Source: Lytechinus pictus (lineage: Eukaryota). Taken from it: a DNA stretch of 64,000 nucleotides. Below, one piece after another: positions 1 through 64,000 of this stretch. Below the pieces are notes generated by a model. That model made no database searches and had not been told where the DNA came from. It saw only the letters and a list, made by a program, of their open reading frames with translations. Both the position numbers and the translations under genes were made by a program. Each line of letters opens with the position of its first letter. The first letter of the stretch is position 1. The stretch lies in assembly GCF_037042905.1 (NCBI RefSeq), contig NC_087250.1:17238001-17302000 (forward strand), in the 5' to 3' direction.

Positions 1-573
1 ACTTCCGTACCATTCACCATCAACGGTACTCCACCCCCGATGTCGTCGACCAAGCAAAGGATCTGCGTTCACAGCCTCCTACCCCTCCCGTTCAGAAGCC
101 ACCTACTTCTAACAGGTTACGACCGGGAGGTTTGACCGGGTCGGCGAGGGGTAAAGGGGGAATCGGAAGGAATGTTAAGACAGCGTTGGGTAACATCTCG
201 AAGGCTCTGGTAAGCTCCACATGCTTTCATCATCCTCTTGAAAATTCTGATTAATTATATTTGTACATCTAGATCTGTACATCCGCCAGGCTTCCTCACG
301 ACCGTCCTTTAAATCATTGCTTAAAACTTACCTGTCTCTTTCCTAAATCGTTGTACAGTATCATTGAAAATGCCTTATGCTTAACTTTGCTTTAATTATG
401 CTTGGTTTTATTATGAAGCTATATCAGTAATTTCTATTCTTTAGCTAATTTGCATTCTTAAAATAACTTTGTTTTATATTATGTTAATATTTATGTCTTA
501 CACTGTAAAGTGCATAGACAGCTTTCTTATTATGTGCTTAATAAATCTATCTTATCATTATTATTATTATTTT
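1..573 (+). mobile_element. Decayed 3' end of an L2/CR1-group LINE
   Basis: About 305-337 translates to SFKSLLKTYLS, a typical L2 ORF2 C-terminus. It is followed by an AT-rich 3'UTR ending in AATAAA and a (TTA)n tail near 555-573. Confidence 0.55.
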
Positions 574-1739
574 ATAAATGACCTGTTATGGGTTGCCTAT
601 CATATGGATTGTTCCTTTTCTAGCTGCTACCTGTTTTGCAATGTCAATGTTTCTGTATTGATGTTAATGTAGTAATATTTTTTACTTTTTTGTATAATTG
701 TTTTACTAATATTATATTTACTTCCATTTTTATTTTGTTGCAAAATAAGATAAATTTATATTAAATTAATTTTCACATTCAGAAATATTTAGTGGTAAAG
801 GTTTCAGTTAACGATAATGCTTAATTTAATTCACCTTTGTATGGTTATATACCATTATTTTGGTACCACAAAAACCTTAAAATAACCTTAAAAACAGAAA
901 TACTGAAGTTTTGTTTTCCGATTCTATCATTAATTGTTTCGCTCTAACGTTCCAGTTATTGATGCAATTTTACTCTGATGGATGCATGTCCAAAAGCTTC
1001 AGTATGTCAGTTTTTAGGTCTATTTTACGATAAGTTGTTTTACTCACAAAGCCGTTAGAAATGTACTTCATTTTCCCATAATGTATTTTTTATACACATA
1101 TTGTAAGCTTGTGGCAGATCCAGCCTTGTTAGATATAACAGCATTTCATTGGCCATATTGTCTGTACACAATTGTGTCGAGTTTGGTTAGTTCTGTCTCT
1201 GCTTTACCCCAAACTGGTTGTATAGGACTACATTTTATTTTATCTTCTTGTTATTTTTAACTAACCTTTCTTCTTTTCTTTTTTGTCTACTTCTCTTACT
1301 TTTCTTGCTCTCCTTCATCTTCTTCTCATTCTTCTTTTTCTTCTTCTTCTTCTTTTCTTTCTTCTTTTTTTTTTCTTCTTCTTTTTCTTCTACTTCTAGC
1401 TTCTTCTTTGTTTTATATTGCATGTTTTGACTGTGTTCTATATTACCCTTTTATCATAAATAGGCTTAATATGCAGTAGTATGTTATTTATTGCATTCAG
1501 TCTATGATATACATGTACTTTTTAATTATGTAAATAATACCATTGTTATGAAACTACACCTTTTCATATATTGTATATCCATTTGCAGTTCTGTCTTTGT
1601 AACTGCGATGCATGATATAATAAATACCATACCATACTAATACACGCAAATATGATAAAGTACGCATATCTGGAAAATACTTATAGATGTTGTTAATTTC
1701 TCAATACTCAAGTTATTGTTATATTCCATTTTTCTTCAG

Positions 1740-2040
1740 AGCAAAGAGCATATAGACAAGGTTGGGGTAAGTACACCAGACCTACGCTACGTATCGTCCT
1801 CTTTGCCTCCCACGCCAATCCACGAACATGAACAACACCATCAGCATGGTACGTCAGCCCCGGATGAACAGGATGGTTTCCGCAACCCTGGGGTACACCT
1901 GGGCGTGTCCAGTCTAGGGGGTGCGTTGCTGGCGCCGCCCGCTTCCCTCCAGAGAGCCGTGTCGGAGGAGAGTTTGCTGAAAGAGAAGGAGGAGAGAGAG
2001 AAAGGAGATGTCTCAGGTCTTGCAACATTGCCTAGAGGAA
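1740..2040 (+). CDS. RAB11FIP: Internal coding exon of a class I Rab11 family-interacting protein
   Basis: Acceptor tttttcttcAG at 1738-39 and donor GTATGT at 2041. The open frame reads SKEHIDKV...LATLPRG and is GC-richer than its flanks. Its phase-1 end matches the phase of the next exon. Confidence 0.75.
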
Positions 2041-2247
2041 GTATGTACTCTTGCCATATAGAACCCCTCCCTCCCCCACCCGGTCAAAAAAAATAACAGA
2101 AAGTCACTGTGGAAGAGAAGATGAGATAGTCAGACCTGTTTAGAAGTGGGTTTTAGTACAGACTTAAAAACAATTCTAACAATAGCGCTTCACATACAAT
2201 ATGGGGAGATTATTCCATAGCAGAGGAGCTATAACCGAGAAGGATTA

Positions 2248-2556
2248 AAAATAATGATGATAATAATGATATAGGTATATTTACCCAGGGTACATGTAGT
2301 CACTTCAGTTCCGAAAACTTTTCTACCAGCGGGCCCTGCTATTATTATTACCCCGGCTTCAGCTTAATAGCTGCCTAGGCGCTCAAGCATTCAAGGAATT
2401 TCTTCCTACCGGGTACCCATTCACCTCACCTGGGTTGAGTGCAGCACAATGTGGATGAGTTTCTTGCTGAAGGAAAACTACGCCATGGCTGGGATTCGAA
2501 CCCACGACCCTCTGTTTTCAAAGTCAGAAGACTAATCCACTGGGCCACGACGCTCC
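2248..2556 (-). mobile_element. tRNA-derived SINE (family A)
   Basis: Reverse complement of the full copy at 15461-15748, with A box, B box (GGTTCGAATCC) and the core CCACATTGTGCTGCACTCAACCCAGGTG...AATGGGTACC. Confidence 0.85.
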
Positions 2557-2650
2557 TTTGATGCAATTAAAGCCTTCAAGGCGATGATGCCCTATGTTCT
2601 ATACTTGATATTTACCTAACGTTTCGATTGATATTACGTTACCTTTGCAG

Positions 2651-2829
2651 GGCACGTGAAAAGAGAGAATCGTCACAAGAAGGCGATGAGTGCGTGCTTC
2701 ACGGTGGAGGAATTCAGTCAGGCAAACAAAGGTGACGTGACCCCTGACCTGCAGAAGACGACTCACGAGAGTAAAGAGAAGCATACGAAGCAGAGTTCGA
2801 CCAGCAAATACGATACGCTTACTAAACAG
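2651..2829 (+). CDS. RAB11FIP: Penultimate coding exon of Rab11-FIP
   Basis: Acceptor ctttgcAG at 2649-50 and donor CAG|GTTAGT at 2830. Reads (R)HVKRENRHKK...SKYDTLTKQ; YDTLTKQ matches the Y-x-x-L-T start of the FIP Rab11-binding domain. Confidence 0.85.
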
Positions 2830-2880
2830 GTTAGTTGATGCATCAAGGATTCTTCTGATAAAGAAAATTTAACGATAACC

Positions 2881-3013
2881 AGGGGCCCGTAACACAAATC
2901 TTAGCAATGATCGTATAACAGTTTTCTACGATCGATTGCATTGACTACAATGTACAATCAATCATAAAACGCAAGCGTACGATTAATCGCTAACCTTTGT
3001 GTTACTGGCCCCA
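2881..3013. mobile_element. Small MITE (GGGGCCCGTAACACAAA family)
   Basis: Terminal inverted repeats ggggcccgtaacacaaa / tttgtgttactggcccc. A second copy lies at about 20076-20216. Confidence 0.75.
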
Positions 3014-3850
3014 GAAACCTCCATTCTTCAAGTAAAAATCTTCTCACTGTTCCAATCTCCTCAACCCAAACACATGGCTCTTATGCACTCTCAAAAGCAG
3101 CACCTGTCTTGTGGAATGGGCTTCCTAAACTTAGAGGCCCGTATTCTGAAGTCAGGTATAACTTAGACCATGGTCTAACTCTGTGCTAAAATTATGGAAA
3201 GCCAAATATGTCAAAATTTTCACTTACATTGTATATTTCTTATGATTATTGTGCTCTTTTCTAACTCGTCATGGTGAAGAGAGCTATCTTATTTATCCTT
3301 CCGAAACAGTTAAGAATGATTTGAGAGAAAAATGAGCTGATACATTGAAATCATAGTACTGTTATAGATTTATGACACTGTTGGCTATCCACACTTAAAC
3401 CACAACTTTAAACCCAAGTTTAAATTAAACCTGACTTCAGAATACGGACCAGAGTCATTGGAAGCTCTGACAGCTTTGGGAGAGCCATAAAAACTTATTT
3501 ATTCTGTGGGCTTCAATATGGATTCAGTCTGGATCTGGATGCATTGTCATTCTTTTATCTCTGCACCCATGTATCGATAGCTGGATGCAGGCAGGAGAAT
3601 ACTCACATACATCCAGATCTAGGCATGGTTTACGTTCATATACATAAGTTGCACCCTTTCTTTGATATTTTTAGTTCCTTCACATCATATTTAGTTTATG
3701 TTATTGTTATAATTTTACTGTCTTTTGCATATAGTATTATGTTTATTTGTAATTGTAAAGCGCATCTAGAGAACTATACTAGTTATTATGCGCTTAATGA
3801 ATATTCTCTTTTATTATTATTATTATTATTATTGTTATTAATAATAATAT
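3014..3850 (+). mobile_element. L2-like LINE 3' fragment interrupted by a MITE (3135-3450)
   Basis: KAAPVLWNGLP continues after the MITE as RVIGSSDSFGRAIKTYLF, then a 3'UTR and (TTA)n tail. The MITE has TIRs aggcccgtattctgaagtcagg / cctgacttcagaatacggacc. Confidence 0.7.
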
Positions 3851-4345
3851 ATACTGATTTATATAGCGCAGAAACTATGTGCATATATTCTACTGCGCTG
3901 CAATTAAGAGCTAGTGAAATGCTTGAGAACAAATTTTAAAAAGGGGGTGAAGAAATGTATGGGAATCATTTGAACAGATAGGTTTTTAGTTTAAGTTTGA
4001 ACGTTTCTACTGATGGACAGGATCTTATTACATACGGCAAACCATTCCATAATTTTGGGGCTGCACAGGCAAAAGCACAACCTCCCAAAGTTATCTTTGT
4101 ATTATGAGTGGGGATGTAAAGGAGCAAATTATCATGAGAACTACGCAGGTTGTGAGAGTGTCTGTGAACTTTTCTTTGTAACAGCTCAGAAATATAACCG
4201 GGGGCTTGGCCACTTAGTGCCTTGTATAGGATTAACAAAATCTTGAAAGATATTCGTTGGCGAACTGGAAGCCAGTGCAGATCTTTTAAGACGGGTGATC
4301 TTTGAAAATCTAGATTGACTACAAATCAGCCGTGCACATGCGTTC
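3840..4345 (-). mobile_element. L2-like LINE 3' fragment
   Basis: ORF 3966-4238(-) YKALSGQAPGYISELL...GGCAFACAAPKLWNGLP...FKLKLKTYLF is the canonical L2 ORF2 C-terminus. It lies tail-to-tail with the preceding fragment. Confidence 0.85.
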
Positions 4346-4579
4346 TTTATTATTATTATTATTAATCAAAACTCATATTGGTAAGAAATAGTCTTGATTC
4401 TATTTCTACTTGGTGTATTGTGGTAGAATGCCTTCATTATGTTAAAAAATAAAAATAAAAACAATGCAATGCAATACCACCACATGATCTATCAAAATAG
4501 TCTGTTCATACTCATCAGGTTAGGCTGATAGGTATGCCACTGATCTTCTCGTATTTTCTTTTCTTCTTTGTACAATAAT

Positions 4580-4780
4580 AATATAGGATTAATAAGTGCA
4601 CATATCCACCTTGTTAGGTGCTCAAGGCGCTCCTATATTACCCCGACTAAGCTAGTCTACCAATAGCAATGCGCACATCTTTTTTGAGGAATTACTTTCT
4701 GCCGGTACCCAATTTTACCCCACTTGGGTTGAGTGCAGCACAATGTGGGCAAATTTCTTGCTGAAGGAAAACATGCCATG
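4580..4780 (-). mobile_element. SINE family A, partial; other partial copies at ~8100-8390, ~12480-12700, ~27640-27800
   Basis: All share the core GGTACCCA..T.CACCTGGGTTGAGTGCAGCACAATGTGG..AATTTCTTGCTGAAGGAAA. Confidence 0.75.
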
Positions 4781-4903
4781 TAAGAGCATCTTGTGCTACT
4801 GCAAGAGGCCCAAATGGTCTATCTTTGGACGAAACTTTGTCATTGTCTTCCTTGATTTTAGCTCAAGATGGCGCTATTCCAAATACATCTTCTTTTTTTA
4901 CAG

Positions 4904-5056
4904 CAACTCGTTAACCTGGTCCAACAGCAAGAATCCATTTTATCCGATAATATTCAACAAATCAAGGAGCTTGAAGCTTATATTGAGAAGCTTCTACTGC
5001 GTGTGATGATGGAGTCCCCAGATCTTCTCGATATGAACCGTCCCATCAAGTTTTGA
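4904..5056 (+). CDS. RAB11FIP: Terminal coding exon of Rab11-FIP (C-terminal Rab11-binding domain)
   Basis: Acceptor ttttttacAG at 4902-03, phase 0. QLVNLVQQQESILSDNIQQIKELEAYIEKLLLRVMMESPDLL matches the class I FIP motif ELEDYIDNLLVRVMEETPxIL. Stop TGA at 5054-56. Confidence 0.9.
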   Translation, partial: QLVNLVQQQESILSDNIQQIKELEAYIEKLLLRVMMESPDLLDMNRPIKF

Positions 5057-5110
5057 TCGTTTCATCAAGGTGTCTATGACCCAACAGTAAATAGGTATGA
5101 TTACTTTGCT

Positions 5111-5473
5111 TTAAAGATAAATAACAGTTGTGGTGACGATCTCAAAATTAGTTCAAACTGAAGGCAATGAAATTACCACCCAAATGTGCCAAACGGCTCT
5201 GGAAGAAAATGTGTAATTGATGAGAAATGAGGGAAATAAGCATGGAATTTCATCAAATGTCGAGTATTTTTTCAAGCATTATTAATACACTGTCCCACAG
5301 TCTTTTCTGTTTTGGTGATCATCAGAATTATCTGTTTTGGGCTAAGATTTCATGATTTTATAAAGACAAGATTACATCAATTACATCCAGACCTAGATAT
5401 ATGATAATGTGGTGACAATTAACCTTTCTCATGAAAGATTTTTTTTGCTGCAACTACTTTCTTCTACCTTTAA
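5111..5473. mobile_element. TTAA-bounded MITE (Kolobok-like) just downstream of the Rab11-FIP stop
   Basis: Imperfect TIR ttaaagataaataacagttg / caactacttcttctacctttaa. Confidence 0.45.
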
Positions 5474-5696
5474 TTGTTTGAAAAGTGTTCAGTTGGTACA
5501 GAGAAATGTGTGGGCTTTGTTTGGTATAGTAAGGAAAAAGTAGTGGTTTTGATGTAAAACTCAATGTGAAACGTTCAAATAAGTCTTGAGCGTTTCATCA
5601 AGGTTTATAGTTTGCTCTTTGGTGTAATATGACACGACCAGTATTGCTTGTAAAGACCCATCTACCCATGACTATAATTTTGCTTATTAATCAACC

Positions 5697-5970
5697 AGGG
5701 GCCTGTCTTACAAAGAGTTGTGATTGATTCGATCAATCACAACTATGGAAACCCAGCAAAGTCAACATATTAATAAATGGTTGTTCAAAAAGAAATTCTA
5801 GTTATGAATGTATATCCATAAATTCATTGATTTCTTGACAATTTGGTGTGTTCTCCTTTGTTTAAAAAGGACATTTTGCAAATTTGCTGTAGAAAAAATT
5901 ATGACATTGATGGATTTCCATAGAGTTACGATTGATCCAATCAATCATAACTCTTTTTAAGACGGGGCCC
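5697..5970. mobile_element. MITE family GGGCCCGTCTTACAAAGAG; copies also at ~14001-14275, ~14719-15060, ~15060-15281, ~54516-55266
   Basis: About 40-bp TIR ggggcc.gtcttacaaagagtt..gattgat / atcaatc..aactctttgtaagacgggccc, with shared internal sequence across copies. Confidence 0.85.
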
Positions 5971-6589
5971 AGAAGTAATTTTCTGCCTCGGTCATTCAGT
6001 AAAATAATCTATGTTTATACTCCACGTACGTAGTCATGATGTTGGATTCTGAATTTGATTTAAAAGCTGAATTATTATCTTTTCTTTGTTTTTTCTTTAA
6101 TTTGACTTTAATATCACAGGGTCAGATGTGTTGCTTCAAACAAGAAAGAGGAATCATGGCGTTTCATGCATGATTTCGTATGCATTAGACAGGTAACAGT
6201 AATCATCCGAGTTTGCAGGATCCCATACCTAATCAAGAGATATAGGATTATGATTCATCATGAATATTCATGAATTAAAATTACACCAATCTGCATGTAT
6301 AGACTATGTTATGAATATTCATGATTGTTATGATCATAGGATGTAACATGCACACAGCCTTGATTATGAATATTCATAGCCACTGTATTCATCAACTGTG
6401 ACCATCTATCTTCATGTGAAGTCCATCAACAGAATTGATATAATTGATGATGAATATTCATGAAGAGACTGCGTTGCATAGCAAGCGAGAATGTGGATGT
6501 ACCTGCCATTAAAATGCATACTCCAAATATACTTCAACTCGTTTCTTGCACTTTGCTGTATTGAAGTCGATGTCAAGTTGGCTGGATCT

Positions 6590-6872
6590 GGGTTGTTCGA
6601 GGGCATACTGGATCAAACCGGATCTTACTAGATCATACTCGATCATAGTGGTTCAAACTGGATTGTACTGGGTTGTACTGGATCTTACTAGATCATAATG
6701 GAACCTACTGGATCAGAGTGGATCCTGCTGAATTGTACTAGATCATACTGGATCACACTGGATTTTACCAGATCATACTGGATCATAGAACAATGTAGAT
6801 TGCAGTGGATCATACTCGATTATACCGGGTTGTTCTAGATCTTACTAGGTATCAGGATTGTTCGTACCAGAT
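6590..6872. repeat. 10-bp-unit degenerate minisatellite (GATCATACTG)
   Basis: Consecutive gatcatactg / gatcttacta / gattgtactg units in 10-bp register. Confidence 0.85.
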
Positions 6873-7045
6873 CTTTATCTCACCTAATCTTACATGACAA
6901 GTTTTCATGATCTGCTGATCTTTGAAGCTGAAAAATATACATGTACCTCAAACCACAAGGCAGGAATGCACTATTTAATTGGAAATGAGTCTACACTCTC
7001 TGGTACAAGGACCCAGTTTTACAGCAATATCAGGAAGATAGTCTA

Positions 7046-7443
7046 AAGGCGACCTCACAACTTACGATAGGTCTGAGACTCACTTTTAGAATAAAATGTA
7101 GTAGAATTTGATGGTAATATTGACCTTTGGAATATCTTACTGTGTAATGTTAGAAATCATTGTACGAATACCTATGTTTAAATCTGTGACTATGCTATCA
7201 TCTTTCTTAGCATGAAAGCAAATTTAATATCCAGTCGTACGATTGGCTACGATTTGAAACTAATTTGGCCTTTACTCCAAAATAAAGGCTTGCAATCTTT
7301 CAAAATGGTTATATTAGTATTCTTTCAATTAATTTAAACCTCAAATAGAATGATATGTTCCATTCACATTTTCAGAAAACGAGCAAAATGCGATTTGTTC
7401 CAAAAATCGGATCGCGAACAGTCGTAAGGTGTGCGGTGGCCTT
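7046..7443. mobile_element. MITE
   Basis: TIR aaggcgacctcacaacttacga / tcgtaaggtgtgcggtggcctt. Confidence 0.6.
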
Positions 7444-8859
7444 TATTTTTACTTCAAACAGTACCTATGAGCCTATGATCAAAATACATGTACATGTAGG
7501 TCAACTAGGGGGTTGTTTGAGGGTCAGTCATATTTTTTTGAAATCTTATGTAAATTGTGACAAAAAGGATGATGCTCTTTGCGTGTAAGTTCGTCTAATG
7601 ATGCTTTCAAATTTCATTTTGTAAAATGACATTTGACAAATGGTGATGTTGAATGTCATCATGTGATTAATCACATGACGAGACATGTGACTTGCTATTC
7701 ACTATGCATGCCTTAATACCTGTTTCTGATCATTGATTTATGCCCATCATCAATTTATAAGAATTTAACACTAAAGATCAGTATTGTCATGTAGATCTTT
7801 TCTATGTGTTATAATTCTTATAACTATGCAGTGCCTATATCATGAAAACCTTTAAAGCTTATTATTATATAGCATACATGTAGTACTCAAAAGTACACAC
7901 ATACATGTATTCTGGCAAAAAATGCATGCCAGAATGTATACTATCAAGTATTATATTGCTCTTATAATATGTTTTCTAGAATGTAAAAAATATACCCAAC
8001 CAGATAGAATGTCCTTTTTTTATTACCTCTCTGTTATTTTTTTTTATTTTGTATTCATTCAAATGAAATAGGATTAGTTTGCTCAGTGAACAGTAATAAT
8101 AATTACATTAAACAGTTCTTGTATAGTGCATATCACAATATAATGCAATGTCTCAATGCGCCTCCAAAGACTTGGATATTGTTACCATCGCTTTAGCTTG
8201 TCAGACGTTTTTCTTTTTATTAGCGCAAAAGCATTTCAAGTACTAAAGAATTCCTGCCAGGTACCCATTTATCTCACTTGGGTTGACTGCAGCACATTTC
8301 AATTTCATTTTGAAGGAAACTATGCTGTGACTTTGAACCCAGAACTCTTATGTTGCAAAGAGACCAATCCACAGGGTCACAATGCTCCACATTTGAGACC
8401 TATATAAGCTCTCTTCAACATTTTATTTTGTTTATTTGTTTAAAAAAACAGGGAAGCCCATTCACCAATGTGTTGGTCTCCCATGGGGACCTGTGACAAT
8501 GTACATAGCATAACATAACAATTACAACAATTCATTTAGCATCATAATAAGAGATGCATAGATAAATTGGTAAGTACAAATAAAGCTAAAGTGGCAAGTC
8601 AAAACATACCATTAACAATAAAAGTACAGTGATATAAAAAGCAGATGACATGAAATTATTAATATGTTGCCTCAGAGATTCTTTGAATCCCATATGTTTA
8701 ACACAGGGGCCCCCTGTTCCTGTAAGCACCGGGTTAAGACGTGTAATGTTACAATTACAATAAGTCGAAATCTGTAAAAAAAAAAAAAAAAAACATTGTA
8801 TTAATCCGATTCATACAATACAAACCTTTTATTCTAAACCAGTACTATTTCTGCTGATA

Positions 8860-10000
8860 CCCTATTTAAACATTCTTCATCCAGTACTCCCGTTATTTCA
8901 AGTTTTATTTATTAATATTTTAGTATTTTGAAAATAAGTTCTTGTCATTCTTATACATAGGGCTGATGTTTTAAATGAGTCAACTTCACAGTGGGTGTCT
9001 AGCGTATTCAAATTATCTTCATTCAGTACTGTTATTTCAAGTTTTATTCATTATGGTATTTCAAAAGTAACTACATTCTTATTCTGTTAAGTTGGGATGT
9101 TTCAAATGATTCAACTTCACTAGATTTCTAATGTATTCTCATTTTCTTCATTCAGTACTGTTATTTCGGTTATTTATTATGGCATTTCAAAAGTAACATG
9201 TCATTTTGATTATTTTGGCTGATGTTTGAATAGTCCACCTCCACAGTAATTATCTGGTATATTCTTATTTTCTACTCTGTTTTTTTTCCAGTTTTATTTA
9301 TCATGTTATTTCGAATGTAGCTACACTGTACTTGTCATTGTAAGTTAGGTTAATGTTTCAAGTGGGTCAACTCCGCACTGGGTATCTGATGAATTCAAAT
9401 ATTCTACATGCAGTAATGTTATTTCAAGTCTATTTGATTAAGTTACTCAATAGTAGCTACATGCTTTTCTGATACTAGTAATACAAGTTGGGCTGATATT
9501 TCAAATGACTCTGATTCCACTCACATTGGGTGATTTCAAGTCCGGTGTTGGCGTTGGTGTTGGTGTTTGAAGCACAATTTGGATTGCTTCCCCTAGCTCC
9601 AAAACCTGTTCTGAGTTTGTAAAATTGATCCAGATCACATTATTGACACCTCCACAACTAGTGAGTGACTTTTCAGGACCATCTTCATTTTATGTTTGGT
9701 GTTATACTCATGTTTCCTAGGTAATTGGTTATATACCAGCTTGGCGTTTACCAGCAAAACACTGTCCTGCTGAGTTCCTACGAGAGTACCATAAACATAA
9801 ATGTAAAGATTGACCTAACACCAACACCGAAAGGTCAACACTGAACTTGAAATCACCCAACAGATATCTCCTGTATTCAAATATTCTATATTCAGTATTT
9901 TTATGCTACATGGAGTTTTATTTATATTGGTATTTCTAAAGTAAATACTGGTCTATCTGAGTAGCTGTGCCCATGTTTCAAATGATTCAACTGGATATGT
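8860..10000. repeat. Degenerate ~125-140-bp tandem repeat array, interrupted by a MITE at ~9526-9860
   Basis: Recurring tcttcattcagtactgttatttcaagttttatt...gctgatgtttcaaatgagtcaacttcac units. The MITE TIR is ttgggtgatttcaagt / acttgaaatcacccaa. Confidence 0.7.
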
Positions 10001-11730
10001 TGAGGAAAAGAAGCCTGCAAATAACAATTTATATTTACAAAAACGTCAAGAAGACAATAAATGTTGATATCAAGAAAGTGACGATTCCTTGCCCTTTTCA
10101 AGGTCTCTGTGCTTGCTAAATTCAGTCTTGCAGGCTGAGATGCAATTTCCAATGTAGTTTGTGGACTATGGATATATTGCTGTCAACCCTTCTATATTTT
10201 CTTTGTAAGCATAGATATGAAATTCATTTTCTCATTTTCTCATAATAGCTTAGGCTATTATTTTTAAAGTTAAGTGCCTAAATGCCTAGAAACTTTTGTA
10301 TCAAGGGCTATATAGATGATGCATTTTATTTTCATTACTCATTATTTCTCTCAATCATTTTTTTTTCAACAGTATGGATGCTGCATATCATGCATTTATT
10401 ATTTACTTTTGTCTGTTGAAAAAGTTCCTCAGAACTGGCAAATGCATGGCCTTATACACATATCAAAGCAGTACAGTGAGCAAAACAGACTGTCTGGCAT
10501 GGTTTATCTGAATGTATTTTCATAACATGTGTGTCAGTTGAAGTCATTTAGATATGTGTGCCAATGTAATGAATGTTGAACTGTTATTGGTAAGGTACAC
10601 GTCCCAGAATTTGTTGCCAATTTGAAGTTTTTGTTGTTATAGGTACTATGGTGTTTAGAGCATGGTATTATTCAACTTGATTTCATAACTATTAATGTAA
10701 TTCATTAATATGATTATGATTATTGTTTTGATTTGATATATGTATAAAGAATTCTTGGAATGTAATATACTTTGACACAAAAACAGATTTTTTTTTTCTG
10801 ATTATCTGCCAAATTATTTCAGGATTCTTGAGGAAGATAGTGTATGAATGACAAGAATCAAAATAAGAAAGACAGCTGATTTTGTTGTGTATGTACATTT
10901 ACACATTTTTTTCAATCATGTTTTGTTTTATGCTAGAATATTTTTGTAAGCATTTTTTGAAAATCATAGCTAATGTGTGCCTGACTTTCTGCATTTATTT
11001 GTGTGTTGAGTATCTTATTTTCTTGCCACTTTATGAGTATAGTACATAGGAACAAATGTATTTATTCACGTTGGCATGGATCTTTTGAATAGAATATCTC
11101 CATCTAGACATAATGCAAAAATATACGTTTCCTTCTAAAACTAGATTAAACTATCAATAACATTTGATCGAAGTGTGTCTAACTTCGACTATCTCCTGTG
11201 TGAAAATGAATTTTAACTCTTGTTTGAATATGATTTTGATATGATCACTCTTAATAACATTTTGTGAAATGTGTCTCCTGTGAAATTTGAAGAGTGACCC
11301 TTCAGTTTCATAAGAGTCTAAATTTTGGATAATAAACAACAGTCCTCATTAAGACCCTCATGGTGAATAACGAATACAGACCCTCATGTCAATTTACAAG
11401 AATTAGTAGCTGTCATACGACCAGCAGTCGCTTTACCCAAATTTGTACACATTGTAGATAATTTTTTTGTAATTATTTAAATGCAATGTTGTTTGAATTC
11501 ATGGCCATAATGTAAATTCTGTCTGTATAGTATCGAGACAGTCATATTTTGGATGTCCTTTTTTGAGGTGGAAATACAATTATGATTTTATGCTGCAAAT
11601 GCATTTGATAATGATGTTTCAGTGCCTGTATATTTAGTATTAATTTAAATTTCATTCAAGTATTATAGAATTCAGTTATGTTAGTGCTGTAATATGTAGA
11701 CAAGGGGAGGGTCCATAAGGCCGAGAGTAA

Positions 11731-11972
11731 GGCTTAAGTCACAACTCAAAGCGGCGACCGGCCAATTAGCCTGCTCTGGCGCCGCTGGAATTTAGGCATC
11801 GCCGAACGATTTTTGTAGAAGTCGAGCGCTAAATCTTGAGCTGTGACCGAGCGATGCCCCAAAAACCAGCGGTGCCCGGACGGCTGCCGTTCCGTGCCCG
11901 GGCAAAATTGGCTAAAAACTCGCCGCCCGGTTGCCAAGCAGGCTAAATTTTGGAGTTGTGAACTTAGCCTAA
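11731..11972. mobile_element. GC-rich MITE
   Basis: TIR aggcttaagtcacaactcaaa / tttggagttgtgaacttagcct. Confidence 0.65.
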
Positions 11973-13221
11973 TGTCGGTTTGTCTAAGTAAACACCAAAA
12001 GATTTTCCGTAAGCCCGATCTTGAATGTAAACTGAAGTATACATTCTAGAAAACGTCATGGTCATTTTAACCACATGAAAGTCAACAATGCTTCGGGGGA
12101 TGTTTTGACACCGAAGGCAAGGTTTTCTTAAAATTAATAGGCTATGCAGAAAATAATTTTCATATAGACAAACGTAATCCTTGTTCTCGTGGACCCTTAG
12201 TCACATAGGGAGATGCCCTAGATTTACTGGCCACATTGTATTTGTCATTGTTTATTTCTTCACCTCTTTCTATTTTGTAGAATTGTTTTAAATTTGAAAA
12301 GTGTGTTAGTTATGTAGTTAGTGTATTTTCTGAATTGATAAAAGCAAAATATTGATATTGTTGTAAGCAAGAGCTATATGCTCAGAAATGGTTGAGTAAA
12401 AATTTGCCCAACTGGGGTAAATGCATCTTTGTTCAGGTAATAATAACTGGATTTTTTTTTTAAAGCTCTTTTTGCCTGAGGATACAAAGCGCTAATATTA
12501 GGCAGCCATGCCACCTACAGGCGCTCTGGCATTCAAGGAATTTCTTACTTGCATGTACCCATTCACCTCACCTGGGTTGAGTGCAGCACAATGTGGGCAA
12601 ATTTCTTGCCGAATGAAAACATGTCATGGCTGTCAATTGAACCCATGTCTGCAAAGTGTAAGACGATAGTCATAACCACTAGACCACAACGCCCCCACAA
12701 AAATTGTGTTTCATTTAAAAAAAAAAAGCATGTTTCATTTAATTTCACACAGCATTGCATAACATTTACAATGTATTAGCAGTGGTTTTAACCAACAAAC
12801 ATGCATTTTCCCTTGTGAACCAAATATTGTGTAAACATTGTTAACAGTGTTCTAGCCACTTTTGGATCATGACTTTCTGCTCAAAGGATGTGAAACAAGT
12901 TTTCATTCATCATTGCCCCAGGAGGGGTCGAAAGAGATGCATTCGTCTTCGATCTCCTGAGAATCACCCATTGAATATACATCCTTCAATGCCTATAGCT
13001 TAATATCAGAAAGTCATCTTAGCCCGTCTGTTTTCAAGTTTGTTTTTTTGCAACCCATTTTCCTGGATCTGCAACTTAACCCTTGATTTGAGATTGATGA
13101 CGTCTTGTTTTAATGTATGAATGAAAAGTGCTTTTATAATTATATACCATTTTAGGTGTAGATGGGTTTGTTCAGTACACATGATGATCATCATAATTAG
13201 TACTGTTTCCATTTCAATACC

Positions 13222-13495
13222 AAAGAAAGTGTCTGATGTGTTTCAAAATGGCCAGGCCTCTAATAATCTAACAGTATACATTTATTTTTTTTTGCAAATG
13301 AGGAGTTAGACTTTTTTGGTGGAATCAGCACTCCTGAACTGTGATCTATGTATTTTGTAAGAAAGTGTCTGGTGTGTTTCAAAATGGCCGGGCCTCAAAT
13401 AATCTAACAGTATACATTTTTTTTTGGGGGGGGGGGCAAATGAGGGTTTGACTTTTTTGTGGAATCATCACTGATAAACTGTGATCTATGTATTT
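13222..13495. repeat. Tandem duplication (~140 bp x2)
   Basis: aagaaagtgtctg..gtgtttcaaaatggcc.ggcctc.aataatctaacagtatacattt...actgtgatctatgtatttt occurs twice. Confidence 0.85.
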
Positions 13496-15460
13496 TAAAA
13501 GATATTACTATTTATGTGTGGTCAACTGAGTTCACAAGAAAAATCTAATGTTACTTGTATTATTCTGATGTTTGAATTTCTATGGCATGGGCTTTATAAT
13601 TCTCTCTCTCACTCTGTGTTTCCTTTGTCCCCCCCCCCCTCTCTCTCTCGCTCTCTCTCTTCCTCCCAGTTTGTATCTGTTATTCTGAAGGAAAGTTATT
13701 TTTACTGTCTTTTTCTTCAATCAAAGTGCGTTGCACTCTTCACTATCTTAGATAAAAGTGAATTGTACTTTGTACTATCTTCAAAATAACGGAGCACCCC
13801 TCTTTTTTGCATGTGATTTAACATTTTTTGATGTGGAATAAAAAACAAATAATCGCTCTCAATTTACAAGCAATGGGCCAAACCATATTTGATTGGTGAT
13901 ATGAATGTATGATGTGCGCTATCTTCCCTCGGCTTCGCTTTGGAATCAAAGCAACACACTTACTGCCTCGGAGATGATAGTCCACCCCATTACCTTCATC
14001 TGGGGCCCGTCTTACAAAGAGTTATGATTGATCCAATCAACGTATCTCTGGAACTCCATCAGTGTCATAATATTTTCAAAAGGAAATTTGCAAAATGTCC
14101 TTTGAAAACACAGGAGAATAAACCAAATTGTCAGGAAATCGATACATTTATGAATATACCTCGTATCTAGAAAAAAAATTGAACAAACATGCCCTTTATA
14201 ATTATGATGACTTTGATGGCTTTCCATAGTTGTGATTGATCGGATCAATCGCAACTCTTTGTAAGATGGCCCCCAGGAGGGATTATCTTTGCTTGTTATT
14301 CAGACTCAGTCAACTTTCTTTTTTGAACTTTATTGAACTGAGAATATATATGTATTTTAAGTATTACATATTTTTAGTAGATATATGAAAGGGTTGCCTT
14401 AATGCTGAATGCTGCCTGATGATAATATATGTATTTTCTTCTAGAAAAAATAATATTTTAGAATTACAGTATACTATCACTTTTTGTATACTAGTAGTAG
14501 AAATATGAATCTGTTATTTGTTGTGCACAAGATGTGTATAAATACTATTATTTTTCAATATACAAAGTGATTTACAAAAATGCACTTAAATTGAAGAAAA
14601 AAATGCATCTTTTGTTTTTGTTTTTCTTGTGTTATGACTGATATGCCTATGATGCTTCAATGATGAACGATAGTCTGTGAAATGATACAGCTATATGCAG
14701 CAATGGAAATTTACACCTTGGCCCTATCTTACAAAGAGTTAAGATTGATCCAATCAGTCGTTACTCTATGGAAATCCATCAGTGTCATAATTTGTTCTCC
14801 AGGAAATTTGCAAAATGTCCTTTGTAAACAAAGGAGAACACACCAAATTGTCAAGAAATCATGTAAATAGCTTGTTGATTTGTTTGATTTGTACTGTGAT
14901 TTATTTTTTGATCAATAAAGATTGAAAAAAAAAATTGTCAAGAAATCAATGAATATATGGATATACATTCATATCTAGAAATTTTGTTGGAACAAACATG
15001 CATTTTATATGTTGACTTTGCTGGCTTTCCATAGTTGCAATTAATCTGATTAACCTCAACAATGGAAATCCAGCAACATCTCAAATTGCATGTTCCAAAA
15101 AAAAATAATTACGATGTAGGCTATATTCATAAATTCATCATTTCTTGGCAATACGATGTGTTCGCATTTGTTTACCAAGGATATTTAGCAAATTTCCTGT
15201 AGAAAATATTATAACACTGATGGATATCCGTAGAGTTATGATTGATTGGATCAATCGTAACTCTTTGTATGACGGGACCCAGGGCCAGGTAACAAGGAAG
15301 CTGAGAGACTCTCGGAAGGACTGATTTGATGATTGATCTTACACAATTATCAATGCAATCAATCGTAAAAAATATCCCTACAATCAATTCATGAGCTTTA
15401 TGTCTTTGACCATGAATGACCTGGGTCTGGTAACATAAAGCTCATTGATTGATCATATGT

Positions 15461-15748
15461 GGAGCGTTGTGGCCCAGTGGATGCGTCTTCTGACTTTGAA
15501 ACAGAGGGTCGTGGGCTCGAATCCCAGCCATGGCGTAATTTCCTTCAGCAAGAAATTTATCCACATTGTGCTGCACTTGACCCAGGTGAAATGAATGGGT
15601 ACCCGGCAGGATTAATTCCTTGAATGCACGAGCGCTGAAAGGCAGCTCGAGCTAAAGCCATGGTAATAATAATAACAACGCGCCTCGGAATCAAATATTT
15701 CTAGATAGATGGCGCTATATAAATGCCTATTGTTATTATTATTATTAT
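15461..15748 (+). mobile_element. Full-length tRNA-derived SINE (family A), inserted in a MITE
   Basis: Head GGAGCGTTGTGGCCCAGTGG (A box) and GGCTCGAATCCC (B box), the conserved core, and a 3' end ggcgctatataaatgcc followed by a (TTA)n tail. Confidence 0.9.
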
Positions 15749-16093
15749 GACTGGGTTCTGCGATTGATTGCATGGATCACCAACAATTATGGTCAAAACA
15801 TAAGCTTTTTTACTTAGCGGTTTTGTGAATTTCTGTCGAAGCAACAGTATCATGTATGGATGTGGTAGTTGGATTCTCATGCTTGTGGAGGTGTGGGTTT
15901 GAACACGTGTGTGTTACCTCAGTTTCATGTATCGTTGATGGGCTCCATGACATTTGCTCGGCGACAATTGCTCCAACGTAAAAATCTGCATGTTATGTCA
16001 AGCATAAAACCTAACTTCCAAAACTAATAAACCCTAATTCTTATTTTATCATTATTCAGAACAAAAACTCTTAATCCTATATCCGCTGAGATA

Positions 16094-16261
16094 CAGGGGC
16101 CGCGGAATGGTTTTGAAAATGGGGGGGGGGGGAGGCTGACCATTAAAAAAATCCCAATCAGTTGGTCATTTTTACGTTTTTTAACAAGGTTTTGGAAAAA
16201 ATGTGGGTCTGAAGCCCATACACCAGCCCCCCCCCCCCCCCCCCCGGTTCCGCGGCTCCTG
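16094..16261. mobile_element. Short CAG..CTG non-autonomous element
   Basis: TIR caggggccgcggaa / ttccgcggctcctg; ctgagata occurs at both ends. Confidence 0.65.
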
Positions 16262-16331
16262 AGATATAAAACCACAGCAAATGTTGCAGATGTCGTGTCA
16301 CCCGCGGATGAGTGAGTGTAGGTTGCAAAGT

Positions 16332-16723
16332 CAGGGTTCTCGGCCCAGCAGGGAAATCGGAAAATTATTTTACTTTTTCCCAGCCCGGGAAAAATCAGGG
16401 AATTTGATGAAAGAATTCCTCAAATTAGGGGAAAATGCCTCAAATGAGGAAAAAAAATCAGGGAATTTTGATCAGCCCAAAAGTCGAAAGCACGGTAATC
16501 AGTCAGACTCTGTTATATTTTGTTGCATATCAAAACAGCATGCATTGAATGACTGGTTTATTTTTACATTATTGTTTTTATACTGAAAAAAACATGTGTT
16601 TCGCTGCTACAACTTAGAAAACAAGCAAAACTGGGAATGGGTTGAAATAATTATCAGGTAATTTCTAAACTTCATTAGGGAAATATCAGGGAATTTAGTT
16701 TTCTTGAAAAGCTGGGAACCCTG
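16332..16723. mobile_element. Non-autonomous DNA element with 5-bp TSD
   Basis: TIR cagggttc / gaaccctg flanked by the direct repeat aaagt; internal repeated tcagggaa motifs. Confidence 0.65.
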
Positions 16724-16839
16724 AAAGTATTTGGGTGTGTGAGGTGAGTGTGTGCATGTATCTAATGTGAGTGTATGTGTACTCAGAGTGAGTGTGTATG
16801 AGAGATGGCAGAGGAAAGTTTGTTGAGGTGTTAGTGAGG

Positions 16840-17240
16840 GGTTTATTTCCAATTGGTCTAATGCAAATTCGTCCGATTGCCAACTCGTCTACTGTCATTT
16901 GGTCTACTATCAGTTCGTCCACTCACCACATGTTCTACTTTCATTTAGTCTAATGCCATTCCGTCTAATAACCAGTTGATCCAATAGCCATTTAGTCCAT
17001 ATACATACCATTTGGTCTAATTGGACTAAGTGTTAAATTGTGCAAAATGAATGAAAATGAAATGGATATTAGACCAACTGGTTATGAGACGAAATTGTGA
17101 TTAGAGGAAGCGATGATTCGACCAAATGGTTAATGGGCCAAATGGATGTTAGACGAAATGTTGATGGACGGAATGGCATTAGAGTAAATGAAAGTAGACC
17201 ATGTGATGAGTTGGCAGTAGACGAATTGGCAAATTGCCTT
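16840..17240. mobile_element. Palindromic repeat element built of TTGGTCTAAT / ATTAGACCAA units; second copy ~61035-61430
   Basis: The left half carries tggtctaat repeats and the right half their complement. Similar sequence occurs at 61 kb. Confidence 0.75.
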
Positions 17241-18781
17241 GGTGAGGGGGGGGGGTCATATATATGCCTGTAATTTTTTTGAAAGAAAGGTTTGTGATGT
17301 TTCTTAATTATTGATTTATGTGATGACGTTGATTACCATAGGCGGATCCAGGGGGGGGGGCGAGGGGCCCGCCCCCCCCCCCCCATTGGCGGTGCAAAAA
17401 AAGAAAAAAGGGGGAAAGAAAGAAAAAGAAGGGAAAAGAGAGGAGAAAAAAAGAAGGAGAAACATAAGAGGAGGAAGACGAGTGAATAAGATGAGGGGAA
17501 GACTTGGAAAATAATTTTAAAAATCTTTCACCCCCCCCCCCCTATTGGCGGTGCAAAAAAAGAAAAAAGGGGGAAAGAAAGAAAAAGAAGGGAAAAGAGA
17601 GGAGAAAAAAAGAAGGAGAAACATAAGAGGAGGAAGACGAGTGAATAAGATGAGGGGAAGACTTGGAAAATAATTTTAAAAATCTTTCATGTCACTATAC
17701 AGTATAACATTTTCGCTCGCGCTTCGCGCTCGCATTGCCTTTTAGGTGATTTATATATGTTGCTCAATATCGAGCTTAAATATCAAATTTTGAAGTCAAT
17801 ATACATAACATATTTCAGCTCGGAAATAGAACTTTCATAATTTTGTTTGATTTACAAATTGATTTTTAAAAAGTGCTCTGTAAACATTTGTTTTATCTTA
17901 TGAATATTAACATTTTCTGCTCGCGCTGCGCGCTCGCAAACTTTGGTTTATCGGGTACCTATTATTTTCCTGAATTCCATAAAGTTCTCAAATATCCCCA
18001 TTTCATGACAGTTTATCAAAAATTTCGGCTCGCGAATTGCGCTTGCATCATTGATTTTCATGATGAAAAAAGGGTGTTTAGAATGCCCAGATTCTAGGTC
18101 GAAATCTGAAACACGCGCACGCATTTTTATTTAGATACGCAGCTTGTTCTCTATTTAAATCATTATGAGCCTATATATCCAGTGTCAGATCAGAATATCA
18201 AAAACTTTCTGCTCACGCTTTGCGCTCGCATTATTAATGTAGGAAGATACCAAATAATACCCAAATCTTTTTATCATTTACAAATTATGAAGAGAGTGTC
18301 CCGTTTTTAAGTTTGAAATCTCATTTTTTTCCCTGCTCGCGCTCACATCAATTGTTTGGTTATATACTTATACTGTTCATTATTACAAAAAGTGCATAGA
18401 ACGTTAGTTTTTTAGGCAAGAACTTCAAAAAAAATTCAGCTCGTGCTTCCCGCTCGCATTATTTAATCATTGAAATATGTATCGTCTTATCGGCTAACTG
18501 CAAGACATCCATAACAGGTCCTTTTTTTACATAGCCAGAACGAATTATGAAAATTTCTGCTCGCGCTTCGCGCTCGCAGTAATTCCCGACCTTTCGTTGG
18601 AGAACGCGAACGCTCATTTACGACGGTAGTTGATTTTGGAAGAGACTTTTTGGGCCCGTCGTCATGGTCGTAAAACTCTGTCCTGCAATGCAAATTGTGT
18701 GACATGAGATTTGTTTTTCGTTTCGCATCTGCAACGAAAACATCCAATATGCGTTTCGTGTGCAAAATTCTGGTTGCTACT

Positions 18782-19177
<396 letters not shown>

Positions 19178-19230
19178 TAGGACGACTTTCTAGAGCCACA
19201 TTTGGTTTCTCCCAGAGCTCGAGAGGCCGC

Positions 19231-19530
19231 CCAGAGGGCCCACTTCCATTGACGAGTGGATACCAGGCGCGACCACGCGTAAAAGGGGGACAGAGTGGGC
19301 AAGTACGTTACGTATAGGCCTATGTAACGTTTTATAAGGGTGTCAAACACGATGTTTAAAATACTGAAAAAAGGGATATATTTCCAATACATGTAGGATT
19401 TCACAAGCCAAATACTTGTTAAGAGATGCATTTTCATAATCTGGAAAAGACTTGCTTTCCTTGTTTAGGGTGCTTTTCGAAACTCCATGGTCGTGCCTGG
19501 TATCCACTCATCAATGGAAGAGGTCTCCCC
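19231..19530. mobile_element. MITE nested just downstream of H4
   Basis: About 35-bp TIR ccacttccattgacgagtggataccaggcgcgacca / tggtcgtgcctggtatccactcatcaatggaagagg. Confidence 0.8.
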
Positions 19531-20466
19531 GTGAATTTGAATCTAATCCCCCATTTCTGGGGAAAGTAAAACATAATGCCCATTACATTGTGTGCTACAG
19601 ACATATCGTTTGTGTAGAAGGAGTAAGCAAAAGTAAAAACCCCGCAAATTTTACTGGTGTTCAGACGTGTTAAGCATGTTTAGGCCTATTGCCTATGCCA
19701 TGTACATATCAACGCATGCGAAATGGTTTCGGCTGGAGAGGTGATCTGACCCATGGAATCAATTGCCAGTGATCCACCAATAATCCACATTAAATGCAAT
19801 ATCGATTCGATGGACTGTAATGATCTATATCTAAGCCTTAATTCAGTTAGTTTTTCCTCACTACATATGTACTCGATTTGTTTGAAAAACCACTTTCTTG
19901 TCCATGTCCATCTATTGTAGGCCCCGCATTTCGAATATCTCCAGCCAGCTGTCATAGTAGAGGTTCACCGCCGGCTCAGGGGGCATATACGATGATGACC
20001 ATCAGTCGTTATGTACATGCATGTATGGTGCGGGTGTCGCGGGAAAGAATTTTGCACACGAAAAGCAGATCTATAGGTCCTGTAACCCCCTGTAACACAA
20101 AGCTTAGCATTGATTGTAGAGCAGTTTTCTACGTTTGATTATATTGACTATAATGTACAATCAATCTTAAAAATCAAGTGTATGATTAAGCGTTAACTTT
20201 TGTGTTAGGGAACCCTAATATTAGCGTCCGTGAGGATTGCGAAAGGTGGCTGTTATCTTGTTACATACGCATCTTGTTTAGGTTCACAAATATTGCCCAG
20301 AATGTTCAATTTTCATGACAAAATACATAAAATTTCCAAATTGTTTAGCTCGCACTTCACGCTCACACTATTCAAATAGGGCTAATGAAATTATTACACA
20401 TTATGTTGTTTATAAGAATAAAGCTAAGAAATTACTGTTAGGACATGGGCGTTTTGCCCCCCCCCC

Positions 20467-20498
<32 letters not shown>

Positions 20499-22215
20499 GA
20501 ACAAGAAAATAAGAGAAAAGGAAAGGGATAAGGGTGAAATATATTATTTTCCAAATATTATGTCAATTAAATCTATCACGAACTTTGATTTTTGTAATAA
20601 AATTGTTAAAAATTTTGCTCGCTCGCTTGTAACTTCTTATTAATTTTACGTGATACGCCATATCGAGCCCCCTCAAAATTTTTGGCTCATTACGCCACAA
20701 GGACAACCCCTTCAAAGAAACAAACAAAAATCGACTTTGAGCGGCCAATCTGGGAAAATATGGGTGAAAAAAAATTCGCCCCCCCCCCTATTGGCGGAGG
20801 CTGGATCCGCCCCTGGATTACTATATGTCGTTAACAGTCAAAGCAACATTGGGGCCATAAAGGGGGTATAGGCCTACTAGTGAATAATATTCTGATAAAA
20901 GACAAATCAGTTGAGCGATCAGGTCAAATATGCCACATTGTATACGATTAATACCAGTGTGTGGGTGCGCCTATCCTAGGGGTTGACTACCAACTAAAAA
21001 GACTGACATCTCTACATGCATGACATATATTATATGGTGCGTTTCTCAAAATCAAAATCACATAAACAAGTGGTATTGGAGGTTCTCACAAGTAATTGTT
21101 TACTTCGTTTACGCTACTGATCCAAAAGGCAAAAGGTCGAGTACAGTTGATTTTTCAGGTAAGAATAACGGCCTTCTAATAGAAGGTGTGGGGATTAAAA
21201 CCGACGTGCTGATGAGGTGGGTGGATCGGGGGCTTTCATGACCAAAAAAGCCAGAAAATGAAAGGAAACTGATGATGATATCGTTTGCTAATTATTATAT
21301 CAAAATATATTACAAAATTTGAGTTTTGTATAAATAAAGGTTTAATATTTTTCCCCAAACGCAATGAATATACCCTCTTATTGTTTTATTCCTTTATTTT
21401 TAATTTTTATTTGTTTATTATTTTTTTGTGGGCGGGGTGTCATTACGCACTCTAGATGGGTATACTATCAAAAGTACATTATACTATTAATTATATCTTT
21501 AGTAAACTACAATACATTTTGTCAAACTGGATAAAATTTTATGTGATATAGTTCAATAATCATAAAGATGTGAAGAATTTTCATTACACATCAGGAAACC
21601 TCTCCATTCAAGTTTTGTATCATGTAGTTACTGTGTGGTCAGGTGCAGCTGAGGGGTGCAACTAATTATTCTCGTTCAACCACGGATGTGAATGAGCAAG
21701 TATTTTCTATATGTTCAGGACTTGGGGATGAGCTACTGACTCCCCCCCCCCTTCTCTCCCTGATGAATAGATAAGATTATGGATTTAAAAGTATTCATTT
21801 CCTTGTATTTATCCTTAAGTAGGCCTGTAATTAATAAATCAATTTTCATGTTTCGTTAAATATATGCCAATTTTCTTAAACCTTCATTAAAACAAATTAG
21901 TTTCGTCCCGCAAGTTGTTGGCAAAAAGTCTAAAAAAGGGAAACAAATATTAAAAAGTGAATGAAGACGTGAATGGACGACTGTGTGTGATTTATTTAGC
22001 ATAATAACTAAACTTGGATTGACAGGTTTTTTGATGAGTGCTAAAAGAAGGCTCATATCTCTGTGTTCGATAGACCAAATCGAATAAAGTTTAATAAAGT
22101 TTATATAAAGTTTGCATTAAACAAAATAGTTTACGAATATACTAATTTATATACATTTTCACATACTAATTGTCATACAAATTTTTATGGGACACGCTGT
22201 ATTATCTGTTACAGA

Positions 22216-22293
22216 ATGAAACTAAGACCCTTCCTCGCCTTTCTTCTGTGTGTTGGAGTCGTCAGTATGATCGTCGTGGTAGTCGACGCCAAT
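22216..22293 (+). CDS. Signal-peptide part of a small secreted prepropeptide (5' part of TE-split exon)
   Basis: Acceptor tctgttacAG at 22213-14 and ATG at 22216. MKLRPFLAFLLCVGVVSMIVVVVDA-N has a basic N-terminus, a hydrophobic core and a V-D-A cleavage site. Confidence 0.75.
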
Positions 22294-24637
22294 CATGGGC
22301 GGAAATCCCAGGGGGGACAGGGGGGACGTGTCCCCCCTACTCAAAATAGTAGGGGGGACACAATAGCAAATGTCCCCCCTACTATTTTGGTCTTTTTATA
22401 TGATGGTAAGAAATACATAATTCTAAATCGAAATAAAACATGTATTTTGGGACGAGATGACCTTACTTTGGCGATGATAACCTTGTTGTTGCTTGTCAAT
22501 TTTTCCCGCCCCTTGTCCCCATAGGCGGATCCAGGGGGTCGAGGGGGAAAGAAAAAAGGAAGGAAAAAAGGAGGGGAAAGGAGAAACAGAAGAGAAGGAC
22601 GGCGAGTGCATAAAATCAGATGAGGGGAAGACTTGGAAAATAAAAAGAATCTTTCGTGCCACTATATAAAATTTTCGATCGCGCTTCGCGCTCGCATTGC
22701 CTATTAGGTGATTTACATATCTTGTTCAATATGGAGTTCGAATATCAAGTTTGGAAGTCAATATACAAAACATATTTCACCTCGGAAATCAAACTTTCAT
22801 TATTTTGTGCAATTTACAAATTGGTTTTTAAAAAGTGCTCTGTAAAATGTAAGTTTTATGGTCTGAATGTTAACATTTGCTGCTTGCGCTGCGCGCTCGC
22901 AAATTTTGATTTATCAGGTACCTATTATTTTCGTGTATTCCATAAAATTTTCAAAATATCCCTCTTCAGGTCTGATTGTCAATACGTATCAGCTAGCGCG
23001 CTGCACGCCCGCATTTTGATTGGCGAGTGATATGAATGTTTCAATATTGATTATACAACAAAATACTTAAAATCCCCTTTCATGACAGTTTATCAAAAAT
23101 TTTAGCTCGCGATTTGCGCTCGCATTAATGGTTTGAAATATATTAACTGATGCATCCTATTCATAATCACAAAAGTGAAATGTCCAGTTTTTATGCCATG
23201 ATATCATCAGATTTCGCGCCCTCATTAGGCATTAATAAATATATTAATTTAATAATCAAATTGTCCCTTTTGTTTCATCTCGCGCTTAACAAGAGGAATA
23301 GGAAGATAGTCATCATTTTCATATGATGACATGTCGTCAGGATGTCCCGGTCCTATGTCAAAACTCAAAGTAATAATAATTTTTAAGTGCGATCCATATC
23401 CACCTTATAATTTTCTACAAAGTGCGTGAAATATAAAGCTGAAATTGACTCTTTTTTCAGATCGGAATATCAAAGTTTCATGATTTTCATCATTAAAGTT
23501 GTATTTAAAATGCCTAGATTCTAGGTCTAAATATGAAACACGCTCGCGCATGTTTATTCAGATACTCAACTTGTTCTCTAATTTAAATCATTATCCAGTT
23601 TCCGATCACAATATCAAAAATGTTCTGCTCGTGCTTTGTGCTCGAATTATTAATGTAGGAAGACCCCATATTACTCATCCTTTTGATGATTTACAAAACA
23701 TGAACAGAGTGGCCAATTTTTAGGTCTAAATCTCGATTTTTTTTTTCTGCTCGCGCTTCGCGCTCGCATCAATCGTTAAATTATATAGCTATCCTGTTCA
23801 CGATTACAAAAACTGATTAAAATTTTCCATTCTTTCTTTAGAAAGTTCAAATTTTTTCAGCTCGCGCTTCGCGCTCGCATTTTTAGATTGTTGAAATATG
23901 TAACGCCTTCATGGCTAAGTGCAAGCAGTACTTACCACGTACCTTTTCAACAGGTACCAGTTCAAAACGTATATAAACATTTTCTGCTCGCACTTTGCGC
24001 TCGCATTATTGATACTCATCCTTTTCAGGATTTACAAAACATGAATAGAGTGTCTCGTTCAGTAAATATTAATGGACTAAATCTCGAAATTTTCTGCTCG
24101 CGCTTCGCGCTCGCATTAATTGTTTATTTATATACCTTTTCTGCTTGAGTTACAAAAAGTGCTTAAAATTTCCATTCTTTAGGTGAAAATGTATAAAAAA
24201 AACAGCTCGCGCTTCGCGCTCGCATTATTTGATTGTTAAATGCTACTTTAACAGGTATCTTTTCCATCAATTCATTTCTGCTCGCGCTTTGCGTTCGTGG
24301 TAATTATTAAGTTGGATACACATCTTTTTCAGGATAAAAAACATTTCCCAGAATCAGTTCAAATTTTTAGGAAAAAATACATAAAATTTCCAAAAAATTT
24401 GCTCGCGCTTCGCGCTCACACCATATAAATAAGGATTATGATATTGTATATTAATTCATAAGAATGAAGCTCAGAAGTGACTAATGAGGACTATCCCTTC
24501 AAAGAAACAAACAAAAATAATCTTCGAGCTGCCGATCGGGGAAAATATGGCTGAAACAAATTTCCGTCCCGCCTATTGGCGAAGGCTGGATCCGCCCCTG
24601 TGTCCCCCCTACCCTTTGCGAGAGATTTCCGCCCCTG
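22294..24637 (+). mobile_element. hAT-like non-autonomous element (8-bp TSD) containing a nested 6-bp-TSD element (22520-24600)
   Basis: TIR CATGGGCGGAAATC / GATTTCCGCCCCTG with TSD acgccaat (22286-93 / 24638-45). The inner element is flanked by tgtccc. Confidence 0.9.
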
Positions 24638-24645
24638 ACGCCAAT

Positions 24646-24721
24646 GATGAAGATATTCAACTCCAATCGCGACTGTTGCAGAGGCTTTTCTCTATCAAAT
24701 CTACAGGCGTCGGCGAAGAAG
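24646..24721 (+). CDS. Acidic pro-region of the secreted prepropeptide (3' part of TE-split exon)
   Basis: After removing the TE and one TSD copy the frame continues DEDIQLQSRLLQRLFSIKSTGVGEE. Donor AAG|GTAGCA at 24722 (phase 1). Confidence 0.7.
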
Positions 24722-25116
24722 GTAGCAATCAAAAACACTTTTATGTATTCTCTGTCTTCTCATGTCATGTATGAGTGGTGGAAGTGATATTTTTATATGT
24801 ATACCTGAATGCTAGGGGACCGAAGGCACAATAGGCCCACTCCGAGGGACCTAGTGATGACATATGCCTTACCAGAGGTCACTAGCGCACCAGGTTACGT
24901 TATTTCCCAAATGGTATCATCCGTCGGTTTGAAAAGAAAAATGACAGAGAGAAGAAAGTGGGGGAGGATAACTAAATTTAAAAATCGGGGGGGGGGGGTG
25001 AAGCCCACCCAGCCCAACCCCACCCGGTTCTGCGACCCCTACTAAAAGTCATTACTTCACGATTTGTTTTTCTTAACCGTTAGTTTTAAATGCATTTTTT
25101 GCTTGTGTCTTTGCAG

Positions 25117-25181
25117 ATGTGAGAAGTGGAGGGCCACCCAAGTGCCATTGGTGTGGGCCCAGACGCAGTAGAACATTATAA
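25117..25181 (+). CDS. Last coding exon of the secreted prepropeptide
   Basis: Strong acceptor ttttttgcttgtgtctttgcAG at 25115-16. In phase 1 it gives DVRSGGPPKCHWCGPRRSRTL followed by TAA. Confidence 0.6.
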
Positions 25182-25209
25182 GCACCGGGTATGGATATGG
25201 AATCTATGA

Positions 25210-27170
25210 CAGTGGCGGATCCAGGGGGGTGGCGCAGGGGGCGCGCGCCCCCCCCCCCCTAATATTTGAGCGGCGCCGAAGGCGCCGCTCAAAAAAAATA
25301 AAAGAAAAGTAAAAGAAAGAAAAGGCGCTGCTTGAAAAAATAAAAATATAGGAAAGAAAAGAAAAGGCGCCGCTTAAAAAAATTATACACTGATATAATA
25401 TTAGCAACAGTAAGGAAAGACTATCCCCCAGCAAAGCACAATCATATCATCTTCCTTATCTTTTCTTTTAACTACCCTTTTCCCAACAACTTCGCCGGTT
25501 AAAAATAATCAGCAGTGCGCTGCCTGCATATAACTGGCGCCAATCAAGAATAATCAGCGCCACCTTAATCTAAATCGGCGCCGGACAATAATAATCAGCG
25601 CCATTTGGTTATAAATCGGCGCCGGTACAGAAAAATCGACGCTGCCTGAGTTCTAAACCGGCGCCGATCAAGGATAATCAGCGCCACCTAAATCTAAATC
25701 GGCACCGGGCAAGAATAAACGGCGCCATCTCGTTATAAATCGGCGCCGGTAAAGAAAAATCGGCGCTGCCTGAGTTCGTAACCGGCGCCGATCAAGGATA
25801 ATCAGCGCCACCTATATCTAAATCGGCGCCGGACAAGAATAATTAGCACCACCTGGTTAAAAATCGGCGCCAGTCAAGAATAATCGGCGCCTCCTGGTTC
25901 TAAATCGGCGCCAGTCAATAATATGAATTGCCGCTGCCTGAATCTTACGTGACGTCGGTAAAAATAATCAGCACTACTTGTTCTAAATCGGCGCCGGTCA
26001 AAAATAATCAGCGTCCCCTGGTTCCAATAAATAGGCGCCGGTAGAATAATGAAGAAGGGCCTATTGCCAACCAAATCTAGATCGGCGCCGGTCAAGAATG
26101 ATCAGTGGCACCTGGTTATACATTTTATTGTTGAATGGTCATAACAAAGCTTATCGCATGCCCTTACAGAGTGGACTGGGGCGGGGCAGTTGCCCACAGA
26201 ATGACAGATGTCATGAAATCTTTAATTTATTTAAAAAATCCCAGAATCATACAAAAGCGTAGAGCACATCCTTTAATTTTGATCTTATTTTCCAATGCTT
26301 TAATAAAAAGAAGGTCAGTCACTTTTCTTCTTTACACATTCCACATTGTGCTACCTCTATGGCCTTTAGTTTAAGACAGCTACTATAGTGTTGTGTAAGA
26401 TGATTCGATATTTTAGCCCAAAACTTTGCTAAAACCTGTTGCTAGTACCAGGAGTGTATAATTACGCAACCAGTCGTATATTGAGATTGAGCTACACAAC
26501 TCGTTCTTTATTTAAAATCGTGCTTAAATTATCCGCTTCTCAGATTGGAATATAAAAATTTTCAGCTCGCGCTTCGCGCTCGCATCATTTCTGTAGCAAA
26601 ACCCCATACTTTTCATGATTAAACAGGACTAAACGTCAAAAGAACTCCCGCTTCGATTTGCAATAATCTTTTGCTGGATATAATCTTGTTCTTTATTACA
26701 AACGTCCATTAAACTGTCATTTTTTTTTCAAATCGAAATATCAAAATTTTAAGTTCGCGCTTCGGGCTCGCATCTATTGTTTTTTTAGATACCCATCTTA
26801 ATCATTGGTACCAAAAATGCATAGAATATCAAGCTTTCTGGTCAGAATATAAAGAAATTTCAGCTCGCCCTCGGCACTCGCATTATCTGTGTAGTGAGAT
26901 ATGTATCCTCCTCATGAGTTACTACAAACAGTCCTAAACAGGCACCTTTTTCCTGTTTTCAGGTCAGTATACTAAAAATTTCAGCTCGCGCTTCGCGCTC
27001 GCATTAATTTGTTGGTGAGATATGTGTTTCTATCTCATGAGTCATATAAATATATATATATATATGTGTGTGTTTGTGTGAGTTTGTTTGTTTTGTGTGA
27101 TATCGAGCGCCTTTGGAAAGTTGATTCATGATTTGCCCCCCAAATCTTAAAGAAAGGATCGACGCCCCTG
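25210..27170 (+). mobile_element. CAG..CTG non-autonomous element with internal minisatellite
   Basis: Ends cagtggcggatcc / ggatcgacgcccctg and internal GCTCGCGCTTCGCGCTCGCA repeats. No clear TSD. Confidence 0.65.
25490..26120. repeat. GGCGCC-containing minisatellite (~40-bp unit, ~120-bp higher-order period)
   Basis: Repeated aaatcggcgccgg..aagaataatcagcgccacct units. The block gctgcctgagttc..aaccggcgccgatcaaggataatcagcgccaccta recurs about 123 bp apart. Confidence 0.85.
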
Positions 27171-28599
27171 TGTGTATATATATACATAGTAAAAAAAACT
27201 TGTATCTCTATTAATATACAACAGTATTGGCCTCATCGCAATAAAAGGGTTAATACACGAGATTTTGAAATCGCACATAACATGCATAATTTGTGTTACT
27301 TTTTGCTTGTTTCTTTCTTTAATAAGTTTTTCAATCTCTCTCTATACATGTTTTTAGAAAGATTATATGTTTAAATTGATGTATATTTCTGTTATAATGA
27401 GATATGTTTAAGTGGACTTCAGGGAATGGTCGTACGCAGCAAGGGGGAAGGAGGGGGGGGGGGCACATTCGCGATCTGCTGTTGTGAAAAACAATTTTTT
27501 TTTTCCTTAACATTTCATGAAAACTATATGAAAAATGTGCAAATGTGAGATGTGCACCAAATTTTCGAGTCTTGCCCCCCCCCCCGGAAATATTATCTGC
27601 GTGTGGTCATGCAAAATGGCATGACTGAAAATCCTACATTTCTTGCTGAAGGAAAACAGGCCACGGCCAGGATTCGAACCCACGACGGTCTGTTTGAAAA
27701 GCAAGAGTCAGAACCACTAGACCACGCCACGGCCAGGATTCGAACCCACGACGGTCTGTTTGAAAAGCCAGAGTCAGAACCACTAGACCACGACCCGCCC
27801 ATGAATGGGTAAAGTGAAAGTGGTGTGAGGAGGTGTGTGGGTGCGTGCGTATTTACCCTTATACCCTTGCCATATATTCTCCCATTCACACGAATCAATG
27901 ATATGAAGTAAATTTTGTTGTTGCGGCCTTTTTTTTCTAAATCATGATGAACTTTATATGAAAAAGAAAACATTCTTGACATTATTTTAGATTAAAATAA
28001 ATGTACCTGATGAAAAAAAATCGATTCATGTGCCATAAGTACATGAAACTAAATTCTTTGCATAAATGTAATGGGACAATATGAAATGTGGGCATGAGAA
28101 TATGCACATTTTACCCCCCGAATGAATTATATAGGTTTTACTGTGAATTTTTATCAGAATCTGCATTAAAAAGAAAACAAAAAAATATACCAACATGCTG
28201 AAAGAATGATTTATACATGTGCTGAAAGAATGATTTATAACCATGTATAAATCATTCTTTCTAGCGCAGGGGTTTGTTGCATAAAAATGGAGCAAAAGTT
28301 AGTTGTTGATTTGATGGTGGGTTTTTAGAGATATGAGAAATTTAAGTGAAATAATAATAATAAAGATTCAGTTTCAACGTAAGCCTGATTTTGCATGATT
28401 ATTTTAAAAAAGAGCATAAACGAAAACGAAAAAGAATGCCCAAATGTTGTTAATGTTTGCATATTTCTGAATTTCACTTCCTTAACATCGGCGCAAAGAG
28501 TGTGCCGGTGGGAATTTGAAAAAAAAAATCAAGTTTTTTTTAATGCTCTTTGATTCACACATGACTCTTTTTTTTTTGGGGGGGGGGTACTGCGTGTAT

Positions 28600-29047
28600 T
28601 ATAGACCAGTTCGAAGTTACTTCATGGACAATTTTGGTCAAATTAACTTTCATTTCTTTCATTAAGATAGGCAGATTTCAAAGCAAGATAGTACGTACGC
28701 ATGCCTTACATAGCGAGATGAAGAAATTGAATAGACCAGGTGACTAGAATAGCACATCAATGAACACTCTATGAAGGTATTTGTTGCATTTCTACTTTGA
28801 ATGCATATTAGAGGACGTTGTACTTGGCAAACTGTGAAATATACCAGTCATTCTTGGACGCATTGTTTTTTGTGGATGTGAATGAAAAACACAATTCAAA
28901 AGAATATATGAATAATCCAGACATCGAAGTTGGTGCTTATCTCATTAAATTTTTAAACCACTATTTCACTTTAGTACAAACGACCTTCCTCTAATCATGC
29001 GCGGAATCCTCTGATCATGCGCAGAGTGGAACTACGAACTGGCTTAT
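28600..29047. mobile_element. MITE
   Basis: TIR tagaccagttcgaagttac / ggaactacgaactggctta. Confidence 0.55.
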
Positions 29048-30372
29048 TCTCCATAGGCAGCACCCCATTTATTCTGGAAGATGTGTAATAATGAGAAAAT
29101 GTAACGAGAATGACCTTTATTTAGTAGTGAAACCCTTTTTTAGTATGCTTTTCAAATTTCTCGGGACCAAACATTTTGTAGTGAAAACTTTTTTTTTTCC
29201 TTTTCAAATTTACATCAGCACCTCCAGGAGAAAAAAATCGTTCCCTGGACACTGATACTAATGAGATTATATTGATTAAAGTATTTGGCTAACCCTAAAT
29301 TTTTTATCTCATTTGTAATTTAAAATCTGAAGGAGTTTTGACGAATTTGCGCGGGAAAACCTTGTTTCCTGGGCATGAAAAAATGCTTCCCATACGTTCG
29401 TTGATCTCCATGTAGTAAACCTCTCGTGGGTTAAATACTGTTTATCTTTCGCTAATTTTTTAAACAAAAATAATGGACTGTTAAAAAGTACGTACTGAGA
29501 CGCACAGAAAATCTTAAATATCCATAGTGACCTTAAAGTTTCGCAAATGGTGGGCACATTGAAGTAAAAAAAAATCAAAAACTTTTGCCACTTGGATTCC
29601 AATGAATTATTAATAACAAAAACAACAAAGTCATGGAATATTATTCCCCCCTTCCCCATTTCTGCCTTTAAATGCCATTTAAGTTTCCATTCCTTGTATA
29701 GTTATCTTCATTTAAATATTTCTTAATTTGTACAGCAAAATTTTATATTATTCGCCTAAACTTAATATTATTTCTAAAACAGCAACCCCATTTCGCTCTT
29801 TATACCCCTTCTTCCCCCTCTCCACCCCCTCTCTTTCTTTCTCGCTCTCTCTCTCTCCCTCTCTCTAAATATCTATCTCGATATTTCAATCTTTTCCTTT
29901 AAGGACTTTTGCATGGTTGTATATATAACACAAGTCTTCGAAATAAAAAATTAAGGCCAAAGAATATGTGTCATTACAGCACCAAGACCATGCATTTGTA
30001 CCAAATGCATTTGTAATATAAAGACCGCCTTCCTCCTACCCCCCCCCCCCTTATCTTGTATTCCTCGCGTTCAATGAACACCCCTTTCACACACAAATAC
30101 ACACAATGACTTTGCACACACATCCTGCATGTGACAAATAAGCATTTTTTTCTGCATTTCACTTCCTTCTTTATCATATCATCTCTTTCCCCTTTCTCTT
30201 TCTATATAGAACCGGCACATTCTTCTTCACATATCTCTTATCTTTCTATTATTCTTTCTCTCTCCCTCCCCCTCTTTAAAACTCACCTCGCTACTTCTCT
30301 AATGCCCTTTCTCTCTCACTCTCCCAATCTCTCTCTCTTTCTTTCTTCTCTACTTCCCTTCGTCTGTCAACA

Positions 30373-31285
30373 TTTGATTTGATTTGATTTATTTATTTCT
30401 GTTTCACAATTGTACATAATATGATAAACATAACATAGCAAGGTCGAAAATACTACAAGACAAAATATAATATATATGACATAATCATAGATTTAAGGAA
30501 CACAATTCAGTAAATAAAGATATCTCAAATGACATTTGTATTTAAAAGTAAAACGGAGGGACTTGCCGAAAAAAAGCAAAGCTTGTACAAGAGACGAGCC
30601 CCTATCTTAGTTACATTACAAAATTACAACAAATAAATATTGGGTCTTAATAATAATTTTGTTTAAAAATAAATACAAACAATTTTTGTGCACTTGACAA
30701 AAACGTAACTGATGGATCGTGTGAGAAAAAATTACGTTTTACAATATTATAAGAGAGGGGGAGGTGAGGGGGGGGGACAGGAGGGACAGAGGAGTGCAGT
30801 ACACTAAGTAGAAAGAAAGAAGAAGGCGGGCAGCAGGAGCAGGTACTTTGGCTAATTGCAATTTTAAGAAGAAAATATAATACGCATATACACAAAAGTC
30901 GAGTATAATTAGATTAGTTATTCAGCTTGACCTGTTTGCGACGAGTATTGCAGAATTAACATTTTTTTCAGTTTGCGTTTAAAAATATTTACATTGGGGG
31001 ATTCTTTGAAATCTTGAGGCAGAGAGTTCCAGTAGGCAGGCCCAGAGAAGACAAATGAATTCTTTGCAAATAAAGTTCTTGTTAGAGGAAGGTGATAATA
31101 TTGTCGTTGCCTTGTTGGGTGGCAGTGTATGGATGTATTTTTACGGTACATATTAGAGAAAATGGCGGGAAGGTCGTCCTTGCTTAATTTGAACATAAAT
31201 TGACTAAGTTCGAAAAGATATATGTCACTTACTTTAAGAATGTTATTTTCAAAAAATAAGATATCAATATGTGATCTAAAGTGTG
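30373..31285 (-). mobile_element. CR1-group LINE 3' fragment
   Basis: ORF 30918-31196(-) ...HCHPTRQ..YHLP..RT..AKNSF.FSGPAYWNSLP...FKRKLK resembles the C-terminus of the 47.8-kb LINE ORF. It has a 3'UTR and an (AAATC)n tail at ~30373-30395. Confidence 0.85.
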
Positions 31286-31876
31286 TTCGTTCTATATATT
31301 ATTTTTCAACCATTCCTGCATGTCCTTTATACTCCTTTGTAGATTTAAAAAAATGAACTGCATATACAGCTGTTTATATATATATATATATATATATATA
31401 TTTACATTTACTTCATTTATGCTGACAAAATTAGTTGATTATAAAATTACATGATTATTTGTGCATTGCCATTCTCATCGCCATGGTGATGACCTCAAAA
31501 TACACCCTGCAAAGATTCTGATCAATTTGTAAACATTTATTCAGATCGGTTGATACTTGGTGTTTAGATCAGTAATGTGTATATATGTACATTATGGTAG
31601 TGGATTGGCAAACTTCTCTCGATAAGTACATAAGTACTATTGCCATAACCCATGGTTAAGATATTTCCTTTCTATTTTCACATGACTATTTTCTGCTCTC
31701 AAGTAGGTCAAAATTATTTCGTCTTGATTAAAGTCTATATCCTAAAACATTGGCTTTTTCTATTTGACAGCAAGTGTTAGTAATTCACAACAAAACATAA
31801 TGGAAATATATTTTATTTAACACAAAACGTATACTTTCTACTCATTTTGCAATATACACTTAAAATAATAAACCAT

Positions 31877-32131
31877 TACACACTGTAAAAACTGTGGTGT
31901 TAAAACTGACACCAGTTGGTGTTAATAGAGGACCACACCCTACAATGCCCTAAGGTGTTGAAATTACATCCTAGAGATTGAACATAACACCAAAGAGTGT
32001 TAAAGTAACAACCAAAGGTGTTGTAATAACACCTATAGGTGTTAAACTAACACTGTCAATTTAACACCGGTGTAAAATAACTGATGTGGTCCTCTATGTA
32101 CACCGGTTAACACCACAGTTTTTGCTGTGCA
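31877..32131. mobile_element. MITE
   Basis: TIR tacacactgtaaaaactgtggtgttaa / ttaacaccacagtttttgctgtgca. A related remnant lies at ~58277-58500. Confidence 0.75.
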
Positions 32132-34394
32132 TCATTATAATTGTTTACATTACGTCAAAATAGAGATGTGCACTATCTACATTAGTTTTTTTTTCTAGTT
32201 TTATGAAGCGAATTGTAATCAGCTGTATAAGATCAAACAACAAATATTGAGCAAAAAAAAAGCTGGGATTGTCAAGCGTTGCATTCGACAGTTCACATAA
32301 TAACAGTGCTTCTCAGGCAATCAAAATCAAGAAAAGTCGTTAAATCTGACCATGGACATGATCTTACATATTGCCGGAAGAAAATGTTGATATACAGTGC
32401 GTATAAAAAAAAACGGGACAGATTTGAAAAGTCTATCATTTTTTTGTTTCAACTTAAATTTACTTTGCCCGCCGCATCCCCGCCCCTCCCTTCAATGTTT
32501 CCTTGCAGCGCCCCTAGTCTAGACTCAATTAATGAGATAAATTAATCAACAAGAGAGCTATTAAAAGGTTGAACAGAAGGAAAAAATCTTGAATTCCCCG
32601 ATACTGTAAATATTTTATTCTTAATCTTAAGTTTTAAAAGGTTGTTGCTCCTTCTTGGTGAATCACAAATCAAGTATTTTATTTCTTGCATAAAGCATTT
32701 TTTTTTGGGGGGTAAGAAAATTCAGGACATGGATGAATATGGCACTCTGTGATCATGGTGATGTAATCAATAATGTAATTTATCTTGACAAGGTGATGTA
32801 TTTAGTGCGTCCCAGAGAAAGAAAAAGGGAAAAAAATCACCAGAAACGTACCGGAATAGGAAATGGACATAAATACTTTTTTCCTGTTTTTATTATAACA
32901 AATTGAAATAAATCACAAAATTTACAAATGATTATTAGGTGATTGCAAACCACATAAACACAAGTTTGTTACACAAAAAAGACAAAATAACAACCGTAAT
33001 AATAAAAAATAAAAAAAAACCTACCAACTTATCCTCCCCCACCCCCCAAAAAAGGAACGTGGCCAAGGAATGACTTAATATCAGTGTTATCTAAACAAAG
33101 ATAGGTGATTTGGTAAATAAAGTAGACAAAACAAAATATACCAGCTATGATTATGAAATGGTTTCCCAACAACTATTGATGGGATTAAAAAACACAACTG
33201 GTTATCCAAGACGACATAATTATGGAGGTTTTTAAACGAACAAGTATATCAAGGAATGGACATAAAGACTTAAATACACCATCACATTATTGTTCTCTTT
33301 TGTTCTTTCCCTTTCGTCTTTCTTAGGCAATTAGGCCAGCACTCAATGGCAGAGAATAGGACTGAAGCCCCCTTTTTTCAGGTGGGAGGAAGGTGGTGTA
33401 AAATAAGAACACCATCCCAAGCCACGCGCATGACTAATGTAGGGGGATGGAACTGACAAATTCAAGAGCGCTGTCATCACCACCATGGTGGAATCATTTC
33501 TTTTTTAAAAATCTATTGACTCATTGCACTTGAAATAAAGAGAACTATGCAATTGTCTTTCATGATTACAAACTTACTGACGGTAATTTATATCCCTACT
33601 GAAAATACATGCGGAGTGCCCGGGGGGGGGGGGAATCGTAGACAGTGGGTTTGTGCCACGGAGGGGACCCCCGTTTTTACAATCGATTTTCCGTTCCGAA
33701 GCATACCATTTTCCCCTCGGCAAGGTGCCAAATAAAATTCGTCCCGAGGCATGAGGAATTGTTTTCCTTCTGCTCCAGGGGATACCACTTTCCGGATTTC
33801 CAACATTGTGAATCGTGTGCGACTTTGACGTTAAGCAGCAATGTTTGATATAATTATATCGCTTCGCAATTGAACATGTTGTTTTCTAAAAACATTGATA
33901 TATTCTTTTGCTCTTGTTTTTTTTTTTTTACAAAGATAGGTCTAAAAGTAAAATATATTCTTAAATATGATGGCTACCTTTCATTTACAAGATAAATCAC
34001 GTCACTTCATTAACTGGCACATTGTAGGCCTACCCTCCGACTTGTATTATCCAGAGACTGTGGAACCGGGGCCCGTGTGGGCTTCATCCCCCTTTTTTTC
34101 CAAAACCATTTACAAAAAAAGCAAAAATGGCAATCTGACTATGATTGTTTTTGTTTGCATGGTCAGCCCATTAATTTTACCGGTCTGCAACTGGATGCTT
34201 ATATCAACAAATATTAAAGTGTTATTTAAAGATATTTATGCCCTGGAAGTAAGCCTATTTTCAAGCTTTTGATCCTTTTTTGTGTTCAGTGCTGAAATAC
34301 AAAACTCAACCCTCAAAACTATATTCACCTTTTCTGTAACAATTCGAGGTGATAGTCAAAGTTACGATACAATGGAATTGATAATTCTGTGTTC

Positions 34395-34738
34395 TGTGGC
34401 GCCTGCAGCGCGGCGCCGCGGATCGAGTCGTTGCATGCATGCGATGAATGGTGGTAAAACGCATCGACAGCTGCATGCATGCATGCACTGAGAAGAGTTG
34501 CACATTCGTTAGCGTGCGGACTCCTGTGCACTACTGGTACTCACAATCGACACAGAACAGACTCTGAATGGGTGCTTTTAAGCAACAGCGCTGAATGACT
34601 GATAGAATACATCTAAATTGTTTAATTTGGAAAGGATTTCTTGCCTCAACCCCAACCGGAGACCGTATTTGTTGCCACCTTTTATTGTGCAAAAAAGGAG
34701 TTTAAGGATCATTTTAAAGCGGAACCATTCTATAAACG
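34395..34738 (+). promoter_or_regulatory. CpG-rich putative promoter/5'UTR
   Basis: Non-repetitive GC/CpG-rich patch (gcgcggcgccgcgg) with (TGCA)n runs, directly upstream of the candidate exon. Confidence 0.4.
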
Positions 34739-34862
34739 ATGTCATCCACATTGGCGGCGGTGGAAGCAGTCCCCAGACGACCATCAGAACTGGGCAAGCT
34801 ACCTCGCCAGAGCGTAGGGGATGGGGGCGATGGGCCGGCCAGCGTGGATTTCGTGAAGACTG
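34739..34862 (+). CDS. Candidate first coding exon (possibly a cAMP-dependent protein kinase inhibitor, PKI-like)
   Basis: acgATG in a CpG-rich island, 41 open codons MSSTLAAVEAVPRRPSELGKLPRQSVGDGGDGPASVDFVKT plus one G, then a perfect donor GTGAGT at 34863. No downstream exon was identified in the window. Confidence 0.5.
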
Positions 34863-35505
34863 GTGAGTGACGAATCGTGCCATTTAATTTGCATCAGATT
34901 GGATTTGCCTTGTGTCGAAGGAGGGTAATACATTCTCGAGTCGACATTAAATATTCAAAAATGTCAGCGCATTAGATTGAACATGAGAATTTGGGAAGCT
35001 AGTCTCTATTGATTTGAAATGCGCAGTCATGCGGTTGCCTGGTTACGAGTGAACATTAATTCCATCTCTGGTCAAAAAGGCTCCATTTTTTTTCCAATTT
35101 ACATTGTAGGTACAACGCTGCGCAGACGAATTTCTGCAGAGGTGGAACAGTCTACCTAATCAACTCCCTGAAAGAAAATAAGATACAAACTATGAATTAA
35201 ACATACAATAATGTATTCTATAGTTGTTGCTTTTTTGTCAAATGACACATCTGTCTCGCAAAATTCATTCTGTAAATTTAAAATAGTCTAACAAATTAGC
35301 ACTGATAACGATGTATATAAAAAAAAAGATGTATGTAAAGTATCATTTTCAAAAAATGTTGATAATATGTAATGAGATCTTAATTGTACTTCCTTGTGTA
35401 GTATGTGTTACGATGTTAGTATCAGTGAAACCATGCGTTCCGATGTTAAGTCATCGCAATCCGGCTCTCTCGCAATTACTTTTTAGTCATCTATGCCTAT
35501 AACCC

Positions 35506-35541
<36 letters not shown>

Positions 35542-37134
35542 GATCTTTCATATATAATATATATAAGGAATCTTTCTATAGCCTAGATTGATATTCACTC
35601 TACCAAATTTCTAAGGTCTAGAAAAATCAAAACTCTTTAGAAAACATGATATTCAATAAAATAGAAAATGAATCATGAAATAACAATTTGTGCGTAGATA
35701 TAATAGGTTGTGGCCCAACATCATCAGTTAGTATTTATCATCATAAACATGGGCGGCGCCAGTGCATTGTTGTATGCAGGTGTTGTATGATTTCCTAAAG
35801 CTTAGTTTGATTAAAGCCTAAATTTTAATGAAAAAAATGCGCATAAATATACATAGTCTTCAAAACGTAAACCATTGTATGGTCACGCGACAAATCCGTA
35901 TACTTTTTATTCTTAGATGGTTTTAAGAAGCGTATTATTTCTAAACATTTTATTTTTTCAGCCATTTTTTAAAGCTCTGCTTTCTCCTTGGTCATCAGAA
36001 TTTAAAAAATTATGAATCCTATATTATTAAGTCTTTGAAAGAGATTAGTATAAAACATGTAGCGTGGTTCAAAGTTTACAAAAACAGGTTAGTACAGAAA
36101 GAAGAAATGGACGAAAAAGTCGTAGACATGTTAGAGAGAAAAATTGATTTCCAAGAGTCTCTTTAGAGCGTTACTGCATTCCTTTCAGAGCTATTTATAA
36201 AATCAGTTTCCTGTGCCACATTTGTGAATGAGTTTATTATTCATGGTCATGTGTGTGGGCGTGGCATAGACACTTTGAATATCGATTTCCGTGCAATTCT
36301 AGACCATGGCAATCCCATTGGGGAGACCATTTCCAGCAAACCAACCAGGGAAGGTTTTATGTCGCCAATCCAAGCAAATTCAATATCCACCGTTAAAAGA
36401 AATTCGTCTATGTATACCTTGTCTAGGGGGTGGCGCGGTTCAGTGGTAGGGCTGACAGCTCGTGGACTTCAAATTATTGGTTCGATTCCCTGTCGAGTGA
36501 TACAAGGTGTCGAGCATATAAGACTGATTTAAGGTTGTGGCATGATGATACAGGTTGACAATAATAAAGATTATGTTGAGCTGTAGAGGTGAAGTGTCAA
36601 AATTCATTTAAAAAATGCAGCAAAAGTATGTTGCAGAAGATGATTAATAATCTATTAGAGTAAAGAATATATAATAGAAAACGTCCAATTATCGTTTCCT
36701 TTTTTTTCTTCTGTTTTTCGTTCTCGTTATTGTTCTAGTTCTCTTTTTTTTCGCATCTTCTTTTTTATCATCATCAAGAACAATAACATCAGAGGTATTA
36801 TTCTATTGTACTATGTGTACTTGCATACTCACTATATATGTTATTATTTTATTTTCCTTCACTTACTTTCGTTTCGTTTCTTATTTTATTTTTTATTATT
36901 GTTTATCCGTATTCTATTACACGTCTTTATTATGTCCTTTAGCACCACATACAAGGCCTATTGGTCTACCCCATCTATATCATACGTTTGTTGCTACTGC
37001 TATTACCACTACAAATACTATTACAGCCTTAACCAGCATTATTACCCTTTTACATTATAAGCTGCTCATAGTCCTTCTTTGATTTTTTAAAACTTTCATT
37101 TCAAGTCCCCCGCCTCTATCATAATCTCAGTCAT

Positions 37135-37510
37135 GACCAACATCATCACCATCATCTTCATCAGCACCATCATCATTATCATTATAATCATCACCATTTA
37201 TGCCCCATCATCATCACCACCACCATCATCATCATCATCATCACCATTTTCATCATCATCATCAGCATCATCCTCATCATCATCATCATAATCACCACCT
37301 ACATTGTCCTCAACATCACCATCAACATCACCACCATCATCACCACCACCATCATCATCCTCATCACCATCATCATTCTCTTCATCACCATCATCATCAT
37401 CACCATCATCATCATCACCACAATCATCACCTCCATTATCCTCAACATCATCATCGCCATGATTACCACCTTCATCATCTCCACCATCATCATCATTCTC
37501 AACATCAACA
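37135..37510. repeat. (CAT/CAC)n microsatellite
   Basis: Imperfect trinucleotide run; the poly-His/Asp/Met ORFs here are artefacts of it. Confidence 0.95.
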
Positions 37511-38214
37511 TTTGATTTTTTTTTTATTTGATTTATTTCATTCTTCATAAAACATCACCACAGTAACCGTCAAAATGAACTCACAGTTTCGTCTATTTTA
37601 TTCTTGTCTATCGTCGACAACCTCGTATGTTTTACATTTCCAAGATTTCATGAAAAAGAATCGTCGGTTTTCTTTACTGTTTCCTTTTTTTTTGATTTAC
37701 CTTGGAATGACACTTTTCTCATTATTTTTTGCAAGTATACAATTCTTTTCGCCTATTGATCGGTGACAGACTAGACCTATATAGGAACGCACCACCAGGC
37801 GAGTAGAGGGTGATATAAATTAAATAATCAATATTTAAACGGAAAGAGTATACTCACATTAATGGCTTCCTTATACACTAGTCTATCCGCATACTTTTTT
37901 GACAGCTAGTCTGATATGTGTCTTAATTGGTGCAGCAGTCAGTGTACGAAAATTCGACGGAGTTTTTTTTACGTGAATTCGAGTTTGTCAAGCAATAAAC
38001 GTGAAATACCTAACATTTTAAATCATATCAGTTTGTGCAAAAGTATACATTTTTTTGCAAAACGAAGCTATTTTACTCACAGTCACGTATTTGAAGAGAA
38101 CGTTCTGGATGCTGAAAGGGATGAAGAAATAAAACTTCACTGATTCATCTCATGGGTTGAAATTTGTAAACAGATAAATTTCTTTCAAATGATCTTATGT
38201 CGCAGTCATGGTAT

Positions 38215-38515
38215 GAGTAGTAGTAGTAGAAGTAGTACTAGTAGTAGTAGTATTGGAATTATTATTGGTGGCTCTAGAACTATTAGTAGTAGTATTAGTA
38301 CCTACTACTTTCTCTTCTACTACTACTACTACTTCTACTTCTTCTTCTTCTTCTTCTACCACTAACTACTACTACTACTACAGCTACTGCTGTTGCTGCC
38401 GCTTCTACTGCTACTGATACTACTATTTCTACTACTTCTTCTACTACATGAAGGCCTACTACTACTACCACCACTACTATACTACTAATACTACTACTAC
38501 TATCCATCTACTACT
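38215..38515. repeat. (TAG)n switching to (CTA)n microsatellite
   Basis: agtagtagt... to about 38300, then ctactacta... Confidence 0.9.
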
Positions 38516-39644
38516 GTCATGACAGTGGGTTCTTCGAGTTTTCAAATTAGTGTTACTAAAACATGCGTGTCTACTTTGCAATTTCATGCACGGATTTGTC
38601 TCCAAACTCTCTCTATGAATTTTGTTTTCCTGCATCTACTTACCAACAAGTATCCAGGGTAAATATTACAAAGGGGGTGATATATCCCTTTAAAAGCACG
38701 CGAAGCATCTCTAATGTCCAATTAGATTGATGAGTTTGGGGGCCCAACACCTAGCGTATGATATGGATGGAAGTCAACGGTGCATGAAGCCGAGGTAATT
38801 ATATACGGGAATTATAGGTGTTCAAAAACCGCAGGGTAACTGGGAATCTCATGGTATGTATATATGTGAAAAATAGCTTTTTGATAAATGGAATGATCGA
38901 GCTAGTATCGGTTTTTAAATTAGTAAAACGCCGTTTAAGTAAATCGCCGTTTAAGTAAATCGTACACACACATACACACACATATATATATATATATAGA
39001 TATATATATATATATATTAATATAATTAATATATATATATTAATATTCATACATACATAAATATTTTATACATGTATGTATCCACTCGGCATAGTATTGA
39101 GGTTTCCAAAACTACTCAATACCAAGGCGTGAAATTGCCGGTTGCAGACGAAGCAAGGTATGAATATATATTGCATTGTCATTGAGGCCGTATATATTCA
39201 GATATGATATAGGCCATGGTATTACAAATAGATTTAAATATATTTTTAAGATTATCAACATACTGCGTGTGTTTTAATATGCATGATAAGTGATAGTTTG
39301 ACATGAAAGGTACTGCATTCAAATATAAGTCATCTTAGAACAAATAGTTTGACAATGACGTTACAACACACAATCCAAAAGAATATTAAGCAATACATCA
39401 TATACATGCACCGTGGTAATATTTAAATTTAGTAAGTTAAACTTTTATAAGGTCTTGTACATAAGAATGCATGAATATATTACTGTTCAAAAAACGTCTT
39501 GACGTTTCATCGCCTGTGACTACTTCCGAAATTACAGGAGAGCTTTTCGTGTCAAAAGCCCAAAAGTTCATGCAAATGGCCATTCATGTATTACTGAGTA
39601 ATCACGATGTATAATCCAGACATTTTAAGGGATTGGGTGGCTAC

Positions 39645-39811
39645 TTATACCATGGTCACATTTGCTCTACGGCGGCCGTACGGCGAGTCGAAAACAGCCG
39701 TTTTATTAATTTTGATTCAAACCACCTTTATGAAGTTGGACAAAAAATGTTAAAACGGCTGTTTTCGACTCGCCGTACGGCCGCCGTAGAACAAATGTGA
39801 CCATGGTATAA
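39645..39811. mobile_element. Young hairpin MITE
   Basis: About 60-bp near-perfect TIR tataccatggtcacatttg.tctacggcggccgtacggcgagtcgaaaacagccgtttt and its complement. Confidence 0.9.
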
Positions 39812-39877
39812 CAACGCGGATTATTCCGTTTCGTTACAAAGGGAGCCCTTATATGAGGGTGGCACTTTTACCTTTAT

Positions 39878-40051
39878 GGGCGTTGTGGCGTGCGCCTGTA
39901 ATCCAAGCTGTGGGGAAGTTACAAATTGATGCAGAGGTTCGAGGTTCGAGCCCTGGTCACGTCTTTCGGATGGTGACGTTAAAGGTCGGTCCCAGACGTA
40001 AATAATCATATCTGATTGATACACGTCTGACAAAACTCAAATACACACACA
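39878..40051 (+). mobile_element. Short retroposon with 7SL/Alu-like head, B box, Deu-like core and (CA)n tail
   Basis: Head GGGCGTTGTGGCGTGCGCCTGTAATCCAAGCT; B box GGTTCGAGCCC at 39943-53; core TCTTTCGGATGGTGACGTTAAAGGTCGGTCCC; tail atacacacaca; flanking direct repeat tttatgg (39873-79 / 40052-58). Confidence 0.75.
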
Positions 40052-40112
40052 TTTATGGAACCTGTTGGACAAAGGGGGAGAGGGTAGTGGGTTGAACAGC
40101 TACATTTACACT

Positions 40113-41596
40113 CACTGGCGTAAATCCGTGTTGATGGGTGGGGGGATGACTGAAATATTTTGGCATTTTTTTTTGCAATCATGTTTTTAGATATGCAAGG
40201 AATTGCCATTGATATGTCCACAGTGGCGTACCGTGGGTCACGGCATTGGGGGGGGGGGGCGGCACCAACAAAAATTTTGAATCACTGAGTGAGTGCGCTA
40301 GTGAGCGCGCTCAGTTGCCAGTTATACTGACCTAATAGAGACATTTGAAGGACAATGTCATTAAACTGATATGTATCTCACTGATCAAATAATGCGAGCG
40401 CGAAGCGCGAGCTGAAATGTTTTTATATTCACACATAAAAAGGGACATTATAATCAAATTTGTGTAATCATGATAGGTACCTGTCTCACTAAACGATTCG
40501 AGCGCAAAGCGCGAGCTGAAAATTTAGATAATTCAGACCTGAAGTGGGGCATTCTAAGGTTTTTTTTGTAAGAATTAACTAGGACCATACGTATTTCATT
40601 AACCAAATGATGCGAGCGCGAAGCGCGAGCTGAAAATTTTTGATATTCAGATCATAAGGGACATTTTAAGGACTGATTTTAGGAATTTATGAAAAGCAGA
40701 CATATTTCACCAATCCACTTATGCGAACGTAATCACGGACAGGAAATGTTTCATATATACGAAGACCTTAACATGGGGCAATCACTATTTGATTCGTCAA
40801 AAAGAAGCATATGTCACTACATAAAACAATGATAACTCAAGTGCTAGGAAATATATTTGGTTTATACTGACTTGAAAACGGGATGTTTTAGTACAACAGG
40901 ATTATATATCACGTTAAACAGACAATGCGAGCACCAGGAACAATAAAGACGTAGGCCCTGGGCAAATTATGTTTCATAAAGTTATGATAAATATGTTTCT
41001 TATGTAATGTAACATAACATAATTATACTATAATATAACATTATAATGAATAATATTTTCTTTTTTCCCACTACGTTTCTCTTCCTTTCTCCCTCTTTTC
41101 TCCTTTCCCCTTTCCCCGCTTTTTTTTTTTGGTCAGCCGATGGGGGGGGGGGGAATGTGCCCCCCATGCCCCCCGTAGTTACGCCACTGTATGTCCATAT
41201 AGCAAATACCCCTCTAATATTATTTTATCTTTTTTACCCCATGATGGTTATTACATTAAAAAAATTTGACATTCCATCTTAATCCCTTCCCAAAGACCCC
41301 AACATTGATGAATTAGAAGAAACGGGGGTTTCTCTTCAATGTTATATAAGGACATAAGTATTTCGTTTGGAAATGGTGAGCTGGCTCTTTATTTGCATTT
41401 TATGATTCAATAATATTGTTTTATTTGTTAAGCGGTATTTTAGGAAGAATTTTCACCAATAAAACAATTATCTCTTGTGATTTTTTTTCCCATTTCTTTC
41501 GTAAAAAGTGGGGGGATGTTTGTACAGGCCATCCCCCCTCCTCGAAAAGTGGGGGGGATATATCCCCCACCCCCCCCCCCGGGATTTACGCCAGTG
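40113..41596. mobile_element. Composite hAT-like element copy 1 (outer CACTGGCGTAAATCC TIR; inner 40221-41189)
   Basis: Outer TIR cactggcgtaaatcc / ggatttacgccagtg. Inner TIR cagtggcgta / tacgccactg with TSD tatgtcca. Confidence 0.9.
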
Positions 41597-42221
41597 TAAT
41601 TACACTCTTAAAATTGATTGTTAAAATCCCCCAATGTCTTGGTAAATATGTGCCCGACCGTCGAAAGTGGTAATAATTCGTTGGTATCTACAAGAATATT
41701 CGTTGGTATCTACAAGAATTTCAGTTGGTATTGACCATCTGTATTATTCGGTCAGGCAAGTTATATCCAATAACAGTCGGACATAATTATTCCCCAACGC
41801 ATTGGTTGTTTTGACCAATCTCATTCATGAGTGTATGATGTCATATATATCTGATACCTATATAAGCCAACAGTGAATACAATTTTCTTTAATGCTATGT
41901 ATTTCGCGGTCTCACCGTCAAAGCAGACGCCCAATCGACTATGCTTCTACGTTTGGTCTCTCTGGCCGGTGAAGTAGGGAGTTTTTTCTCCGCGATGTAT
42001 GGAGGGTTCAAGCACATAGAAAACAGTATTGTCAAATGGCCTTTATGACAAAGAACCAAGAATTCGTAGTCGGAAATAGGTGAATCTAAAGAGCAGGTTT
42101 CGTTCTCGACTCTAGTCAAACTACATTATTTGCAATTATTCGTCAGCTCCGAAACTAAGCACTAAACTGCAGTTCGGGTTCAAAAATGTACGACAAAGAC
42201 CTCTTGGTTCATTTTTGTCAT

Positions 42222-42933
42222 TGAAGGGGTACTCCCGGCTGAAAAAAAAAATGATTTGAACAGATTAGGAAAAATGCGACAAACAAAACATTGATCTGAT
42301 CAAAATCGGACAAAGATTGGCATTTTAAAGATTTGCATTATTTCGTTGAAATAGTTCAAGGCATGTCTTCATGAATATTTAATGAGCAAACTGACCAGCA
42401 TGTAGCACTGCTCTATTCTGTATTGTTTGTTTTTACCACGTATAATGTCATCTATGGTTGTATCATGATTTTGTCAAATAAATAATAATGATAATGATGT
42501 AATATCCCCACTTGTTATTTTGTATGTTATCAAATGAATTTAAGTTTATTCCATTTTTTTTCCTTCAACAACCAAAAATATTGGAATAACAACTGATTTA
42601 GAGCATTAGATATCAATTGCTGCAACTTTTTTCATTACAAGGGAGACATATCATTCACACATGTATGAAGAAATGAAACAATTGTGATTTCATGTAATAA
42701 AATAAGAAAAAGGAAAGTGGGGATGTGACATCATCAGCCCATCTAATGAATATTCATGACGACGTGCATATAAGTCTTTTCACAATATATTGCTAAACTT
42801 AAAAATTCAATAACTTCACTATTTATTATCGGATTTTGGTGAAATTGCCCGGTGAAATTGTCAGCATTTTGCTCTGTAAATTTTACTCTAGTCATCTAGA
42901 TATAATTATTTTCAGCCCGGAGCATCCCTTTTA
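42222..42933. mobile_element. Kolobok-like MITE
   Basis: TIR aaggggtactcccggctgaaaa / ttttcagcccggagcatccctt. Confidence 0.7.
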
Positions 42934-43656
42934 GGGCATTTGACGATACGTGTTCTAACTCGTTAAATTCGTCGTGCATCGTAGAGCGAAAACTTCTTCA
43001 TACTGCGTTTGTTCGGTCATAATATGTAGCTGCGACATTGGGCCAAAAAGCTAGTTTCAATTGAAGGTCAGATTTCAGCCGACAAACAAGCTCGATTTCT
43101 GACAGACAAGGAGGAATTTACGATTCTTCTCATTCACTGAGGTGTTCTAGGTCACTTTTAACTTGTATCTTGAATCGCTTTCCACATGCGTTCACCGCGG
43201 TATTGATTTTGGCGAGAATTCTAATATGATTATTGACGCATGCACCTGCTAAAACCGGTGCCGATGCGATTTAATTGTTCTTGGCTATGTAACCGATATC
43301 GCAGACGAGTCAAGTGCTCGTGGTGATGAACATGTTCATGGTTATGTATGGATTCGTTGCACACTTCTCTCGAGCGATGGGGGCTTTACACTCTTTTAGG
43401 AACGCATTTTTTAAGCCTTTTCATGTGGACAACTATAACAAATGATTACATAACTATTAATAGTTATGGTGATAGTGATGAAAAATTAATAGATTTTGAA
43501 CTCCTTCGAAGGAAGCAGCATATTATAGTCCTTTATTATAACTTGATAATGAATGAGCTATGCATCGGTCAATAGATTTGCATTATTGATTTATAGTCTT
43601 GATATATAGGATAGGCCCCATAGACATTTGACCAAACCTTGTTTTTTCATATATAC

Positions 43657-45076
43657 CACTGGCGTAAATCCGTGTTGATGGGTGGGGGGGATGACTGAAA
43701 TATTTTGGCATTTTTTTGCAATCATGTTTTTAGATATGCAAGGAATTGTCATTGATATGTCCACAGTGGCGTACCGTGGGTCACGGCATTGGGGGGGGGG
43801 GCACCAGCAAAATTTTTGAATGACTGAGTGAGTGACCTAATAGAGACATTTTAAGGACAATGTCATTAAACGGATATGTATTTCACTCATCAAATAATGC
43901 GAGTGCGAAGCGCGAGCTGAAATTTTTTTATATTCACACCTAAAAAGGGACATTATAATCAAATTTGTGTAATCATGATAGGTACCTGTCTCGCTTAACA
44001 ATGCGAGCGCGAAGCGCGAGCTGAAAACTTAAATAATTCAGACCTGAAGTGGGGCATTCTAAGTTTTCTTTGTAGGAATTAACCAGGACCATACGTATTT
44101 CATTAACCAAATGATGCGAGCGCGAAGCGCGAGCTGAAAATTTTTGATATTCAGATCAGAAGAAGGGACATTTTAAGGACTGATTTTAGGAATTCATGAA
44201 GAGCAGACATATCTCACCAATCCATGAAAAATGCGAACGTAATCACGGACAGGAAATGTTTCATATATACGAAGACCTTAACATGGGGCAATTACTTTTG
44301 AGTCATGAAAAAAAAAGCATATGTCACTACATAAAACAATGATAACTCAAGTGCTAGGAAATATATTTGGTTTATATTGACTTGAAAACGGGATGTTTTG
44401 GTACAACAGGATTATATATCTCGTTAAACAGACAATGCGAGCACCAGGAACAATTGAGACGTAGGCCCTGGGCAAATTATGTTTCATAAAGTTATGATAA
44501 AAATGTTTCTTATGTAATGTAACTTAACATAATTATAATATAATATAACATTATAATGAATAATATTTTCTTCTTTCCCACTACGTTTCTCTTCCTTTCT
44601 CCCTCTTTTCTCCTTTCCCCCTTTCCCCGTTTTTTTTTTGGTCAGCCGATGGGGGGGATGTGCCCCCCATGTCCCCCGTGGTTACGCCACTGTATGTCCA
44701 TATGGCAAATACCCCTCCAATATTATTATCTTTTTTACCCCATGATGGTTTAATGGTTTATTAGAGATTACACTCAAAATTTTTTGATATTCCATCTTAA
44801 TCCCTTCCCAAAGACCCCAAAATTGATGAATTGGAAGTATTTCGTTTGGAAATGGTGAACTGGCTCTATATTTGCATTTTATGATTCAATAATATTATTT
44901 TATTTGTTAAGCGGTATTTTTGGAAGAATTTTCACCAATAAAACAATTATCTCTTGTGATTTTTTTTTCATTTCTTTCGTAAAAAGTGGGGGGGATGTTT
45001 GTACAGGCCATCCCCCTCCTCGAAAAGTGGGGGGGGGGGATATATCCCCCCATCCCCCCCGGGATTTACGCCAGTG
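43657..45076. mobile_element. Composite hAT-like element copy 2 (inner 43764-44692)
   Basis: Same structure as 40113-41596. Outer TSD atatatac (43649-56 / 45077-84); inner TSD tatgtcca. Confidence 0.9.
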
Positions 45077-47503
45077 ATATATACAATATTTTTTGATGGA
45101 TTCTTCTCAATTCGAGGGTGCTGATTACGAATCTGAATGATGCCACTCGTGTAACCTTGAGCATTTTTCGCAAATTGGCAAAATCCAATATGGCCGCCAA
45201 AATATGCAAATTACCCATGAAAATCATAAAATTGCCCGCACATTGGTGATAAAATGTATGTATTTGTGTTGTTGGAGTGAAATACTCTCTGAAAAAATGA
45301 TTTTTGACAAAAAAAAACATTTTCTAGATATTCAAAATGGCCGCCATAGACCCCTGTATTCTATATTATGTGCAATATGAATGGGGAAAACTAAATTTCA
45401 CAAAAATGAGCACTAAATGCAAGTAATTGTGATTTTTAGTGAAATAATGGATGAAAACATGATTGCTAACGAAATGTATCATTTGTTATGTCATGTATGT
45501 AAGAAATGAAGCATTTTAATATTCAAATAGCCACCAAATGCCCTGACAGTATTATGTACAATGTTAATGGGGACAAAAGAAAATCACAAGAGTGAGTACA
45601 AAAATGCATATTACTAGTATTAAGATAAGCGAGTGGAATACTGGCTAAAAACATAATTTTTAACGAAATATAAATGCAATTTATGTGTTAAATGTTGTAT
45701 TTTTACATTCAAAATGGCCACCATAAGCCCATTATACATTATGTACAATGCGATTGGAGAAATTAATTTTCACAAGAGTAAGAACTATAAAATGCATGTA
45801 ATTGTGATCACCGAGTAAAATAATGTCTGAAAACATGTTTTCTAGCGAAACATATCATTTCTTTTGTCATGCATGATATAAATGCTGTATTGTGAAGGTC
45901 AAAATGGCCCCTATATAGGCCCTAACAGAATTATCTACAATGTAAATGGGGACATGTAATTTTCTAAGAATTCGGATTTACTCGACTATGAAATCCATAA
46001 AATCCTGTTGTATAATAAAAACATTATTTGAAAACATGATTTTTAAGAATTATAGCATTCTTCTGCCATGTAAGTTAAATACATGTATACTGTATTTTGA
46101 CATTCAAAATAGCTGATACAAACCCTAACTAAATTATGTTACATGCGTATAGGGAATCTACTTTTTACAAGAGTGAGCATCATAAAAGGCATGTAACTGT
46201 GATGTATGAGTAAAAGTATTGTCTTAAACATGATTTCTAAATAAATACATCACATATTGGTCATGGAGGTAATGAATGTTGTACTTTGAAATTCAAAATG
46301 GTTGCCATAGGTCCCAAAAGTATTATGTACATTGTAATTTGGGACATATAATTTTGACAGAATTTGGCTTTGCTGGACTATAAGTATTGCATATTATAAT
46401 TGTGATGTAAGAATGAAATATTGCCTAAAACCATGGTTCCTAACAAGGTATATCATATCTGGTGCATTTAAGGTGATAAAAGCTGCATTTTGAAATGGAA
46501 AATGGCCGCCATGGGCCCTTATTGTATTATGTACAATTTGAATGAGGACAGATAATTTTCACAAAAGGGCATATGGCGGCCATTTGAAAGTTGAAATATA
46601 ACATTTATCAGCTAAATTTTAAATGATATGATATATTATGTTAGTAATAATCTTTTTTAGACAATATTTCACTCATACAACCCCATTTAGTCAAGCAAAG
46701 CCAAAATCTGTTAATTTGTCCCCATTTACATTGTACATAATGCTGTTGGGGCCTGTAAAGGCCATTTTGACTTTCAAAATACAGTATATATCATCTACCT
46801 GGCAGAAGAACTGTACTATGTTGTAAATATCTTGTTAGAAATTATGCTTTCAGACAATATTTTACTCATAGATCACAATTACGTGCATTTATGGTGCTCA
46901 CTCGTGTGAATTTTTTTTTTCTAGTTCGCATTGTACATAATACAATCAATGTCTATGGCGGCCATTTTGAAAGTCAAAATACAGTAAAACACAAACTTTA
47001 AACCTGAATTATATATTTCGTTAAAAGTTGTGTTTTTTAGACAGTATCCCATTTATTCATCACAAATAAATGCATTTCAGTGCTCACTCTTTGATTTCTT
47101 TGTCCTCTTTCTCATTGTACATAATACTGTTAGGACCGCCTTTGGCGGTCATTTTGAATATCAAAATACAGCATTTATCACATACATGACATATTAGATA
47201 ATATATTTCCTTAGAAATTGTTTTTATTCAGTATCCACTCGTTTCTCTCAATAATATGCATTTTACTGCTCACTTTTGCGATTTTTGTTGGCCCCTTTGC
47301 CATAGAAAATAATACTATTTGGGCCAGTGGCAGCTATTTTGAATATCAAATACAACAATTTTCCCATAAATGACATAATAAATGATATATCATGTTAGCA
47401 TTGATGATTCATGTATTACTTCGTCCATAGATCACAATTACTTGCAGTTTGTGATCATTTTTTTTGAAAAATTAATTTTCCCTTTTCATATTGTACATAA
47501 TAT

Positions 47504-50121
47504 TGATTCAATTTTATTTCTGCACTCAGGCTACAAATATGCAACATAACATCTGGGTGGTACAATCAAGTTTTACAAAACAATTAAGCAATAGTCATAG
47601 TAAGCAATGAAAAATAAATATTAACAATAAGCAATATTCAATGAAAAGAAAATAACAGTTTAAACGAATGCAGGAGACCGCCATCGTGAGCGGTTAAGCT
47701 TGAAAATGATGGCGGCCTCGTAAAATGGTACATAAATGTCTTTCTTCATTGATCAAGTGGGTGCAATGCAGGTGCAGGTGCGGGTGAAGTAAAGGGCAGT
47801 TGAATAATTAACTTGAAGAGGGGGATGCATATGATTCGATGATTTTTCTTTTAATAGTGGCTTTAAGTGAGTATATTGTTGAACATGACTTAACGTTGTT
47901 TGGAAAATTGTTCCAAATATCAGGACCATAATGTCGAATTGATTTGTGAGTTATTAATAATTTAGGGTTGGTGAGATGAAGGTTTCCTGATGTGCGGGTT
48001 GGGTAGGAATGAACAGACCTGTTAAACCTAAACATATCATTAAAGGATGGAGGAAGTTGATTATTAAAATATTTGAACATAAAGATGGCTACTTGGATCG
48101 TATTGATATCAAAGATTTTTAAGGTTTTAAGTTTATGAAACAATGGGTTAGAATGAGCCAAGTAATGTGACCGTGTGCACATACGGATTGCTCTTTTTTG
48201 TAGTTTAAAGACAGAGTTTAGTTTGAAAGAACCACAATTTGCCCAGACGATATTACAATATGTTATATAAGGGAGGACTAATGAATTGTATAACAAGAAT
48301 AAAGTTTTGTCAGGAAGAGTGAATTTTAACTTGGAAATTATCCCAATACTTTTAGAAACGGACATCGTAACATGGTGTATGTGTTGATTCCAAGTCAAAG
48401 ATTCGTCCATAATTACACCTAAAAATTTAGATTGTTTTTTCTGTTCTAGGGGGGTGCCGTCAATGTTAATGTCAATCGGTGTGTTAATGTTATGGGAATG
48501 GTGTCTGAAATACATAAAATGTGTCTTTTTTGTATTAAGGGATAGTTTATTGGCTTTGAACCAGTTTGATACTTTATCAATTTCACGATTAACGATATTG
48601 GTTAATGAATTAAGGTCTCTATGAGAATAAAATATATTTGTGTCGTCGGCAAATAAAACGAAGGATAAAATAGAGGAGGTTGTAATAATGTCGTTAATGT
48701 AGAGTAAAAATAAAAGTGGGCCTAAAATGGAACCTTGAGGGACACCACATCGAACTAAAAGAGAATCAGAGTCGCAACTGTTAAAATTGACATATTGCCT
48801 TCGATTATTTAAGTAGTCTTTAAAAAATGAGAGACATTGACCTCGTATTCCATAATGGTTGAGTTTGGATAGTAAAATTTCATGGTTGAGGGTGTCAAAC
48901 GCTTTACTAAGATCGCAAAAAATGCCAATTACGTGTTCTTTGTTCGCTATGGCATTTGTTATTTTGTCATAAATTTGAAGTAATGCTAAGTCTGTTGAAT
49001 ATTTTTTTCTAAAACCATATTGATTACAATTTAGAATGTTATATTTGTTTATGAATTTATAAAGTCTTATGTAAACTATTTTTTCTAGAATTTTAGATAT
49101 TGTTGGAAGTAATGAAATGGGACGGTAATTACTTATTTCGTGAGGGTTGTCTTTTTTAAAAATCGGATTTACTTTTGCTATTTTGAATAAGTCTGGAAAA
49201 ACACCTTGAGATAGGGAGTTATTAAATATGTGAGTCAAAGGGCTGGCAAGAGGGTGAATTATTTGCTTAAGAAGAGACATGTTAATGCCATCGCAACCAG
49301 AAGATCTAGAATTATGAAGGGAACGAACAATAGTGATTATTTCGGAGGGGTTTGTTGGGGCTAAAAAAAGAGATTCTTGATTTGGATCTGAGAGGTAATC
49401 TGTAAAATGTGCGTTGGGACTATTAATTTTGTTTGCAAGCTCGGGCCCAATATTGGTAAAGAAAGAATTAAATGAGTTTGCATAATTAGTGGGATCAAGT
49501 ATTTCAGATCCATTGAGAGTGATTTTATCATTAGGTGGGGGGTGTGTTTTTGTACCCAACACTTCTTTGATAATTTTCCAAGTCGTATTTGTATTTCCAT
49601 TGGCATCGTTAATTTTATTAGCAAAGTGCAATTTTCGGGATATTCGAATTAATTTTGTTAGTTTATTACGATATATTTTATATTCTTTTAAAGAATCATC
49701 AGTTGGATTGCGTAAGTGATATTTATATAGGCGATTACGTGTCTGTATGGACTTCAGTAAACCTTTAGTTATCCAAGGATTTTTGGGTTTGTTACGTTGG
49801 TTTTTTACTTTACCTATAGGGATATTCTTTTCATAATAATGTTTTAATGTATTATTGAAGTTATTGTATGCAATATTGGGATTTACTTCATTATAAACAT
49901 CATCCCATTCTTCCAAAACTAGGTCTTGCTTCAGTAATTCTATATTTTGTTTAGATTCTTTACGATAAGTATATTCTTTGTTTGATTTGGGGAAAGAAAG
50001 TTTACATTCACAAGTTAAGAAAATAGGCAGGTGGTCCGAAACTTCAGAACATAAAATCCCTCCTGTGGCTTTGTTATTATGAACATTCGAAAATATGTTA
50101 TCAATCTGAGTTGATGAATTC
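47504..50121 (-). mobile_element. 5'-truncated CR1-group (Crack/L2-related) LINE
   Basis: Contains an uninterrupted ORF2 remnant, a 3'UTR and an AATAAAATTGAATC end. Flanked by aatat (47499-503 / 50122-26); host sequence is continuous across it. Confidence 0.9.
47808..50121 (-). CDS. LINE ORF2: C-terminal end of APE endonuclease plus reverse transcriptase
   Basis: Motifs IDNIF..SDHLP (APE end), YRPISLL, QYGFR, DLSKAFDT, GVPQGSILGPLLFLLYIND and FADDT. No stops over about 770 codons. Confidence 0.95.
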
Positions 50122-53100
50122 AATATGGTATACAGAGGTCTGTGGCGGCCATTTTTAATATCAAGATATAAATATTTTGTCAAAAAATGTTTTTTTCAGA
50201 GAGGATATCACTCCTGCAACACAATTACATACATTTTATAGCTAATTTGCTAGCAATTTTATGACTTTCATGGGTAAAATGCATATTTTGGCGGCCATAT
50301 TGGATTTTGCCAATTTGCGGAAAATGCTGAAGGTTACACGAGTGGCATCATTCATATTCGTAATCAGCACCCTCGAATTGACAAGAAACCATCAAAAAAT
50401 ATTGTATATATGAAAAAACAAGGTTATGCCCCTTCTATCCTGGACTATTAAGAATGTTCCTTAATGGGTACAATCAAACATTATGTAAACCAGTCCTTTG
50501 AAATATTAATAAGTAGCAAAATTGTGTAGATTGTGTTTCTCTCCCAAAAGAATCTTCTAGCATAATCTGTTCATCAATCAATGACAAACTAACGTTAAAT
50601 CCACGTTAAGTCAATCTTATCGACGTGCCAGTCCTTGAAAAATTATGATTGACATTTACTAATGTTACTTCGGGTTTTTGAAGAATGTGGTCTTCTGGAG
50701 GATTGAGAAGATGAACTAGAACTGCACTATTAACAGCTCTTCCATAGAGTGTTATCATCTCTAAGGGGGTAAACATAAGTGTGGGCAGGGTAAATGCTAG
50801 TCCAGTCGGCTATCCACGAACATGCCCGCTTTGATTAATGCATGGACTTACAGCGAATGATGAATGCCACCATTCTACGCCGTATTGTGAAATTCGATAA
50901 GGGGGCTCGGCAAACATTATTCATGCTGCCTTCGAGCAGGTACAGCAGCCGCCTCTGAGAGACGCGGGTTCGATTCCTTAAACCGAGGGAGCAAGTGAAT
51001 CTCAGTATATGAGAGGAGGTTTGTTATGGGAAATCGAATTAGTTCTTCCCATTATTAATATACATGTATTCTTATTTTGTCATTACCGTATGTTGTCTTT
51101 CTCTTTTTCACTGTTTCATGGTCCTCTTCCTCCTCCCGCGCTCTCCTCCGAAGCATTTTTTTTTATTCTTACGTCTCTTCTTCTTCATCCTTCTACAGTT
51201 TTATTATTCATCTTCTTCCTTTTCTTCTCCCTCTTCTTTACTTCGTCCTCCTTGTCTTCTTTCTTTTCTTCTTTTCCCCCCTTTTCTCCTACTCTGGCTT
51301 CTCCCCCTTCCCCTATTCCTCTTCTTTTTAATTCTTCTATTAATCTTTCTTTACGTCCACCCCCCCCCCCCCCATTGCACTTTTTTTTATTCTCTTCTTT
51401 ATGTTCCCCAGGCCTACCATGGACCTCCTTACATCTGCTTGTTAATTTTCGCTCTCATCCTTTCTCCCTCCTGTAGTTATTTTTTATTAATTTTTTTTTT
51501 AATACAGTCGTCCCTCTACTTCCTGATCTTCCTGATCATGCTTTATGCTCATCCTTTTTTTTTTAGAGGGGGTGTTGTTAAATCACTGACGTTGTCAGTA
51601 CCACCTTTTATAAATGAAGAGCTTGATTAAAAGGGGTTAATCTATTGTTTTTGTCCAAAATTGATTTAAAAAAAAAATAACTATATCTATTTTATACATG
51701 GGAATCAAATGCCCCATATCGCATTTGAAAATAGAATTGGGACGATTGGTAAAAATGAATTGCAAATTTAAGTTTTATTCCAAAAGGAGCTAAATCCAAT
51801 ACCGGGTCCTTTAAAATTGGTCTGTGCAAATTTTGATGAAAATAACATATTTTTACTTTTTTATGAATAATCGAAGATGATAGCACTATCATAATGTCCA
51901 AACAAAACAGCTGTGGATAAGGGAAAGTGGTGAATTTACAAAAAAAACAGAAAAACACCATTAGCTCCTTTTGGAATAAAACTCTTCAAATATGGCGTAG
52001 ATGTGCCAGTGCCTGTATGGAAGAAATGCTCGTGAAATTCATGGACATGAAATTAAACAAGTGAGAGATGAGGGGGGATGGGTTGATCAGAATTCCGCGG
52101 TAACGCAATAATGGCAATGACAAATATTGAGGTTAGCTTCGCGGTAATATTGGAAAGATGTTTATTAGATTGTGAGGTAATAAGAGACACCTAGGCCTCC
52201 CCTGCACATCGCATCTCGGCTTATCCTCTATCTTTAACCATTCTACATCTCTTTTTCCTCTTTTCTTCAAGGACACCCAACAGATTGAATGCACTTTTTA
52301 TTCCATGTATACCCCAACAATATGATATAGTAATCATATTGATAATACTGATAATATCTTATTCAACGGAGGTAACCATCCCATCTCTTGCGATCAGTAC
52401 GGCTCTCCTATAACGGGCCTTGCATAACAAAAAGGGTTGTTACTAATACACTCGATTTTGATGCCGAGCGCCAGGCTAGAAAGACAGAGGACTCGTTTTC
52501 AAAGTCTTTTGGTATGACTTGCTCAACGATCGACCCAACAACTTCCTATTTCTCGTGGCACGCCAGGCTCTACCGATTAAATTGAATTCATTTATTTTCC
52601 GTTAAAAAACATGTAAAATCAAGAATATACAAACATTACAAAGTATAGAAATGAGACATTATACAAATGAGGTATCATACTTTAAATAAATGCAAAATAC
52701 TTCGTTTTATATATACATATTAAGAAAATCGGATGCCCGTGGAAGCAGTATGCTTGTAGGGTTGGGTCACCCAGAACATGTCACCTTTCAGATAAAAACA
52801 AGAATTTCAACTCTTTAAACAAATTTTGGGAAATCAGAAGAGGGGAAAGTGTATAGAATGTATCACATTTTAGATGTTATTTCTCACTTCTCAACTATGC
52901 CGAGTGCTAATCCATGAAGTGATTAAAATAATTTTGGACAATCTGTAAAAATAAGTTACTCTTTTAAGCTACTGATTTAGTAAGACTTCTGGTTTTATGC
53001 GAAGTATTAATTAGGTAAAAAAGGTAAGCCATTATCCTATCAACATGTCAAATGTTAATTGTTTTCAGCCGGGAACGAGTTCTAGGAAGCCGTCTGAAAA

Positions 53101-53734
53101 AGGTAAAGGTATGATCAGAACATAATATATGTTGTTTGTCCGAAATCGAGACACTGTCTGTAACTTTGTTCGTTTTGTTTACCTCGTCTTGTACGTCACG
53201 CTTTCCTTCCTTGTTATGTTTAAATATCCATGAGAGCTCTTACAATGTGGTGTGGAGGTGGGTTGCATGCGTGTGTGTTTGTGCCTGTGCGAATGAGGGA
53301 GAAGAGAAAACCGAGGCCTTGTTCAAATAAAAACCACTGTGCAAACACTAATGACTGATGCGCGCTTTGTCTTTACAGGAAAAGACGATAATAAAGGATT
53401 CGCGGTCGAAGACAGCAAATTACATGCGTACCGGCATTTATTCAAACAACACGGTGGCCTACATACGCAAATGAAAGCAATAATGAGCTTGATTGCCTTG
53501 TAATAATGGGTATTATTCGGCGGTTGGCTTTGCTTGGCAATCGGTATTGAGTGTAAGGACTTGTTTGTCTGCTTTTGCCGGCTCAAGCAAAATGTCGCAA
53601 GTCACAGTAGAGCGCAAGCGAATCTACAACTGTCATCTTAAATCAACAACCAACCGTACGAACCCAGTAGCACAAATCCGACATGCTTGATATTTCGTAA
53701 CAGATGTAATGTCTGAAGACTTGGACTTGATAGA

Positions 53735-54025
53735 CGTTAAAGGTGTAGGTTACTTCAAACCTGGCTCTGTGTACTCTCGACATACCTGGAAATAAAATTC
53801 TGGCATTCAAATCGTATAACATACCATTAAGTCCTTTCGAAGGAAATGTCCATCAAAATATGAATATGATTTTAATAAAAAGATTGGTTAAAGGTGTAGG
53901 TCATCTACGACTTCTTCGTACCCTCTTCATACCTGGAAATAAACTCCAGATGTTCGAAACGAGTAGCATACCGTAATATCCTTTTGATGAAAAATATGAA
54001 GGTAATTTAAATGAAAAAATGGATT
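53735..54025. repeat. Degenerate tandem duplication (~150 bp x2)
   Basis: gttaaaggtgtaggt...catacctggaaataaa...cataCC..tcctttt..aaaatatgaa occurs twice. Confidence 0.7.
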
Positions 54026-54644
54026 AAATCATGCATTAAATCTAATTTTCTTTCGTCAAAACCAAATCTGAATTTAAATGCTGATGGAATTTTCATTTCC
54101 CAAACCATTTACACAAAAGCAGTGACTGCAAGACGCTGCTAGTGATATGCATTGCATATTCACTGAGAAAGAAACGCGCTCACATTCTATCGTCACTATA
54201 GGCCTACCTCAGTTCTGATTCTCGTGGAGAAAGGTAACATTATTGTTATTAATCTAAAGTACACCTATCTAAAATGACAAATAGTGGATACAGAAACACA
54301 GAAGGGTAGATTGTAGACAATGTGTTTAAAGAGAACTTTTGAGAACTAGGATTAAATATGTGTGGTGTATTCTTATCAAATTTGACAAATTTCACTATCA
54401 AGGTTATTCTTTAAAGTCTTCCCATCATACCTTATCATGTCTCAGCCATGGAGTCGTGTTTTATATGCACAGAAAGCATCTGAAGTATCACAGTCATACT
54501 GACCAAAGTGACTCCTGGGACCTGGTCTTACAAAGACATACGATTGATTTAATCGACCTATTAAAAGCCAGCAACGCCAACATCTAAAATACATATTTGT
54601 TCGAAATATTTTCTATATAAATATAAATATAAATTAAAATATGA

Positions 54645-54831
54645 GTTTTCTCGGTCCACAATCATTTTCATTGGTCCAAAGCTATGGAACTGTTTAGATC
54701 CTGATATGAAGAGTTGCCCTACATTGTCTAGGTTTAGGAAGATGTATATAAATAATATAATTAATTCTTATACTCCCTGATTTTACTTCTATTTTTAATT
54801 TTTGAATAACTTTATAACTTTATTGCTTTAT

Positions 54832-54865
<34 letters not shown>

Positions 54866-55102
54866 GATCAGTCATATGTTATCTTTATATGTTGGGGACA
54901 AGCCCTTGATAGGCCCCGGGCCTTTGTTTGTCCCTCCACTTTTTAATATTCTGTTAATGTTCCGTACTTTGTTTATCCTTTTGTTTTTGTACCAAGTAAG
55001 TATATGTATTGTATTATTCATTGTTCTTTGAATCACTTTGTGCAATTTTGATGTAATTTTTATTGAATAGTGGAAATAAAATGAATTGAATTGAATTGAA
55101 TA
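54645..55102 (+). mobile_element. LINE 3' fragment inserted in a MITE
   Basis: Translates to IIFIGPKLWNCLDPDMKSCPTLSRFRKMY, then a 3'UTR, AATAAA and an (ATTGA)n tail. Confidence 0.75.
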
Positions 55103-56954
55103 TGTTGTGTATTCATACATTCATAGTTTTCTTGAAATTTCAGTGTGCTTCTTTTTGTTTACAATTGGACATTTTGCAAATTTCCAGAAGAAAAAATTAT
55201 GACGTAGATGGTTTCCATATACTTGAAGTTGATAGGATCAATCGTAACTCTTTGCAAGACGTGGCCAAGATTGATCAAACCTATCGCGTTACTTTCAATG
55301 TCATGATATCGGTCGGTTTGGGGGCGATTGTGTTGGTGAAGAAGGGGTTCATATCTACTTAAGATGTAAGGGACGATCTGGCAATCAGGGCCCAGTTTCA
55401 TAAAAACTTGTTCTAATAACAAATATACGATTTCTATAAAAACAACATTAATATCAGCCAATCAAATAAATGGATTTCAGTCGGATCTAACTGTTGTTTT
55501 AGCTTTGTTTTATGAAACAGTACACAGGTCTGCTTCTACTTTTTTTCTCGGATATCATAAAAGAATATATAACAACTGGATGAGGAATTGATAACCTTAT
55601 ATTTTAATTTAATGAGGATGATTGTGGTAATCATAAAGAAGATGATGTTGATGATGTTTATACTGATGATGACGATGATGATGGCGGTGATGATGATGAA
55701 AATGGCGATGATCGTGAGGATGATGATGATTGGTGCAGATGATGATCGTTAGAATGATGGTGGTACACGAAGATGATGATGAAGATGGTGATGGTGACGG
55801 TGATTGTGATTTTTTTTTAATGTGCGTTTGTGTGTGAGGAGGAGTGTGAACAACGAAAGGAGACAATAGAGAGGAAGAAGGGTCGTGGCAGAGAGACGGG
55901 GACTATAAGAATTTTCACTCTGAACACATTCAACGTTTACTACAAACGGCGCTGCGATTTCATGAAATTCTAAGACGCTGTTTATCAACGCATAAATGGA
56001 ACACTTTCCACACTACAGACATTTACTAGAAATTTCGAATGCGACTCGGCAACATATTTAGCTATACAAAAAGCATATGTATACTTAACGTCCGTGACGA
56101 CGGCACCGAACCTCTTAAATGTTCCAAACACGAAGGGATTTGAAGGCTCCTAATGACGGTAGATTTATGTAGGGCCGTATCTCTGGAGCCCAGTTATTAT
56201 TCATGCCCAGGGATGTAGATTGGTATTTGGAAGAATACTCGTATATAAAATATGAAGAACAAAACGCATCAGGGGCCCCGTTTCAGAATTCGTTACGTTC
56301 AAACGCAAGTCAAAATATCAATCGGAAGTCTTAAAATGCGCATTTTTTGATTGGTTGAGAATCAAGTTGCGTTTGATTGTTTAGATTTTCGTTTAATTGC
56401 AACTCTTTCTTCAACGGACCTTCGTTGTCTTATGGAGCCAATGCCCAATGTTAGAAATCAGGTAAAGTTGTTATATATAGTACATGAATTGAAACTTCCA
56501 ATAGCAAACTCGGAAATCCATCGACGTTGCGCCAATCAATGCGCAAATTTTGTTTCCATTCGTAAATTGTAAATACTGCGTACATGTCTCATTCGTTGAT
56601 AGTACTCCTTTTCCACATTTTGATATGTTTGGTTGATGAGAAGTATTTTCCTTCTAAGTGCACCTGAGCCAGTCATTACGCACTGTGCGACGGACGTCAT
56701 TATACGGGAATTATCAAAAGACAAGATAGTAGGTGTTTATTGATATTTCCAGCCTCCACCCAGTTGTATTTACTGAGTACCATGAAGGAAGGAATCTCCT
56801 GAATGCTCGAAATTATATTATTATAGTGGTCATTATTATTATTATTGTTGTTATTATTATCATTATTGTTATTGTAATTAATATTGTTGTTATTAGTAGT
56901 ATTATTATTATTATTTTTATTATTATCGAGTACTGTACTCCTCTTCCCATATCT

Positions 56955-57115
56955 GGGGCCCGTTTCATAAAAGACTTGCAGCTGTTGTAACATTGCCATT
57001 ATGGCAACTACAATGGTAACAGGGCTCAGCAGCCAATCGTAATCAAGGTTTCCATTGTAGTTTGCCATAATGGCAAAGGTACAACAGTTGTAAGTCCTTT
57101 ATGAAACGGGCCCCT
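56955..57115. mobile_element. MITE (GGGCCCGTTTCATAAA family); copies at ~59940-60094 and ~55387-55530
   Basis: TIR ggggcccgtttcataaa / tttatgaaacgggcccc with an internal palindrome ttgccattatggcaa. Confidence 0.8.
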
Positions 57116-60100
57116 GGATACGAAAATGACAACAATATTTACAAGAGAAAAAATTGAAGAAAATACCATGGCAAGAAAATATTTCAATGGAGTATAATAA
57201 AAAAGGTAAATGTATGTAAATAATTTTCATAAATCAAATCCAGAGTTACAGGCCTTGGGTCTCGTATCACATAACTAAGCAATCAATATTACTTCTGATC
57301 TATACGGACAACTTTACGCTCTTCACTGACAATCCATCCTAAAAACTATATGTTACGATTAATCACTATGCGTTGTGTAAACGCTATCGTGTACCTTTAA
57401 GCGTCTTATCATGCGAGAAACCAGCATGATGTTTTCACATTACTTGAGTGGCGTGTTATTAATACTATATGTCAAGCTCCATATACATATGTTTCTATCA
57501 TAATCCCACCCTTATTATTTCAGCCGACATGTAAGTGATGTATGTGGGACTGTATCTTCGATCAACTACACTAGATTGCATTGGGTGTCTTTATTCACTT
57601 AGTGTATTAAAGCATTTGACTAAAGGGTGATAAAAAAAAATTGTTGAAATATATTAAATTATTGATTTTATGCGATAGACTGTTTTCGGTAAAATTTATT
57701 TAATTTAAATTGATTTTAAATTGATTGTCTTAGTGGCCCATACATGGAGTATAATGTATGTGAAACGCTTTGTAACCAAAAGGAAAAGGTGCTTTATCAA
57801 ATGACTATTGGATTGCATGGGATTGGACATGGCCAGAAGTCAAAATTAACGAGATGAATATACATGTACATGTAAAAACATTACATTCTTTTTAACAGAA
57901 TCTCATGTGAAATCGAATAGTTAAGTTAAAAGAATAAATAGTCGAATGTGATACCAATGTTGGCTCGAAGTCTTAGCGATGAAATAAAAGAAAATTATTT
58001 GTTAGGGTAAGTAAGCTTGTGGCCGATGGCTCGCCAAGGATGATAAAGTGTTAGCACATCGCCTGGGTTTTGAACCCGAAGACCCGTTTCACGAAAGCGT
58101 CATACATGTAACTCCAGCTCCACGCCATTCCTGTGGCTAGCCAAGGTATCCAACACGCTGATTGGACAGACGAATGGATTACTCACTTGGAAAGCATACA
58201 TCTATTAATAAGACGATCATTGTTCAGCACCAGGAAACCTATCTGCGGGGAAATCGCATGATCAAGTGTTACATTGCACCATTTCGAATGAAAAACTACA
58301 CAGCAATGCAAGAACTAGGGTGTTAAGACTGTCACGAGCTGGTGTCTCTACAGCAGGCCACTCCCGAGGTGTTACAATTACACCCTAGAGTAAAAACCAA
58401 AGTTGCTGTAATAACATGGGTGTTGTACTAACACTGTAAATTAAACACGGGAGTATAATAATTGGTCCGTTCCTCTGTTTACACTAATGGTTTACACCTG
58501 TTCTTGATCATGTAATAAACGATTAAATATTGACGCCAAAATATACTTCCTCATCTTCAATGTACGCCCACGCGACCTCTGTAATTCCATGTATTGACAT
58601 TAATAGTTACACTGGACAGCGTAGTGGGTGGAATGATTAATGTGGTCATCCACGACTGCAGTGGTGAAAAATGAATTTCCTTATTCATGTTGATAGCATT
58701 GCAGACAATAAATTTCAGAGAGGTTATACGCGTGAACAACACGGCCATGAGAACGATTTTTTTCACTGGGGGTGCTGATGTCAATTTGAAAAGAAGAAAA
58801 TAAAAGGGTTTCACTACAAATTGGTGTCAATTTGTTCTCTACAAATTTGGAAAGCAAAAAAAAAAGGTTTGCACTACAAAATGGATGTCAATTTGGATCA
58901 TACAAATTTTGGAAAATAGTTTCAATACAAATTTTGGAAAATAGTTTCAATACAAATTTTGGAAAATAGTTTCAATACAAAATAAAGGTCATTCTGGTTA
59001 CATTTCTCAATTTTCTCACACCTTCCAGAATTCCAGGGGGTGCTGCCGATACACCCCCATCTTTACGCCCTCCTTTGCATGGTTTCCACGAGGTGCTCCT
59101 TTATTTCTATTTCTGTTCTGTGTACTGTCCACTTCCTATCACACGTAATGGCGTCGCTGAAGGGATCTTGGGGACCTCACCCTTATAATGTTAATCATGA
59201 AATAAACACATGCTCACAAAGTGTGGTTTCATGAAATTCTTTCTATTTCACCGATAAGGTAGGTAGGCCTACGTGAAATTGTATTGACGAACTCTGGACA
59301 TTTCAAATGTAATTCTTACCAGGTTCAGCCGACATTTTCTGAAAAGAGGCCAATTATGAAAATGTCAATGAAAGTCGAATGATAGAGAACCGAAATTAGC
59401 ATCGTTCCCCATTGCCACGGTTCATTGACGTCTCGAGATCTCTTTTATGAGTGTCCCATTATTTTCTGTCTCGGATGGTCGCATTCTGTCCTGTTTTCGT
59501 CTAATTATGATAATTACTAATACATAATACTTTAATATAGCACGATGGCAGTCTTTGTAAGGTATGTAGCAATGATGTAAATTCGTGGAACCTTGACATC
59601 TTTGACATTTATGACATGGGTCCACTGTATCCTCTCTGAAAAGGTCTATCCGTGCGTCAATGGAGAGCAGAAGTGTAATAAGCTTTTTTTTAAAGAACAA
59701 AAACATCTTCTTCAAAACAATTTAATCATGATTGCACTCCGAAAGGGAGTAAAATGAGAGTGAATGTGAATAAATTGAGACGCCTGCTTTAACCAAGCAA
59801 CAGCGTATTGAGGCAAGCTGTGAGAGCCAGACTTGACAAACAAAGCTGCAAGCGAAGCGAACGTGCAAAAAAATAGATCGTTTTCTTTTACAAAACTCTA
59901 AATTTGTGATAGAATTTGACATTATATTTACAAAACAATGGGCCCGTGTTATAAAGAGTTACAACTGTTGTAACTTTGCCATTATGGCAACTATCATGGT
60001 AACCTTGATTTTGATTGGCTGCTGAGCCCTGTTACCATGGTAGTTGCCATAATGGCAACGTTACAACAGTTGTAAGTCCTTTATGAAACGGGCCATATAT

Positions 60101-60664
60101 CATATTTCACCCTATGTCGCCCCTCTCTTTTCTTCTTGTTCTTATTCTAATCTTGGTCTTCATTTTTAAGATGGTGCATGGCCCGCAGTCCATTCACCAT
60201 CTCTATGCCAGTAGCACCAAACAGTGAATGTGATACACGTTTTGAATACGACTTTGAAATCGATTTCCCTTTAACAGCAATGTTTTTCTATGACTCATGA
60301 TATATATTGGGGATGCTGGGGGCTGTCTCGTGGCTGAATGGAGACATGTTGATTGATCGAATAATAATACCACGTAAGGTATGCTAGAGGTTAGCTACAT
60401 TTAGAAAGCGCTTCCCTAATCACGTATTCACATACTATTTTACTTGTCAAATATGCGTGATATTACATTTTGTTTTGTTTGTTGCTGTTTGATTAATTGC
60501 AGTTACTTTCTATCTTAGTACAATGAAATAAACCATTTGTCAAACTTTGTGCATAATCATATTAGAAAATTAAAGAAAAATAATTTAGTCAACATAACGC
60601 TTTATGGTAGATTTCTAATTAACATGAAAAGGAAGTGTATCACCCACACACGCATCCACATATA

Positions 60665-61609
60665 TATGGTGGCCCTGAAGGGACATCGCAAATAGACCAA
60701 ATCGCGAATATTCACGACGTCGCCAATTTTGTCGTAAATTTCGTCGTTAATTTGAATATTCACGACGAAATTGGCGACAAAATTCACGACATTTTAAATT
60801 TTATATAGTGACATGAAATATTCTTTTTATTTCCATGTCTTCCCCTCATCTTACTTTATTCACTCGTCTCCTCCTCTTCTTTTTTCTCCTCTCTCTTCCC
60901 TCCTTTTTTTTTCTTTCTTTCTTTTTTCCCCTTTTTTTGCTCCGCCAATAGGGGGAGGGGGCTGGCCCCTCGGCCCCCCTCCCCCTGGATCCGCCTATGC
61001 ATATGGATAGCAGTGGATATCGTTCTGTCGTTTCAATGGTTTATTTTTCAATTGGTCTAATGCCAACTCGTCTGCTATCATTTTGGTCTACCATCAGTTC
61101 GTCCACTATCCATATGGTCTAACTGCCATTTTGTCTAATAACTAAGTTGGTCCAATTGCCATTTATTCCATATGCCATTTGGTCTAATTGAACTAAGTGT
61201 TAATTCGGCGAAATTAAGGAAAATAAAATTGATATTAGACCAACTAGTTATGAGACGAAATGGTCATAGACGAACTGGTGATTAGACGAAGTGATGACTG
61301 GACCAAATGGTTATTGGACCATATGGTTGTTAGGCGGAAAGTTAATGGACAGAATTGCATTAGACTAAATGAATGTAGATCGACCCTGCAGTGGAGGAAT
61401 TAGCAGCAGACGAATTGGTTTCAACCCGCATACCGCCCAGGCAAGCAAAACAAATTCACGACGAAATTGGCGACGAAAATCACGACGTCGTGAATTTCGT
61501 CGTGAATAATTCGCGACGAAATTCACGATGTCGTGAATTTCGTCGCCAATTTCGTCGTGAATATTCGCGGATTGGTCTATATTTGCGATGTCACTTCAGG
61601 GCCACCATA
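60665..61609. mobile_element. Long-TIR element with CGACGAAATT repeats, containing nested fragments
   Basis: TIR atggtggccctgaag.gacatcgcaaatagaccaa.tcgcgaatattcacgacg and its complement. Inside are a reversed end of the GGATCCGCCTATG family (~60800-60999) and the TTGGTCTAAT element. Confidence 0.8.
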
Positions 61610-61729
61610 AATATATACATCATGTATATACATACACAGTGTGACCATTACCTCAACCTTGAGCAGATGTCAATTGCATTGTATGTGCAAACTAAGAGTA
61701 ACTCACGGTTCTTATTATGTACATTTGGG

Positions 61730-63250
61730 TTAAATTAATGTACGATTCGAAATTTGAGAATAATTTAATTTTCGAATTTTCAAAAACAACAGCCAATATA
61801 TTTCCAATGCGTGATTCTTTTTCCTAAAACATTCACTGAATTTAATCACTTTATGATTAGAAAATATTGATTCGTCCATGCACATACGCAGACAGGAATG
61901 AAAACCACATGCAAATAAAATGATATTTATGAGGCATACATGATAATATATCATTCCTTTTGAGTTTACAACATATTGAAGAAATAGATATCGAAATAGG
62001 CAGTATGATTAATGCACCGTAAGTAAACATGGTAAATGTTATTTTTCTATTCATAAATACTGGCGAAGTAAGATTCGGTGGTATTAATCCTATAACGGCT
62101 AGCATACATCGTGTATAAGATCGTGTCAGTGCAATTATAGACGATGATAGCAGCAATGTTTTTCCTGCATTTGCAACGATACATGCTTTTGCAAGGAACC
62201 CTACTTTGCTAGGAGGGTATTCAAGGCTTGCTATAAGATAACTCGCGTACAAAATGCTGATCCGTGTAGAAAGAGTTGCATTTAAACGAAACTAACAAAA
62301 GAATAATAAAACAATTAAAAAAAACAAGCGCTTATCCGTCATACGTGCATTTCATGGGTTAAAAGTCAAGATGGGTTTATTTTTTGGAGTTGTGTTTGAT
62401 CGTTGCTCTTTGTGCAACCGGTCCGCAGAGTTCACCTGAATCATGCTTAATTGAATATGAAACAAATTAAGTCATGCGGGGTTAGCGAAAAATTATTCTT
62501 TCCAGCATAAAAAAACAACAACAATCAAATAGCATACTTTAGACAGTGTGACCAAGGGGTTACTTGGTAGGACGTAATTCCTCGGCATCATTCATCATTA
62601 TCCACCGTAGGCTTGCATCATCACTTAACATGCTTAATGAAGTATACTAACATAATATGTAGGTCTCAAACTTGAAACCCTGGCTTAATGAATCAGATTA
62701 AGTGCCTTTGGTATTAAAGTAATCGTAAGGCGTATTATTATGTCATTTAAATTGGATCGTCACTTTGAATTTCTCTATGAAAGAGATACAAAGTATAATC
62801 ATAAAAATTACTATACACATTACGACGCTTACTCCTTATAATTACATAGTTCGCAATGATAGAGAGTTTTCGCTCGGTAACGTGCGGATGATTCAAGTTT
62901 CAAATAACCGTCAAAAAACAACTAAGGAGCCTTCGTCGGAAGTTGTTGAATCAAAATAACAGCTTAACCCTTGATTCTGGGCAAGCGATGCATTTGATTT
63001 TTTTATCAGCTCTGGAAGTAGGACTTCTTGGTAACTCTTTATCATTTGACTACCTATTAGTAAAGTTCCAAAGCGGAACTCCTTATCCCTTAACATCTTG
63101 CCTTTCAATGGATTAATTAAAGAAAATGTATTGAAAATCCTCGTGTAATGAAAGTATAAAACAATTACTTTGACAACTACTTTATGTTTACCTGTAAATT
63201 CAGCAACAAAGGTTGTCAAAATAATTGTACTTTCAGATTTGCAAATCACA
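61730..63250 (-). pseudogene. Possible decayed intronless 7TM receptor (LRR-GPCR/rhodopsin-like)
   Basis: Minus-strand reading gives LSCYF...LPSENSLSLRTM*L*GVSVVMCIVIFMIILCISF (hinge/TM1-like), then hydrophobic segments TLLLSSSIIALTRSY and FTMFTYGALIILPISISISSIC. Many in-frame stops. Confidence 0.3.
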
Positions 63251-64000
63251 AGGATTTTCGCCTAAAAATAAAGTTTATTGAATTTGCTGTTCATTTCTTC
63301 ATTTTGTTTTTATCCTTTTTTTTCACGTAAGGTCAGTCTTGTCCAAGACGTACTGAATTATGTCATGATGTATAATAATTTCTTGTGTAGGTCTATTTTG
63401 TGGAAGGTTTATACAATGTTCGTTTGCAAATCAGTCGTCCCAATTCCAATCGTCTAATTCAAATACTTTATGTCTATTGTCCACTGTCTGAAGTAGGGTC
63501 TGAAAACGTCCTTGATCCATCATCACTCTTGACATAAGACTACCGCACGGTGGCATTTTGGCATCTTAGAGAGTGAAGTCATACCTTGTTTGGATTAAAC
63601 TCAGAAGTGATGGACCGCCCTTGAATATATTGGTTGTCAGTGCTGAGAGTGGAAAACAAAACGAAAGGTAAATGACAGACCAATGGCATAGCCTCTTTCT
63701 CAAGGGGCCCAGTTGCAGTTAGGAACGGGTTTTCGCAATTGCAACGGGGACCGATTCTACATCATAACAAATCTATTGAAAATGGCCGTCAAATTACAAT
63801 GAACAGATGAGAGGTCTTTGTCGAAAATTGGTGAACCGGGACCGCAGGTCGTACTACGATTTGGAGCTGACGAAATATTGCAAATATGTCGTTTGTCCAG
63901 AGTCCAGTACGACTTTGTTGTTTTGATTCACCGATTTTCGGCAAAGCCTGTTTTCTCAAGAAGGGCCTTTGACAATAGATTCTCAATGTTCTAGAATTCG

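Follow-up and report, generated by a model that had tools for sequence, protein, structure and literature searches.

The stretch of Lytechinus pictus DNA analysed here (64,000 nucleotides, referred to as the window) probably holds a real gene for a secreted precursor of 72 residues. Given a gene, its exons are very likely chained as read from the DNA below, and given both gene and chain, a signalling role of the product is modestly favoured. A real, lineage-restricted, single-copy prepropeptide gene with a small disulfide-looped signalling peptide is therefore put forward tentatively, as a reading that taken whole stays somewhat short of an even chance. Two rare patterns, a signal-peptide-like exon and a short two-cysteine last exon, are connected in matching phase by the best donor of the neighbourhood and an acceptor among the top 0.4%, which suggests a gene.

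Exon chain of the candidate gene

The features, in window coordinates, are as follows.

21060..21158, + strand: putative non-coding first exon; no ATG within; single-copy region; 5' end putative
21159..22214, + strand: intron 1 (GT-AG); acceptor AG ends at 22214; GC 0.32
22215..22293, + strand: exon 2, pre-element part; ATG at 22216; 25-codon signal-peptide-like stretch and one codon; single copy
22286..22293, no strand: left TSD copy, 8 bp
22294..24637, no strand: presumed non-autonomous hAT-type DNA element, young subfamily, 2,344 bp
22406..22411, + strand: in-element splice donor, phase 1; frame open from ATG to donor
24638..24645, no strand: right TSD copy, 8 bp
24646..24721, + strand: exon 2, post-element part; 25-codon mildly acidic pro-region; single copy
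24722..25116, + strand: intron 2 (GT-AG, phase 1); donor GT at 24722; acceptor AG ends at 25116
25117..25181, + strand: last coding exon with stop (25179-25181); single copy
25125..25160, + strand: mature peptide of 12 residues (predicted), with C-H-W-C at 25143-25154; RR at 25161-25166; cleavage predicted
25210..27170, limits approximate, no strand: second repeat-derived block; 41-nt tandem units, element-like ends

The coordinates that a preliminary description had given all check, and each of its three coding pieces, translated separately, yields the same reading. With the proposed splice from 24721 to 25117, the host pieces and the last exon add up to the claimed 72 codons, intron 2 being in phase 1 on both sides; the host pieces stay in frame across the TSD, and the element is the sole interruption, with no other stop or frameshift. 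Element discounted, signal exon and last exon lie about 500 nt apart. The donor of the proposed first exon (GT at 21159-21160) has the top donor score within 20800-26500, while the start of that exon at 21060 has no independent support. The acceptor at 22214 ranks 75th of 3,065 among the plus-strand AGs of the window and that at 25116, a strong one, 11th (top 0.4%); the donor at 24722 is moderate (rank 242 of 3,474, score 1.1), yet the top one in 24640-24800. T occupies codon position 2 in 16 of the 26 codons of the pre-element piece, as in hydrophobic coding sequence. GC content sets the pieces apart only modestly: 6-14% of windows of equal size match them in GC, and intron 2 itself reaches 44%.

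The upstream gene, a Rab11-FIP gene, finishes near 5056 with its own domain and stop, 16 kb before the locus, so the exon-like pieces are not part of it. An alternative frame, one base earlier and open for 26 codons, was considered as the last exon of that gene. It was rejected because of this separate ending and because 16 of its 26 codons have T in third position, where reference exons have 22% (P 2e-5). The two frames are not told apart by a third-position likelihood score (-1.6 against -1.0).

The acceptor-ATG-signal-peptide pattern is found once in the window (the locus); other loci amounting to 183,748 bp yield it once more, as do 960,000 bp of Markov sequence. Within 267,748 bp there are 815 strong acceptors, of which 28 are followed by any short two-Cys exon and one, again that of the locus, by a short two-Cys last exon that has basic residues to either side. 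The criteria for both counts were fixed after the locus was seen, and the control loci take in repeated copies of the element and loci chosen for C-H-W-C-G. The signal-peptide-like start at 22216 is the only such start in 84 kb.

The inserted element and the interrupted allele

As the preliminary description had proposed, a transposon occupies 22294-24637, 2,344 bp flanked by an exact 8-bp duplication; among lengths of 4-13 tested, 8 alone matches. Its ends form short inverted repeats that are imperfect, with pairing at 14 of the 16 terminal bases, and its longest open frame has 128 codons, none being a transposase frame; on these features we take it to be a non-autonomous hAT-type element. 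There are 26 near-full-length matches including the element itself, the others at 88-97%, and an exact 8-bp TSD flanks 17 of 20 fetched copies. The nearest copy differs by 1.0% substitutions, and the insertion, one codon past the signal-peptide-like stretch, is thus very young. It is expected to be polymorphic. A second repeat-derived block begins 28 nt past the stop codon; a TSD was looked for at this block and none was found.

The element brings a donor of its own (score 4.3, rank 33 of 3,474, against 1.1 for the native donor of the gene), and an unguided exon scan chose the exon 22215-22405 that ends there. Neither the youth of the insertion nor this in-phase donor had been remarked on in the preliminary description. 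With a stronger in-phase donor in the element, the interrupted allele may still be live: transcripts may be spliced from this donor to the last exon, by which the mature peptide would still be made and element-derived residues would take the place of the pro-region. Within the element, transcripts could also be trapped by a strong acceptor at 22524 and by five polyadenylation-like hexamers; function of the allele is probably reduced or lost. Since the insertion, neutral change at 0.65% would have altered only about 1.4 of 216 nt, so that the intact frame says little on activity after it. Selection on the internal donor was considered and rejected, the four closest copies sharing its phase and open frame. 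Non-autonomous hAT-type elements in exons can be partly spliced out, as with maize Ds. Ds-like elements share the 8-bp TSD, the short inverted ends, the missing transposase and a donor near the end, whereas splicing is here only predicted and would replace a pro-region rather than restore an exon.

Predicted precursor and mature peptide

The prepropeptide layout proposed earlier, like the exon chain, is well supported by the anatomy of the sequence. The N-terminal signal peptide expected of neuropeptide precursors is recognised by a hydropathy and charge heuristic, with a basic n-region, hydropathy of up to 3.15 over 11 residues and a V-x-A end, and would be cut off after Ala25. The short acidic pro-region (5 D/E, 3 K/R, pI 4.7) would be cut at the lone Arg that opens the last exon, and cleavage and trimming at RR would leave the single-copy, non-amidated 12-mer S-G-G-P-P-K-C-H-W-C-G-P, the two cysteines of which may close a tight C-H-W-C loop (predicted monoisotopic mass 1224.52 reduced, 1222.50 oxidised). 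This 12-mer would most likely be a signalling ligand, a neuropeptide or peptide hormone.

The peptide had been described as cationic and enclosed by basic cleavage sites. The first attribute does not fit the 12-mer, which has one basic residue and pI 7.8; the second holds for the RR on the C side, while the putative N-side site consists of a single Arg preceded by acidic residues. Working criteria for neuropeptide precursors name an N-terminal signal peptide and dibasic sites enclosing the peptide, besides neural expression, a processed peptide and a receptor (PMC9793003). The rule for single-Arg cleavage calls for a basic residue 4, 6 or 8 positions upstream, and at none of these places does the lone Arg have one; the 12-mer also lacks an amide-donor Gly. 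Together with the want of a homologue, the moderate donor and the modest GC contrast, these two features weaken the signalling-peptide reading.

Searches for relatives

Every search used pieces of 20-50 residues, extended into intron or element sequence where the frame stayed open, and the homologue negatives are weak because each piece was searched alone. The protein word-index gave no candidate for the pro piece at lengths 27-88 or the signal piece at lengths 26-86, and against longer proteins five candidates for the pro piece, none at E<=10. HMMER with the 34-codon last-exon frame against 1.84 billion representatives returned two matches, both tandem-repeat proteins and rejected, as was a single zinc-finger match in the PDB (E 2.7). 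In the ESM Atlas the best match of the last exon (0.82) is at chance level and the signal piece had no usable match; Pfam gave no family for any of the three pieces or the read-through frame, Rfam no match over 17000-32000, and the read-through product is absent from the exact-sequence collection. Metagenomes held no match to an eight-residue pattern and 53 to a seven-residue one, none in a related context, and the four pattern matches in viral contigs are all unrelated. A look-up of sequencing runs for 24638-25225 listed none, an outcome that is neutral as to transcription. In the genome, the C-H-W-C-G codon pattern occurs 28 times against 16 for a control, with a similar setting only at the locus, and P-K-C-x-x-C-G stands at 61 against 50 for its control pattern among the matches listed; no paralogue was found within the window or 20 kb upstream. 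The echinoderm neuropeptide papers compared contain no matching peptide, the main S. purpuratus neuropeptide list lying outside this comparison. Of the suggestion that the gene may represent an undescribed family, it thus stands that no known family was matched; with no second member found, there is as yet no family.

These negatives bear on the simplest alternative, that the gene does not work, being either exon-like pieces aligned by chance or a gene that the insertion disabled or that had already decayed by then. It would also agree with an exon chain known from genome sequence alone, with the crowding of the locus by two repeat insertions, the first inside coding sequence and the second just past the stop, with one false-positive signal exon in 184 kb of control loci and with the post hoc criteria. 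The searches are, on the other hand, insensitive for pieces of 20-50 residues, the two rare patterns co-occur in phase with ranked splice sites, and the element aside there is no stop or frameshift, which makes a non-working gene unlikely. Gene callers often pass over products as short as 72 residues.

Comparison with known peptides and alternative functions

The peptide had been called unlike strongylocins, centrocins and somatostatin-type peptides, and this is borne out by the defining features in the portions of the published accounts drawn on here. Echinoderm somatostatin-type peptides (SS1) carry CxxxFxxxxxxC where the predicted peptide has C-x-x-C; those of MCH type have Met/Ile after the first Cys, a basic residue before the second and a long loop, and those of vasopressin/oxytocin type follow the signal peptide directly and precede a neurophysin domain (PMC4772807), features which the candidate, without a Pfam match, does not show. 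Closest in layout are the echinoderm two-Cys precursors (somatostatin-type Spnp16/Spnp19, MCH-type, and the unassigned crinoid PCNP3 and PCNP19), which likewise consist of signal peptide, spacer and one Cys-pair peptide, in somatostatin- and MCH-type precursors also at the C-terminus. Single-copy status and a lone C-terminal two-Cys peptide would fit such neuropeptide precursors, as far as these are described in the sources used (PMC4772807; PMC9793003). The candidate differs in its length (72 against ~100-130 residues), a loop of two residues instead of CxxxFxxxxxxC, the monobasic N-terminal site, the short tail after RR and the lack of sequence similarity.

Somewhat less probable than a non-working gene is a host-defence peptide of coelomocytes or epithelium, for which RR would stay uncut and an 18-residue cationic Trp loop peptide would attack microbial membranes. 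This form has four K/R, no acidic residue and pI 10.8 behind an acidic pro-region, and urchin antimicrobials are likewise built in echinoids from signal, pro-region and a cationic peptide with Cys and Trp, the latter brominated (PMC4805251). The candidate is, however, single copy and much shorter, with two Cys in its last exon and 72 codons, against the six cysteines, three disulfides and 5.6-5.8 kDa of strongylocins and the heterodimer of a 30-32-residue heavy and a 12-13-residue light chain, joined by one disulfide and cut from 119-121-residue precursors, of centrocins (PMC4805251). It is also absent among the de novo peptides reported in a shallow survey of coelomic fluid as well as spines from three urchins (PMC4857251).

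A mini-peptide secreted for redox chemistry or metal binding, whose C-x-x-C would exchange thiol-disulfide in folding or cross-linking of secreted proteins or bind Cu/Zn together with His, is improbable. In sequence, the closest motif match is with the redox conopeptides Li504/Li520 of cone snails (M-superfamily), prepropeptides that have C-P-W-C-G at their end and measured potentials of about -240 to -281 mV, in which Trp matters for exchange and Pro/Hyp is important, according to the part of that study used here (PMC11391441). The candidate shares the prepropeptide with a C-terminal C-x-W-C-G, and its two-residue loop has the spacing of oxidoreductase active sites, the echinoderm neuropeptide loops compared being wider. 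The likeness nevertheless spans five letters, His replaces Pro/Hyp, and the motif lies not in an amidated tetrapeptide but inside a non-amidated 12-mer, flanked and with Gly then Pro, in another phylum; it would be convergence at most, not membership. A slimmer chance still is given to the founder of an undescribed echinoid family, in which a redox-active C-H-W-C loop would act as mini-oxidoreductase or redox-switched ligand behind an element-supplied pro-region.

Venom peptides usually occur in families, and in spider and cone-snail peptides the acidic end of the pro-region is a processing motif, which the candidate's E-E-D-V-R resembles. A role in venom, or in a defensive secretion from pedicellariae or spines, is nevertheless very improbable for a single-copy gene without similarity in the piece-wise searches, several urchins having venomous pedicellariae with poorly described components but those characterised, in the sections of the account used, being lectins, PLA2s, a 10-kDa holoprotein and small molecules (PMC12193733).

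Implications

Echinoderms have many receptors without ligands, as the part of the literature used here describes (PMC5627052), and their peptide inventories have been built on gene models and few transcriptomes, so that a gene for just 72 residues, interrupted in its reference allele by a young transposon, is of the kind that annotation overlooks. If neither transcript nor orthologue exists, the locus is merely dead or a product of chance; the candidate is cheap to test, involving a single 12-mer, a single mass and a single synteny anchor. Redox activity of the C-x-W-C loop, if real, would bring to a deuterostome a peptide class hitherto described from cone-snail venom ducts, and if the donor of the element is used, the locus would be a clean natural example of a transposon swapping a propeptide.

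Results

The candidate is a putative 72-codon prepropeptide gene of three exons, whose coding part is interrupted by an inserted element one codon behind a signal-peptide-like start.

Features of the window
96-209, 1740-2040, 2651-2829 and ~4904-5056, plus strand: exons of the upstream gene, the last of them with an RBD-FIP domain
18842-19180, plus strand: isolated histone H4-like copy, tracking H4 for ~90 codons and then diverging; it lies among repeats and is probably a dispersed pseudogene or a captured fragment
21060-21158, forward strand: putative non-coding exon 1 of the candidate gene
22215-22293 and 24646-24721, forward strand: exon 2, in two pieces
22294-24637: inserted element
25117-25181, forward strand: last exon
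47808-50195, minus strand: LINE-type copy, an open frame of 795 codons that encodes a reverse-transcriptase domain (PF00078, E 2e-34)

Translated piece by piece, the start comprises 26 codons, basic at the N-terminus and continuing into a long hydrophobic core, the piece after the element 25 mildly acidic codons and the last exon 20 codons with C-H-W-C, RR and the stop. The preliminary description had proposed this host reconstruction, spliced from 24721 to 25117, together with a strong donor at 21159, and both hold, as the pieces sum to 72 codons, intron 2 is of phase 1 on both sides and, scored with an approximate generic matrix, donor 21159 is the best in 20800-26500. By the same matrix, acceptor 22214 ranks 75th of 3,065 and acceptor 25116 11th, outscored within 20800-30000 by two acceptors that both lie in repeats, while donor 24722 is 242nd of 3,474, yet the best of 11 in 24640-24800. 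Every piece is single-copy at the DNA and protein level. The GC contents of the three pieces, 49, 46 and 52%, are reached in 9, 14 and 6% of windows of equal size, intron 2 has 44%, and GC is of little help in telling gene from chance.

A repeat block starts 28 nt past the stop codon and holds, at 25493-26123, an array in which a 41-42-nt unit containing a GGCGCC palindrome is repeated ~12 times, with a higher-order period of 124 nt. Elsewhere in the genome (contigs C2-C16, at least 13 places), a near-identical stretch opening with the strong donor-like CAGGTAAGTAAAT forms a repeat family in which a consensus splice donor is built in.

That the locus is dead or assembled by chance appears unlikely. 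The window, 183,748 bp from other loci and 960,000 bp of Markov sequence each contain the combination of acceptor, ATG and signal a single time, and a short two-Cys last exon with basic residues on both sides follows one of 815 strong acceptors, namely 25116 (any short two-Cys exon, 28 of 815), figures that are strong hints and not P values, since the criteria were set post hoc, after the locus had been seen, and the control DNA is only partly independent. Even when no acceptor is required, the gene's own start is the sole signal-like one in the window and the 20 kb upstream. The single match in the other loci (L049:833-925, outside the window) has a weak acceptor and a stop after 29 codons and is taken as a false positive.

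The 2,344-bp transposon with target-site duplication claimed previously, at 22294-24637, was likewise confirmed, being flanked by an exact 8-bp duplication, ending in imperfect inverted repeats and occurring in many copies. The window lies on a 28.5-Mb contig of an 812-Mb animal genome, in which the element has at least 26 near-full-length matches including itself, the others 88-97% identical, a lower bound with 40 of 8,829 candidates scored; 17 of 20 copies inspected show an exact 8-bp duplication. Its longest open frame has 128 codons. Such a duplication, inverted ends and no long frame mark non-autonomous hAT-type elements, and by these marks it is one. The insertion is young, because among the matches scored the nearest copy differs by 1.0% substitutions and an alignment of 2,307 columns with the four closest copies gives the element 15 private changes. 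Just inside its left end lies a perfect inverted repeat of 19 nt around a 10-nt loop (22342-22389), which, upstream of an internal donor, could affect splicing. A GCTCGCGCTTCGCGCTCGCA-type motif, in many copies ~110 nt apart, is common to the element (22640-24420) and neighbouring repeat blocks (26537-27000, 17900-18580, 20331-20377), which suggests that they belong to related element families.

Starting one base earlier, the piece before the element has a second open frame, which reads like a Ser/Arg-rich C-terminus. The upstream gene ends at ~5056 in an RBD-FIP domain that scores 23.7 bits (cut-off 23.3); it is therefore of Rab11-FIP type and stops 16 kb before the candidate. This distance and an excess of T at third positions (16 of 26, against 22% in reference exons) rule out that frame as the end of the upstream gene; third-position likelihood gave no separation between it and the signal-peptide frame. 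Outside the window, a further exon of this gene, at L059:2294-2457, resembles the end of the class I FIP C2 domain and had no Pfam and no relevant PDB match; contig C10 carries a second RBD-FIP gene (L115).

No relatives of the candidate were found, a blank that indicates neither novelty nor absence, as queries were pieces of 20-50 residues and libraries mostly microbial. A search confined to sequences given as text yielded no paper with the peptide's letters; no match occurred in the text passages or 6 supplements of PMC5627052 or in 3 supplements of PMC6586643, and 7 supplements of PMC9793003 held only an unrelated W-C-G match, in PCNP3b. Parts of PMC4772807, PMC6209648, PMC4805251, PMC12193733 and PMC4857251 (both peptide tables) also served for comparison.

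Discussion

The interpretation put forward in the preliminary description is supported in part: the anatomy agrees with its prepropeptide layout; no family can be assigned. The signal peptide would be cleaved after Ala25 and the precursor cut at the single Arg opening the last exon and at RR, and trimming would leave a 12-mer with one disulfide and no amide (computed mass 1222.50 Da). A neuropeptide or peptide hormone is tentatively the best-fitting role for a gene that is present in one copy, begins with a non-coding exon and encodes a lone two-Cys peptide at the C-terminus, although this reading is weakened by the lone Arg, which is not a canonical convertase site.

If RR escaped cleavage, the product would be an 18-mer containing four basic residues and a Trp, which could serve in defence; we consider this rather improbable. 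Still less probable is a function like that of the redox conopeptides of cone snails, prepropeptides assisting disulfide exchange which share the C-x-W-C-G motif (PMC11391441); membership in that group is ruled out, as the candidate has His for Pro and lacks amidation. A venom role ranks last and is very improbable.

Read directly through, the frame enters the element for 76 codons up to a stop at 22522-22524. The allele could nevertheless still yield the unchanged mature peptide behind an element-derived pro-region by a predicted 84-codon route, because element donor 22406 is stronger than the gene's own (4.3 versus 1.1), matches the phase of the last exon and has no stop before it; an unguided exon scan chose 22215-22405 as an exon. 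Against this route, the element holds a strong acceptor at 22524, more donors and five polyadenylation-like hexamers. The in-phase donor is no sign of selection, since it is common to the element's four closest copies among the matches scored. Divergence above 1.0% is common between alleles in sea urchins, so the insertion may well be polymorphic. The candidate is thus, as far as its sequence goes, credible as an orphan prepropeptide gene carrying a young insertion, and the Rab11-FIP-type gene is a useful synteny anchor.

Follow-up and report, generated by a model that had tools for sequence, protein, structure and literature searches.

A repeat found in a window of 64,000 nucleotides (the whole stretch of DNA that was analysed) in the genome of Lytechinus pictus belongs, with high probability, to a composite SINE family that is active or was very recently active in this sea urchin, has a 5′ end derived from 7SL RNA and arose by template switching. 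The window copy has the sequence originally predicted for it, including a 7SL-like head, a B box, the TCTTTCGGATGGTGACGTTAAAGGTCGGTCCC segment, a (CA)n terminus and flanking tttatgg repeats (Table 1). Its 5′ sequence in the window reads TGGGCGTTGTGGCGTGCGCCTGTAATCCAAGCT..., with GGGCG...AAGCT at 39878–39909, and a 20-mer from the head is found there a single time and never among 100 shuffles, which is more than chance would give. The scored genomic copies align over query positions 5–179, which sets the unit at 39877–40051; the retroposed unit of about 175 bp that had been predicted is therefore a 175-bp SINE copy, with many other copies in unique flanks. RNA reads from the same organism have depth confined to 39877–40056 and nothing beyond, and the loose read ends at both element borders agree poorly, as expected for many copies in different contexts. 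The proposed 7-bp target site duplication (TSD), tttatgg, is indeed repeated on both sides of the element, but only part of it is unambiguous: since the 5′ end of the family is (A)AC-TGGGCG, the window copy lacks 2–3 nt and its TSD consists of 4 bp (ttta) and a 3-nt overlap with the element (TGG).

Table 1. Features of the SINE copy in the window (positions are those of the window; nt, position within the element)
Feature	Position	Strand	Remarks
Whole SINE copy, youngest subfamily	39877..40051	+	175 bp; without the family's first 2–3 nt (AAC/AC)
5′ flanking direct repeat tttatgg	39873..39879	+	Unambiguous target is ttta only; TGG is also the first 3 bases of the copy
7SL-derived head	39877..39919	+	Matches 7SL RNA nt 3–45; 5′ part of the Alu domain, helices 2–4 and UGUAA turn
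A-box-like TGGCGTGCGCC	39886..39896	+	At the position of the 7SL/Alu A box; putative role
Spacer TACAAATTGATGCAGA	39920..39935 (about nt 46–59)	+	7SL similarity not above shuffles; no tRNA call
B-box region	39936..39953 (nt 60–77)	+	GGTTCGA duplicated, then GGTTCGAGCCC
B box GGTTCGAGCCC	39943–39953	+	Directly after the 7-bp duplicate at 39936–39942
Deu/Nin-like core segment	39956..39993 (nt 80–117)	+	GTCACG TCTTTCGGATG ... TTAAA ... GGTCCC; compared by eye with BivaMD-SINE1
TCTTTCGGATGGTGACGTTAAAGGTCGGTCCC segment	39962–39993	+	Inside the core
3′ hairpin	39993..40029 (nt 117–153)	+	37 nt; 7-bp outer stem CAGACGT/ACGTCTG, inner 6-bp stem
Terminal tail, family-specific	40030..40051	+	22 nt, ACAAAACTCAAATA(CA)n; ends ...CTCAAATA(CA)n; repeat length differs among copies
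3′ flanking direct repeat tttatgg	40052..40058	+	Matches 39873..39879

The assembly searched comprises 811.7 Mb in 368 contigs. It encodes bindin, an echinoid sperm protein, in agreement with a sea urchin host: Pfam Bindin matches two adjacent exons on contig C13 (236.7 and 53.1 bits) and has no match in 14 control genomes. A DNA search with 39873–40058 returned 1,687 first-look candidates, and the best 40–43 of these, which were scored, are mostly 99–100% identical over 175 bp, many of them at 100%. Genome-wide pattern counts allowing at most 3 mismatches gave 1,577 matches for a head 25-mer, 1,699 for a core 30-mer and 1,353 for a tail 34-mer, and the reversed-pattern controls for all three gave 0. 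The head 25-mer contains the SINE-specific CCAAGCT, and true 7SL genes differ from it at 4 positions, so that they are left out of the count. By these counts the element is anything but single-copy: the family is young and comprises ~1,600–1,700 genomic copies. Its youngest subfamily is marked by a 7-bp duplication at the B box, which is present in 29 of 29 copies at 99% identity or above and absent from most older copies; 354 of 872 and 305 of 813 RNA reads lack the 7 nt at 39934. Older subfamilies have AGCTACGTGG or AGCTATGTGG, nearer to the AGCTACTTGG of 7SL, and the youngest subfamily lacks the second C of the helix-4 loop (AGCTGTGG).

The family is dispersed, short and high in copy number, as a SINE should be, with a unit of 175 bp, unique flanks and an even orientation (849 forward versus 850 reverse matches of the core pattern). 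In keeping with the predicted retroposition, flanks are unrelated between copies, and exact TSDs of at least 5 bp (5–14 bp; left offset at most 6 nt) accompany 20 of the 63 full copies, compared with 1 of 63 when left and right flanks were swapped between copies. At 7 bp or more, the numbers are 8 of 63 and 0 in the swapped-flank control, and 43 of the 63 full copies have no TSD under the strict exact-match rule. From the listed exact tail-pattern matches, 20 loci that are absent from the listed head and core matches were inspected. Ten are full-length copies; the other ten start at nt 7, 20 and 33 (three loci), nt 78–86 (six) and nt 129 (one). The seven copies truncated to nt 78–129 have unrelated DNA upstream, sometimes with a few bases of microhomology, and a further 5′-truncated copy has a 13-bp TSD. 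Copies starting at nt 83–86 form a common truncation cluster. TSDs, 5′ truncation and a variable 3′ repeat, the signs of target-primed reverse transcription, are all found in the family. Stringent-type LINE partners (as in L2/CR1-type pairs) leave SINE copies of this kind, which are often 5′-truncated, have short TSDs or none, and combine a structured 3′ end with a terminus resembling a microsatellite; an eel SINE/LINE example of a stringent-type pair is cited in PMC7245038.

Units of the family also occur in arrays. One tandem array of 4 units lies at C19:10865243-10865948, 13 RNA reads have joints that go back by 175 bp, and dimers within a larger repeated unit, with identical flanks, are present at no fewer than 6 loci. 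Such arrays could be taken to mean that the repeat is not a SINE but a satellite or other tandem repeat, or that it is carried along by a different mobile element; most copies, however, are solitary, with unique flanks, variable (CA)n, TSDs and 5′ truncations, and lie equally in both orientations, which makes this reading highly improbable.

The host genome has seven full 7SL genes (272–283 bits), three on contig C10, three on C1 and one on C12, and the head was compared with these native genes instead of the Alu/7SL sequence used originally. Six of the genes start with ACCGGGCGTTGTGGCGTGCGCCTGTAATCCAGCTAC..., and the C12 gene starts with ACTGGGCG..., followed later by ...AGCTGCTTTGGAAGT; full-length SINE copies start with (A)ACTGGGCG. 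Among the 63 full copies with distinct flanks, TGGGCG is preceded by AAC in 32 and by AC in 44, and the start of the element evidently lies at or within one base of the 7SL RNA 5′ terminus. When a representative 100%-identical copy was used as the query, SINE nt 1–45 aligned to nt 1–45 of the C12 gene (L037) in 42 of 46 columns with 28 consecutive identities, at a score of 70 compared with a mean of 17.7 (sd 2.4, maximum 28) for 200 shuffles. The same query matched a C10 gene in 33 of 35 columns. The C12 variant gene, which has ACTGGG and GGAAGT in common with the SINE, both of them diagnostic, is the best 7SL match to the head. Furthermore, Rfam Metazoa_SRP matches 39877–39917 at model positions 3–42 (22.5 bits, E 0.0026); the gathering score of 70 is not reached, as a fragment would not be expected to reach it. 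A second Rfam match to the head, at 33 bits, is to mir-1268, a family related to Alu. The 7SL head proposed in the original prediction is borne out by these comparisons, and the alignments show that the first 45 nt were copied from the 5′ end of the 7SL RNA of the host itself.

A boxes of 7SL and tRNA resemble each other, and the head might be regarded as a degenerate tRNA-derived one whose 7SL likeness is due to convergence around the Pol III A box, given the tRNA-like B box GGTTCGAGCCC and the relatives with non-7SL upstream sequence in other RNA runs described below. Against this stand the 28 consecutive identities and 42 of 46 columns shared with the host 7SL, which include lineage-specific bases and the exact 5′ end and exceed the shuffles by 22 sd. 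Moreover, ARAGORN found 0 tRNA genes in the element, and no tRNA family is among the 9 Rfam matches at E<=10 in 39000–41000, nor was one obtained for an older subfamily, to which Metazoa_SRP matches at E 2e-07. The native 7SL, and not a tRNA, is what the head fits; a tRNA-derived head of the SINE2 type was not found, the tRNA-like part being the B box only, and convergence is effectively refuted.

The likeness to 7SL ends at nt ~45. Beyond this point the element scores 15 and 14 against the rest of 7SL, compared with shuffle means of 15.5 and 15.2, and 191 and 251 of 300 shuffles score as well or better; a 7SL origin for this sequence was rejected, the alignment being no better than shuffles. 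Infernal aligned the older subfamily to Metazoa_SRP positions 1–299 with 221 positions skipped (34.3 bits), in the style of Alu, but the 3′ strand of this alignment has few identities and 8 non-standard pairs and is therefore structure-driven and weak. The element has the 7SL-derived 5′ part of a SINE1, and joined 5′ and 3′ 7SL ends with a ~183-nt deletion were not found in it. By alignment, only 7SL nt 1–45 are present, and the arrangement of 5′ and 3′ parts of the Alu domain is absent.

Downstream of the head and spacer, the B box matches the consensus and is evidently tRNA-like and not taken from 7SL; no tRNA genes were found next to the 7SL genes as its source. The core that follows was originally described as Deu-like, and it does resemble the start of the Deu part of BivaMD-SINE1 in ~30 of 42 columns, counted by eye. 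The matches consist of GTCACG, the 11-mer TCTTTCGGATG, AC, TTAAA and GGTCCC, with nothing past GGTCCC. Nishihara et al. 2016 print the sequence of BivaMD-SINE1 in their supplement and state that it has 110 bp of the Deu domain; they give this domain as 330 bp long in vertebrates, while invertebrate members have the Nin part of ~120 bp or a stretch of ~70 bp (PMC4824008). The term Deu-like is thus supported only as a short, partial resemblance of ~40 nt, seen by eye against a printed alignment. The 3′ hairpin is found in both the MFE and centroid folds; folded as a whole, the element's RNA shows nothing unusual (z −0.70), and only local hairpins are of note.

Head and body go together in the host genome. 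Twenty loci at which the listed exact matches showed the head only or the core only were inspected; 16 of them turned out to be contiguous full-length copies carrying extra mismatches, two are split by insertions and two are 5′-truncated. Across 811 Mb, the exact core stands behind a non-family 3-mer once, in a truncated copy, the exact hairpin behind a non-family 3-mer twice, and the exact head before a non-family dinucleotide twice, both times in GGTTCGAAT variants. With other neighbours limited to these 1, 2 and 2 matches genome-wide, the copies share a common head–core junction, as the retroposed unit had been expected to, and this junction is fixed across the genome. A sibling family combining another head with the same exact core was not found in the host genome by pattern search, so that the ancestor is visible only in contigs from other RNA runs.

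A different arrangement is seen in other RNA runs. Two public runs that share part of the element's words are labelled ‘sea urchin metagenome’ and ‘echinoderm metagenome’. Contigs of these two runs, X15 and X16, match only from 39943/39956 to 40019–40048, that is, the end of the B box, the core and the hairpin. Upstream, 14 X15 contigs and 12 X16 contigs have another consensus sequence, the X16 version of which includes the motif GGTTCGAA, and the tails diverge from the SINE downstream of 40029/40037. A single X16 contig follows the 7SL head as far as 39939 before diverging; being one contig, it is given no weight. Runs X17–X20, from marine, estuary and fish metagenomes, have 0.23–0.31 of the element's words and are uninformative. 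Since the X15 and X16 contigs have the core and hairpin only, behind other upstream sequence, they support a head swap onto a Deu-type SINE and, with it, the independent origin by head swap that had been put forward. This evidence indicates that the core–hairpin module is older and wider than the 7SL head, which became attached to it a single time, in this lineage.

Template switching onto 7SL RNA would most simply account for the head swap. A LINE reverse transcriptase would have copied the tail, core and B box of the RNA of an older Deu-type SINE, then switched template to 7SL RNA at ~nt 45 and run to its 5′ end, replacing the A-box half of the old head. The chimera would have retained a promoter, in which an A-box-like element contributed by 7SL was combined with the B box of the previous head, and hence be competent for Pol III transcription; it could then have given rise to a master copy and from there to the present ~1,600–1,700 copies, and the 7-bp duplication at the B box would have led later to what is currently the most successful subfamily. 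A start at the 7SL 5′ end together with a single switch point upstream of the B box is the signature expected of a jump by reverse transcriptase. The 5S and partial tRNA heads of vertebrate DeuSINEs have likewise been explained by template switching (PMC4824008).

The fusion could also have arisen at the DNA level, by insertion of a 5′-truncated Deu-type SINE into a 7SL gene or pseudogene, or recombination with it, at ~nt 45, the locus then serving as a master gene driven by the 7SL upstream and internal promoter. SINE copies do land beside 7SL genes, an old copy ending ~36 bp upstream of three C10 7SL genes, and 5′-truncated copies are common and cluster at starts of nt 83–86. However, head and body meet at SINE nt ~45/46, which is upstream of the B box and away from the common truncation point, and the 7SL-type upstream motif (TCCTTANTTT, 12–18 nt, then ACTGGGCGTTGTGG) was found genome-wide, as one exact pattern, only at the C12 7SL gene and at no SINE copy, so that no master copy behind such a motif was detected. 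We consider this DNA-level origin, the main alternative to template switching, unlikely. The start of full-length copies at the 7SL 5′ end (AAC/AC) is predicted by both models alike.

For its spread, the template-switched element would be transcribed by Pol III from its internal promoter, with transcripts starting at (A)ACUGGGCG. The reverse transcriptase of a stringent-type LINE would then read the 3′ hairpin and the ACA/CA-repeat end, and target-primed reverse transcription would leave short or absent TSDs and 5′ truncations. The hairpin is a presumed recognition element for the partner LINE reverse transcriptase. Comparison of the tail with LINE 3′ ends, by exact junction patterns genome-wide and in ~300 kb of sampled DNA, found no LINE with a matching 3′ end; given exact patterns and a sample of this size, a partner may exist undetected, and a mobilising LINE, like the function given to the hairpin, is postulated. 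The last 19 nt stand behind a non-SINE neighbour in 51 matches, of which 46 are an A5 tail variant of the SINE. Three of the other five were inspected: two are SINE copies with deletions and one adjoins an unrelated abundant element ending in GACTGACTGA. The hairpin has a non-SINE neighbour upstream in 2 matches genome-wide. All 20 inspected loci from the tail list are SINE copies, full-length or 5′-truncated, with no upstream element in common, and no reverse transcriptase ORF was found upstream of the shortest truncated copy. A short-word BLAST of the tail against the retrieved DNA gave nothing new. The LINE in the window at 47808–50195 (− strand, RVT_1) was considered as the partner and rejected, its 3′ end being unrelated.

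The consensus B box GGTTCGAGCCC and the A-box-like TGGCGTGCGCC stand at Alu-like spacing, which points to a predicted type-2 Pol III promoter composed of the 7SL A-box-like element and the retained B box. Only the first half of the A-box consensus fits TGGCGTGCGCC. In RNA-seq, coverage is the same on the two strands, reads do not pile up at any start or end, and 82% of the reads on the element continue into unlike flanking sequence, all of which indicates that the libraries see passenger copies within longer transcripts. Because cDNA libraries would hardly catch a 175-nt Pol III RNA, the lack of a discrete transcript is weak counter-evidence. The 45-nt 7SL piece corresponds to the smallest 5′ portion of the SRP Alu domain able to bind SRP9/14, so that docking to ribosomes, as proposed for Alu, is conceivable and would be a possible property of the element. 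On the other hand, the loss of the C in the helix-4 loop in the youngest subfamily speaks against the idea that selection strongly preserves the complete fold needed for SRP9/14 binding.

SINEs headed by 7SL are described as known only from supraprimates and hagfish by Kojima 2020 (PMC7245038) and, as of February 2026, from supraprimates, hagfish and one shrew mole by Kosushkin et al. 2026 (PMC13023118). The original statement that such heads occur only in Euarchontoglires and hagfish holds for these two groups and has to be extended by the shrew mole. According to the latter source, in all known 7SL SINEs a central deletion of ~183 nt brings the 5′ end of 7SL next to its 3′ end. No description of a sea urchin 7SL SINE was found in the literature up to 2026, which on this side agrees with a family that had not been catalogued; the statement concerns the literature and not the entries of Repbase, Dfam or SINEBase, where the family may sit under a SINE2 or unclassified name. 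The named sea urchin SINEs, SINE2-1/2_SP (Meta), SINE2-3_SP (Deu/Nin) and SINE2-4c_SP (CORE), are all given as SINE2 (PMC5804259, PMC4824008). What is new here is a 7SL-headed SINE of independent origin, in which a composite head goes with a tail not of the mammalian kind. We regard it as probable, with less confidence than the composite nature of the family itself, that this was a separate birth of a 7SL-headed SINE and the first in an invertebrate, in which the 45-nt 5′ domain alone was joined to that half of a Deu-type SINE which carries the B box, and that the family is still amplifying, as dozens of 100%-identical copies suggest.

The hagfish SINE1-1_EBu (Ebu1-1) is similar in having an independent, non-mammalian 7SL head and a LINE-specific, non-poly-A tail with a short terminal repeat, in being young (PMC7245038) and in its copy number, quoted as 2,363 (PMC13023118). 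It differs in that both 7SL ends are present after a central deletion and its bipartite tail is RTE-derived with (AAC)n (PMC7245038), whereas the sea urchin element has 7SL nt 1–45 only, a non-7SL B box and a Deu/Nin-like core. Alu, B1, Tu and Urop share with it the same 5′ 7SL domain, the A-box-like element, the UGUAA turn and a B box ~50–60 nt downstream (PMC13023118), and the Alu likeness is also seen in the Infernal alignment with an Alu-like deletion and in the mir-1268 match. In contrast to the ~183-nt central deletion, retained 3′ strand of the Alu domain, poly-A and dependence on L1 reported for these families (PMC13023118), the sea urchin element has no sequence support for a 3′ 7SL strand, and its tail is a hairpin with (CA)n. 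A mammalian, L1-dependent part of a multimer that descends from the supraprimate 7SL lineage provides a precedent for 7SL and tRNA material in one SINE unit.

The closest analogue in architecture and presumed origin is the AmnSINE1 type of SINE3 DeuSINEs (Nishihara 2006, as given in PMC4824008), in which a 5′ piece of a non-tRNA small RNA is likewise fused to the B-box part of a tRNA-type head and followed by a Deu core. There the donor is 5S rRNA, and the vertebrate Deu domain is ~330 bp long, compared with ~40 nt in the sea urchin element. The catalogued sea urchin DeuSINE SINE2-3_SP shares the host group and, putatively, the core superfamily and, by description, is a plausible relative of the ancestral body (PMC5804259, PMC4824008); it is reported with a tRNA-derived head and is set apart by that description.

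Alu, the most studied SINE, belongs to the 7SL SINEs, a class regarded by specialists as extraordinarily rare, and the relevance of the sea urchin family is mainly to transposable-element biology and moderate beyond it. Built from the 5′ domain only, with a B box taken from elsewhere, a core resembling Deu and a tail that is not poly-A, the family would be a natural experiment that bears on which part of 7SL drives the success of a SINE: the promoter, SRP9/14 binding with ribosome docking, or neither. It would also offer a dated, subfamily-resolved case of head replacement by template switching. Since sea urchin embryos are tractable and identical copies are many, the transcription of the element by Pol III, its binding of SRP9/14 and polymorphism of its insertions can be tested directly. 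If the interpretation is correct, a minimal 7SL 5′ domain, consisting of the A box and the SRP9/14-binding turn, together with a non-L1 LINE that recognizes a hairpin, would be enough to found a successful SINE, and the central-deletion architecture of all described 7SL SINEs would not be required.

Closely 5' of the SINE, the window carries a near-perfect inverted repeat of ~150 bp, in which ccatggtcacatttg...ctacggcggccgtacggcgagtcgaaaacagccgtttta is matched by its reverse complement and which resembles a MITE or foldback element. Against Rfam it gave miRNA-precursor matches below threshold, the mir-2131 match scoring 44.2 bits against a gathering score of 92. The long open frame on the other side of the SINE (see table) is a non-LTR retrotransposon, and likeness to the SINE tail is absent from its 3' end (towards 47500).

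At six or more loci elsewhere in the genome, the older SINE subfamily, characterized by AGCTACGTGG and a GAATCC B box, is embedded, singly or as a dimer, in a larger repeated unit, and the flanks are identical. There it is carried along as a passenger, either by another repeat or by a segmental duplication. An unrelated repeat ending in ...GGGCTTGCGGACTGACTGA is young and very abundant (1,556 first-look candidates, 98-99% identity), and in one locus 25 nt of SINE tail adjoin its end. Among the loci taken from tail-pattern matches, 5' truncations bunch at element nt 78-86, which is the head/core border (L068, L069, L070, L071, L075 and L079), and in two of these copies a few core bases are repeated in the flank as microhomology. 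The cluster may mark a position at which reverse transcription is strongly arrested, or one that is preferred for joining.

Coordinates of the features (L-numbers denote stretches of the host genome, with positions counted within each)
Feature	Location	Strand	Details
Old-type SINE copies upstream of 7SL genes	L031 ~1292-1465; L035 ~1296-1465; L036 ~1317-1465		81-91% identity, single B box
Older-subfamily SINE in larger repeated unit	L039, L040, L041, L042; places on contigs C18, C5, C2, C4, C7 (twice)
SINE-tail piece beside GGGCTTGCGGACTGACTGA-ending repeat	L085 (G000:C14:4447300-4447760)
Inverted repeat	window 39650-39800
Open frame	window 47808-50195	minus	795 aa; RVT_1 domain, 119.6 bits
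Bindin gene	G000:C13:14344741-14346105		Pfam PF02084; exon scores 53 and 237 bits (two exons); served solely to confirm a sea urchin as host

In six of the seven host 7SL genes (L031, L032, L033, L034, L035 and L036), a B-box-like sequence, GGTTCGAGTC, lies 16-40 nt past the terminator T-run and is followed by AGGTGTC and then a second T-run; it may be a TFIIIC site lying downstream of the gene, or it may belong to a primary transcript that extends further. The C12 gene (L037), which is the 7SL gene most similar to the SINE head, lacks this sequence. On the 5' side, an old-type SINE copy precedes all three clustered C10 7SL genes, ending ~36 bp from the gene. Since the copy directly precedes the conserved upstream motif at each of the three genes, the SINE insertion is older than the local duplications of the C10 7SL genes.
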